From: Camelus ferus
Lineage: Eukaryota
Length of the DNA stretch: 64,000 nucleotides
Reading direction: 5' to 3'
Assembly (NCBI RefSeq): GCF_009834535.1
Contig: NC_045713.1
Location: 18,724,001 to 18,788,000, forward strand
Below the pieces are notes generated by a model that did not search any database, had not been told where the DNA came from, and saw only the letters and a program-made list of their open reading frames with translations. How positions within the stretch are numbered: the stretch's first letter is position 1; every line of letters begins with the position of its first letter. The position numbers and the translations under genes are program-made. Below, piece after piece: positions 1-64,000 of the stretch.

Positions 1-2623
1 ATCGAGGAGGGAGGTATTAAAGTGAAGCTGACCTTGGTGGACACACCTGGCTTTGGGGACTCAGTGGATTGTTCAGACTGGTAAGGAGTAGGGGAGGGTA
101 TGGGGCTCAGCTTCCCAACGTGGCTATTCTGTGGGGACTGAGGGGTTAGATACAGGGCTGGTCTACCCTGGCTGCCCCAACCCTGATCCCAAAGGTGGGG
201 CCCATTTCTGGTGGCCTTGTGGCCCAAAGTGCCCATTGCTTTCCGACATCTCACCTGCCAGTTTCCTCTGATGTCTTTGGTTGGAGCCAAAGAAACTACT
301 TCCCACCCCCACAGTCCTGGCTCCCCTGCCCCCTTCCCTGCCTGTGGTCCCTGATCTCTGACTGCCTGCTCTCTCTCCACGCCCCAGCTGGCTGCCCGTG
401 GTGCGCTTCATTGAGGAGCAATTTGAGCAGTATCTTCGGGATGAGAGTGGCCTGAACCGGAAGAACATTCAGGATACCCGTGTCCACTGCTGCCTCTATT
501 TCATCTCACCCTTTGGCCGGGGGTCTGGAGGGCACCCTGGGGGTTGGGGCATTTGGGAGGGATGAGGGGGGATCTCTGTACCTGAGACTGAGATGGGACC
601 AATCCCTGGGTGCAGGCTCCGGCCTCTAGATGTGGCCTTCCTCCGGGCGGTGCACGAGAAGGTCAACATCATTCCGGTCATTGGCAAAGCAGATGCCCTG
701 ATGCCTAAGGAAACACAGGCCCTCAAGCAGAAGGTGTGTGTGGTGGCCTCTGACCTTTGGCCCCACATGAAGCCAGAAGTCATGATCAAACCCATACTCA
801 GCTTTTGACTTCTTTGATCTTGGGGTAGCCTTTTTGGAGCTTGATGTGTCAGGCTAGATTGTGGGAGGTTTCTGAGAAAGGTGGGACATAAGCTGCCTAA
901 GGGAGCCATGTCTCTGGAGGCTCAGAATAGAATCCCTAGACTGGATGCTTGGCTAAGGCCTGTATGAGGGCAGGGACATAGACATGATGACCCCCTTTTA
1001 TCTCTCTGCCCCGGGGTGCTGACCACCTTCCCAGCCCCAGTGTCTTTGGAGCCCTCTCCCATGTGCCTGCTTATGTTTTTCTCTCCTGGTCTTTTGGTGT
1101 CCGCACTTCTTAGAAACTTCCCAGGCATCTGTCTTCCCTGTTAGGGTAACTGTTTGTCTCAGTTTTGCATCATCTAGGTCTCTGCCTTTCATTGTCTTGA
1201 GATTTTGTTTTCAGTCATCCTGTATATCCATCTCACCATCTGTGTCTTTCATGTCTTCCTCTGTCTCTACCAACCCCTATCTGTATCTGTATCTCACTCT
1301 CTGTGGTCATGTAATTTCTGTGGCTTACAGCCTCTGTGTTTCTCACTATCTCTGCATCTGTCTTTTTTAAGATCCGGGACCAGTTGAGGGAGGAGGAGAT
1401 CAACATCTACCAGTTCCCTGATTGTGACTCTGATGAAGATGAAGACTTCAAGAGGCAGGATGCAGAGATGAAGGTGCAGAGGCAAAGGAGGAAGGGGCAG
1501 AGAAGCAGGGGAGGCAGATGTGGAAGTGGGAGCCAAGAAGTTTCTGCCCAAGGGGGGCCAAGGATGATTCCCTGACTACTGCCCTCTAGGAAAGCATTCC
1601 TTTCGCAGTCGTCGGTTCATGTGAAGTAGTGAGGGATGACGGGCCCCGACCGGTGAGGGGACGACGCTACTCCTGGGGCACCGTGGAGGGTGAGTAAGCC
1701 GGGACATGTGTTCTGAGGCCAGCAAGCAGCCCAGGCCGTCTCCAAGTCAGCCACATCCAACATGTGAAGTTGGGGCAAGCTCTGGTCCCAGGGATCCTAG
1801 GAGCCGAAAGAGGGGTCCTTGGGCAGCAAACTGCGGACCCTCGGCTACAGCGGCGGCAGGGCTTTGGGGCGACCCGACCCAGCTGATGAGGCTGGACCAC
1901 AAGCTCCCTGACGCTCGCCGGTCCGCCCCCCAGTGGAGAACCCCCATCACTGCGATTTCCTGAACCTGCGACGGATGCTGGTACAGACACACCTGCAGGA
2001 CCTGAAGGAGGTGACGCACGATCTGCTCTATGAGGGCTACCGTGCCCGCTGCCTACAGAGCCTGGCCCGGCCCGGGGCGCGTGATCGAGCCAGCCGGAGG
2101 TGAGAGCGGGAGCTGACTCCTAGGTGCTTGCAAGGCCCCGCCCTTACCAGCCTTCACTTTCCAGACCTCTCTCCTAGAATCTTTTCTCACCCACTTTGCT
2201 TACGGCTTTAAGGCCCTAACCCGAAGGACATGTGTCCACCTTCTGGACCCCAGCCAAAGCCTAGGCTCTGCCTCGCGGCCGTGACCCACAACCGCGCCTC
2301 TAGCCCTTGATTGATTCCTGCCCCTTTCCCACACCCCGTAGTAAGCTCTCCCGCCAGAGCGCCACAGAGATCCCGCTGCCCATGCTGCCTCTGGCGGAGA
2401 CGGAGAAGTTGATCCGCGAGAAAGACGAAGAGGTGAGCAAGCACCTAGCTTCCCCCGCGACCAGGGCCCCAAGCCCTCTTCGAAGCCCCTCTCTGGCCTC
2501 GCCCGGTCCCACCGCCTGCAATCTTGCCCTGTACAGCTGCGCCGCATGCAGGAGATGCTGGAGAAGATGCAGGCCCAGATGCAGCAGAACCAGGCTCAAG
2601 GCGAGCAGTCGGACGCTCTCTGA
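1..2623 (+). CDS. SEPTIN1: Septin-1, 3' part (5' exons lie outside the window)
   Basis: Exons 1-80, 388-522, 616-733, 1372-1473, 1590-1689, 1934-2099, 2342-2432 and 2537-2623 join at GT-AG sites in one frame (879 nt). Translation: ..[85 protein letters not shown]. Septin GTPase motifs and the SEPT1-type C-terminus are present. Confidence 0.97.
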
Positions 2624-2914
2624 GGCCCCCGCCGGGGCCCTACTTTACCTCACCTCCGCCTTCAGTTCGTCTCTTGTCCGATCCCCGAGCCCCAGGCTGC
2701 CTGGCTCCTAATCCCGGAGCCCCGGACTGTAAAGCCCTCCCTTGCAAGGGATTCACCGGCTAACAATTTCTCCCAATCTTGGAGTTTGTAGCCCCGCCTT
2801 TGGCCCCGCCCCCGACACCGCCTTGGCCCCGCCCCGTCCACTTAAAGAGCCCGAGCTTCACTTCCAGCCCCTACTCCCCATAACCCTGCTCCACTTCACT
2901 GAAGCTGAGACATC

Positions 2915-2920
2915 AATAAA
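2915..2920 (+). terminator. Poly(A) signal AATAAA of SEPTIN1
   Basis: AATAAA about 290 nt after the stop codon, followed by T-rich sequence. Confidence 0.75.
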
Positions 2921-3145
2921 AACTTAGTTTCTTTGAGGCTTCGCACCTCTTCTCTTTCCCAGCGGGAATAAGTGGCGGGCGTAGCGGATGGAACCGCTCC
3001 ACCCAGGCTTCTGGGCCACTATTTATTCATTCATTTGCTGGGTACTCGTTTAGAGCCAGCCAGTGTTTCAGTCCAGCCTCCCACCTGAGTCCCGCTCGCA
3101 CAAATGCACTGAAGGCGCCGCGGATAAGAAACAAGACCAGTACAA

Positions 3146-3151
3146 TTTATT
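3146..3151 (-). terminator. Poly(A) signal AATAAA of MYLPF
   Basis: TTTATT on the plus strand, about 70 nt past the MYLPF stop. A second copy is at 3022-3027. Confidence 0.75.
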
Positions 3152-3217
3152 AGGAGTCGGGGTGGGGGAGTCGAACTGGCAGGAAGGCGTTGGCCAGCAG
3201 AGGCCTAAGAGAACCCC

Positions 3218-5305
3218 CTACTCCTGGTCCTTGGCGTCGCCATGCGTGATGACGTAGCAGATGTTCTTGTAATCTACGTTGCCGCCCACGTCAGGGGGGA
3301 AGGCCTGCCACATGTTCTTGATCTGGGGAAAAGGTGTCATGGTATCTCCAACCGGTTCTTAGGCCACCCTCCCCCATCCCTCGACTTCTCTTGGGCCCCT
3401 CCCCCACTCACCTCTTCCTGGGAGAAGCGGTCACACTGCGTGGTGAGCAACTCTTCCAGGCTGGAGAGAGGCGACATACAGGGAGTTGAGATTGGGCTTG
3501 GTGAGGCCTTTCCACTACCTCCCATCTCATCCCTATTGCTACTCCCAGTCTCGCCTTGAAAACCAGGCTCACTCTGGATTCCTCATTGGTCTCCCAAACA
3601 CTCTGGCCTCCCTCCTTTTGCCCTTCCCTATATGTGCTGTGAAAATTTAATCCTTGCCCACTTCCACAGTCCTAATTTCTCCCTCATCCCTGGCAATGCC
3701 TAACTCTTTGTAGGATTTAAGGATGCTTTCTGTGTGAGAACAGCTGGAGGGGGTCACTTACAATTTCTTCTTGATGGTGCCCTTCCCCTCAGGGTCCAGG
3801 ACCTTGAAGGCTCCAGTGATCACATCCTCAGGGTCAGCACCTGGGGGTCAGAGGGCACATGAAGCTGAAGGGTTGCTAAGGGGTCAGTGCCTGAAAGGTC
3901 TAGGGAGAGACAGCTGGGGGCTTGGACCCGGGATACTTCATTCACCTTTGAGTTTCTCCCCAAACATGGTCAGGAAGACAGTGAAGTTGATGGGTCCGCT
4001 GGCTTCCTTCATCATGGCATCTAGCTCCTCATTCTTCACATTCAGACGCCCTGGATTAGGATGGGGGAAGCATGGGCTGGAGTGGGGTCTTGGGGCCAGA
4101 GGATGATGCTTCCCATGAATTCACATCATCCCACCCATTTTTCATATGGGTAAACTGAGGCCCAGTGTGGAGCCAGCAGGGCTGGAACACGAGGCTGCTG
4201 AATTCCCATGACTCTGCAGCCTTGAATCTTTACTGGTTGCTGGTTGGGTAGGAGGCTCACCCATGGCTGCGAAGGTGTCCCGCAGGTCTTCCTTGTCAAT
4301 AATGCCATCACGGTTCTGGTCGATTACCGTGAAGGCCTGTGGAGGGCAGGAGTAGGGAGGTTAGGATCCCTATGGCTAGGCTGCAGCATCCTTACCCCAG
4401 GCAGATCAGATTCTGGGTCCCCAGCCAGCCACACTCTTACACTCCAAGCAGAGAGGGGAACAAGGAATTCTAAACTCTTCCCCTCCCCCCAGAACAGGTG
4501 CACATTCTGGGGGGGGGGAGGGGCAGCAGGGGGTGCCTTTGATCAGCCTTCATTCTCCTTTCTTCCCACACTTACCTCCTTGAACTCCTGGATCTGAGTC
4601 TGATCGAACATGGAGAAGACATTGGAGCTTCCGCCCTCTGCTGCTGCCCTTCTTCTGGCCTTCTTGGGTGCCTGAGGGGTTAAGGTGGGGCAGAAGGGCT
4701 CATGGGCCAATCCCTACTCCTCTCTGGAGGCAATGGACTAGATTCAGGGTTCTTTGAGTCCATTCTTCTAAAGTAACTTCTGGCTCTAGACTTCCCCTTC
4801 CTTAGGACCTCTTTGCTGAGGGGACTTGCTTCAGTTGTATCCCAAATTCCTATCCATAGCCCTCAAGTCTCCATCCTTCCATCCTAGCCAACAATTGGAA
4901 CGTACCTCCCCGTCTCAGTGCCCTGAGCCTGCCTCCTCACAGACTTGCTGTGTGACCCTGATCCACTCATTCACCTTGTCTGAACGTCTACTTTCTCATT
5001 TATAGAATGGGAGTGAGAATCCCTGCCTGGCTGGTCCCAGGGGGTTTTAGGAAGATGGAGTGCAGGAAGGTATGATGCATGCTTTGAGAGGGACTGGGTT
5101 CCTGTGGGTGGAGTGTCTGGGCAGATTACTCTTGGTTTGGTCCTTCAGGGTATCATTCTGGACATTCCCCTTAGTGATACCAAGAAAAGGAAGATTCATC
5201 TTTTTTTTCTCTTGCTGACTGGGAACCAGCTACTTTCTTCCAAAGGCTGAGGCTGCCCTGAGGTCTGAGGGATCTGGGAAGGGCTGGGGGATTCTCACTC
5301 ACCAT
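3218..5305 (-). CDS. MYLPF: Myosin regulatory light chain, fast skeletal muscle (MYL11/MYLPF), 170 aa
   Basis: Minus-strand exons 5305-5303 (ATG only), 4671-4576, 4336-4261, 4050-3946, 3840-3762, 3460-3412 and 3322-3218 total 513 nt with GT-AG junctions. Translation: [90 protein letters not shown]. Confidence 0.98.
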
Positions 5306-5384
5306 GTTTTAGGTCTCCTGGGGGCAAGGCAGTGGCTCTGGCTGGAAAGGAGCAGAGAGTCAGCCTGGGGCGGTCCCTCTGGAG

Positions 5385-5392
5385 TTATATAG
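5385..5392 (-). promoter_or_regulatory. TATA box of MYLPF
   Basis: Reads CTATATAA on the minus strand, about 80 nt upstream of the ATG. Confidence 0.75.
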
Positions 5393-6888
5393 TCCTGCCC
5401 CAGGGAGCCCTTAACATACCAGGGTAACCTTAGCCCTGTGGGTGCCCACCCCAGGTACCAAAATAGCCCAGCTCAGGGCCTCTCCTTTCTTGGAGGGCCC
5501 GCAGCAGCTGGAGCTCAGGGAGGGAGGGAGGAGGGAGTGGGTCTTGGGATGCATGTCTCACTAGGACTTGGGCAGGAAGGGATGTTCTTTCTCCATGAAG
5601 GGGACTGGAATGTACCAAAGTTCAGAGAAGATCCAGGCTAAGGCGCAGTACTAGGAGAGAGATGAGTGGGGTGGGCCCAGATTAAAACCCAGTAAGTTTA
5701 TTGAGCATTTAGTGTGCCAGGCTCTGGGCTGTGATTTGTGGGTGCACTTTGGCAAATATAATCTCCCTACCCCATTGTGGAGTTCATAGTTGAGTGTAGG
5801 TATATGTAGGGGTAGGGGTAGAGTTTAAAGGTGGGAGGGATCCATCTGGGGAAGCTGAAGGATTAGAAAGTTCTTCTACATCCCCTTCAAGGAGAGGGGG
5901 GATTTTATAAGGATATATTTGGAGCATGGAGTCACTAGGTATGAAGAGACTAGACAGCCTGGAGCAGAGAGCCTGCTCTGGGATCTTGGGCTTTTTGCTT
6001 CAACTCCCTGGGTCCTTTTTTCCCCCTCTATAAAATGGGGACATAATTCCCATCCCACCCCCGAACTTGTGGATGTGAACGCTATTTCAAAACAGTTAGT
6101 GAAGTATAATCATTATAATTAATATTCAGGCCCTGCCTTGGTGGTACTTACAGTCTAGCCGCGGAAATGACACACCAGCTGGACAGGAGTACAGAAGTAG
6201 AGGGCATAGCAGCCCTATCCAGGAGTATGGGAATGGATTTACGGAGGCCAGTAGAAGTGAGTCAGGTGAAAGTGGAGGAGCAGGCATGCTAAGCAGAGGG
6301 CACCGATGGGCAAAGGCCTGGAATCGTGAAAGATCAGGAGTGTTTAGCTCCCCAGAATTGTGTTGGGCTTGAGCAGAGGATACCAGGGGGTCAGACACAG
6401 GAGGGTCTTCAGTGCCAGGCTGAGGCCCTGGAAGCCTTGAAAAAGTTTGAAACAGGAGAAGGACATGGTCTAGTGAGAGTCTATAATCACTTTTTTGGAT
6501 ACCAGTGTGAAAGTTGGAACTCTTGGGAGAGTCAAAGACACCAAGAGGGAAACTGATTGGTCACCTCCTCCTGGGTGGCTGGGATGGGCCAATGGCTTCT
6601 CTCTCCAATCTGGGCAAGAACCAGCTAGGTTGATTGTGTGACTTTGAGGTAACCTCTCCCACCCATCTGGGCCTCAGTGTCCCAGTCCATTCCATTCAGT
6701 GGCGGTCTGGGGAAACAGTGGCTGAGGAAGCCCCAGGAGGCCCAAGTTTGGCACGGACATTCATCTCCTCCTCCTCCTGCTATCTCTAGGACCTGATGTC
6801 CTGAGGAAGTTGCCTCCTTCCCTCCCCCTCCTCCAGCCTCATGCCAATGCCTCTAAGACATGTTCTTTTCTGGGCACTGGGGTCCAGG

Positions 6889-6999
6889 CACCTGTTGTCT
6901 CTAAGAAGAGAGAAGGAGCCACCCTAAACTTAGCAGCTGCCCTTGGCCTCCTGAACTGCCCCTCCCTGCCTTAGCTGACAGCTGCCTAACCTTATATGG
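6889..6999. promoter_or_regulatory. Candidate muscle enhancer (CArG box plus three E-boxes) upstream of MYLPF
   Basis: Perfect CArG CCTTATATGG at 6990-6999. CAGCTG at 6934-6939 and 6979-6984. CACCTG at 6889-6894. Confidence 0.6.
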
Positions 7000-7929
7000 T
7001 TACCATGGGGGTCCAGGCCCAGGGAGGAGCCCACTTATTGCTGGGTTCTGGGAGGGAAGGAGAACTCCAAAGAAGGTAATGGGGGAAGTGCTCAGGAAGC
7101 TGGAGCCAAATGGAAGGTGGGGAAGTTGAGGAGAAGGAGATCAGAAGCAACATATCTCAGACGCTGGAGTTCACAGGATCTGAGTCTGAGCTTGGAGTGC
7201 AGTGCCTCAAAGAACTCAGAAACCAAGAAATTGGGAAGCTGGGAGCTAGGCTTGACTGAAATTTCAGGATGGTGGACTTTGTATGGAAATTGAAGCTCTC
7301 CTGAGGCTGAATCTTGAATCCTGGGGCTCCAGGGACTGGGGACCAGAGACAGGAGGGGCTGGTAAAGTCAGGGCTTTGTGTTTGTGGTCTAGGGTAGCCT
7401 CTGGAGAAGGGTGGCTGATGAGATTGGGGTCTGGTTTTTGTTTGTTTGTTTTTTGTTTTTGTTTTTTTAGCAGAGAATGCAGAGCACAGAGAAGTGTGTC
7501 AATGAGAGGGAAGTAGGTGATGGGACGGGTCCTGGATCCCCTAAAGAATAAGAACACAGATATGGGAGTTCATAGTATTGGGAATTCATGGTTTGTGGTC
7601 TGGGACCCCAGTAGAATAGGGGAGGTGGGCCACTCAGAGGACGAAGTCCCAGGAATTGGAGCCCAGATTCTGGGGAGGAGCTCAGATAGTTGGGGCTGAA
7701 GAGAGGGACTTGGGGTTTGGGATTCCTGCCGGGGATGGCGGACCCAGAGAGATGAGTAGCTTAAAGGATTTTAGGGCTCTGGTTATAGTCGCCTGGGCTT
7801 GGAGTGCTGGGGTTGGTTGAGGACCAGGCTAAGACTTAGAGACAGAGTGGAGGTCGAGAGTACTTTATCAGGGCACTGGATCTGTGGTGGGCTTGGGAGC
7901 TGAATGGAGAATGGGGACCAAGAAAGGAC

Positions 7930-9500
7930 TCAGGCAGGGCAGCGCGGCGCTCTTATTGGCTAAGGAATGCACCAATACTCCCGGCCCCCGCCCTCTCTCC
8001 GCCCTGTCCCCAACTGTCACCCCTCTCCCGCGCTTGTCTCGGATTGTCACCGATATCCCTGACCTGGCACCGCCTGCTGGCAGCGCCCCTACTCTTTGGA
8101 TGCTGCCATTGGCTGATACAGCTATCTATCTTCCTCCCGTTGCTAAAGTGAGAGAATGAGCTTATTGGCTACTGAGGCACATTAATCGCAAATTTGCCCT
8201 GGTCCCCCGCCCCCCTCAGCTGTCATTTCTTCCTGACCTTCTTGGGAGACCTAAAGAATTCCTCAATTCCTCAGCTCCTATTGACAGCGGATACTGTCTG
8301 TCATTGCCTAAATAGACATTATTGTCTGTCAATTTGACCTCCGCCTACTTCCCTTTTCATTGGCTCTCTTTTAATTATTCCTATGAGCCAGCCCTGCCTC
8401 TCCTCGCACAGCACCCGCCTCCTTCCGCCGTCATTCACTATTCAGCCATCTTTATTGGCCAGGAGGTTAAGCTTCCCGCTTTGCTATTAGTTACTTCCTT
8501 CGTTCCACCTCCTCCTGCCTTCACGCGCCCTCTCATTGGCTTTTAGAGCCCTCCGCCTTCTCCATTTCCTCTTCCTAAATTACCCACCCCCTTCCCACCT
8601 CCAACCCCACCCACCCTTCCAACGATTGGTAGAAACCCAGTTCCCTCTCTCCTATTATTCGTCTGAGCCCTCTGACAAGGCGGGAGGAAAAAGGAGCGCG
8701 ATGGGACCGCCCGCGCGCAGGCGTGGAACGCCGAAACGCTGGCCGCTTGGCCGGCACCGGGGCGTATGCGCAGGCGCGAGGTCGGCTGCTCGCCCGAAGC
8801 GGGAGGGAGGGGGCGGCGGCGAGAGATCGAGACGGGTGAGAGAGCGAGAGGGAGACCCCGACGCCTGGCATCCCTGGACCCCTGCCCCGCCTCCGCGCGC
8901 TTGGCAGCTGCCCGCGCGCCGCCCCTGACCCCAGCGCGCGCCGGGCCGCGCCCTTCGCCCTCTCCCCTTTCTCGGCAGGCGGCGCGGAGCGGCCTGAGGG
9001 GCGGCGCCTCTTGCGGCCGCCCCGGCGGGGGGATGTGAGGGGCGGCCCGCGGCCATGGAGACCGGCCCGGCGCCTCTGGTGGCCCCGCCGCGCCGTCATG
9101 GCGCCCCCGCGGCCCCTTCGCCGCCGCCCCGCAGCTCCCGGGCTGGGTCCGTCGTGGTGGTGGCTCCGGGGCCGCCAGTGACCACGGCCATTTCGGCCCC
9201 GGTCACTCTGGTTGCCCCCGGGGAGGCGCAGCCCGCATGGGTACCGGGTCCGACCCAGGCCTCGGCCTCGGCCTCGGGTCCGATGGTCACAGGCAGCACG
9301 GTGGTGGTGCTGACTCTGGAGGCCTCACCCGAAGCCCCGAAGGTGCAGGTCTCCGGCCCAGAGCCCTTGGCGCCCCAGGCTGTGGCAGGAGCCGAGATGT
9401 CTAAGGCTCTGGCCCCAGGGGCAGACTCTCCAAAGACGGAGGAGGCCGGAATCTCACCCGCGCCTGGACCAGGTACCCTTACCGGGAACCCCACCAGGAC
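7930..9500. promoter_or_regulatory. CpG island / promoter region of TBC1D10B with multiple CCAAT boxes
   Basis: Dense CpG and GC boxes at about 8690-9450. ATTGG boxes at 7955, 8108, 8164, 8359, 8454, 8535 and 8625. Confidence 0.8.
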
Positions 9501-12500
9501 CTCTTCCAGAACGGCTCCTGGGGCCCTGACCTCCAAACCCCCGCTTGCCCCCAAGTCGGGAACCACAGTGGCCTCAGGAGTGACTTCACGGGTTGCAGCA
9601 GTGACAGCAGGACAGGTGACAAGTGGACATGGAGCTGCAGCAGCAACATCAGCATCAACAGGACAGGCTCCAGAGGACCCCTCAGGGCCTGGAACAGGCC
9701 CTCCAGGGACATGTGAGGCTCTGGTAGCTGTCGTGACCGTGACCCCAGCTCCAGAGCCTGCTGAAAACNNNNNNNNNNNNNNNNNNNNNNNNNNNNNNNN
9801 NNNNNNNNNNNNNNNNNNNNNNNNNNNNNNNNNNNNNNNNNNNNNNNNNNNNNNNNNNNNNNNNNNNNNNNNNNNNNNNNNNNNNNNNNNNNNNNNNNNN
9901 NNNNNNNNNNNNNNNNNNNNNNNNNNNNNNNNTGGGCTGGCTCTGCGCAAGACGGACAAGTATGGCTTCCTGGGGGGCAGCCAGTATTCCGGCAGCCTGT
10001 GAGTACCCAGTGGGCACCCAGTAGGACTGCTTCAGGGAAGCAGAGGTTGGGGGAGGAGGAAATGATACACCTTGCCCATACTCTGGCAGCCCATCCTCTT
10101 CTGAGGATCCAGGGGGTGATTAGTGGGAGTGGGCTTCTTAGCAATCTGTCTTGCCTAGAGCATCCTGAGGTTTCTTTGGCACTGGCGTGTTAGGGTTTCA
10201 GACCAGGTGTCTGGAGTTCTGGATCTGAGCCTAAGCCTTGCTTAAGCTTTTGGTGTGTTGTGTGCCCTTGACTTAGTGTCTTCCTCATTTCCCTGCCTCA
10301 CTTTCCTCCTCTATGAGGTGAAAAGTTGAATGAGATGATATCTTAGGTTGTCCCAGCTCTTCAATGGGCAACTCCAGCCACAGGCCAGATATTCTGGAGG
10401 GCTGGCTGGACAGGGGTTCTGGTGGAGATCTTTGGTGCCTTAGGGGGAAAGTGTGGAGGGATGGAGGCACCTTCTCTTCCCCATAACCCTTGGTCTGATA
10501 GGGTGGTGAGATGGGGATGTCTGGATGGAGGGGACACTCTGAAGGCAAGGCCCCTCTGTGAAACAGAGAAAGGCAGTCTTGTGTTTTCATTGAAGGAAAG
10601 GAGGTGGGGGGGGGGGGGCCTCTTCCCCATTTCCTCATCTCCTCAGCCCGGCTTACTCTTTCCTAGTTCCCTCCAGGGGCCTGAGTCACTCCTAAGGTGG
10701 GGGTGTGATTGCTTCTGGCTTCTTCCTTCCCTCTCTTTGGATCCTGCCCATTGTTCCTGTACCCCTTTAACAGCATCACCTGAGACCCCCAGTGCCAGGC
10801 CCTATGCTGGGTACTAAGGATAGAATGGTTGTTTCAAGGTGCTCATCATCTAGAGGGAGAGACAAATACTTAAACAGTTGGTTTCAATATAATATGTTAC
10901 ATTTAGCCTAGAGATCATCACAGGGTTTTGTGAACACCTAGGGAAGGAATCTTGCCCAGTCTGGGAATTCAACTGAGCTGATGAATCTGAAGAATGAGTA
11001 GGATTTAGTCATGGCTCTGCGTGTTGGGATCAGGGGGACCTGCCTGGTGTTGGGGGAAGCCCTGTGGGAGGATATTCTAGGCAGGGTTTATAATCCAACA
11101 AAAAAATCGTAAAATCTTTGAGCACCAATATTCACAGTCCTGTGTGGGGTGGGCAACTGAAATTTGACTCTGGTGCTTTCCCATGCATGATGGATGCATT
11201 ATTGTGTCAAATTAATAGGTGAAGAAACAGGATTAGAGCAACTGAGTGAATTGCCCCACTCAAATAATTCGGATCTCTGTGACCAACAGCACTCTCCTTA
11301 ATACCATGCTGCCCTAAGGAACTTGGATTGAATTGGATTTTAGTGAGCCCCTCTTGTGTACCAGGCACTGTGCTGGGTGCTGATTCTGTGTTTTGTGATT
11401 TTGTCCTTTAAAATCCATCTTACATGCTGACAGAATCTACTTCTGAGGCAAGGCTGACTGTGGCACACGTTACCTTAAAACCTTTTAGTGGCTACTGTCC
11501 ACCAGATAAAATCCAAGTGCTTTAGCCTGAACACAGGCTCCTATTATCTGGCTCTGCCTGCCTCTCAGGTCTTCTTTTCCACTTCTCACCATGTGCTGTG
11601 ATCCTGTCGAAGTGATTGAAGTCTTTTTCCCTTCATACTCAGACTATACCATCAGCCAGAAATGCCCTTCTCTCTGTCTTTTCCTGGTATGTTCTACTCT
11701 CCTTCATGGCTTACCTCAGATGTTCCTTCCTCCAGGAAGCTTTCCCTGATATCCATTGCCCGTACTCCAATTAGTGCCTTTTCTGTGCATCCTTGTCATT
11801 GCATTTCCCTCACCATACTGCAGTTATCTTCCCTGCTAGCTTGTGGCCTTTTAAGGGCGGGAAAGGTATCTTACTCTTCCTGGCCTTTAGTAGAGTTTGA
11901 AATTGACTTATGATAGAGATTAATGAGAAATGATCTTTCTGTTTAAGGAGCTTCTAGGACCAGAGAAACTAACATTAAACCTCCCATTTAACAGTCCTTT
12001 ATATGCAGTTTCTCAATAGTCCTCTCATAACTTTGTGATGTAAGTGGTGGCATTCCTTTTTACAGAGAGGAAAGAGAATTAGGTTATCACTTGCCAAGAC
12101 TCCCCAACTTCTAAGGAACAGAACTGGGATTTGAGCTTAAGTCTGTCTGGACACCCAAGCTCTTTCTTCCACTCCACTCACTTCCTGGTACTGGCTCCCA
12201 CAAGTAACTGTTTCAGGACTGAGGGGGTATCTTGAGTGCGAAGCTCTGACAGAACAGTGAGCGAACAGTGCAAGGAAAGCTTCCTTTGTTTGTTAATCTG
12301 GGGCGATTTCAGGGAGGAGGAGGTAGAGGAAATTGCAGATGGTCCAAAGGCTCTCTAGAGTCTGGTAGAAGGAAACTCACACAGTTGCTTCTAAGGAGAC
12401 AGGGAAGTGTATTTGTTCTTTATTTTATTTTATGGATAATAATTGCTGTCACTTAACTATGTCCCTGCTTTGTGTTATTTCATATAATCTCTTAGGTAGA

Positions 12501-15500
12501 TATTGTTTTTCTCTGCATCTTACAAATGAGGAAATTGAGGCTTAGAGGAATTTAGTGACTAGCCCAAGACCACACAGTGAATAAGTAGTAAAGCTAGAAC
12601 TTGGATCCAGGTCTAATGCAGAATGTAGCTTTTAAATATTCCATACTCTCTTCCCAAACTTGTATGTGTCAGAAGTGGGATTTGAACACAGTGTCTGTAT
12701 AGAGATCCAACATGAGAACGCGATCTCTGTTCAGAGATTCCTTCCAAAGGGAATTTCTTCCAGTATGGTGAATTAGGGCCTTGGATGGCCAAGTGGCCAG
12801 ACATCCTGCTGTTTGGTATTGGTAGCTCACAAAATGCTTTTATGTTCTGGTCTCTCATTTGAACTTGGGGAGTTGGCTTGCCTCAGTTCCCCTAGAAAGC
12901 CAGGTTTTATACTACTGACCCCTTCCATACTCCTCATGTCCTCAGAGAGAGCTCTATTCCTGTGGATGTGGCTCGGCAGCGGGAGCTCAAATGGCTGGAG
13001 ATGTTCAGTAACTGGGATAAGTGGCTGTCACGGCGTTTCCAGAAGGTTTGAGAAGGCTGAGTGGTGGGCAGGGCAACGGACACAGAGGGTATGGGGGGGG
13101 GCAGGGAGGGCCTGTGTGCTCTGGAGAAGCCCAGGAACCTGATAGTTTCTGCTCTCTGGACCATGTTGGGGGTAGGCAGTACTTGGGCTTGGGGGGAAGA
13201 GTAGCTAAAGACAGAAGGCCAGGCCAGGTCCAATGGTGTTAAGCCCATGGGATGTGGGATGGGTGTCCCAGGGAGCCTGGGGACTGCTGGGGAAAGCTTG
13301 GAGGCTGTGCCCGCCACTGAGGCTGTTCCCCTGCATGGACTCTGCGTAGGTGAAGCTGCGCTGCCGGAAGGGGATCCCCTCCTCTCTCAGAGCCAAAGCC
13401 TGGCAGTACCTGTCCAACAGCAAGGAACTCCTGGAGCAGAACCCGGGCAAGTTTGAGGTGTGCACAGCTCCAGGGTGTGGGGACCTGTGACATTGTCTGT
13501 GTGAAGGGTGTCATTAGTTCCTCCAGATTGGAGATAATTGCTGCTGTTCCTCTGCAGGAGCTGGAACGGGCTCCTGGGGACCCCAAGTGGCTGGATGTGA
13601 TTGAGAAGGACTTGCACCGCCAGTTCCCTTTCCACGAGATGTTTGCTGCTCGAGGCGGGCATGGGTAAGGTGACCTGACTGAGTCAGTCAGCAAACATTT
13701 GTTGAGAGCTCCAGGTAGATATAGGGGCTGGGTTGAAAGCCTTCTAGGACTTCCACAGGAATGGTCCTTAATGGATTGTGTGTCAAGCCATATTGAAGGA
13801 AATGTCCTAGGAGGGAGACTCTGACTCAGAGTGATGAGGGGGAGGTGCTGGTGAGGGGATGGGGAGCCACATCACAGGTTCATTGAAGAGGCTGCATTTG
13901 AGCTGGGTTTGGAAGGGTAGATGGGAGACAGGTTTTTCCTGGCTTAAGGGTTATGTAAGCTGTGTCTGGGCAGTGGAGTTGGGTAGAGCTGAGGCTGGAA
14001 AAACAGTTTAGGGCCAGATCACCAAGGCCCTTAAATGTTCTGCCAAGAGCCTTGAGTTTTGTTCTGTATGCCAGGCTTCCTCAGGAAGTCTATATACTGC
14101 TCTATAGCTGTGTGCAAGATGTTTTTAGGTGGTTCTCAGCTTGAGGGAGCATGTGGATGGACTTTTTTTTTTTATCAATAAGTTCATCCTTTCAGCAGAT
14201 ATTTATCAAGCACATGCTATCAGCCAGGTCCTGTTTTAGTCACAGATGATAGCGGTGAGCAAAAGACAAAAACTCCTGCCCTCAGGGGGCTTATTATAGT
14301 TAGTAGTGATAGACAGTAGGTAAGATAAAGAAGGAAAGTATGTTGTATGTACAGTGATGGTAAATATTAAGGAAGAGTTTAAAGCAAGAAAAGGGGATAG
14401 AGAATGTGACTAGAGATGGGGTTACAAGTGACTTGATCTGACTTGTGTTTTAAAAGGATCGTTCTGGTTGCTGTGCTGAGGACAGACCATAGGAGACAAG
14501 GGTAGAAGCAGAGAGACCAGTTAGGAGACTGTTTTCATAATCCAGGAGAGAGACGATGACAGACAGACCAGGATGATAGCAGTGGGGTGATGGGGAGAAG
14601 TGGTTGGAGTCTGGATATGTTTTGAAGGTAGAGCCTAAAGGATTTACCAGTGGATTAGACATGGAGTGTGTATGAGAGTAGTTACGGAAGACTCTTAATG
14701 TTTTTCGACATTTTTCTTAGAAAACTAGAAGAATGGAGTTGCAATATACTGATATGGATGGGGAAAACTGGGGGAAAAGTAGATTTGAGGATGTATCAGG
14801 AGCTCATTTTTGGAATGTGAAGTTTGAAATACTTCTTGGACATACAGATGGAGATGCCAAGTAAACTGGATGTCCAGTATTATATAAGTTTGGATTTCGG
14901 TTAGAGGTTTAAACTGGAAATAATTTGGAAATTTAAAGTTGTCAACCTTTACGTGGGACTAAATCTCCCCCATCGGTCTGGATGAGGTCATTAAGGCAGC
15001 AGGTATAGCTATGAAAGGAAGCTGTTCAAAGATTGAGCCCTGCAGCTCCAACATTTCAAGAAGGGGAAGATGAGAAAGAACCAGTAAAGGAGAAGGACTA
15101 GCAGGAGAAGCTGGTGAGGTATGAGGAGAACCAGGAGAGTATGATTCCTAGAAGCAAAATCAAGAGTGGTTTCAGGATCAGCTGTAGGAAATGTTGCTGA
15201 TGGGTCAAGTAAAGTCAAGTCTGCAAATGGATCTCTAGATTTAGGAATGTGAGGGTCATTGGTGACCTTGATAAAAGCAGTTTTGTGTAGAGCAGTGGGT
15301 TAAAACCTGATTGAAGAATGGAAGGAAAGAAATTGAAGATAGCAGGTCTGTACTCTGGGTTTTTTTTTTTTTTTTTTACTGAATAGGTAGGAAAGAAATG
15401 GTGTGATATTTGGAGGGGAAATAGGATAAAGGGAGGTTTTTGTTTTGTTTTGTTTTTTAAGCTGGAGGAAATGACAGATGTTGGTATGCCAACAGGAACG

Positions 15501-18500
15501 ATCTAGTAGATTGAGAAAAATTGATGATACACGAGTGATGGGAAGGTTGCTGGAGGGATGGCCTGTGTAGGTTAGGAGATGGGATGCAGTGCCCAAGTGG
15601 AAAGGCTGTGGTTGGCCAGGATCACAGATAGTTCACCCACAGCAACAGGGGAGAAGGTGGTGGCACAGAGACAATCTGGTAGGTGAATGTAGCATGGGAA
15701 GTTACATGTTTATTTTAATATGCATTAGGTAAGATAACTAGTATTATCAAACCTGTCATTTCAAGGATGCTATTGCAGACTGGAGAAAAAAAATTAAGTA
15801 GGTAATAGTAGGGGTGGCATGCAGATATACCACAAATGAAGATCACACTTCAATGACAATTTTGGGAAACACTATTGTAAGCAGTGGTCATGAGTGGGTG
15901 ACTGGAGGCAGGGAGAGGATTTGGGATGTTATTACATTTTCCTGGGTAAGAGATGAAGGTCTGAGCTGCTCACTGGCTGGGAGGTGGAGATAGGGAATAG
16001 AGATGAATGAAATTCAGAATGTGGTGTTGATAACACTTGATTAGCTGTGGGGAGTGATGGAAGGCTCTCTGTTTTCTGACGTGGGGCTGAGTGGATGGAA
16101 TTCCCATGCACAGCAGTGGGGCACCCTCAAGGAAGAGGAAGAGGTCTAGGGCAGTTTATTTTGGATGCAGAGACAAGAGAAAGGTCTGAGGCATAGCTGG
16201 TTTCCCAAGCATTCACCAAAAACCAGGGCCCTGCCCTGGGGGAACTGATGAAATCCAGTGAGACAGATAAGGCAGGCCATGCCCTGGGGGAGCTCCTGCT
16301 CTGGGGTGGTAAAAACATTCAGACAGTGCTGGAGGCAGGCTGGTGCTGCACTGTTGAAAGCTTCCTGAAGAAGGTGACCTTGAGGGTTTATAGGATGGTG
16401 GCAGATGGAGAGAGAGCACAGTCTGTGCTGGGGAATGGGTAGGGAGCACGTGGGTGTGCAGGCAAGGGTGGAAGTCTGGAGCCTGGAATAAAGCTTAGAT
16501 TATAGTCTGAGTCTTTGGCTTAAACTTGATAGGCAGGATTAGGAAGCTGGATGGAGGTGTGTGGTGTGATGGTCAAGGTGTGAGGTTGATCTGGAACACA
16601 ATCATAGGGCAGCTCTTGATGTGGTTGGTGGGGGTGGGTTTATTTGGGGCAGAGAGCTCCCAACTCCTGTGATTGCCTTCATGGTCTTTCTCAATATCCA
16701 TAGGCAACAGGACCTGTATCGAATCCTGAAGGCCTACACTATCTACCGGCCGGATGAGGGCTACTGCCAGGCCCAGGCCCCCGTGGCTGCAGTGCTGCTC
16801 ATGCACATGCCTGCTGAGGTCAGCAGATGCTGGTCCTGGTTGGGGAGGGGCTGGGAGGATCTTGGCCTGCAGTGGTGATGGGGGAGCTTCCTGCTCCCTG
16901 TTTCTCAGGCTCCATCCCTCTCTCCTTGTTCCTGCCCTTCCCAGCAAGCCTTTTGGTGCCTGGTGCAGATCTGTGACAAGTACCTCCCCGGTTACTATAG
17001 TGCAGGGCTGGTAAGTGTCTGAAGGCTGGGTGCAGTTGGGGCTGTGACTTTTCCCTAAGGCTGCAGAGTGGTCCTTGTCCTGCCTCACCCTGTGCCACTC
17101 TGTCCCTCTGCTCTGGACCTCTCCCACTGAGGTGAGGATCCCCTACCCCAAGACTAGTTCTACCCCAAGGGGGGGCCACAGCAGGCCTCACCTGATGGCT
17201 CGTCCCACTTCCAGGAGGCCATTCAGCTGGATGGAGAAATCTTTTTTGCACTGTTGCGCCGGGCCTCCCCGCTGGCACATCGGCACCTGCGACGGCAGCG
17301 CATTGACCCTGTGCTCTACATGACAGAATGGTTCATGTGCATCTTCGCCCGCACCCTGCCCTGGGCTTCAGTGCTGCGTGTCTGGGATATGTTCTTCTGT
17401 GAAGGTGATTCTGTAGCCATTTGGGCCTTGAGGGGGCTGGGGATTCCATGGTGGCTGCCAGAGAGAGGGTAGCCCGCTGACAGAAGGTACTTGGTGGGCC
17501 TACACTTCACTACAAGAAGTCTGGGGGCTGGAGAAACTGAGCCCTGGTCTTGTTGGCTTTGCCACCAGCCCATAGTTTGCTCTACCTCCCAGGAACCTGA
17601 AACCCATGGCAGTTTATTTTCCTTCTTGGGTCCTCAGTCTTCTCACCCATAAGGTTGGCTGTAGACAGGGATGGGGTCTGTGTGTTCCTCCTGATTGGGA
17701 CAGGCTGAGATCCCAGGCTGATCACCCAGGCTGTCTTCTTTTTGACCCTGCAGGTGTCAAGATCATCTTCCGGGTGGCCCTGGTGCTGCTGCGGCACACG
17801 CTGGGCTCAGTGGAGAAGCTGCGTTCCTGCCAAGGCATGTATGAAACCATGGAGCAGCTGCGCAACCTGCCCCAACAGTGCATGCAGGAGGACTTCCTGG
17901 TGCATGAGGTAGGTGCTGGCCTTAGCATACCTCACACCTGCTTCAGCCCATCCCCATCGCCATCCCCATTTTCATTTTAGTACCTGTTTCTTCTCTGTCT
18001 AGGTGACCAACCTCCCAGTGACAGAAGCACTGATTGAGCGAGAGAACACAGCCCAGCTCAAGAAGTGGCGGGAAACCCGGGGCGAACTGCAGTACCGGCC
18101 CTCACGGAGACTGCATGGTTCCCGGGCAATCCATGAGGAGCGACGTCGGCAGCAGCCACCCCTGGGCCCTTCCTCCAGCCTCCTTAGCCTCCCTGGCCTC
18201 AAGAGCCGAGGCTCCCGGGCCGCTGGAGGCGCCCCCTCCCCACCCCCTCCTGCCCGCAGGGCCAGTGCTGGGCCTGCCCCAGGGCCTGTGGTCACCGCTG
18301 AGGGACTGCGTCCATCTCTTCCTTCACCTACTGGCAACAGCACCCCACTGGCTCCCAGCAAGGAGACCCGCAGGCAGGAGAAAGAACGGCAAAAACAGGA
18401 AAAGGAACGTGAGAAGGAGCGGCAGAAACAGGAGAAAGAGCGGGAGAAGCAGGAGAAGGAACGGCAGAAGCAAGAGAAGGAGCAGCAGAAGCAGGAGAAG

Positions 18501-18635
18501 GAGCGGCAGAAGCAGGAGAAGAAGGCCCAAGGCAAGAAGCTCTCGCTGCGTCGGAAAGCAGATGGGCCCCCTGCCCCCCAGGACGGCGGGGACAGGTCGT
18601 CAGCATCAGAGGCCCGGCAGGATGCTTACTTCTGA
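9055..18635 (+). CDS. TBC1D10B: TBC1 domain family member 10B (Rab GAP), about 805 aa
   Basis: Exons 9055-9998 (contains the N gap), 12946-13045, 13350-13457, 13558-13664, 16704-16818, 16945-17010, 17215-17404, 17754-17908 and 18003-18635 total 2418 nt in frame. Pro/Ala/Thr-rich N-terminus [16 protein letters not shown]-finger [10 protein letters not shown] and Q-finger GYCQAQ. C-terminal KQEKE repeats, ending QDAYF*. Confidence 0.97.
9769..9932. other. Assembly gap (164 N) inside TBC1D10B exon 1
   Basis: Run of N. The reading frame is preserved across it. Confidence 0.99.
14190..15650 (-). mobile_element. Ancient LINE-2 fragments in TBC1D10B intron 4
   Basis: Begins with the typical antisense L2 3'-end motif (atatttatcaagcacatgctat..ccaggtcctg) and continues in L2-like purine-rich sequence. 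Boundaries are approximate. Confidence 0.65.
18364..18527 (+). repeat. Coding tandem repeat (R/E)QKQEKE, predicted coiled coil in the TBC1D10B C-terminus
   Basis: Repeated CAGAAGCAGGAGAAGGAGCGG-like units of about 21 nt encoding [50 protein letters not shown]. Confidence 0.9.
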
Positions 18636-19234
18636 CCTCTGCCCTGGGGCTGGACTGCATGGCCCCCTTTTTCCCTCAGCCAAGAGCAGGCCTGGCCTGG
18701 GGTGTTGCTCCCAACCCCCTTGGCAGGTGTCCCTCTTTCTGAGGAAAGTGGCTTGATTCCCCATTTCCTTGCCAGCTGCTGATCCCTACACAGCCAGGAC
18801 AGTCAGAGTACACAGGGCAGCTGCATTTCCCTGGGGCAGCAGTGAGCAAATCTGGAGCCCCTCACCTCTAGTTAAGCCCAGCTGGGGTCTCTGTCACTTC
18901 TGCCCCAATTCCTTCTGGGGTCCCTTCCCAGGTGCTGTCCTGACTGGCCTTTTGTCACCACAGGGGTGACTCTTGGCGATGGGAGTCAGCGGTTTTCAGA
19001 TTCTTACACTCCAGTCACTCCCCTTACCCATGAAGTGGAGCTGGGTTCCTTTTTCCCTTCTTGAGTCTTGCCTATCTCCCCCACTTCCTGGCTGGGGGCC
19101 AAGACTCTTCTTGCTCTACTTCTGGACATCTCTGTGTTGTAATTATGTACAGAAGACCTGGTCAGCCCAGGGTGGGGGTGTTCACTCTATCTTCTGTCCT
19201 TTGGTTCTCCCTCCACAATGTTCTTGCACTCTAG

Positions 19235-19240
19235 TTTATT
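19235..19240 (-). terminator. Candidate minus-strand poly(A) signal for the PHETA-like locus
   Basis: TTTATT on the plus strand, about 440 nt downstream of the reconstructed PHETA-like stop codon. Confidence 0.4.
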
Positions 19241-19679
19241 TAAGGGGACATGCACTGGAACAGGAAATGTCCCCCTCTTCCCCACCACCACCCTCCTTGC
19301 TCTCCTTCCTCTTCATCTACCTTTCTCTGTATTCTCAGGCCTCCCCTGCTTTGTCTCACCAGAACCCCCACCTTTTACCTTGTTCCCTTCCAACCCTCCA
19401 GCCCGTACCTGGGTAAGGGGTCTTCCCTTGAGCTCCAGGGGGTGGAACCCAGTGTTTACATTTTCTTCTGTCTCTGCCCCCACCCCGTACAGCGCTTTGA
19501 GGAACCGGAAAAGAACCTGCTGTTGTACCTGGGTCCGTCTCCTGCCTTGTTATTTGATGAAGGGGGTTAGAGTAAGTACTAGGAGGGAGGGAGTGATAGA
19601 GCCAGCCAGGATCTGGGTGTCTGTTGAAGCGGTCAGCTGGTCTTGGCCAGTAGGTACCTTTTGGCCTTTGATCCATCTC

Positions 19680-20277
19680 TCAGTCACTTATCAACAGGTA
19701 ATGATTGAGCTCCACCTCTGCCTGGGATCTGCTGCCTCCATTGTCACTGGCCTCTTGGAGCCCTCTTTGCACTGCCTGCAGCACCTGGATCTCCTTCCCA
19801 AAGTGCTCATGCAACTCCTGGAAGCTGGAGAGGGGACTGAAGGTGGCTGGGAAGTCACAGTCCTCTGGGGGTGATCTTGGCCAGCTCCCTGGTACAGCTC
19901 CCGGTACTGGGCCTCCAGGGGGCGTAGCAGCACAGCCAGCCACCTCCAGCTTGCCCTAGCCAGTGCCCACAGCCAGGCTTCCAGCTCCTGGTTTTCTGCT
20001 GCCAGCTTGTAGGCCTGCCCACCTTCTACCCCTGGTGTCAGGATGGTAAAGGCATAGGGGTTCTGTGGCCCCAAGGTGTGGCTCCACTTGGTAGTTCTCT
20101 AACAGGATGAGGCTCAGGGGCATGTGGTCTGCCTGGTGTTCCAGGTAAAGAGGTTTCCCCAGAGGATGAACCAGTGGTGTTGGTAGGGGTATTTCAGGCC
20201 CCCTTTAGCAGGATGCCCTACCGGTCTGGATCCTGTGTTTTGTACCCACAGAAGAAACAGCACGGATTTTGCTTCAT
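19680..20277 (-). pseudogene. PHETA/Sesquipedalian (FAM109/IPIP27)-like PH-domain plus F&H-motif pseudogene
   Basis: Reconstruction across frameshifts: MKQNPCCFFCGYKTQDPDR*GILLKGA*NT/YQHHWFILWGNL/YLEHQADHMPLSLILLENYQVEPHLGATEP/YAFTILTPGVEGGQAYKLAAENQELEAWLWALARASWRWLAVLLRPLEAQYRELYQ/..SPLSSFQELHEHFGKEIQVLQ..*. It matches PHETA1/2 as I recall them (MKLNERS..GFL..WFVLRGNMLFYFE..FAF..YVLAAESQ..EGWVKALSRAS..L; F&H FARLHECYGQEI). Two in-frame stops (20220-20218, 20196-20194) and four frameshifts. A splice acceptor lies 11 nt before the ATG. Confidence 0.88.
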
Positions 20278-21049
20278 AGTAGTCCAATCTGGGAGGAAAC
20301 TAGGGGCAAGAGAGAGGAGGGGTGGTCCATCCGGTTATGCTGGGGCCCCCCATGCTGCCCTTCTCAGGCTTTAGTTGGGTCTTTCTGGGCACAGCCTTGG
20401 CCTACTGGGATTCAGACTCAGTATCCTCAAGAGGTAGAGGTCTTGTCCGCACAACACTGAACCTAACCCTCCTAACCTCCCAAACCCAGCTCTTCCCCTT
20501 GGGCCAGATTATAAAACCTGGGTAGGGGCCACTTGGCTAGGGTCCTGCTTGGGGGGAGGGGGGAGTCTGGGTATTCACTGCTGCCCTTTCCCAGGCCTAC
20601 CTGAGATGAAGGCAAAGGGACTTCTGGGACTTCGGTACTGGGCACAGGTCACACTGCCACCTCTCCTGTTACGGCTCTTAACCACCTCAGAAACCAGGAA
20701 CTTAACGCAGGGAATAGGCGTAGGGTAAATGACTTCCCCTGGGTCCTAAAAGGAGCTGGGTTCAGAAGGTGTCCCAAGAGCCACCAGGAGAACCGAGCAT
20801 CCCCTCTGGGACAAGAGCAAGGCCACACCTCAGACTAGGAGACAGCGGGCAACTGGACGCTTACAGTGGGAAGGCAGGGTTTCTAATGAGATGGTGATGG
20901 GTGCAGAGCCAGCCCTGGGGAAAAGGCGACTCAGCCCGGGAAAGGGAAACTAGGGCAGCAACCCACTGACCCTGCTGGGACTTTGCTTCTCCATCGTGAT
21001 CCTGGGCTCCCCTTTAAGTAGAGTGCCCCCCACTTTCTCCTCAGCCTCT

Positions 21050-21760
21050 ACTGCTGTAGGAGGGAATCGAGACCACTTCCGGCCGTCCTCGTCCGATCAG
21101 GGTCTAGGCGTTAATACGTCCCGTCTTCTCGCCATTGTCGCCCCACACGGCTCACGTCACTTCTGCGGGGGGTGTGGGTGTGGGTGTGGGTGTGTCTTTC
21201 CCCACTCAGTGCGTATTTCCGCTTGTTCCCGCAGTTAGTCTTAGCTCTAACCCAAGCGAAGCCACTTCCGGCCTTCCCTGGAGCCTGCCGCAGTTCTCTT
21301 CCGGGTGATGGCGGCTGAGTGCCCCGGATGTAGCCCTGGCGAAAGCCTCTCTCCCTTTCTTCCCCCGCCTTCCCTGGATCCTTAGGTGAGCGCGCGCCGG
21401 TGGGACTGCTGGAGTCCCCGGGGCTCTGCCGCCTCTCGAATTTGTACACAGCCCAAGACAGTTGGGGGGGGTCACCCAGCGGAGTTGGAGTTCGGCGCAG
21501 GGAGGAGCGGGGCTGCCGGGGCGCCAGGTCCTGGGCCTGCCAGGGCCCCACAGACTTCCAGGAAGCTGGGGGTGGTGGAGCGGGTGTCAGCCCGCGGAGC
21601 ACCTTCGCTCCCAGGACTGCGGGGTCCGGGAATGGGGGTGGTCACGTGGAGGAACCCATCTTTCGTTCAGGGTGGGAGTGCCCATGGGGAGCTCCTCCGC
21701 GCGTTCACCTCTCCGTCCCCGCAACTGCAACTCTTCCGGATGCCAGACTGGTGCCTCCTG
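21050..21760. promoter_or_regulatory. CpG-island promoter of CD2BP2, probably bidirectional
   Basis: CpG-rich, with ETS/GABP-type CTTCCGG motifs (about 21075, 21265, 21298) and a YY1-like GATGGCGGC (21307-21315). Exon 1 donor TAG|GTGAGC at 21385/21386. Confidence 0.75.
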
Positions 21761-21945
21761 GCTGCCAGCTCCCCTTATGGCCCTTGATTCTGTGTTCCCT
21801 CCTGTCCCTAACTAGATCTAGTAACGATCAGGTGAAAGATTTGTTGTGCAGGGAGCCCTCTCGCGGTAAGTATTGTGCTCACCAAGTTCCCCTAATCTTC
21901 ACCCTTTCCCTCGGCTCAGCTTGGGGAAGGCCCCTCTATCCAGTC

Positions 21946-23602
21946 ATGCCAAAGAGGAAAGTGACCTTCCAAGGCGTGGGAGATGAGGATGATGAGGATG
22001 AAATCAGCGTCCCCAAGAAGAAGGTGAGGGGGCCAGACTCCTGCGTTCTGGGGAAGAGTGAGGGGAGAAAAATAGGAGCTAGAAGCTAGCAGAGAAACCT
22101 GGAGGGACAAAGAAAGGGTGGAAGGGGCTAGAGTTTCCATGCGCTGTGAGAAATGGGTTTGAAAGATTTTCAGTTTGAGTCTAGAACCTAGGATATTTGG
22201 GGCTAATAGCTAGTAACCTACATCTCTCTCGACTTCTGGCTCCTGCTTACAGTTGGTGGATCCTGTGGCTGGGGCAGGGGGTCCTGGGAGCCGCTTCAAA
22301 GGCAAACACTCTTTGGACAGCGATGAGGAAGATGATGATGATGAAGGGTCTAGCAAATATGACATCCTGGCCTCAGAGGATGTAGAAGGTGAGTTATACC
22401 CAAGAATTGACTTTCTACTAGAGGAATAAATAGATGCTCCTGTGGTTGTGGAGCACTGGAGGCTCCTGTCTCTTTTGCACACCTAGCATGGGACTCCTGT
22501 GTTTTGGGTGCAGGTCAGGAAGCAGCCACGCTCCCCAGTGAGGGAGGTGTGCGGATCACACCCTTCAACCTGCAGGAGGAGATGGAGGAAGGCCACTTTG
22601 ATGCTGATGGCAACTATTTCCTGAACCGGGATGCTCAGATCCGAGACAGCTGGCTGGACAACATTGACTGGGTGAGGTCCAGGGGCTGGCATGGCTGGGC
22701 CTGGAGGTGGCAAGTGCTGTTGGGCCTGGAACCTGAGACAGTTTGTCAGAAATAAAACTCTCCTATTTTCGCATTACAGGTAAAGATCAGGGAGCGGCCA
22801 CCTGATCAGCACCCACCATCAGACTCAGAGGAGGAGGACAGTCTGGGCCAGACACCATTGAGCACCCAAGCCCTCCTGGAGGGCCTTCTGGAGCTGCTGT
22901 TGCCAAGAGAGACAGTGGCTGGGGCACTGAGGCGTCTAGGGGCCCGAGGAGGAAGCAAAGGGGGCAGCAAGGGGCTGGGGCGGCCCAGTTCCCCTCAGCG
23001 CCTAGACCGGCTCTCTGGGTTGGCCGACCAGATGGTGGCCCAGGGTAACCTCGGAGTATATCAAGAGACAAGGGAACGGTTGGCTATGCGGCTGAAGGGA
23101 TTGGGGTGTCGGACCCAGGGACCTCCTGACCCCACACCACCACCCTCTCTGGACATGTTTGCTGAAGAAGTGGCAGAGGGCGAGCTGGAGACCCCAACCC
23201 CTACCCAGAGAGGAGGTAAGATTGTAGGGCAAAGGAGGGGTGTTGTGGGCAGGGGGCAGGCCACTTGAGGCCCCTGTGGCTTTGCTTGTTATTTTAGAAG
23301 CAGAGTCTTCTGGAGATGGTCTGGCGGATGTGATGTGGGAATATAAGTGGGAGAACACGGGGGATGCTGAGCTGTACGGGCCCTTCACCAGCACCCAAAT
23401 GCAGGTAAGCTCCTTTCTACTCCATTTTGCCTCTTCTCTACCTCTCTCCACTCCGTCAGTCCTGCCCTAGCTCTGCCCTCTCTTCCTGCAGACTTGGGTG
23501 AATGAAGGCTACTTCCCAGATGGTGTTTATTGCCGGAAGCTGGACCCTCCTGATGGACAGTTCTACAACTCCAAACGTATTGACTTTGACCTCTACACCT
23601 GA
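21946..23602 (+). CDS. CD2BP2: CD2 cytoplasmic tail-binding protein 2 (U5-52K, GYF domain), 341 aa
   Basis: Exons 21946-22023, 22253-22388, 22514-22671, 22780-23215, 23298-23404 and 23492-23602 total 1026 nt. Translation: [87 protein letters not shown]. Confidence 0.98.
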
Positions 23603-23718
23603 ACCTGATGAGGGCCCAGTTTGGTGGCCCCTTCTTTCCTGGACTTTGTGGAAGAGGCCCTGGCTGCCTCAGGCAGTGAGGATATTGGGGGCCAGTTTTC
23701 AGTCAACTTCCTTTTCCC

Positions 23719-23724
23719 AATAAA
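23719..23724 (+). terminator. Poly(A) signal AATAAA of CD2BP2
   Basis: AATAAA about 115 nt after the stop, followed by GT-rich sequence. Confidence 0.75.
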
Positions 23725-25351
23725 GGCCTTTAGTTGTGTATTAGGGCCTTGACTTTGCTGATGGCCAGAAGCTGGCCTTTCTCCACCGCTCTTTTGGACT
23801 TGTCTTGGTCCTTGAGTGTTTCCTCTCATGAAGTTCCTCCTTGGGAGTTCCTCTCTAGTCTGTTGAACCACCTCACATTGTTTATTACTCCTAAGGGTGG
23901 AGCTGGGGCCTGTCAGGTGTCCTGTGGCCTCTCAATCTGGATTGTGTTCACCATCTAAAAAATTCCTTCACTTACATGCTGTTCTCCAGAGTCCTCTGGG
24001 GGTTCCTGTTATGTTGCTTTTAGGTCTTTGGCTTTTAGGGCCTCAGATTTTCTGCTTTGCAGCCAGTACAGGTTAGAGTCCCAGAATTGAAGATTTTAGG
24101 CCTGGAAGCACTGGTACATCTGTTGAGGGTGAGCAGGAAGATTGGTACTTACTGGCCCCCACTGTCTTGAGCTCTTTAGATGTTGGGCAGAAGTGTCCTC
24201 TTACATAAAGTCCAGATTCAGTGTTGGCACTTGAATGGACCTTTCACGGCCACCTGCACCAGTCATGCATTGTAGAGGCACAGAGAAGGGTAGCATCTCA
24301 CTGCAGGTTACACAGTGAATCAGAGTGCTAGCCCAGACCTTTCCTGGCACCAGGCCTTTTCTGCCTGGCCTTGGAGGCCCTGCCGCTTACATTTCCTGGG
24401 CTCCCACAATTTGCCTGGCACGGGACTAGTGCTTTGAGGGAACTGAGATAACTGTCTGGTCTCCTTCAAGGAATTCAGAGTCTGGGCAGGTAGGGAGGAA
24501 GATGGATAGGTTTGATTGTATGTCTTAACACCTTCCACCTACTGGCAGTGCTGCCTCATGCCTCTCACTCACACCAAGTTAGTTCTCTGCCTAGGCTCTC
24601 TATTGGAATCTCATGGGGAGCTGTAACATTACTCCTCACAGATTTGGAATGAATTGGTCTAGGTAATGGCCTGGTGGTTGGATCTTTTAAAAGTTCCCAG
24701 GTGTTTCCCATGTGCAGCCAGGTAGCAGACGACTGGGCCTGACTTCCATGACTGAGATTACACCTGGGGAGAGAGGCCGGATCCTGAACTCTGCTCCAGG
24801 AGAGCTAAGCATGTGCATGGACTGGGGCTTTGGTGGAGTCTGTTAGTTGCAGGAGAGTTGAGCACCAGAGCCCTGGGGCAAATGGGAGTCCCGGGGGGAA
24901 GGAGCCAGTCTCGGAACTAGGAAAGACTTGGGGGCGAGTGGAATACTTGATGCTCCAATGAGGCATCCAACTTCCATAATAATTAGGCCCACTCTAGTGC
25001 CAGCCCAGACCTGGATTTCCTTGACTTCAAGATGCCTTCAGTTTTAAGATGTCTTACTTTGTGTCATTGTGAAAGAAAACCCTGCTCGTTAAAGTTGTTA
25101 AGATGTCATTGATTCAAAGCTGCATCCTGATTTCAGAATCAGGTGTCTTAGGACCAGTGAAGTACAGTGGTCACCTTTATATCCCCAATGACTCAGTCAT
25201 GGGAGGTGCTTAGTGTTTGGTGAATAGATGGAAGCTGGAGATGGGGGGGGGGTGTTCCCCTGGATGTCCTACACACCTCATGCTCCCTGGATCCAAAGCT
25301 GACCTCACCCTCTCCCTAGCCTCGTGTGTTCACCTTCCTGATGACACCACA

Positions 25352-25799
25352 TGAAGGCAGAATAGTGGCCCCCAAAGATGTCCCTGTCCTCAATCTCAGA
25401 ACCTGTGACTATATGACTTGACTTGGCAAAAGGGACCTTGCAAGTGTGATTCCATTAATGACTTAGAGGCGGGGGTTATCGTGGATTGTTGAGGTGTAAT
25501 CACAAGGGTCCTATTAAGTGAAAGGGAGTGAGGAGGGTCAAGGTGAGAGGGAGGTGAAGGTCTTACACTACGGCTGGCTTTGAAGATGGAAGTAAGGGCA
25601 ATGTACGAAGGAGTGCAGCTGGAAAAGGCAAAAAAGATGAATTCTTCCCAGGGTCTCCACAAAGAAATGCAGCTCCACTGAAGATTTTACCCCGGTGAGA
25701 ATCATCTTGAACTTTTGGTCTCTAGAACTAATAAAGTTGTGTTGTTTTTAAGACATAAGGTTTGGGGTCATTTGTTACAGCCCCAGTAGGAAACTAACA
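25352..25799 (+). mobile_element. MaLR LTR (MLT1C/D-like)
   Basis: Starts ..aggcagaatagtggcccccaaagatgtcc.. and ends ..gtaggaaactaaca, both characteristic MLT1 termini. Confidence 0.8.
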
Positions 25800-25929
25800 C
25801 TCCAATCTAATGCCTCTTTCCTTTGTGACCATCACTAGTTCTCTCTCCCTGTGGCCATGTCCCTATTACAAGCCCCCATCAACACTTAACTCTCTTGCCT
25901 TTGTGTGTGTGTATAATTTCTATGTAAGT

Positions 25930-26720
25930 AACTTTTTTATATTTTACAGTAGTTTTGTAGATTGACAGAAAGTTTATAAAAATAGAACAGAGTTCACCTA
26001 GTTTCCCTTATTGTTAACATCTTTCAGTGGTACATTTGTTATAACTAATGAACCAATGACATTACTAATTTTAAACGGCTTTGTTGAGAAATAATTCACA
26101 CATTTAAAGTACAGTGGTTTTTCACAGGATTATGCAACCAGCACCACAGTGTCATTTTAGAACATTTTTCTCTACCCTGAAAGAAACCCCACCCATTAGC
26201 AGTTCATCCCCATTCCTCCCCATCCTCCCTCGCTCTCCAGTCCCTGCCAACCACTAGTCTACTTCCTGTCTCTGTAGATTGGCCTATTCTGGACATTTTA
26301 TATAAATGGAATCATATGATATGTGGTTTTCTGTCTCCTGCGCTGCTTCTACTTAGCATGTTTTCAGGATTCATCCACGTAAGGTGTAACAGTACTTTAC
26401 TCTTTTTTATTGTTGGATAACATCCCACTATATGGGTGGATTGCTATTGACTAAACCTCACATTTTATCTGGATTTTAAAAGTTTTCCCCTAATGTCCCT
26501 CTTCTGTTTCAGAATCCTGCCTGGGACATCACATTGCATTTAGCTGTTGTGTCTCCTTGGCTTCCTCTGCTGTGACTGGTCCTCAGACTTGTTTTCACTG
26601 ACCTTGACCAGTCTGAGGCGTGCTGGTTAGCTATTTTGACAAATTCCTACAGTTTGAGCTTCTCTGGTATTTGCCCCATGATTAGATTTGGGTTATGGGT
26701 TTGGGGGAGGAAGACCACAG
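25930..26720 (-). mobile_element. Old L1 (L1M) 3'-end fragments
   Basis: Antisense L1 3'-UTR-like motifs (ctacttcctgtctctgtagattggcctattctggacattttatataaatggaatcat). Confidence 0.7.
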
Positions 26721-29700
26721 AAGTGAAGTCCTTTGCCTTTCACTGGAAATTTTAAAGCCTCCCCATTGCCCTCAAGAGAAAGTTCAGAAACTTGAAGCTG
26801 ACGGGAGGTCTTCCATGGCCCAGCCCGAGCCAGCCCCTCCATCTCCACATCTGCCTTTGCTTCCCTTCCCCCTTCTCTGCCCAACTCCAGGCTCCAGGCT
26901 GCTTCCAGAACAGGACAAATCATTTATTTCTCCAGGCCTGGCCTGTGATGCTCTTCTCTCTTTCCTGACTCTGCAGCACAACAGACCAGTGACTCTGTCT
27001 GCTGTGACATAGTTCTAGGCCTCCTCTGCCTAAAGGCTTCTGGACTCCCAATCCCCACTTCCCAGGTTGGTCATCGTTTCTTGCGCGGTGCCCAGTAGCA
27101 CAGATGTCTGATGCACATGCAAAGTGGTTTCTCCTGGTCTGACTCCACCAGTTAGCCTGAGACGGGATCAGTTGATGAATGAATAGGAAACGAGCCTCTT
27201 CTTTCCTTGTCCTGTGTGTCAGAGAGACAGCACCCTCTTGAGCCAGACTGGAGTGTGGGAGTCTGTTTGACTGTCTTTTCGGCCCCAGAAGGGGCAAGGT
27301 GTGCAGGATGGTCAGCATACAGATGTCTGCACCCAAGTGTCTCCCAAGGAGGCAGGGCTGAGGGGTCGTTAGGAGCATTCTAACTCCTGGGTGTGTCACT
27401 GAGTCATGAACAAATTTGTAAGGGGTTCAGGGTAAAAGCTGCAGATGTCATCACTGCATCTGGGACACCAGACCCTCTGAAATACAGCCTCTTGCCTTTG
27501 GCAGTCCATTTTCCAGAAGAGTAACAGGAGTGGGGGAAGGCGATTCTGGGTGCTACCAGTGGAGGTCTGGGGTCTCATCTTCTGCCCTGGGCATCTGGGG
27601 GTGCCCCAGGAAAGACAAGGACTGGGAAGGAGCCCCCAAAGGGGTTCAGATGAATGAAGAATCAGGCTCCACAAAGCCTGAGGAGTTTGGGTGTCTTCAC
27701 AACTTTGACGCATCTGCCACCCCTTCTAGATCCGCCCAGCTGGCTTGCTGCCTGATTGCACAATCACTGAACCCCAAGTTCCCAGGCAGTGGGGAGGCCT
27801 GAACCTGGCAGTTTGCCTTCCACTCTGCTTCCAGCCAGAACCAAGCTAGAGCCCTGGGGATGCCCAGTTCTTCCTGATGCTGCAACCCAAGAGGAATTTC
27901 TCTCAAGGGCAGATTTAGTAGCAGGTGTTTTGCACAGGACCCCAGGGTGGAAATGTTCCTTCAAGTCAGTAGTCATTTCTGAACTTCCCGTGGAGGCCAG
28001 GCTGCCCCTTGGTCTTTTTGGCCGTTCCCCATGTTCAATGATATGCTGTTCGTGGTAAGTTCAGCACCTTCTAGCCCACCTTTAGCCTCCTCCATGGGGG
28101 CCAGCCCAGCATACATCTCCAATCGGCTGGCTGGGGGCCACTGCTGCCCTGTTCTCCAGGAGGCTTATCTGGCCCAGCCTGCCCTGTAGGTGAGACCTCA
28201 CTTACCTGGGTAAACACTGCATGTGACAAGCCTGGAAAACCCAGCTGCAGATGCTGATGATGTCTGAGATTTGCTTGGGCAGCCTCTGGTTTTCTTGTTC
28301 TGATGCTATCATCCTTGTTCTCGCTTTCCTGTTCTCCACCCGCTACCCCACGTGTCTCTGCTCTGCAGCTCTCGGTGCCATCAGCCCTGCGGCTCCAGTG
28401 CCCAGTTATGGACATATTTCTTTATCTCGACCGCGTCACACTTGGACACAATGTGGGCATTTGCCCTCTGTCCTAAGGGTGCTGCTACCTCTTATCTGAC
28501 CCAGACTTCCCAGGCTAAACCCATCTCTATTTGACAGGAGAAGAGGAGGGTGTTTGACGTTACTTAAGGACCTAAATAAGTTACCATCTTGCACAGCCTG
28601 TTGTTTAGTGTCTGAAATGCCTGGATTTTGTGAGGATTTTCACTTGTTTAAGGAAGGTAGGTATATTTGACTCTTTACTCCATTCTGGCCAGAGCCCCAG
28701 TCAGGCTCTCTGATTACACTGTGCTGCACCCCAGCCCAGCCCCACCTTGTGCCCCAGTATCAGTGGCAGTAGAGACAGTAGAGGGCAGCTTCTGGTTCTC
28801 CACAAATGTCCCCAGAGTCCTCCATGGAGGTCAGCAGGAGGCCCTGTTCCCTGGGTTCATGAACACCGAGGCCGTGTGGGCTAGAGGTGAGCATGGGGGA
28901 GCAAGCTGGTGGGAGAAGCCTAGCCTTGAATGTCATGGCCGTGGGCTCCCTGCCACCAACTAGTCTGGGATCCATGAGGAGGCAGGCCACGTGACATCTA
29001 TCTAAAGCCCCCTGGAGGTTTGTCTTCTGGGGAACATTCTTTGCTCTGACTGTTCCTAAAGTTGCCTTGGTGATGATAATAATAGCCAACATTTATTAAG
29101 TACTAATAATGTGTGCTTAGGCACTAGGCTAAATTGTTCACACATTAGTCCTCCTAGTAACACAGGAGCGGATGTACTATTGTTATTCAGGTGTAAACAC
29201 ATCAGTAACAGGAATGTGGGCCCTTCTGCGGTTTCCTGAAGGAGTAGCCAGAGTGACTGGCACAGGGGCACTGGAGGGGTTGCCTTGGCCAGTGGCTCTC
29301 CACACAGAGGTACAGAACTATTCCAGTATCTTAACAAATGGGCCAGCTGCACCAGTGTGTGTTAACTGAACTTGACTCCTGTGGCTGTGTCAGGAAGACA
29401 CTGGTCTTTGCAAGTTCCATAGTGGGCAGCAGGTGGCAGGACACCAGCATGGTGCCATTACTGTCAAGACTGCCCAGGACCCTGGGCCAGTGACAGAATA
29501 GGAAGCTTGGCAGATTTACTACCGCCTGTCCTAACAAGGGCCTACAGGCCTGTGTTTACTGCTTTCAGCCCTTCCCAGACCCCATTCTCCAGCCACAGTG
29601 AACTTCTTCCAGAAGCTTCCACCCCACAGGCTCTTTGTTGCCTCCAGGCCTTTGCTGAAGCTCTTCTTTCCCTCTGAAGTTCTCTTCCCTCTTCTCTCTG

Positions 29701-29831
29701 ACTGGCTAACTTCTACTATTCAAGACCAGATGGTTAAAAACATTTTGTATATTAAGGAACTGCCAAACTTTTCTAAAGCGGCTGTGCCCTTGCATGTTCT
29801 CATCTGCAGTGTATGAGGTTAAACATTATGT

Positions 29832-30040
29832 CTTTTTATTTATTTTATTTTTTATTGAAGTATAGTCAGTTTACAATGTTTTGTCAATTTCTGGTGTACA
29901 GCATAATGTTTCAGTCATATATATACACATACATATATTCATTTTCATATTCTTTTTCATTGTAGGTTACTATAAGATATTGAACAGAGTTCCCTGTGCT
30001 GTACAGTAGAAACTTGTTGTTTATCTATTTTATATATAAA
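29832..30040 (-). mobile_element. 5'-truncated lineage L1 3' end
   Basis: Poly-T then ttattgaagtatagtcagtttacaatg..ccctgtgctgtacagtag. The same family occurs at 63181-63437. Confidence 0.8.
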
Positions 30041-30204
30041 ACATGTCTTGAATGCCTGTTAGAATAGTTGAGAATCAATGACAGTTTAAACTAGATTAAA
30101 TGTATAAACTGGATAAAGGTGCTTTGGTTCTGATGGATGTTGGGGCAGGTAAGTACCAGTCCTTCCCAGCAGGAAACAGAATCTCACTCGGCTGGTTCTG
30201 GAGC

Positions 30205-30418
30205 AGTGCTGTCCAACAGAACCTTCCATAGTGTTCAAAACTTCTATATCTGCAGTGTTCAAAATTGTAGCGACTATCCACATTGGCTACTGAATGCTTG
30301 AAATAGGGCTAGTGCAATGGAGGAACTGCATTTTAGATCGTATTTAATTTTAATTACTGTAGTTTAAATTCCAATACCCATATGTGGCTAGTGGTTATCA
30401 TATTGTACAGCACAATTC
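30205..30418. mobile_element. hAT-Charlie MITE (MER3/MER33-like)
   Basis: cagtgctgtccaacagaacc..gtggctagtggttatcatattgtacagcac with inverted termini. A similar copy is at about 36260-36480. Confidence 0.7.
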
Positions 30419-31799
30419 TAGAGGCTTTAATATATGGACTCCTTGTAGAGGTATGGATATAAAGAACCTACAAAGAGTGTTGAAGCCCCCAGAGACTAAA
30501 AATAATGGGAAAATGTTAATACCTCTACAACTATGGAGGAAGAGGAAGAAATAGTGTCACTGAACCCCAGTGAAAGCTGGAGAAATGAGGAAGGGGTGAA
30601 ATTCTGATTATCAATTCCAGTGCATGTGTGTGTGGTTTTGGGAGCTCTCTGCCAGAAATGGGGACAAAGACCAAGTATATATTTCTTATTGCAAATCACA
30701 GCATCACAGGAGACCACCTCACAGATGCTACAGGCACGCATAGGGAGATAAAGCCATTGCCAGAGGTGTGACGCAGAGCAGGGAAGGAGGGAAAAGAATG
30801 TCCTGGCTTTCCTCTCTCCCCCTCTGATCTCCGGCCCATCCTACCTGTGTCTGAACCCAAGTGGGAGCCAGAGGGCAAGGGAGCCTCCAGGGCAGAGAGA
30901 AGGGATCTGGGGGTGGAGGGCAGATGACAACCAGCCCAGGGTGACAGGCCCTAAAGCACCATCTCTGAACCCCAGGGATCTGAGGAACTGTTGGAAAACC
31001 CCTTCCTAGGTGGGACACTGAACAGTTTTCTGGGGCAGAGGCAGGTCGGGACCCCTGGAAGTTCCATGGCTTCTGAGGGATCTTTGCTGAGATTCTTAAT
31101 GGCTGAGACAAGAGAAGAAAAAGAAATTAAACTCTGTGCCAGAGCTTACCATGTGCTGGGTGATTTCATTGGTATTTTCTCATTTAATTTTATTACAGTC
31201 CTGGAGAGAAGAGCACCATTACCTTCGATTTAGATCTAGGATGAGGGCAAGTGGTTGGTGACATCAATGGGTGACATTTTTCCAGACTGGAGAAAAGCCT
31301 GCTGGGGTGTAATGCTAAGTACTCCACTCATTATTCTGGGATAGATCCAAACTCATGTCTTTACTGGCCAATCCCTAGGCAGATCCTCCAACTTTCAAAA
31401 TCGAGTATTTTGATTCCTACCACCTCTGGCTTTGCAAAGCACACAGATCTGGTGTGTCTCCATGTGTGGGAATCCCATCAGACTTCTAGGCCCAGCCTTG
31501 GATTCTTGATTCTCCTGATCTTCTTAAAGCTCACCGGAGAAACAACCTAGAGCTTCAGAGTCTGAGTGAACACCAGTTAAATCTTCTAAATTATAGCCAT
31601 GGAGCAAATTACATCAACAGAAGCCTACATAGATGACTCTAGAGGCATATAAGAAGATCTGAACTTCTTGTTTTGATTTTGAATGCTGATTCTACCCCTT
31701 ATCAGCTGTGTGATCTTAGGCAAGTCACTTAACCTCTCTGAGCCAGTTACTGGCCCTGTCAGTAACTGGAGTCACACCCACCTCACATGTCAGTGCTGG

Positions 31800-32830
31800 T
31801 CTTTTTCTCTTAATCAACGCTCTTGAGTTGAACTCCTCATGGCTTTAAACACCACCCAGATGCCAGTGGCCCCCAAATTTACATCTTCAGTGTGGGTCTA
31901 TTCTGTGAACTCCTTAAGTGCTTATAAAAGCTTATAGAGGATTGCTTACCTAAAACCTCCACTTGAGTGTCTAATGGGCATATCAGACTTGGCATGTCCC
32001 CAGGTAAATTCTTTATCTTTCTCCCCAAACCTGCCCCACCCCTAGCCTTCCCATATCAGAAAGTGACAATTTGGTTCTTATAGTTAGGCCAAAAACCTTG
32101 GTGATGTCAGATCCCCTCTCTGACACCCTCCTATCCAAAATGTTAAGACATCCTGTTGGTTTTATCTCAAAAGATACTCAGCAACTGACCACTCCCCTCC
32201 ATGTCTCCCATCACCCTGGTTCAGACTCTGTTATCTCTCACCTGGCAGGTGCGGGAGCCTCCTCAGTGGCCTCCCTGTTCCCACCACTGCCCCCGCAGCC
32301 TGTCTTTTCCCCAGCAGCCAGAAAGGCCCTTTGCAAAGGCAGGGCCCTCCAACGGCTCTCCATTGATTCAGAGCAAAAGTGCTTAAGATCACCTGGCAGG
32401 AGCTGGCCCTGTTTCCTCTCTGACCTCCCCTCCCACCCTCTCCCCATCACATGCTCTGCTCCAGCCACACTGGCTTCTCAGGGGTTCCCAGAACATGCCA
32501 GACATGATCTGGTTTTAAGGCCTTTGTCTTGGCTTTGTCCTTCTCTGGAGTTCCCTCCCCCACGTAGCGCATGGCTGGCTGCCTCACTTCCCTCAGGCTC
32601 CTGCTCAGACGGCACCTTCTGGAGAGGCCACCCTGCAGGAAGGAGCATTTCCTATCCTCGCTTTCCTGCTTTATGTTCCTCCATAAAACCTAACACTACA
32701 GATTAGTCTAGAGTCTGTCTCTCCTCAGGAGATGTTCACCTCCCGGAGGACAGGTGACTGGCACTTTATTTGTTTCCTGGTTGGGTGCGTGGTTAATGTT
32801 CAACAAATATTGGTGGAATAAATGAATAAA
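31800..32830 (+). mobile_element. LINE-2 3' region
   Basis: L2-like sequence ending aacaaatattggtggaataaatgaataaa. Confidence 0.65.
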
Positions 32831-33449
32831 TTTAATAGCATTGTGAGGTAGACCCTTTATTCCCATTTTATTTACTTTTTTCTTTTAGATTTTTCTTTTT
32901 ATTTCCTTTTTTTTTTTTAAGGTTTTTCTTTTGTAGGGGGAATTATGTTTATTTTTGGAAGTGGTACTGGGGGTTGAACTCAGCTTAGCACATGAGAGAT
33001 ATATATATACATACCCTCTTGAGATATACCTTCCCCCATTCCCATTTTAAAAGTCAGGAAAACTGAGACTCAGAAATGTGCCCAAGTGCACACACTTAAT
33101 GACACAGAGTCACTTCCAGGCTGGTCCATCTGACTTCAAGGCCCAGACCCTTACTCCTGACTAATGGGTTGCCTGTCAGCCGTTATATTCATGACATCAA
33201 CCGACATGAGGTATGTTCTCACATGAAAATTAATTTTGGAAGTGAGTGCCAGGAAAACACTGGACTCCTCTGAGGAATTACTGGGTTTCTTGTGTTAGTT
33301 CCTTTTTGACTAAGAGAACTCATCATGTAAATTGTCCCCTCTGGGGTCAGCCCCAGGAAGCTCATAGTCAAATGTGGAGTTGGTCACTTTATTTGCCCTT
33401 TCTTAGGCTTGGATTTTTTTTTTCTCATTTTTTATTAACCTTTTCATCT

Positions 33450-34280
33450 TTTTAAAAAACTGAGATGTAATTGACATATAACATTATATTAGTTTCAGGT
33501 ATACAGCAATGATCTTTTCATGTGTCTGTTGGCCATTTGAATGTCTTCTTTGGGAACAAGTCTATTCAGATCATCTGCCTATTTTTAATGATGGGTTTTT
33601 TTTTTTTTTTTTTTGATGGTTTCTTTTGCTGTGAAGAAGCTTTTTAGTTTGATGTAAACCCACTTACTTATATTTCTTTTTGGTGTCAAATCCAAAAAGT
33701 CATTGTGAAGGCTAATGTCAAGGAGCTTATCACTTAAGTTTTCTTCTAGGAGTTTTATGGTTTCAGGACTTACATTCGTTTTGAGGTTTTTTGTTTGTTT
33801 GTTTATTTGTTTGTTTGTTTTTGTATGGTATAAGATATGGGTGGTTTTATTCTTTTGCATGTGGCTGTCTAGTTTTCCCAGCATCGTTTATTGAAAAGAC
33901 TGCCCTTTCTCCATTGTATATTCTTAGCTTTGTTATTGTAAATTAATTGACTGTATTTTATGGGTTTATTTCTGGGCTGTCTATTCTATTCCATTGATCT
34001 TTGTGTCTGTTTTATGCCAATACCATACTGTTTTTTTGGGGTCACTTTTTTTTTTTTTTGTAAGGGGAGGTAATTAGGTTTATTTATTTATTTATCCTTA
34101 GAGGAAGTACTGGGGATTGAACCCAAGACCTCATGCATACTAAGCATGTGCTCTACCGCTTGAGCTATACTCTCTCCCCCCATACTGTTTTGATTATTTT
34201 AGCTTTATAATATAGTTTGAAATCAGGAAGTGTGATGCCTCCAGCTTTGTTCTTCTTTCTCAAGATTACATTGGCTATTT
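33450..34280 (-). mobile_element. L1 ORF2 3' region fragment, interrupted by a SINE
   Basis: ORF 33585-33884 (-) contains L1 ORF2-like ..[29 protein letters not shown].. Confidence 0.85.
34046..34180 (-). mobile_element. Camelid tRNA-derived SINE (Vic-1-like)
   Basis: Antisense tRNA-like head (gagctatac..ctctacc..ggggattgaaccc) and tail taattaggtttatttatt. Flanked by the TSD ccatactgtttt (34023-34034 and 34180-34191). Confidence 0.85.
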
Positions 34281-34359
34281 TTTAGTTGCTGTCTTCCTGA
34301 CATGGTTGGCTTGGGTCTCTTGGATTGATCTGCTGTGTCTCTGTGGTGAGGGCTACTCA

Positions 34360-34760
34360 CTATCCACCAAAATCCACTTAACCCTTCACCCCATGGGAAC
34401 ATGGCTGAATTACATTTCCCAACCTCCCTTGCAGTTAGGCATGGTCATCCAATATGTTTTCCCCAAAAGGATATGATGGAATTGATGTTTAGGACTTCTA
34501 GTCTTAGGCTTAAGAAGATGGGCAAGGCATGCTTTCTCCATGCTCTCTTTTCCTTCTGGCTAGTTAGAACTCAAGACAGCAGACATGCCCTAGTGAAAGG
34601 CAGAACGATGACTAGGAAGGGGCCTGGGTCCCTGAATGACGTGAGGTGCTGAGCTCCTCACTGACCACCACCACTTAACTTGGACATGTTCCATTAACCT
34701 GCTTTATTCTTTCAGAAACCACATTGTTGGATCTTTTGTTACAGCAGCATCACTTCACCT
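34360..34760 (+). mobile_element. MaLR LTR (MLT1-type, old)
   Basis: acatttcccaacctcccttgcagttagg..ttgttacagcagcatcacttcacctga, typical MLT1 motifs. Confidence 0.65.
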
Positions 34761-36640
34761 GATATAATGCAGGTGAAGTGTCTCTCATATGTTCTCCTCC
34801 ACCCTCCATTTTTGAGGGATTCTATTTTCCGGGATAGTTACTCTGTTTTATGTTTCAACATTTTATTAAATCAGTATCCCGGTTTTAATTTTTAAGGATT
34901 CAGTCTTGTACTCTAATTATTTCTTTTCATGGCATCCTGTTCTTATTTTAAGGAGGCCATATGTTCTCAAACTTCTCTAAGAATATCAGAATTTTCTTTC
35001 TTTTTTTGTATAAATTCTATTGCTTCTTCCAGGATTACTTTTCATTTTGTTCATGTACTTATGATGCTTTTGGCTGCAGTAACTAAAGATCAAACTTATA
35101 GGAAGTCCACAGGAGGAGACAGGTGGGATTCAGGGCCCACTGATCTGGTTTTCATAATTCCTCAAGGACCCCATGCTGTTTATTTCCATGCTCTGCACCC
35201 AAAACATTGTTAGCATCCTAGGGCTGGTTCTTCTCAGAGTTGTGGGATGTGTCCTTACTCATGGCTGGTGAGAAAAGAGAAGTCATTTGCCCTGTTATGT
35301 TTGTTTTTGTTTTTTGTTTTTTTGTTTTTTTAAGTAAGGAAGACCTTTCCATTAAGCTTATATCTCAGTGGCCAGAATTGGGTCACATTCCCTTTCCTGA
35401 CCCAACTGTGGGTGGAGGTGGTGGTTGTTGCTCTCAGACTCTCTCCTGGAGCTGCAGGAGGGTGTCAGTGCACTGATATGCAAGGTGGTGGCCTCTGAAA
35501 AAACCGTTAGGAAAGAGGGAGGCAAGATGGATGATTGGGTCAGTTTATCTGGATTTCAAGCTCAAGCGCTTTCAAGTTTCAGGGCTTTTTTGAATGTCTG
35601 GTATTTCTTTAAAGTCTATTCATACTTCAGGGTGAGCTCATGAAAAGCTATTTGGTGTTTTAGGTACCAGAGTAGAACTTCCCAAATTGAAGACTGAACT
35701 TTCCAGTTTTTCCTTTTTTTTTTTTTTAAGGGGAAAAAAACCTCTTGGATTAGGCTCAGAGTTTTTATCAGCAAGATCAAGTATCCAGAGCCTAGAAGAA
35801 AATGAGTCAATGCCTTCTAAGTTCTAAAGAAAATGATTTTTAGCCTAGAATTCTGTATCAAGCAAATGTGAGAATAAAGACATATTTAAGTGCAAGATTA
35901 TTTAGAAAGCTTATCTTCTTCTTAGGAAGTGACTTGAGGATGTGTTCCAGCAAAAATGAGGGGATAAGCCATGAAAGAAGAGGATGTGGGATGCAGGAAA
36001 CAGGGGACCCCACTTGGGAAGGAAATAGCCACCAGTCCCAGGATGAAGCTGTGTAGCCATTGGGAGATGCAGGGGGGCGGGTAGGCCACACAGAGCAAGC
36101 AATTAGGAAAAGCCATTAGAAACTTTAGAAAAAATTAAATGATGTATAGTTAAGAATGGGTAATCACAGTAAATTATTAGGCTGTGCACTGAACAATATT
36201 TATATAATCTTTAAAAGGAGAGAAAATTAGTAGCTCTTCATTTTTAGACTCAAACTCTGGACCAGATGGTGCTGATCTTGAATTTTGGAGATGATGGAAA
36301 TGTTCTGCTTTTGTGCTATCTGGTGCGGTAGCCATTAGCCACATGTGGTTTTTGAGCACTTGAAAGGTAGCTGGCTAGTTGCAGCCAAGGAACTGAATTT
36401 TAAATCTTAATGAGCTTTAATGAATTTAAATTAAAATAGCCCCGTGTGGCTAGTGACTGCTACATTGGACAGGCAGCTCTGGACAATGCAAAGAAGAGAA
36501 TGCGAGTTTTAGCTACTTTAAGCATTGCAACAATTAATGTACACATACCAGAAATTGGGCAGAAGAGAGATCAGGGATGGGAAGCCACAGAGTGATAATC
36601 ATGAATTTATAGCAGCCAATGTTTACATGGCACTCAGGGT

Positions 36641-37127
36641 CTTTTAAAAAAGAGACAACAGACCCAAAATAGAGTCACTTCTGTTAAGCCAAGTCACCAA
36701 AACCAAAACTTAATACCTAACTTAATTCAGCTTCTCCCAGGCGTGAAGTTTTAAATTAATCAGCATGGAAGTTCTTGATCAACACTGGTGGGGTAGTTTT
36801 CCTGATTAGACCCCAGCTTTTCCTGATCCCTGCCTCTAAGAGGTGTCCTTGCCTGAAATAATCCTTTTTTCTCTTTTGCTAATCGTCTCCTGGTCCTGCC
36901 CCATTTCTGCCAATAAAAGTCTTCCATGTACACAGCCCCTCAGAGTACCTCTCTGCTTACTAGGTGGGATGCTGCCTGACTCAGGATCATTTAATAAAGC
37001 TAATTAAGCTTTGAACAGTGTCAGTATCATAGCCAATGAGGTTTATCTGAGGCATGATTATTGCTAATTGAAAAAAAAAAGCCAATTAGATCCTCAAATT
37101 TACTCAATTGAATTGTGTTCTTTAACG
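36641..37127 (+). mobile_element. ERV1-type solo LTR (MER34/MER39-like) carrying a U4 insertion
   Basis: cccaaaatagagtcact..aataaaagtcttcc..gggatgctgcctgactc..aataaagc..aattagatc..tctttaac, resembling a MER34-class LTR. The family name is from memory. Confidence 0.6.
37007..37074 (+). pseudogene. 3'-truncated U4 snRNA retro-pseudogene (U4 nt 1-68)
   Basis: AGCTTTGAACAGTGTCAGTATCATAGCCAATGAGGTTTATCTGAGGCATGATTATTGCTAATTGAAAA matches the U4 5' end with mostly CpG-decay changes. A-run follows. TSD aaagc(t/c)aatta at 36996-37006 and 37078-37088. Confidence 0.92.
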
Positions 37128-37534
37128 GGTTGCTGGCACTGTTTCCAGTGCTCCCCCGGTCCAAAATCACTGAATCCTCGGGGCAAGGCTAGCCCATCTC
37201 ACAGATCAGCAACCTGAGGCACCGGAAGGTGACATTTGTTGCCCAGGGTCACACACTCAGTCAGTGGCTGAGCCTGGGTCTGGCCCCAGGAAGTCTGGCC
37301 CCAGAGTTCACTCCCTCAACCACTGTACCACTGCACCTGACAACTGATACTGAAAATGACCATGGGGAGCTATTATTTACAGCAACAAAAACAACTTTAG
37401 TGACAGTTACAAAGGGCCTAAAAAGAGGGTTATAGTTGACCTGGGAAGTGGGACAGGGCCAGTGGGTCAAATCCTCTTCCATTGGAGCTAGAAGCCAGTA
37501 GACAAGATGGATATATCAAGAAATAGCAGAACTT

Positions 37535-37624
37535 GGGGGAGGGTATATAGCTCAGTGGTAGAGCACATGCTTAGCATGCACAAGGTCCTGGGTTCAAATC
37601 CCAGTGAAAAAAAAGAAGAAAAAA
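37535..37624 (+). mobile_element. Camelid Vic-1-like SINE
   Basis: ggggagggtatatagctcagtggtagagcacatgcttagcatgcacaaggtcctgggttcaaatcccagt plus an A-rich tail. TSD aagaaatagcagaa on both sides. Confidence 0.88.
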
Positions 37625-39899
37625 AAGAAATAGCAGAATTAGCATATTGTTGAGGGATATTGTCGAAGGATATTGATATCTGTTGACCCACCAGAAGAAT
37701 TCAGTTAAAGGGATTAAAAATGGTTCCTTTCCAGGACCATGACTTGGGAGGGAAAGGGGAGGAGTATTACCATTCATGATAAACACCCTGTGCTTATAGT
37801 ATGCATTACCTTAATAAAAATTAAAAACCATTATGTTCAATGATAAATTAGTACATAAGTGTCTTTCTGATCAGATGGAAAGTGGGGACAAGGGCTGCCT
37901 GACTTGTCAATCCTGTTCCTGGAGAGGGTTGTGGATGAGAGGAAAGGGCCCCAGGCCTTGGGGGCCAGATAGGACGTCACAATTCATCTCTTACAGCATC
38001 AGTCATTATTTACCAGGCTCTTACTTAGGGACCCCTCACACTATCTAATTTAATCCTCCCAAGAACTTTGAAAAATAGCATTATTGTCCCTATTTACAGA
38101 TGAAAAAACAGGCAGAGAGATGACAGGACTAACCGAAGGCCACACAGACAGTAGGTGATGCAGCTCAGGTACCCAGACCCTTCTTCTGAGGCTTCCCTGG
38201 CCTTGGGTTTGGGGCAAGGAGGAGGCTCTCCCACTCCAGCTCCTGTCTGTCTGCGTGTCTGCCTGGAAACAGCTCCTCAGAGACCTGCAGAAGGTCAGAG
38301 CTCAAAGTCCAAACCCTAATGGGAGATGGGAGTCTGGGGAGGGAAGAAACACTACCTTCATTGAACACCAGTTGGTCGCATCAGTCCTGCACCTGAGAAC
38401 ATCTGATGACCTCGCATGACTTCCTGGAGGTCTGCGGGCTGGGTGGAGGCTTCAAAGTTTAAGGCACACCCAGTGCTCACGGCAACCCGTCCCTGCCTGG
38501 TCCCTTTCTGGCCTCCTTGCCTTCAAGGGCACAGTTCTTCAGCCTGATGCCCTCTTCCTTCTCTCTGCCAGAAGACTCCTTGTCAGCCAGTAAACGTCAC
38601 TGAGCACCTCTTGTGTACCAAGAACTGTCCAGGTTCTGGTGGCAGAGCAGCAAACAGACACACATCCATGCTCTCGTGGGGCTTATGTTCCAGCAGTGGC
38701 AGAGAGACAGAAACAAAATAAGAAAGGAAACAAGGCAGTGTATTAGGTGAGAAAGTGCCAGAGAGAGAAAGCGGGGGTGGGGGATGGGGTGTGTAGGCCA
38801 AAGGGAGGGGTACAATTTTAAACAGCCAGGCAAAGCCATTTAGATATCTGGGTGAAGAGGCTTCCAGAAGGGGCCACAGATGGCACAAAAGCCCCAGGGC
38901 TCAGATTCTCCAGGGACATCACGGAGGCCTGGGTGGCAGCAGCAGAGGGAATGAGGGTCAGAGTGGGTATGGCCTTGCCGTCCACTTTGAGGACTCAGGC
39001 TTTTCCTCTGAGTGGGGTGGGAGCTGTCTCAGGGTTTAGAGCAGGGGACGGGTGGGATCAGATGTTTGATCTGGGTCCTTCTGGCTGCTCCGTGGATAAG
39101 AGCCTGAAGGGAGGTGGGGAAAGACAAGGCATTAGGCTAGATGGGTAGCAGTGAAGGTGGGGAAGAGTAGTCAGATTCTGGATCTTTCTATGTTTTATAT
39201 GTTCTTGTATTTTGAAAAATTTCAAACACAGAGAAGTTACAAGAATGATACAGTCCACCCATTGACCCTTCACATGGCTTCATTACCTTTTTTTTTTAAC
39301 CTGCCCCTTTGTTATATGCCTGAGCACATGATAGGTGGGTGATGGAGTTACATTTTCAGTCCAGCATCTCCATACATCTTAAAAACTCCGTAGTTCTCAG
39401 AAGCTTTGTCTGGGTCCTCTTTGTTCCTGACTCTGGGGAAATATAATGACCCCACTCAGCATTTTTGTTGACGACTGCTAACTAGAGGCCTTTTTCTCTT
39501 CTTTTATGAGCACCCGAGACGAGATCTGAGATTTGCAAGATGGGCATTCCTGCTTTTTCATTTAATAGTTGAGTTCTTTTCAAATTTCAAGTGTGGGTTC
39601 CATCTCCAGTACCTCCTCTAAAAATCAATAAACCTAATTACCTCCCCCTCCTGCCAAAATAAAAAATAAAGTAATACAATAACAAATATCAGGTGCTAAA
39701 TAAATACAGGGAATTAATGACTCAGGAAAGTGTTAAAATATGTGAGGTTACTGATTTGTTATAAAAGTATGTAATGCAGGAACTGTAAACTGGAAGAGAT
39801 GCACAGGGAAGGTATGGGGAAAGGGACCGGAGCTTCCATGCCCCGCCCCCAGCACCTCTCCCGCACGTCTGTATTCACCCACCCGCAAGCTCCTTCACT

Positions 39900-41640
39900 G
39901 CATATTATTTTGCCCCATATGCTTTATTTTATCTCCTATATTTTTATTGTTATTATTTTGTATGTGTGTGTGAAACTATTTAAGAGGAACTTTCTGCATT
40001 GTGTACCATCAATCCTACATACTTCAAACATGTATTTCCTGCAAACTAGGAATATAACCATAATACATTTATCAAATTCAGGAAAGTTAATCTTAATTCA
40101 GTACTATTATATACTCTACGGTCTATTTGAATTTTGCCAGTTATCCCCATGGTCTCCTTTATAGCATTCTCCCCCGCCCCCAAATCTAAGACCCAATCCA
40201 GGATGCCATATTGCATTTAGTTGTCACATGTCTTTATTCTTTTAAGATCTGGAAGAATGTCTCTGGTTTTCTTTGTCCTTCCTAACACTGACATTTTTGA
40301 AGATTATAGGCCGGCTGTTTTGTAAAATGTCTTTCAATTTGGGTCTGCCTGATATTTCTTGAAACTTAGATTCAGGTTATGCATTTTTTGCTAGGACAGA
40401 AGTGATGCTGGGTCTTTCTCTATGCATCATACCTGAAGCCTCCATCACTGGTCATGTGAACTCTGATCACTTGGTTAAGATGATGTCTGTTAGTTTTCTC
40501 CACCGTAAAATTGCTACTTTTCCTTGGTAATGAATACGTAGCTTGTGGGGAAATAATTTAAGACTATAAAAATATCCTCTATGCACCCCTGACGTCGCTA
40601 CTCCAATTTCACCCAATGGTTTTAAACATCATTCCTACCTGAGTCAATTATTATCATGGTGGTTGTAAACTGGTCCTTTTTAAACTTTACATTCCTTCTA
40701 CAATTTTATGTTAGGTTTCCTACTGTAAAAGAACTTTCCCTATGCTCCTTCCTCCCTTCCACCTCCCTTCCTTCCTTCTTCACTCTGGGTCTCTCTAATA
40801 TTTTCAGAATCAATATGAACTCATGGGTTCTTTTTTCATTCAACGTGTTAGTTGATCACAGCCATTATTCATTCTGATGCTCAAGGTCCCCCTGCTTGGG
40901 CCGGAGGAGCTTCTTCAAGCTAGTTCCTTGTCCTTTGATACAGTTCCATCATTCTTGGAGCACTGCCTTACTTTCTGATGCAATAACATGTTCCAGGTTC
41001 TTCTTTCCTTTCCCCTCCTCCTTATTTACTTATTGAAGAATAATTGACCTACAACACTGTTAGTTCCAGGTGCACAACATAGTGGTTTGATATTTCATTA
41101 CATTACAAAATTTATCACCACGGCAAGTCTCATTACCATCTGTCACCACACTAAGTTACTACAATATTATTGACTCTATTCCCCTTGTGGTACATTTCAT
41201 CCCCATTAGTCTTTCTTTTTTTTTTAATGATGGCACTGGGGATTGAACGCAGGACCTCGTGCATGCTAAGCACACACTCTACCACTGAGCTGTACCCCCA
41301 ATTCCCCCCCCCTTAATTTTGTAACTGAATCTTCATACCACAAACTCCCTCATCTATTTCATCCATTCCTCCCACCACCTTCTCCTCTAGCAATCACCAG
41401 TTTATTCTCTGTATCTATGAGTCTGTTTCTGTTTCATTATGTTTGTTCATTTGTTTTGTTTTTTAGATTTCACATATAAATGAAATTATATGGTATTTGT
41501 CTTTCTCTGTCTGACTTATTTTACTTAGCACAATGCCCTCTAGGTCCATCCACATTGTCGCAAATGGCAAGATTTTGTTCTTTTTTAATGGCTGAGTAAT
41601 ATTCCAGTGTTTATATATACCACCTCTTCTTCCATTTATC
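39900..41640 (-). mobile_element. Nested old L1 (L1MC/ME-like) and younger L1 3' ends, with a Vic-1-like SINE at about 41210-41300
   Basis: Antisense L1 3'-UTR motifs. SINE head ggggattgaacgcaggacctcgtgcatgctaagc. Confidence 0.65.
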
Positions 41641-42737
41641 TATCAGTGGACACTTAGCCAGGATGTGGTTATCAGACACTAGCCCCATTTTGAAGGTAGA
41701 GAGTGCAGAATTTACAGATTGGATGTAGGCTGTAGGAGAAAGAGAAGTGATCCTATGCCCCTTAGCCTTTAAAGATGTTGCTTCTCTGCAGTCTTCTTAG
41801 ACACTCCCTAAGGCTGAACCTTGCCCCTATTTTAATGAGTATTCTATTATTTGAATTATTTATCCATAAGCATGTGTCTAAATGCAACATAGTTATTAAG
41901 TATCAGATGGCGGTACTATCTGGGAGATCCTTATTCTTGGCCTGGGGTCCTTAGACCAACATGGTTTTGGAGTTCATCTCTAGCGCTGGCTGGTTGTCTG
42001 AGCCTAGCCAATTCTCCTAACTGTTTTGTTTCTCAGTTTCTTTACCTGTTAAAGTTCAGGGAATGATCTGAATGATCAGAGTTGTTGTGAAGAGTAAGTG
42101 CTTTGTGAATGCAAAGTGCTGGCCCATTCGAAATGCCTAGGGCACATGACTTAACCTCCCTGTACCTTAGCTTCCTCACCTGTAAAATGGGCTTGCTATA
42201 AGGAGCAGCTGGAATCATGCGCAGAGAACCTTCAGTTCTGTACCTGGCCAACTGCTGCTACTGAATTTCTAAGTATTGTGTTTCTGCGATGTCTTGAGGG
42301 CAGGGCCCATTCCTTGTTCATATTTTCATCATCTCTCCCTCCACCCCAGGGTCTACACACTGTGCTGGTCAGATCGTTTCTTGAGTGCTTCAGGCCAGAG
42401 CCTGGACCCAGCGACATCCTCTCCACTCGCCCCAGAACTGAGGCTTAACATCGGGCCTGGGGAGTGTACCACTTTGTCAGCAGCAATTTAGTTGAAATGA
42501 CAGTTTTGTCAACAATGAATTTTGCTTCAGTGATTTTTTTTTAAAGGTTGAGAAATTGGGCATCTTTATGCCATCTTACAAACATTTTTTTAGATATATT
42601 GGAATTAAAATTTTTTTAACCTCCAGTTACTTTGCCGCCAATTGTTCCTACTTTTCTGTTTGCAACGACAAAATGTGGAAACAACCTAATGTCTTACAAT
42701 GGAATGGTTTCCTCCCTTCCTTCCTTCTTTTTGTTCA

Positions 42738-42863
42738 TACTATCTGATCTTTCTTTCTTTCTTTCTTTTTCTTTTTTTTTTTTTTTGGGCAGGGGAAGGT
42801 AATTAGGTTTATTTATTGATTTAATGGAGGTACTGGGGATTGAACCCAGGATCTTGTGCATGC
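42738..42863 (-). mobile_element. 5'-truncated Vic-1-like SINE
   Basis: Flanked by the 16-bp TSD tccttctttttgttca (42722-42737 and 42864-42879). Confidence 0.8.
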
Positions 42864-44149
42864 TCCTTCTTTTTGTTCAGTTAAAAAAAAAGGAAAGTGA
42901 GAGAACGTATATACAATAAAATTGAATACTATAATAACATACATGTGTATATGCATGTATAGCCATTGTTACAACTGTCTATCTGGTGGCAGACGTACAG
43001 AGCCTTTTCACTTCATACACTCCTGCCTGCTGGGAGAGGCAATCCAGCCTGGCCCTGAGCATCCCTGCATTCTCACTGATATGCCAATACAAGGTCCTGG
43101 ATGCTCTGTATCCAGGCCATCTCTCAGGGTTGAGTAACCCTGTGGGGGTGAAGTAACATCTCCCTTCAGGACAAATAGCAGGCTCAAAAAGGGGGAAATT
43201 CCCCAAGCTCAGTGTTCCTCAGCTGTGAGGCCAGCCCCTCTGTGTCAGCCCTGTGGGACTCAGGGGCAAGCGGAACTGAAGCAGACCCAGTGTCCCTGCC
43301 GTTAGCTGAGCGATGAGTAGTGGGTTCCTGTGTCTCTGACCCAGGAATCTCACATCTTTGTCAGACTAACTCGTTAGCTTATGAGTGGGATACAATCCCA
43401 GGCCTTGACGTTGGCCTCTTTCAATCATCTTTCATGTACATGTATTATTACTTTCAAACATGAAAGTCAGTTTTGATTTTTTTTTAAAAGAAAGGCACCT
43501 GCCTCCCCAAACCATACACATATCAAAAGTCAAAGCTCATACCTACCCAAAAATCTTGGTAATATCTCAGTAGATACTTATCCAGACTATCTTCCATGTA
43601 GATTCCCACATTTTCATTAGTCTTCTGTAAAAATAAGATCATAGCGTATACAGTGCCTAATAACCACCTGGATTTAGTCAGGCGGTCCACAACTGGGGGC
43701 CATTGTGGTAACCACCCCACATCAGCTTCTTGGGAAGTCAAGAGCCCACCAGGGATTTCACACAGCTTGCAAAGGCTTTCGCTGCCATCACCCAGAGTTG
43801 GGGGCTTCCTCTTGCCCCTGTACTTCCTGGGAGCTCTCAGGGCAGAAAAAGTGCTAGCTTTGGGTCCTGGCTTAACAGCTGGGGGACCACAAATGCAAAG
43901 GAAACCACCTACTCCTCCCATCTCCTCCTCTGCACCCCCTGGGTCTCAAGCACACATTTCCATCACCCCTGCTCTGACTCTATCCCCGCTTCACCCCTTG
44001 GCATCCCATTTCTCCAGCAAGACCCAGGCATCCTCATTCCAGACCCCACCCACCATCCCCACCGGCCTCAGCTGAGACCTAAAGCCCCTGTCACCATCAC
44101 AGACCCTGAGAGAGTAAGTGATGCCACTCTCATTGTACGGCAATGTGGG

Positions 44150-44294
44150 AGCATGGCGGGTGGGGCAGGATGCTGGCGTGGGTGGAGCCAGGGCCACTTC
44201 CTTTCCCCTTGGGGCCCTGTCCGCCAGTCTTGCCCCAGCTTCAGGAGGAGTTGGAGCAGCCTGGCCCCAGCCCTGTGCGTTATCGAGTGAGCTG
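44150..44294 (+). promoter_or_regulatory. SPN promoter and non-coding exon 1
   Basis: GGGTGG box at 44180-44185 and ETS-type CACTTCCTTT at about 44195. Donor CTG|GTAAGA at 44294/44295 and acceptor CTCAG|G at 44652/44653 give a 358-nt intron. This matches the two-exon CD43 layout. Confidence 0.65.
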
Positions 44295-44686
44295 GTAAGA
44301 GATGTGACTTGGTGGGTAGGAGCCTCAGTGGAGCTGGGAATGTGCCTCTGGCTTGACGGGTATCAGGAAAGGAGGATGAGGAGCCAATGGGATTGAATAG
44401 GGTCAGGCCAGGCAGGGAGCAGGTGGCTGTTGCTGGAGAGCAAGCTGCCATGGCCTGAGGGGGCCTATGGGCTAGAGCTGATGGGGGAGCGGCCAGTATC
44501 TGTTCCTTTGTTATTTCTGATACTATTCAAAGCACCGGTGGAAAAAGCCGTTGAACCGCAGATTTCGCCCAGCAGTTAGCAGGGAAGTGGGCAGTCCTCC
44601 TCCCATCCCCAGCGCCTTATGTGTTCTATTTCTCCAACTTCCCCCCCCTCAGGTCCCAACTCCTGCTCATGCCTGTGGCCTTGGAA

Positions 44687-45871
44687 ATGACCCTCCTTCT
44701 CTTCCTCTTTGGGAGTGTCTGGGTCCAAACCGTGAGCCCAGAGAACATAACTACTTCGCCAATGTCTGAATCCAGCACGTTATCTGGTTCTTCGACCTCA
44801 AATATCCATGAGACCACAACATTCACCTCATTGACATCCCATCTTACAAAGGTGGTTGACAGCACTGTGCACCCGACCTTCCCACCTTCCTCAACTTCTG
44901 ATCCAGCCAGTGAGTTTTTATCCACTCTTGGGACTTCCCCTGCTGCCAGCAGTGACCTTGCTGCACCGAGGTTAATAAGCTCCCAGGAGCTTATGACCAA
45001 GAATTCATCGGTGCTCCCGGAAATCTTGGAAGCAACCAGTGTGCCTGCCCACCCAGTAATGGACTCTTCAGAATCCCACACTGTCACTGATACAATCATG
45101 GCAACTAGCTCTCTGGAGACCTTCAGTGGGACCAGGGGACCCTCTCTGATCACGGCAACTAGCTCTCTGGAGACCTCCAGTGGGACCAGGGGACCCTCTG
45201 TGACCACGGCAACTAGCTCTCTGGAGACCTCCAGTGGGACCAGGGAACCCATCACCACGGCAACTAGCTCTCTGGAGACCTCCAGTGGGACCAGGGGACT
45301 CTCTGTCACCACGGCAATTATCTTTCTGAAGCCCTCCATGGGGACCCGTGGCTCCACCATCTTTGGGGAAAAAATAGTCACCATAAGCAGTACATCCTTC
45401 CCCAAATTACATCCGGGGACAAATGTCACCCTGCTGGTGAGTGTGCTGCTGGTGGCCCTACTGGTGATCATTGTCCTCCTGTGCCTACTCCTGCTATGTG
45501 TCCGATGGAAGAAGCAGAGGACAGGAGTCCTGACACTAAGCAGGGGTGGGAAGCGCAACGGGGCAGGAGATGCCTGGGCTGGGCGAGCACAAGTGTCTGA
45601 CGAGGAGGCCATGATAAAAACAGACGGAGTGTCTAGGGCTGACAAGGGCTCCGGGGTCCCCCAGGGAGAGGGGTCCGACCAGCGGTCTACACTCACCACT
45701 TTCTTGAATACACAGAAGTCTCATCAGGACTCCCTGCCGTTGGAGGATCTAAAAGCCCAGTCAGCCTCCAGCCTAAATGGGGAGAAAGAGCCACTGGTGG
45801 GCAGAGAGGACGGGGCTGTGGAAGCCTCTGTTCCTGATGGGCCAGAAGCGAGAGATGTGAAGGCCCCTTAG
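44687..45871 (+). CDS. SPN: Leukosialin / CD43 (sialophorin), single coding exon; in-frame upstream ATG at 44669
   Basis: Signal peptide MTLLLFLFGSVWVQ, Ser/Thr-rich mucin ectodomain with 18-aa repeats, TM segment LLVSVLLVALLVIIVLLCLLLLC, and tail ..RTGVLTLSRGGKRNG..DAWAG..TLTTF..EPLV... It lies directly upstream of QPRT, as expected. Confidence 0.95.
   Translation: MTLLLFLFGSVWVQTVSPENITTSPMSESSTLSGSSTSNIHETTTFTSLTSHLTKVVDSTVHPTFPPSSTSDPASEFLSTLGTSPAASSDLAAPRLISSQELMTKNSSVLPEILEATSVPAHPVMDSSESHTVTDTIMATSSLETFSGTRGPSLITATSSLETSSGTRGPSVTTATSSLETSSGTREPITTATSSLETSSGTRGLSVTTAIIFLKPSMGTRGSTIFGEKIVTISSTSFPKLHPGTNVTLLVSVLLVALLVIIVLLCLLLLCVRWKKQRTGVLTLSRGGKRNGAGDAWAGRAQVSDEEAMIKTDGVSRADKGSGVPQGEGSDQRSTLTTFLNTQKSHQDSLPLEDLKAQSASSLNGEKEPLVGREDGAVEASVPDGPEARDVKAP
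45098..45364 (+). repeat. 54-bp coding tandem repeat in SPN (5 units)
   Basis: Units start at 45098, 45152, 45206, 45257 and 45311 (TATSSLETSSGTRGPSVT consensus). Unit 3 is 51 bp and unit 5 is degenerate. Confidence 0.92.
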
Positions 45872-48800
45872 GGCTCGAGAATAACAAGACTCCCTATCAT
45901 TACTTCCAAACCCATCATCACCCAGCATCCTTTGGGTTTTCGCGTAGTATCTTCACCCCGAATCCTTATTTGGCTTCTTAACCCTGGATCTTCTAGCCGG
46001 CATCCGCACCCAGCGCCTAGCCCAGTGCCGACGCCCACTGAGTGCTTGTAGACTGCGTGAACCAGACTTCCTCATCAACCCCTACTTCTCCCATCACATT
46101 TTCTCCAGGTTTTTGCCCTTGAGGCCAGCTGCTGACTTCTAGAATGCCAAACTTCCTTGACCTCAGATTTCTCAGAGGATTCCCCAGAGACACCAGAGTC
46201 TGGGGAGGAGAAGGAAAAGGCAACGCCGCAAACTCCCGCTTAGGATGACTCTGGAAAGTACATCTGGCCCCACAGATGAGGACAGTCCTACCGGGTCAGC
46301 CCACAAACCTCGTTTAACTCTGGGCCCCAGTGCTCTGTGCCGGGCCAGCCTGGAGCACAGGCTAGGTGGCATCACCTCGCTGTGCTCTTCGGAGGGTCTG
46401 TGACAGCACCTGGACTCTAGGCTGGCCCATGTTTCAAACCACCCCCTCTCACCCACCTCTAGACTGAGGCTGAACCCAAAGCTTCTTCTGAAGAACAGAG
46501 GTGAGAAGTGTTTCTGGGCAGGAGCAGTTCTTAGAAGTCTGAGCATCCACGTGGGTCCAGTCATGCGTACGGTTTGTATGCAAGAGGCAAGGACTTTGTG
46601 ATGCTTGTGAAGGGTGGTGGCGAGTACAGATGGTGTGAGGGAGTGGGCAGGAAGGGCTGCAGAGGCTCAGATGCCATCCTGGGGAGCTGCTGAGAACACA
46701 TGTGCTCTCATCTTTGCTCACATGGGGTGGAGGTAGGAGATTTAACTCCGTCTGTGATGGGCTTGAGAGAAGGGCTGCATGTGTGACCAAGTGTAGTTCT
46801 TCAGCTCAGCCGCAACATCCCTTCCTCAAAGAACCTCCCCTTCCAACTCCAACGTGCACACGAGAGACCCGAGAGACCTGGAGTGGGTCTTGCTGAGGCT
46901 GTTACATGTTTAATGTGTTGACGGTATCTCCTCTTCGGTTCTCCAAGGGGGATCGGTGAGAGTCAGCTGTGACAGGTCCCTGGAACCAGGAGGTGGAAAG
47001 GAGGGAGGGGACAAGACCCAACTGTGCTGTCTGTCTCTGAGGTCAGCCCAGGCCAGAGCCCAGGGCGCCGCAGGGACCAGAGGCCGTTGGTATTTCCCCA
47101 GGGCCAAGAGGAAATTTGCAAAGAGGAAGTTGTTGAGTCAGAAGGAACAGTGGCTGAGAGCAGACACATTGACCTACAGAGAGACCAAGGGACACCATGT
47201 GAGTGTGACTGCCAGGTAGCTTGGACTGGAGGGGATGCGGGAGACAGGGAAAGGGCCTGGATTGGTCAGTTCATGGAGTAGGGGAGGGATGGAGGAAAAG
47301 GGGCCAAAAGGGGCTGAAGATGTGCCCAGAGTTGTGCCACTTCTGCCTGGTCTGTGGGAACGGGCTGAGCTGGGGTGGAAATCCAGCCTTCACCACCCAC
47401 GTCTGGATGCCTTCTCCTACTTCTCAAAATGCACTGTTTGGACCAATCGTCGCCCCAGGACAGCAGAAGTGAGTTCCAAAAGTCCCTTCGGGACACCGCA
47501 AATGTTGTCTTAGATTTGTCAAAACAACTGCCCCAATTTCAGGTTTAGAAAATATTGTTACTGAACTCAGAGACCACCAACTTCACACCTCCCACTCCCA
47601 CTCGACACATGCAGTCATCTTCTGAACCATCACTGATTTCGGGGTCCTGGGCGCATCCTGAAGGAAATGGCAGGTGTGGGTGGCAATGGGGGTGGGTATT
47701 TTCTGGGCTCTTATAGAAGGAAGCAGTAAATATTATAAGGCTAAAAAGAAAGAAAAAAAGAGAAATAAGAAAGAAATATAAAACACCATAATAAGAGAGG
47801 ACCAAACCTATCAGTTATGAAAAAGTTGTCAACTGTCTATTATATTTACAATGGTTGGGAAAAATCCTGTTTTCAAAAATTATATCATGACTTTGAAAAA
47901 TGCCTACAATATAATGTTAAATGGTAAATTTAAGTAGGGAATAAAACTAGTTACTCATCTGTAAATACATATGATTCTAGTTTTGTAATAAACATGCAAA
48001 AACATAGACATTATAGAAAACGAAAAATTTGATGGAGATATCCCAAATATTTACTGCGGTTCTCTGTAAGGGTATGGGGTGATTTCTATTTTGTCCATAC
48101 TCTTTTGTATTTTCCATATTGTATACAATAAATATTGATGACTTTTCTGATTTCAAAAATGTTAACAAAAAGGTGTTTGCGGGGGCTGGGGGTGTCTGGT
48201 TTGAGGAGGCTGGAAGGGTAGGATGGAGCCACGCTATGAAGGGCCCCACTCTCTCCTCTGGCCTCACTGCCCGGGTGCCAATTCCAGCTGATTCTTCTTG
48301 CAGGGTCCCTGGGAGCCCTCCCTTCTCTCCAGGCCCGTCACAGCCCGCCTGGGTCCTGCAGAGATTGCCCTTTTGGTTTCCTGAGTCCCGTCCCTTCCAC
48401 CCTCTGCCCTTTCTAAAGGGCCACTCTGTCCAGATCACCCCTTCACCCTCTAAGGCCGTCAGGAGTCTATCTTCCTTAGCATGGAGTATAAGACCCCTTT
48501 AAGATCTGGCCCTCCCTCTCCTCTGCACACCCCTGCCTGGTCAGCCCTTGGCCCAAGAGTTATAAGCTCTCCAGCCTCATGAAATTCCTTGTAGTTTCCT
48601 GAATATACCATGTGCTTTTCTTGGGGTTAGGGGTATAGTAAAATAGCATTTTCCCCCTCTTGCAAAAGTTAATTACCAGAACATTCTAGTTTCTTAAATA
48701 CCAGGATTCTCTCTCACACACACAACCATATACAGTGTCTTATTCTTTACCTTATATTTTAAAATGCATGTTTCTATTTTATATTCAAAAGGGCACATTA

Positions 48801-50020
48801 TGATCGTAGTTACAAATACAGCTTTGCCATCTACCATGCAAATTCCAGATGGCAGGAGGATTTGGGTGGGGAAGGTCTTAAGAAATCTATTAATGTAATT
48901 CACTTTTGCAGACAGGAAAGGGGCCTCAGAGCATGGTTTTAAGGACATTTTATTTCTGAACATGGACAGTTACACCTAATTTTCTTCCGCATCCCCATTT
49001 CTGCCCCTTGACCACGTCCAGTTTGGCAGAACCTGTGAAGGATGGGTTACCGGGGGGCTGCAAGCACAGGTGACCGCCAGCAGCTCTGAGTGCTCCAGCT
49101 CTTGGGCTGAGGGAATGGGAAACACCTCTTCCTGAGCCCCAAGTTCAGTGACTGTGTCAGGAGGCAGATCAAGCTAGGACTGTTAACAAGACAAGAGAGG
49201 AATACAATCAGAAGGTTCTAAGACTCTCAAAGCAGTAACAAAAATAGACCCCAAATAAAAGTGGAGAGAAAACTTTCAAACTCTAAAAGGGTGTTGGCTG
49301 TGGGTGGCTATCCTGTTCTGGGGAGGTTTGGGGGCACGTCATTAGCCGTTGGAAACCCAGGGTATTTTGGAGATCATCTACTTGTCCCTGCCCATGAGCT
49401 GCCCATGAGTGCCTGTGTGCCTTAGCCCCCTGGGGTGCTCAGCACCTGCCTGCCCCGCTAGTGGCATCAGGACAGCTTCACTGGACCATGGCCCAGATCC
49501 CCAAAGCTGCCGGCCACTGAGAGGGCCACGTACTCCTGCATTTGTGCATGCTCTGCCTGAAGCCACACCCCCCCCCCCATCTTTCCCCACCACACACGCA
49601 TCTTGACTTCCTGCCAAACTCCTCCTCAACCGTCAAGATGCAGATCAGATGTTACTGCTCTTGCTGCCTCCATCCCAGATATGGTATTTCTCCTCCACTC
49701 CCGCAGCCCCTCATGTGACAGCAGGAACAACTGGATTGTAATCATGTGAGGGTGTCCCTCATTCATTTTGTGTAGCCCCTCCAAATCCATCTATTGTCTT
49801 TGTGGTTCCAGAGTCCACAGGCTGGCATGCCTACCTAGTAGGTGTTTACTGAATGGAGAGGGTAAATGAATTAATGAACGGGCAAAAGGCAATTTTCAAG
49901 TAAGCCATGGCAAGATCAGACCTGTCTTTTGAACGAAACAGGCATCCGGGAGGATGGGCTGAAGGCATTGTGGCCCAAGAGGAGAGCATTAGTCTAGTCC
50001 AGGTTAGGTATAGTGGGAAT

Positions 50021-50139
50021 CTGGTCCATCCGCTGCAAGGTGGGGGAAGGGGGCCCAAGTCCTGTGATTCCTGTGATTCTCCCGCCTCTGCTCCTCCACG
50101 TGATGTCACAGAGGCTACATGCAGGATGATAGGGGCCAG
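50021..50139 (+). repeat. 119-bp direct duplicate (copy A) of QPRT intron-1 sequence 52428-52546
   Basis: Ungapped manual alignment shows 10 mismatches in 119 nt. Confidence 0.9.
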
Positions 50140-51476
50140 TCAGATCTGAAATATATTTATTCAGAGAAAAGATTTTTTTGAACTAATTGACCATTGAGGT
50201 GATGAGGGGAAAAAGGAGGTTAGACTCCAAGATTTCTATCTTGGGAGATGGAGGAGATGCTGCCATCATTTTGTGGAAACACAGAGAGATGGGCAGTTTT
50301 AGGGGAAAACATGGGTTCATTTTTAGAACTGTTAGGAGGGCTGTTAGAAGTAGAGGCCTGGAATGTGGGAAGGAAGTCAGAGCTGGAGATATAAAGGTCA
50401 TCCTCTGATTGTAGACAGCAATTTAAATAATGCATAAACTATATCATTCATTGTGTAGAATGAGAGGGGAGAGAGCTGTGAAGAGAATCTTCATTTATTA
50501 GTCAGGGCAGGTTAACTGCTGTAACAAACAGCCCCCAAATTTCAGGGGTAAAACTCAAGAGAAGCTTTTTCCTTGTTCACGTAACAATTCAGTGCTCATA
50601 TGTGGAGGGTGATCTTCCATAAGGTCATTCAGGAACCCAAGCTCCTTCCATCCTGTGGCTCTGTCATTATGGGGGAGGAGCACGGGCCAGGTCTGGAAGT
50701 GGCACGTATCACTTTTACTCACATTCCATTGGAAAGAATTCAGTCACATGGTGGCTTGCATGCAAAGGAGGCTGGGAAATGTAGTTCAGTCATGTGCCCA
50801 AGAGGAAAAGAGAAACAGTCCCACTACACTGAGGGGGCACCACAGTTTGAGGGCTGCCTGTAGGACGAAAGACCTGCATGAGACAGAAAAGATCCTTTAA
50901 GAGAGAAACCAGGAGAAAAGAATATCTAGGGGAAAAAGGGAGAAACTGCTTGAAGAAGGGCTGTCAGGAGCGGGTCTGGACTAGAGTGAGGCAAGCAAGG
51001 TGCTGAGGTGCAACATGAGGCTTGAGAGGAAGGCCTCCTTCAATTTTGTGCCCCAGGACACTTGCTTGCCTCACCCGAGTCCCAGTCCTGGCAGAGTCAT
51101 GAGACAGAATTGGGAGAAGGCTGGGAAGAGGCCAGCGTCTGGCATTGCTGGTCCCAGCGACTTTAGCAAACAGTTCCGTTGAAGAAATGGGGTCCCCAAC
51201 ATTTCTGGGACAGGAAATTGCCTGATGTCCCAGTACAATGATTCACATTTTCCTGGCTTTCCTGTTCAGAAGCCTGGCTCTGATCTGCCCTTAAAGTACC
51301 TTGGGAAGAGGCAAGGGAAGGGAAGTAGAAATTCGCTGAGTTTTCTACTCTGTCACTCGCAGAGTTTTCTCACTTGTTTCTCAGTTGAAGCTGTGAGGTT
51401 GGTATTGTCCCATTTTACGACTAAGGAAATGGAGGCACAGAAAAAGGTAAAGAGGTATCGGAGATCAAGAAGGATG

Positions 51477-51648
51477 GTGTTCGCTTCAGCAACACCTACA
51501 CTAAAATTGGACCAGTATAGAGATTAGCATGGCCCTGAGCAAGGCCTGACAAGCAAATGCGTGAAGCGGTCCATATTTTTACCTATGACTGAATCACTAT
51601 GCTGCACACCAGAAACTTACACAACATTGTAAATCAACGCTACTTCAG

Positions 51649-51676
<28 letters not shown>
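51477..51676 (+). pseudogene. U6 snRNA / L1 3'-end chimeric retrocopy
   Basis: Near full-length U6 at 51477-51580 (GTGTTCGCTTCAGCAACACCTACACTAAAATTGG..GCGTGAAGCGGTCCATATTTTT), fused to an L1 3' terminus (51581-51649) and poly(A) (51650-51676). Imperfect TSD aagaaggatg (51467-51476) / aagaagggcg (51675-51684). Confidence 0.92.
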
Positions 51677-51679
<3 letters not shown>

Positions 51680-52003
51680 GGGCGAAAGTAGGATTTTCCC
51701 AGGTCACCATCAGAAAGGCTTTCCAGTCCTGACAGGGAGCCCAACCTGGGGCAGGGCTATAGGAGGCTGGGTGTAGAAAGAAAACAGGGCCTCCACTCAG
51801 AGAGGAGAGGACTTCTGAGTCATATGACTGAGAGTCCTGGAGGCAGGAGGGAGCGCCAGAGAACCAGGGAAGGGCTGAAGGGGCTGGTCAGGCGGGCCCC
51901 TCCCTCCTATCCCTCTGGCAGCCCCACCCCCCACCCCAGCCTCCAGCCTCTCCAAACGCTAGATCGAGCAGCGGACACACCAGTCGGGCAGCTCCAAGCT
52001 GTC

Positions 52004-63999
<11,996 letters not shown>

Positions 64000-64000
64000 G

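Follow-up and report, generated by a model that had tools for sequence, protein, structure and literature searches.

Evidence for a unitary pseudogene of an ancient third PHETA/Sesquipedalian lineage between TBC1D10B and CD2BP2 in Camelus ferus

INTRODUCTION

PHETA1 (FAM109A, Ses1, IPIP27A) and PHETA2 (FAM109B, Ses2, IPIP27B) are, to our knowledge, treated as the sole Ses/IPIP27 adaptors of OCRL, the Lowe syndrome phosphatase. From N to C terminus, PHETA1 comprises a PH domain, a long helix and a 13-aa F&H motif, an architecture that binds OCRL and INPP5B; its coding sequence occupies one exon, with a non-coding exon ahead of it. The F&H motif is a helix of 13 aa with F at position 2, H at position 6 and a large hydrophobic amino acid in position 9 (10.1101/616664). 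PHETA2 lacks the PACSIN2 motif; the PHETA1 locus adjoins SH2B3, and that of PHETA2 adjoins NAGA, SMDT1 and NDUFA6 (PMC7272357). Of the two zebrafish proteins, Pheta1 is 48.9% and Pheta2 39.2% similar to human PHETA2; Pheta2 is the less similar of the pair to human PHETA1 as well, and zebrafish pheta2 was reported to share no synteny with either human gene (PMC7272357). Proteins that bear the automatic database name "sesquipedalian-1-like" (NCBI, UniProt) occur in many other vertebrates, and our literature search found no publication on the gene of that name.

Here, we analyze a PHETA-like sequence on the minus strand of a 64-kb window, i.e., the whole stretch of DNA under analysis, taken from one assembly. 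An earlier note on this DNA had proposed that the sequence is an inactivated, ancient third member of the family. It has the family and domain plan in common with PHETA1 and PHETA2, together with the arrangement of a single coding exon after a non-coding exon seen in PHETA1. It differs from PHETA1 in being only about 30% identical to it, in belonging to another clade and in lacking the PPPxPPRR PACSIN2 motif, the last being a feature that PHETA2 has in common with the mammalian relatives of the window gene. Its locus differs from those of PHETA1 and PHETA2.

RESULTS

A PHETA-like coding remnant lies between TBC1D10B and CD2BP2

When the hippo orthologue (P0038) was compared with the 64-kb window by tblastn, it matched in three frames with E values of 1e-39 and 9e-33 at a single locus, with no second match elsewhere in the window; chance similarity was rejected. 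A 127-aa open piece of this locus, searched with phmmer against 1.84 billion representative proteins, was 75% identical to a "sesquipedalian-1-like" protein (E of 5e-22). An exact look-up of the same open reading frame returned no record. The PHETA-family product that the earlier note had read on minus-strand frames from an ATG at 20277 was confirmed in sequence and coordinates, and the homology is significant in both searches. The remnant runs from a conserved ATG (20277-20275) to a conserved terminal TGA (19682-19680), with 89.6% nucleotide identity to the hippo orthologue versus only about 30% identity to buffalo and echidna PHETA1 (E of 1e-8 to 1e-10). Past the ATG, homologous reading is spread over three frames, and the window pieces were searched and placed in the family tree as separate open pieces rather than read through stops. 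The remnant, its pieces in reading order and the neighboring genes are as follows.

19680..20277, minus strand, coding remnant of a clade-II PHETA-like gene (tblastn with the hippo orthologue and codon-anchored alignment)
ATG to ~20188, minus strand, frame 0
HHWFILWGNLF, minus strand, frame 2 piece
YLEHQADHMPLSLILLENYQVEPHLGATEP, minus strand, frame 1 piece
YAFTIL...YRELYQGAGQ, minus strand, second frame 2 piece
SPPEDCDF...SFQELHEHFGKEI...LLISD, then the stop at 19682-19680, minus strand, second frame 1 piece
3224..4665, minus strand, MYLPF exons, codirectional with the pseudogene (tblastn with the MYLPF portion of a fused fish model, P0207)
9055..18635, plus strand, TBC1D10B (open reading frames; exon matches to platypus and turtle TBC1D10B)
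21946..23602, plus strand, CD2BP2 coding region, head-to-head with the pseudogene

TBC1D10B is convergent with the pseudogene, the two stop codons being 1045 nt apart. The flanking exons of TBC1D10B and CD2BP2 read cleanly in the window; exon 1 of TBC1D10B contains an N gap (9769-9932). A canonical poly(A) signal for the 3' end of TBC1D10B was not found on the plus strand between 18635 and 20400.

The remnant retains traces of a PH domain, a helix and an F&H motif

As the earlier note had described, remnants of a PH domain, a helix and a C-terminal F&H motif can be recognized. The PH part of the hippo orthologue is what the window pieces match with the E values given above, and only a remnant of this domain survives in the window; Pfam PF00169 is present in the orthologues. 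In an AlphaFold model of the hippo orthologue, residues 22-98 form a PH sandwich, residues 102-137 a helix and residues 161-188 the F&H helix, and the top PDB matches of this model in Foldseek are the PH domains of GRP1, PEPP1 and AKT (probability 1.0). The segment that links the PH domain to the F&H motif is kept in the window (...WLAVLLRPLEAQYRELY...) and is predicted, by the modeled orthologue, to form the helical or coiled-coil element of the PHETA family. The F&H motif itself is still encoded intact.

19788..19826, minus strand, F&H motif remnant, SFQELHEHFGKEI (translation; F at position 2, H at 6, F at 9)

The F, L and H of this motif are invariant among 33 clade-II and 10 clade-I proteins. 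Clade I has the PPPxPPRR PACSIN2-binding motif; neither the mammalian clade-II proteins nor the window have it.

Intact orthologues occupy the same slot in other vertebrates

The earlier note had supposed that the gene may be intact in other mammals and that pipelines may label the orthologues "sesquipedalian-1-like"; both turned out to be so. In cow, hippo, sea lion, beaver, platypus and turtle, the interval from CD2BP2 to TBC1D10B holds, at this position and likewise antisense, an intact gene of about 200 aa, and the layout of a GYF gene (-), a PH gene (+) and a TBC gene (-) recurs in these six and in bonobo. The 7 kb around the remnant are collinear with hippo (85.8% identity) and cow. Intact proteins of about 190-215 aa were found in ruminants, hippo, carnivores, moles, shrew, tree shrew and armadillo, in sciurid, castorid and heteromyid rodents, and in marsupials, monotremes, turtles and Anolis. 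The "sesquipedalian-1-like" genes of cow, hippo, dog-family species, seal, beaver, platypus and others are direct orthologues of the window gene, with the same slot and orientation, a start position in common and, in hippo and beaver, a common stop position as well; within Cetartiodactyla, nucleotide identity is 85-90%.

In the cyprinid Garra rufa, the order is cd2bp2 (-), PH gene (+) and mylpf (+). The fish orthologue directly adjoins mylpf, and in several fish annotations the PH gene is fused to MYLPF. Occupation of the slot in platypus and turtle and the cyprinid member between cd2bp2 and mylpf bear out the note's view that the gene is ancient. At the gar, catshark and Xenopus loci, no recognizable neighbors were found within 10 kb on either side.

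The bonobo copy is broken, independently of the window copy, and models from whale, bat, lemur and colobine also look broken. Neither a mouse nor a rat protein appeared among the protein search matches.

The window copy is disabled and drifts neutrally

Lesions were mapped by codon-anchored alignment of the window, represented by one assembly, with the intact coding sequences of cow, hippo, sea lion and beaver.

20271/70 and 20259/58 (20258..20271), minus strand, paired deletions of 7 nt and 2 nt after the start codon
20218..20220, minus strand, premature stop TAG at orthologous codon 23, GAG or GAA in intact orthologues
20206/20205, minus strand, in-frame 3-nt deletion
20194..20196, minus strand, premature stop TGA at orthologous codon 32, CGA or AGA elsewhere, i.e., a CpG transition
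20187..20188, minus strand, 1-nt deletion, frameshift
20149..20150, minus strand, 4-nt deletion, frameshift within the conserved GNLLFY strand of the PH domain
20060, minus strand, 1-nt insertion, frameshift, an extra C in a C run
19990/19989, minus strand, in-frame 3-nt deletion in a GAG repeat context
19874..19875, minus strand, frameshift from a 7-nt deletion located between helix and F&H region
19709/19708, minus strand, in-frame 6-nt deletion

The two in-register stops and nine indel events make eleven lesions in 600 nt. The paired deletions remove 9 nt in total and so restore the frame, leaving four net uncompensated frameshifts (20188/87, 20150/49, 20060 and 19875/74). The two stops (TAG 20220, TGA 20196) and four frameshifts listed in the earlier note were all recovered by the codon alignment, which adds the paired deletions and the three in-frame deletions. 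Interrupted by stops at codons 23 and 32 and carrying four net frameshifts, the sequence lacks the full-length open frame of a functional PHETA member, and no ATG-initiated frame in the window extends to the F&H motif.

The substitution pattern points the same way. On the terminal branch of the window copy, 17 non-synonymous and 4 synonymous changes were counted (ratio of about 1.35), whereas the cow, hippo, sea lion and beaver tips have ratios of 0.21-0.43; the comparison of 17:4 with 61:63 gave p = 0.0085 by Fisher's test. Among the intact orthologues, the dN/dS analysis suggested in the earlier note gave pairwise values of 0.16-0.33 and a maximum-likelihood omega of 0.233, indicating purifying selection, so that open, constrained "sesquipedalian-1-like" copies (omega of about 0.23) stand against a broken, drifting one here. 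Window-specific replacements fall on near-invariant residues (RRW to HHW, LRGN to LWGN), and many of these replacements are CpG transitions; the observed/expected CpG ratio across the remnant is 0-0.2. Altogether, the two stops, the four net frameshifts and the neutral substitution pattern support that the gene is dead in this genome. An ancestral locus with intact positional orthologues, combined with disabling lesions and relaxed constraint on its own branch, is the pattern of a unitary pseudogene.

Transcript signals are still recognizable

The transcript signals identified around the remnant are listed below.

20300..20302 (TAG), minus strand, putative acceptor site (T/C)AG, 22 nt ahead of the ATG, common to all five aligned sequences
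21252..21440, minus strand, putative first exon, non-coding, within the CpG island that the gene shares head-to-head with CD2BP2
19235..19240, minus strand (gene strand), AATAAA, 440 nt past the stop codon, positionally conserved

The earlier note had named an acceptor 11 nt before the ATG. The AG is there in the window (20290-20289) but is absent in beaver, and it is probably not the acceptor used; whale and colobine gene models attach their upstream exon at the conserved acceptor farther upstream, directly before ..FLPDWTT... The first exon of the whale model (P0074) matches 21252..21440 with an E value of 2e-27, and the match resumes at 20298-20272; the putative donor is TGG/GTTAGA, with its GT at 21251-21250. 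The observed/expected CpG ratio is 0.5-0.8 at 21000-21800. A sequence A(A/T)TAAA is found 421-449 nt past the stop in cow, hippo, sea lion and beaver.

The gene belongs to a separate clade that probably includes zebrafish pheta2

The family tree separates clade I, which holds PHETA1 and its relatives (support 100/97), from clade II, which holds the window gene (100/99), and the window pieces group with cow and hippo (95/82). The phylogenetic distinction that the earlier note called for is therefore obtained with respect to PHETA1, in a tree that contains no mammalian PHETA2 sequence. Mammalian PHETA2 was not found among the matches to the cow orthologue, to a 12-sequence profile or to a Latimeria protein, nor in a metagenome scan with a clade-I profile, in agreement with a motif check. 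What these searches and the scan did recover was a second clade-I lineage of birds and PHETA1, the latter from buffalo, golden mole and echidna as well as from a bovid and a mouse-like contig. The branching order within clade II is unreliable, since the tree puts sharks among the tetrapod members and gives frog and Anolis long branches.

Birds have two clade-I lineages, with SESQ1 of Upupa in the PHETA1 group and Cyanoderma and L018 apart from it, which fits PHETA1 and PHETA2 both lying in clade I. Human PHETA2 presumably carries the clade-I signature RASFGY..LVVRELE. This signature, the published zebrafish similarities and the second bird lineage together suggest that mammalian PHETA2 belongs to clade I (similarities from PMC7272357).

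All three primers published for zebrafish pheta2 (PMC7272357) have a matching site in the Garra clade-II gene, with 0 mismatches at the start, 3 in the middle and 1 at the stop. Since that gene lies between cd2bp2 and mylpf, zebrafish pheta2 (zgc:153733) appears, from the primer matches and the Garra locus, to be the positional and phylogenetic orthologue of the window gene. The fish member differs from the window copy in being intact and longer (282 aa in Garra), in having an intron in its coding sequence, in retaining an SPKLWPKR stretch lost in the tetrapod members and in being one of two teleost duplicates (IIa, IIb). The earlier note knew of no functional description; this holds for the mammalian gene, on which we found no paper, but not for the zebrafish orthologue, which has been knocked out as pheta2 (PMC7272357).

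DISCUSSION

We conclude that positions 20277-19680 of the window are very probably a unitary pseudogene, a member of an ancient third PHETA/Sesquipedalian lineage (clade II) that died in place, a proposal of the earlier note with which synteny, clade split, lesions and drift all agree. The intact gene encodes a protein of about 200 aa in which a PH domain at the N terminus is followed by a long helix and then by a C-terminal F&H motif; by analogy with PHETA1/2, this protein would dock on endosomes to the ASH-RhoGAP-like domain that the 5-phosphatases OCRL and INPP5B carry. Transcription of the gene is predicted to start in a first exon within the CpG island of CD2BP2 and to proceed antisense in the interval separating CD2BP2 from TBC1D10B, with the whole coding sequence in the second exon. 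In the window, two nonsense changes and four net frameshifts destroyed the frame from codon 23 on, ahead of the first PH strand, and with neutral drift after the loss of the frame no adaptor protein is possible, so that the locus may make at most a non-coding transcript. Clade II is old, with the locus occupied in monotremes, turtles and cyprinid fish, and the zebrafish pheta2 gene as its probable fish member.

Single-exon coding sequence might suggest a lineage-specific retrocopy, i.e., a processed pseudogene of PHETA1 or PHETA2 inserted between TBC1D10B and CD2BP2. This structure, however, is the family norm at the tetrapod loci examined and at the shark locus, and the remnant has neither a poly(A) tail nor target-site duplications, whereas conservation extends to the upstream exon, the acceptor and the poly(A) signal. 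Such an origin, to which we assign next to no probability, is refuted by a slot filled from platypus and turtle to cyprinid and by identities of about 30% (translated) to PHETA1 and 89.6% (nucleotide) to the hippo gene in synteny, within 7 kb collinear with hippo and cow; the earlier note had also argued against it. It is very improbable that the gene is intact in the species and that the stops and frameshifts are assembly or sequencing errors. Short homopolymers or repeats do surround some indels (20060, with its extra C; 19990, in a GAG repeat), but within 600 nt errors would have to account for eleven distinct lesions, among them deletions of 7 and 4 nt and two nonsense point changes, next to clean TBC1D10B and CD2BP2 exons, and they would not explain the neutral branch pattern (17:4, p = 0.0085) or the depletion of CpGs.

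The remaining two readings are both unlikely, though less remote. Clade II might be the PHETA2 lineage itself, with mammalian PHETA2 at 22q13 a relocated or duplicated clade-II member; the tree without mammalian PHETA2 leaves room for this, and zebrafish nomenclature gives the name pheta2 to the fish member. Against it stand the two clade-I lineages of birds, the clade-I signature that we take human PHETA2 to carry, and the fact that cow and similar mammals have three genes whichever clade holds PHETA2. Human PHETA2 is also closer to zebrafish Pheta1 than to zebrafish Pheta2 (PMC7272357), and we consider this reading quite unlikely. There is a small chance that the remnant is functional, as an antisense or bidirectional non-coding RNA acting on CD2BP2 or TBC1D10B or as a source of short peptides: the locus retains the candidate first exon, the acceptor and the poly(A) signal, and the gene converges on the 3' end of TBC1D10B. 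Yet the F&H motif is unreachable from any ATG-initiated frame, and the 89.6% identity to hippo is near the regional average of 85.8%. A dead third PHETA gene thus remains our preferred explanation.

For this window alone, the result is an ordinary, well-decayed pseudogene of a gene that pipelines already annotate. Its wider meaning lies in what we regard as a likely, unrecognized ancient third vertebrate lineage, "PHETA3," at CD2BP2-(TBC1D10B)-MYLPF, which would include zebrafish pheta2, be maintained by purifying selection in many mammals (cattle, the dog family) and have suffered repeated, independent losses: in this species, in bonobo and probably further primates, and in whales and a bat. 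Such a lineage would predate the split of ray-finned fish from tetrapods. It may have gone unnoticed because its members have only automatic "sesquipedalian-1-like" names, the bonobo and other primate models are broken and no mouse or rat protein matched.

If this is correct, the zebrafish double knockout made for PHETA1/2 deficiency (PMC7272357) removes one PHETA1 orthologue and one orthologue of the third gene, not of PHETA2. The pheta2 phenotypes would then model a gene that is missing in apes, and the mapping of the renal and craniofacial phenotypes to humans would change. OCRL-adaptor work in cells of retaining species, e.g., canine or bovine kidney lines, may likewise contain an unaccounted third adaptor. 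The repeated independent losses would be natural knockouts that can be compared with the retaining lineages for the role of the third adaptor.

A PHETA-like coding remnant lies between TBC1D10B and CD2BP2

The region of the window holds four genes, whose strands and order make the remnant convergent with TBC1D10B and head-to-head with CD2BP2.

Genes of the region (window coordinates)
about 3224-4665, minus strand: MYLPF
9055-18635, plus strand: TBC1D10B
20277-19680, minus strand: PHETA-like remnant
ATG at 21946, plus strand: CD2BP2

A PHETA-like reading was traced on the minus strand across three frames, from the ATG at 20277-20275 to a TGA at 19682-19680. Against 1.84 billion representative proteins, the 127-aa open piece at 19694-20074 had as its top match a 214-aa protein named "sesquipedalian-1-like" by NCBI (E 5e-22, 75% identity), and when the intact hippo protein was compared by tblastn with the whole 64-kb window, the remnant was the sole matching locus, in three frames (E 1e-39 and 9e-33). 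The similarity to PHETA-like proteins is far above chance, and the minus-strand reading proposed from the sequence is real.

In a whale model of the same gene, the first exon matches 21440-21255 (E 2e-27), within the CD2BP2 CpG island, and the model resumes at 20298-20272. This split implies an intron from about 21251, the exact donor position being one that we infer, to 20300, with a putative acceptor TAG at 20302-20300. The AG of this TAG is common to all five aligned species, whereas the acceptor AG favored in the earlier note, at 20290-20289, is absent in beaver. An AATAAA lies at 19240-19235, 440 nt past the remnant stop, and an equivalent signal is found 421-449 nt past the stop in cow, hippo, sea lion, and beaver. 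The first exon, acceptor, and AATAAA suggest that the transcription unit is structurally preserved. On the plus strand past the TBC1D10B stop, no canonical AATAAA or ATTAAA was found in 18635-20400, and the TBC1D10B 3' end may overlap that of the pseudogene. The whole window contains 86 AATAAA against about 26 expected; the excess, mainly at 29-35 kb and 55-58 kb, probably stems from A-rich tails of interspersed repeats. Within TBC1D10B, a 164-N run occupies 9769-9932 in exon 1, and the last exon encodes a long K/E/Q-rich repeat (18300-18560, plus strand), opposite which a repetitive open frame yields a spurious 178-aa ORF.

The gene is open at the same position in other species

The cow orthologue encodes 206 aa in a single exon on chromosome 25, antisense between CD2BP2 and TBC1D10B, and the layout is identical in hippo, platypus, turtle, sea lion, and beaver. 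The 7 kb around the remnant are collinear with hippo (85.8%) and cow (82.0%). With the cow protein as query, open proteins of about 190-215 aa were recovered across many groups, bearing out the expectation that the gene is intact in other mammals.

Groups with open proteins in the cow-protein search
ruminants, hippo
hyena, pinnipeds, a canid
moles, a shrew
beaver, squirrels, a kangaroo rat
tree shrew, armadillo
marsupials, monotremes
turtles, Anolis

These orthologues carry automatic names throughout, and our literature search found no paper mentioning them. The C-terminal tail reads ...SRSPTGGGEAGTQQLC in ruminants (cow locus L001:10001-10621), unlike ...SRSQAEVEQELNHCLLTSD in hippo and beaver (loci L005 and L011); the two differ in frame 3' of the F&H motif owing to a small insertion that follows ...AGATCC, so the tail seems unconstrained.

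The remnant belongs to a second vertebrate clade

We built a maximum-likelihood tree of 58 sequences, mammalian PHETA2 not among them, under LG+C20 with ultrafast bootstrap and SH-aLRT, rooted on invertebrates. Vertebrate members formed two clades. Clade I (support 100/97) contains tetrapod PHETA1, zebrafish Pheta1, frog sesquipedalian-1 or -2 genes, and a second bird lineage; clade II (100/99) contains Latimeria, gar, two teleost duplicates, salamanders, sharks, turtles, Anolis, and all mammalian "sesquipedalian-1-like" genes. Branching within clade II is unreliable, with sharks placed among tetrapods and with long branches for the frog and Anolis rows. The remnant, entered as its two longest unaltered pieces, groups with cow and hippo (95/82), a position compatible with a camelid source, and its identity to buffalo or echidna PHETA1 is only about 30%. 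This position and this identity exclude a retrocopy of PHETA1 as the source of the remnant.

Protein searches, a motif search, and a metagenome scan found no mammalian PHETA2 sequence; a probable clade-I position of PHETA2 follows from published similarity figures (PMC7272357), from the second bird lineage within that clade, and from the sequence signature of PHETA2. The bird lineage, represented by P0320 (Cyanoderma) and a GC-rich metagenome contig (L018:1001-1801), stands apart from bird PHETA1 and probably corresponds to avian PHETA2; its beta1-beta2 loop contains a His-rich insertion. The frog clade-II proteins P0108 (Xenopus laevis, 167 aa) and P0115 (Pelobates, 163 aa) are very short and fast-evolving; they keep the F..LH motif, on a long branch of uncertain placement. 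The turtle clade-II PH protein P0082 (Platysternon) is labelled "sperm-associated antigen 8", probably an annotation error.

The camel copy is disabled and drifting

The intact coding sequences of cow, hippo, sea lion, beaver, and platypus were aligned by codon, and window DNA was added to the alignment. All six lesions listed in the earlier note, two stops and four frameshifts, were present, together with others absent from that list.

Lesions of the remnant (minus strand)
Listed earlier:
20220-20218: stop TAG at codon 23, GAG or GAA in intact orthologues
20196-20194: stop TGA at codon 32, CGA or AGA in intact orthologues
20188/87: 1-nt deletion
20150/49: 4-nt deletion
20060: 1-nt insertion
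19875/74: 7-nt deletion
Additional:
20271/70: 7-nt deletion, directly after the start codon
20259/58: 2-nt deletion, near the start codon
20206/05: in-frame 3-nt deletion
19990/89: in-frame 3-nt deletion
19709/08: in-frame 6-nt deletion

Combined, the 7-nt and 2-nt deletions at 20271/70 and 20259/58 restore the frame. The start codon and terminal stop match hippo and beaver in position. At 19826-19788 (minus strand) the remnant still codes for an F&H motif, SFQELHEHFGKEI; it has F at 2, H at 6, and a bulky hydrophobic residue at 9, as the motif has been defined (10.1101/616664).

Intact orthologues showed pairwise dN/dS of 0.16-0.33 and an omega of 0.233 by codon-model maximum likelihood. For each terminal branch, we counted its private changes.

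Non-synonymous and synonymous changes per branch
window: 17 and 4, ratio about 1.35
cow: 10 and 16, ratio 0.21
hippo: 9 and 7, ratio 0.42
sea lion: 16 and 12, ratio 0.43
beaver: 26 and 28, ratio 0.29

The window differed from the other four branches pooled (odds ratio 4.4, p = 0.0085). Its replacements are mostly CpG transitions and fall on near-invariant PH residues (RRW to HHW, LRGN to LWGN), with CpG observed/expected at 0-0.2 throughout the remnant. The clade-II gene is constrained in other species and drifting in the window. Errors of assembly could in principle produce stops and frameshifts in an intact gene, but eleven separate lesions, the substitution pattern of the window branch, and the CpG-transition replacements make this explanation very unlikely. 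A look-up of the exact 127-aa ORF returned no record.

At the bonobo locus, synteny is the same and the ATG is kept; the copy is interrupted by a TAG at codon 54, carries two indels (1 nt deleted, 12 nt inserted), and shares none of the window indels. Gene models are truncated or run through alternative frames at yet other positions in colobine monkeys, a lemur, a bat, and two whales. With lesions at such differing positions, the clade-II gene has been lost several times independently. Altogether, the window feature is a well-decayed unitary pseudogene; the earlier observation is confirmed and its interpretation supported, with corrections to the acceptor and the lesion list.

Predicted structure of the intact protein

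An AlphaFold model of the hippo orthologue from a 33-sequence alignment (mean pLDDT 73, >85 in the PH core) showed a PH sandwich of seven strands (residues 22-98), a C-terminal helix reaching residue 137, and a disordered linker followed by an F&H-bearing helix at 161-188. Foldseek against the PDB matched the PH domains of GRP1, PEPP1, AKT, and PLEKHA7 with probability 1.0. By analogy with PHETA1/2, the intact clade-II protein would be expected to serve OCRL and INPP5B as an endosomal adaptor. The PPPxPPRR PACSIN2 motif of PHETA1 is missing from mammalian members.

Zebrafish "pheta2" and the clade-II gene

The cyprinid Garra rufa has a clade-IIa gene between cd2bp2 (minus) and mylpf (plus), with the neighborhood and relative orientations of mammals except for tbc1d10b. 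Ates et al. (PMC7272357) gave three primers for zebrafish pheta2, which match the Garra gene at its start, middle, and stop codon with 0, 3, and 1 mismatches, and the 825-bp RT-PCR product of that paper is consistent with a protein of about 283 aa. Zebrafish pheta2 has no synteny with human PHETA1 or PHETA2, and zebrafish Pheta1 is more similar than the pheta2 product to both human proteins (PMC7272357). On the simplest interpretation, zebrafish "pheta2" is orthologous to the gene dead in the window, not to mammalian PHETA2.

The -1, -2, and -like names are inconsistent among amphibians and fish. P0280 (Danio rerio, 256 aa), sesquipedalian-2 in UniRef and sesquipedalian-1 in nr, is clade-I zebrafish Pheta1 by its tree position and length, the pheta1 gene being 771 bp (PMC7272357). 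In P0179, P0207, P0208, and P0216 (syngnathid, Siganus), a clade-II PH gene is fused to MYLPF under the name "myosin regulatory light chain 2"; these models are mis-annotations that incidentally show synteny.

Beyond this genome, the remnant suggests a third PHETA lineage not described so far, and the name "pheta2" in the zebrafish model is probably an orthology mislabel.
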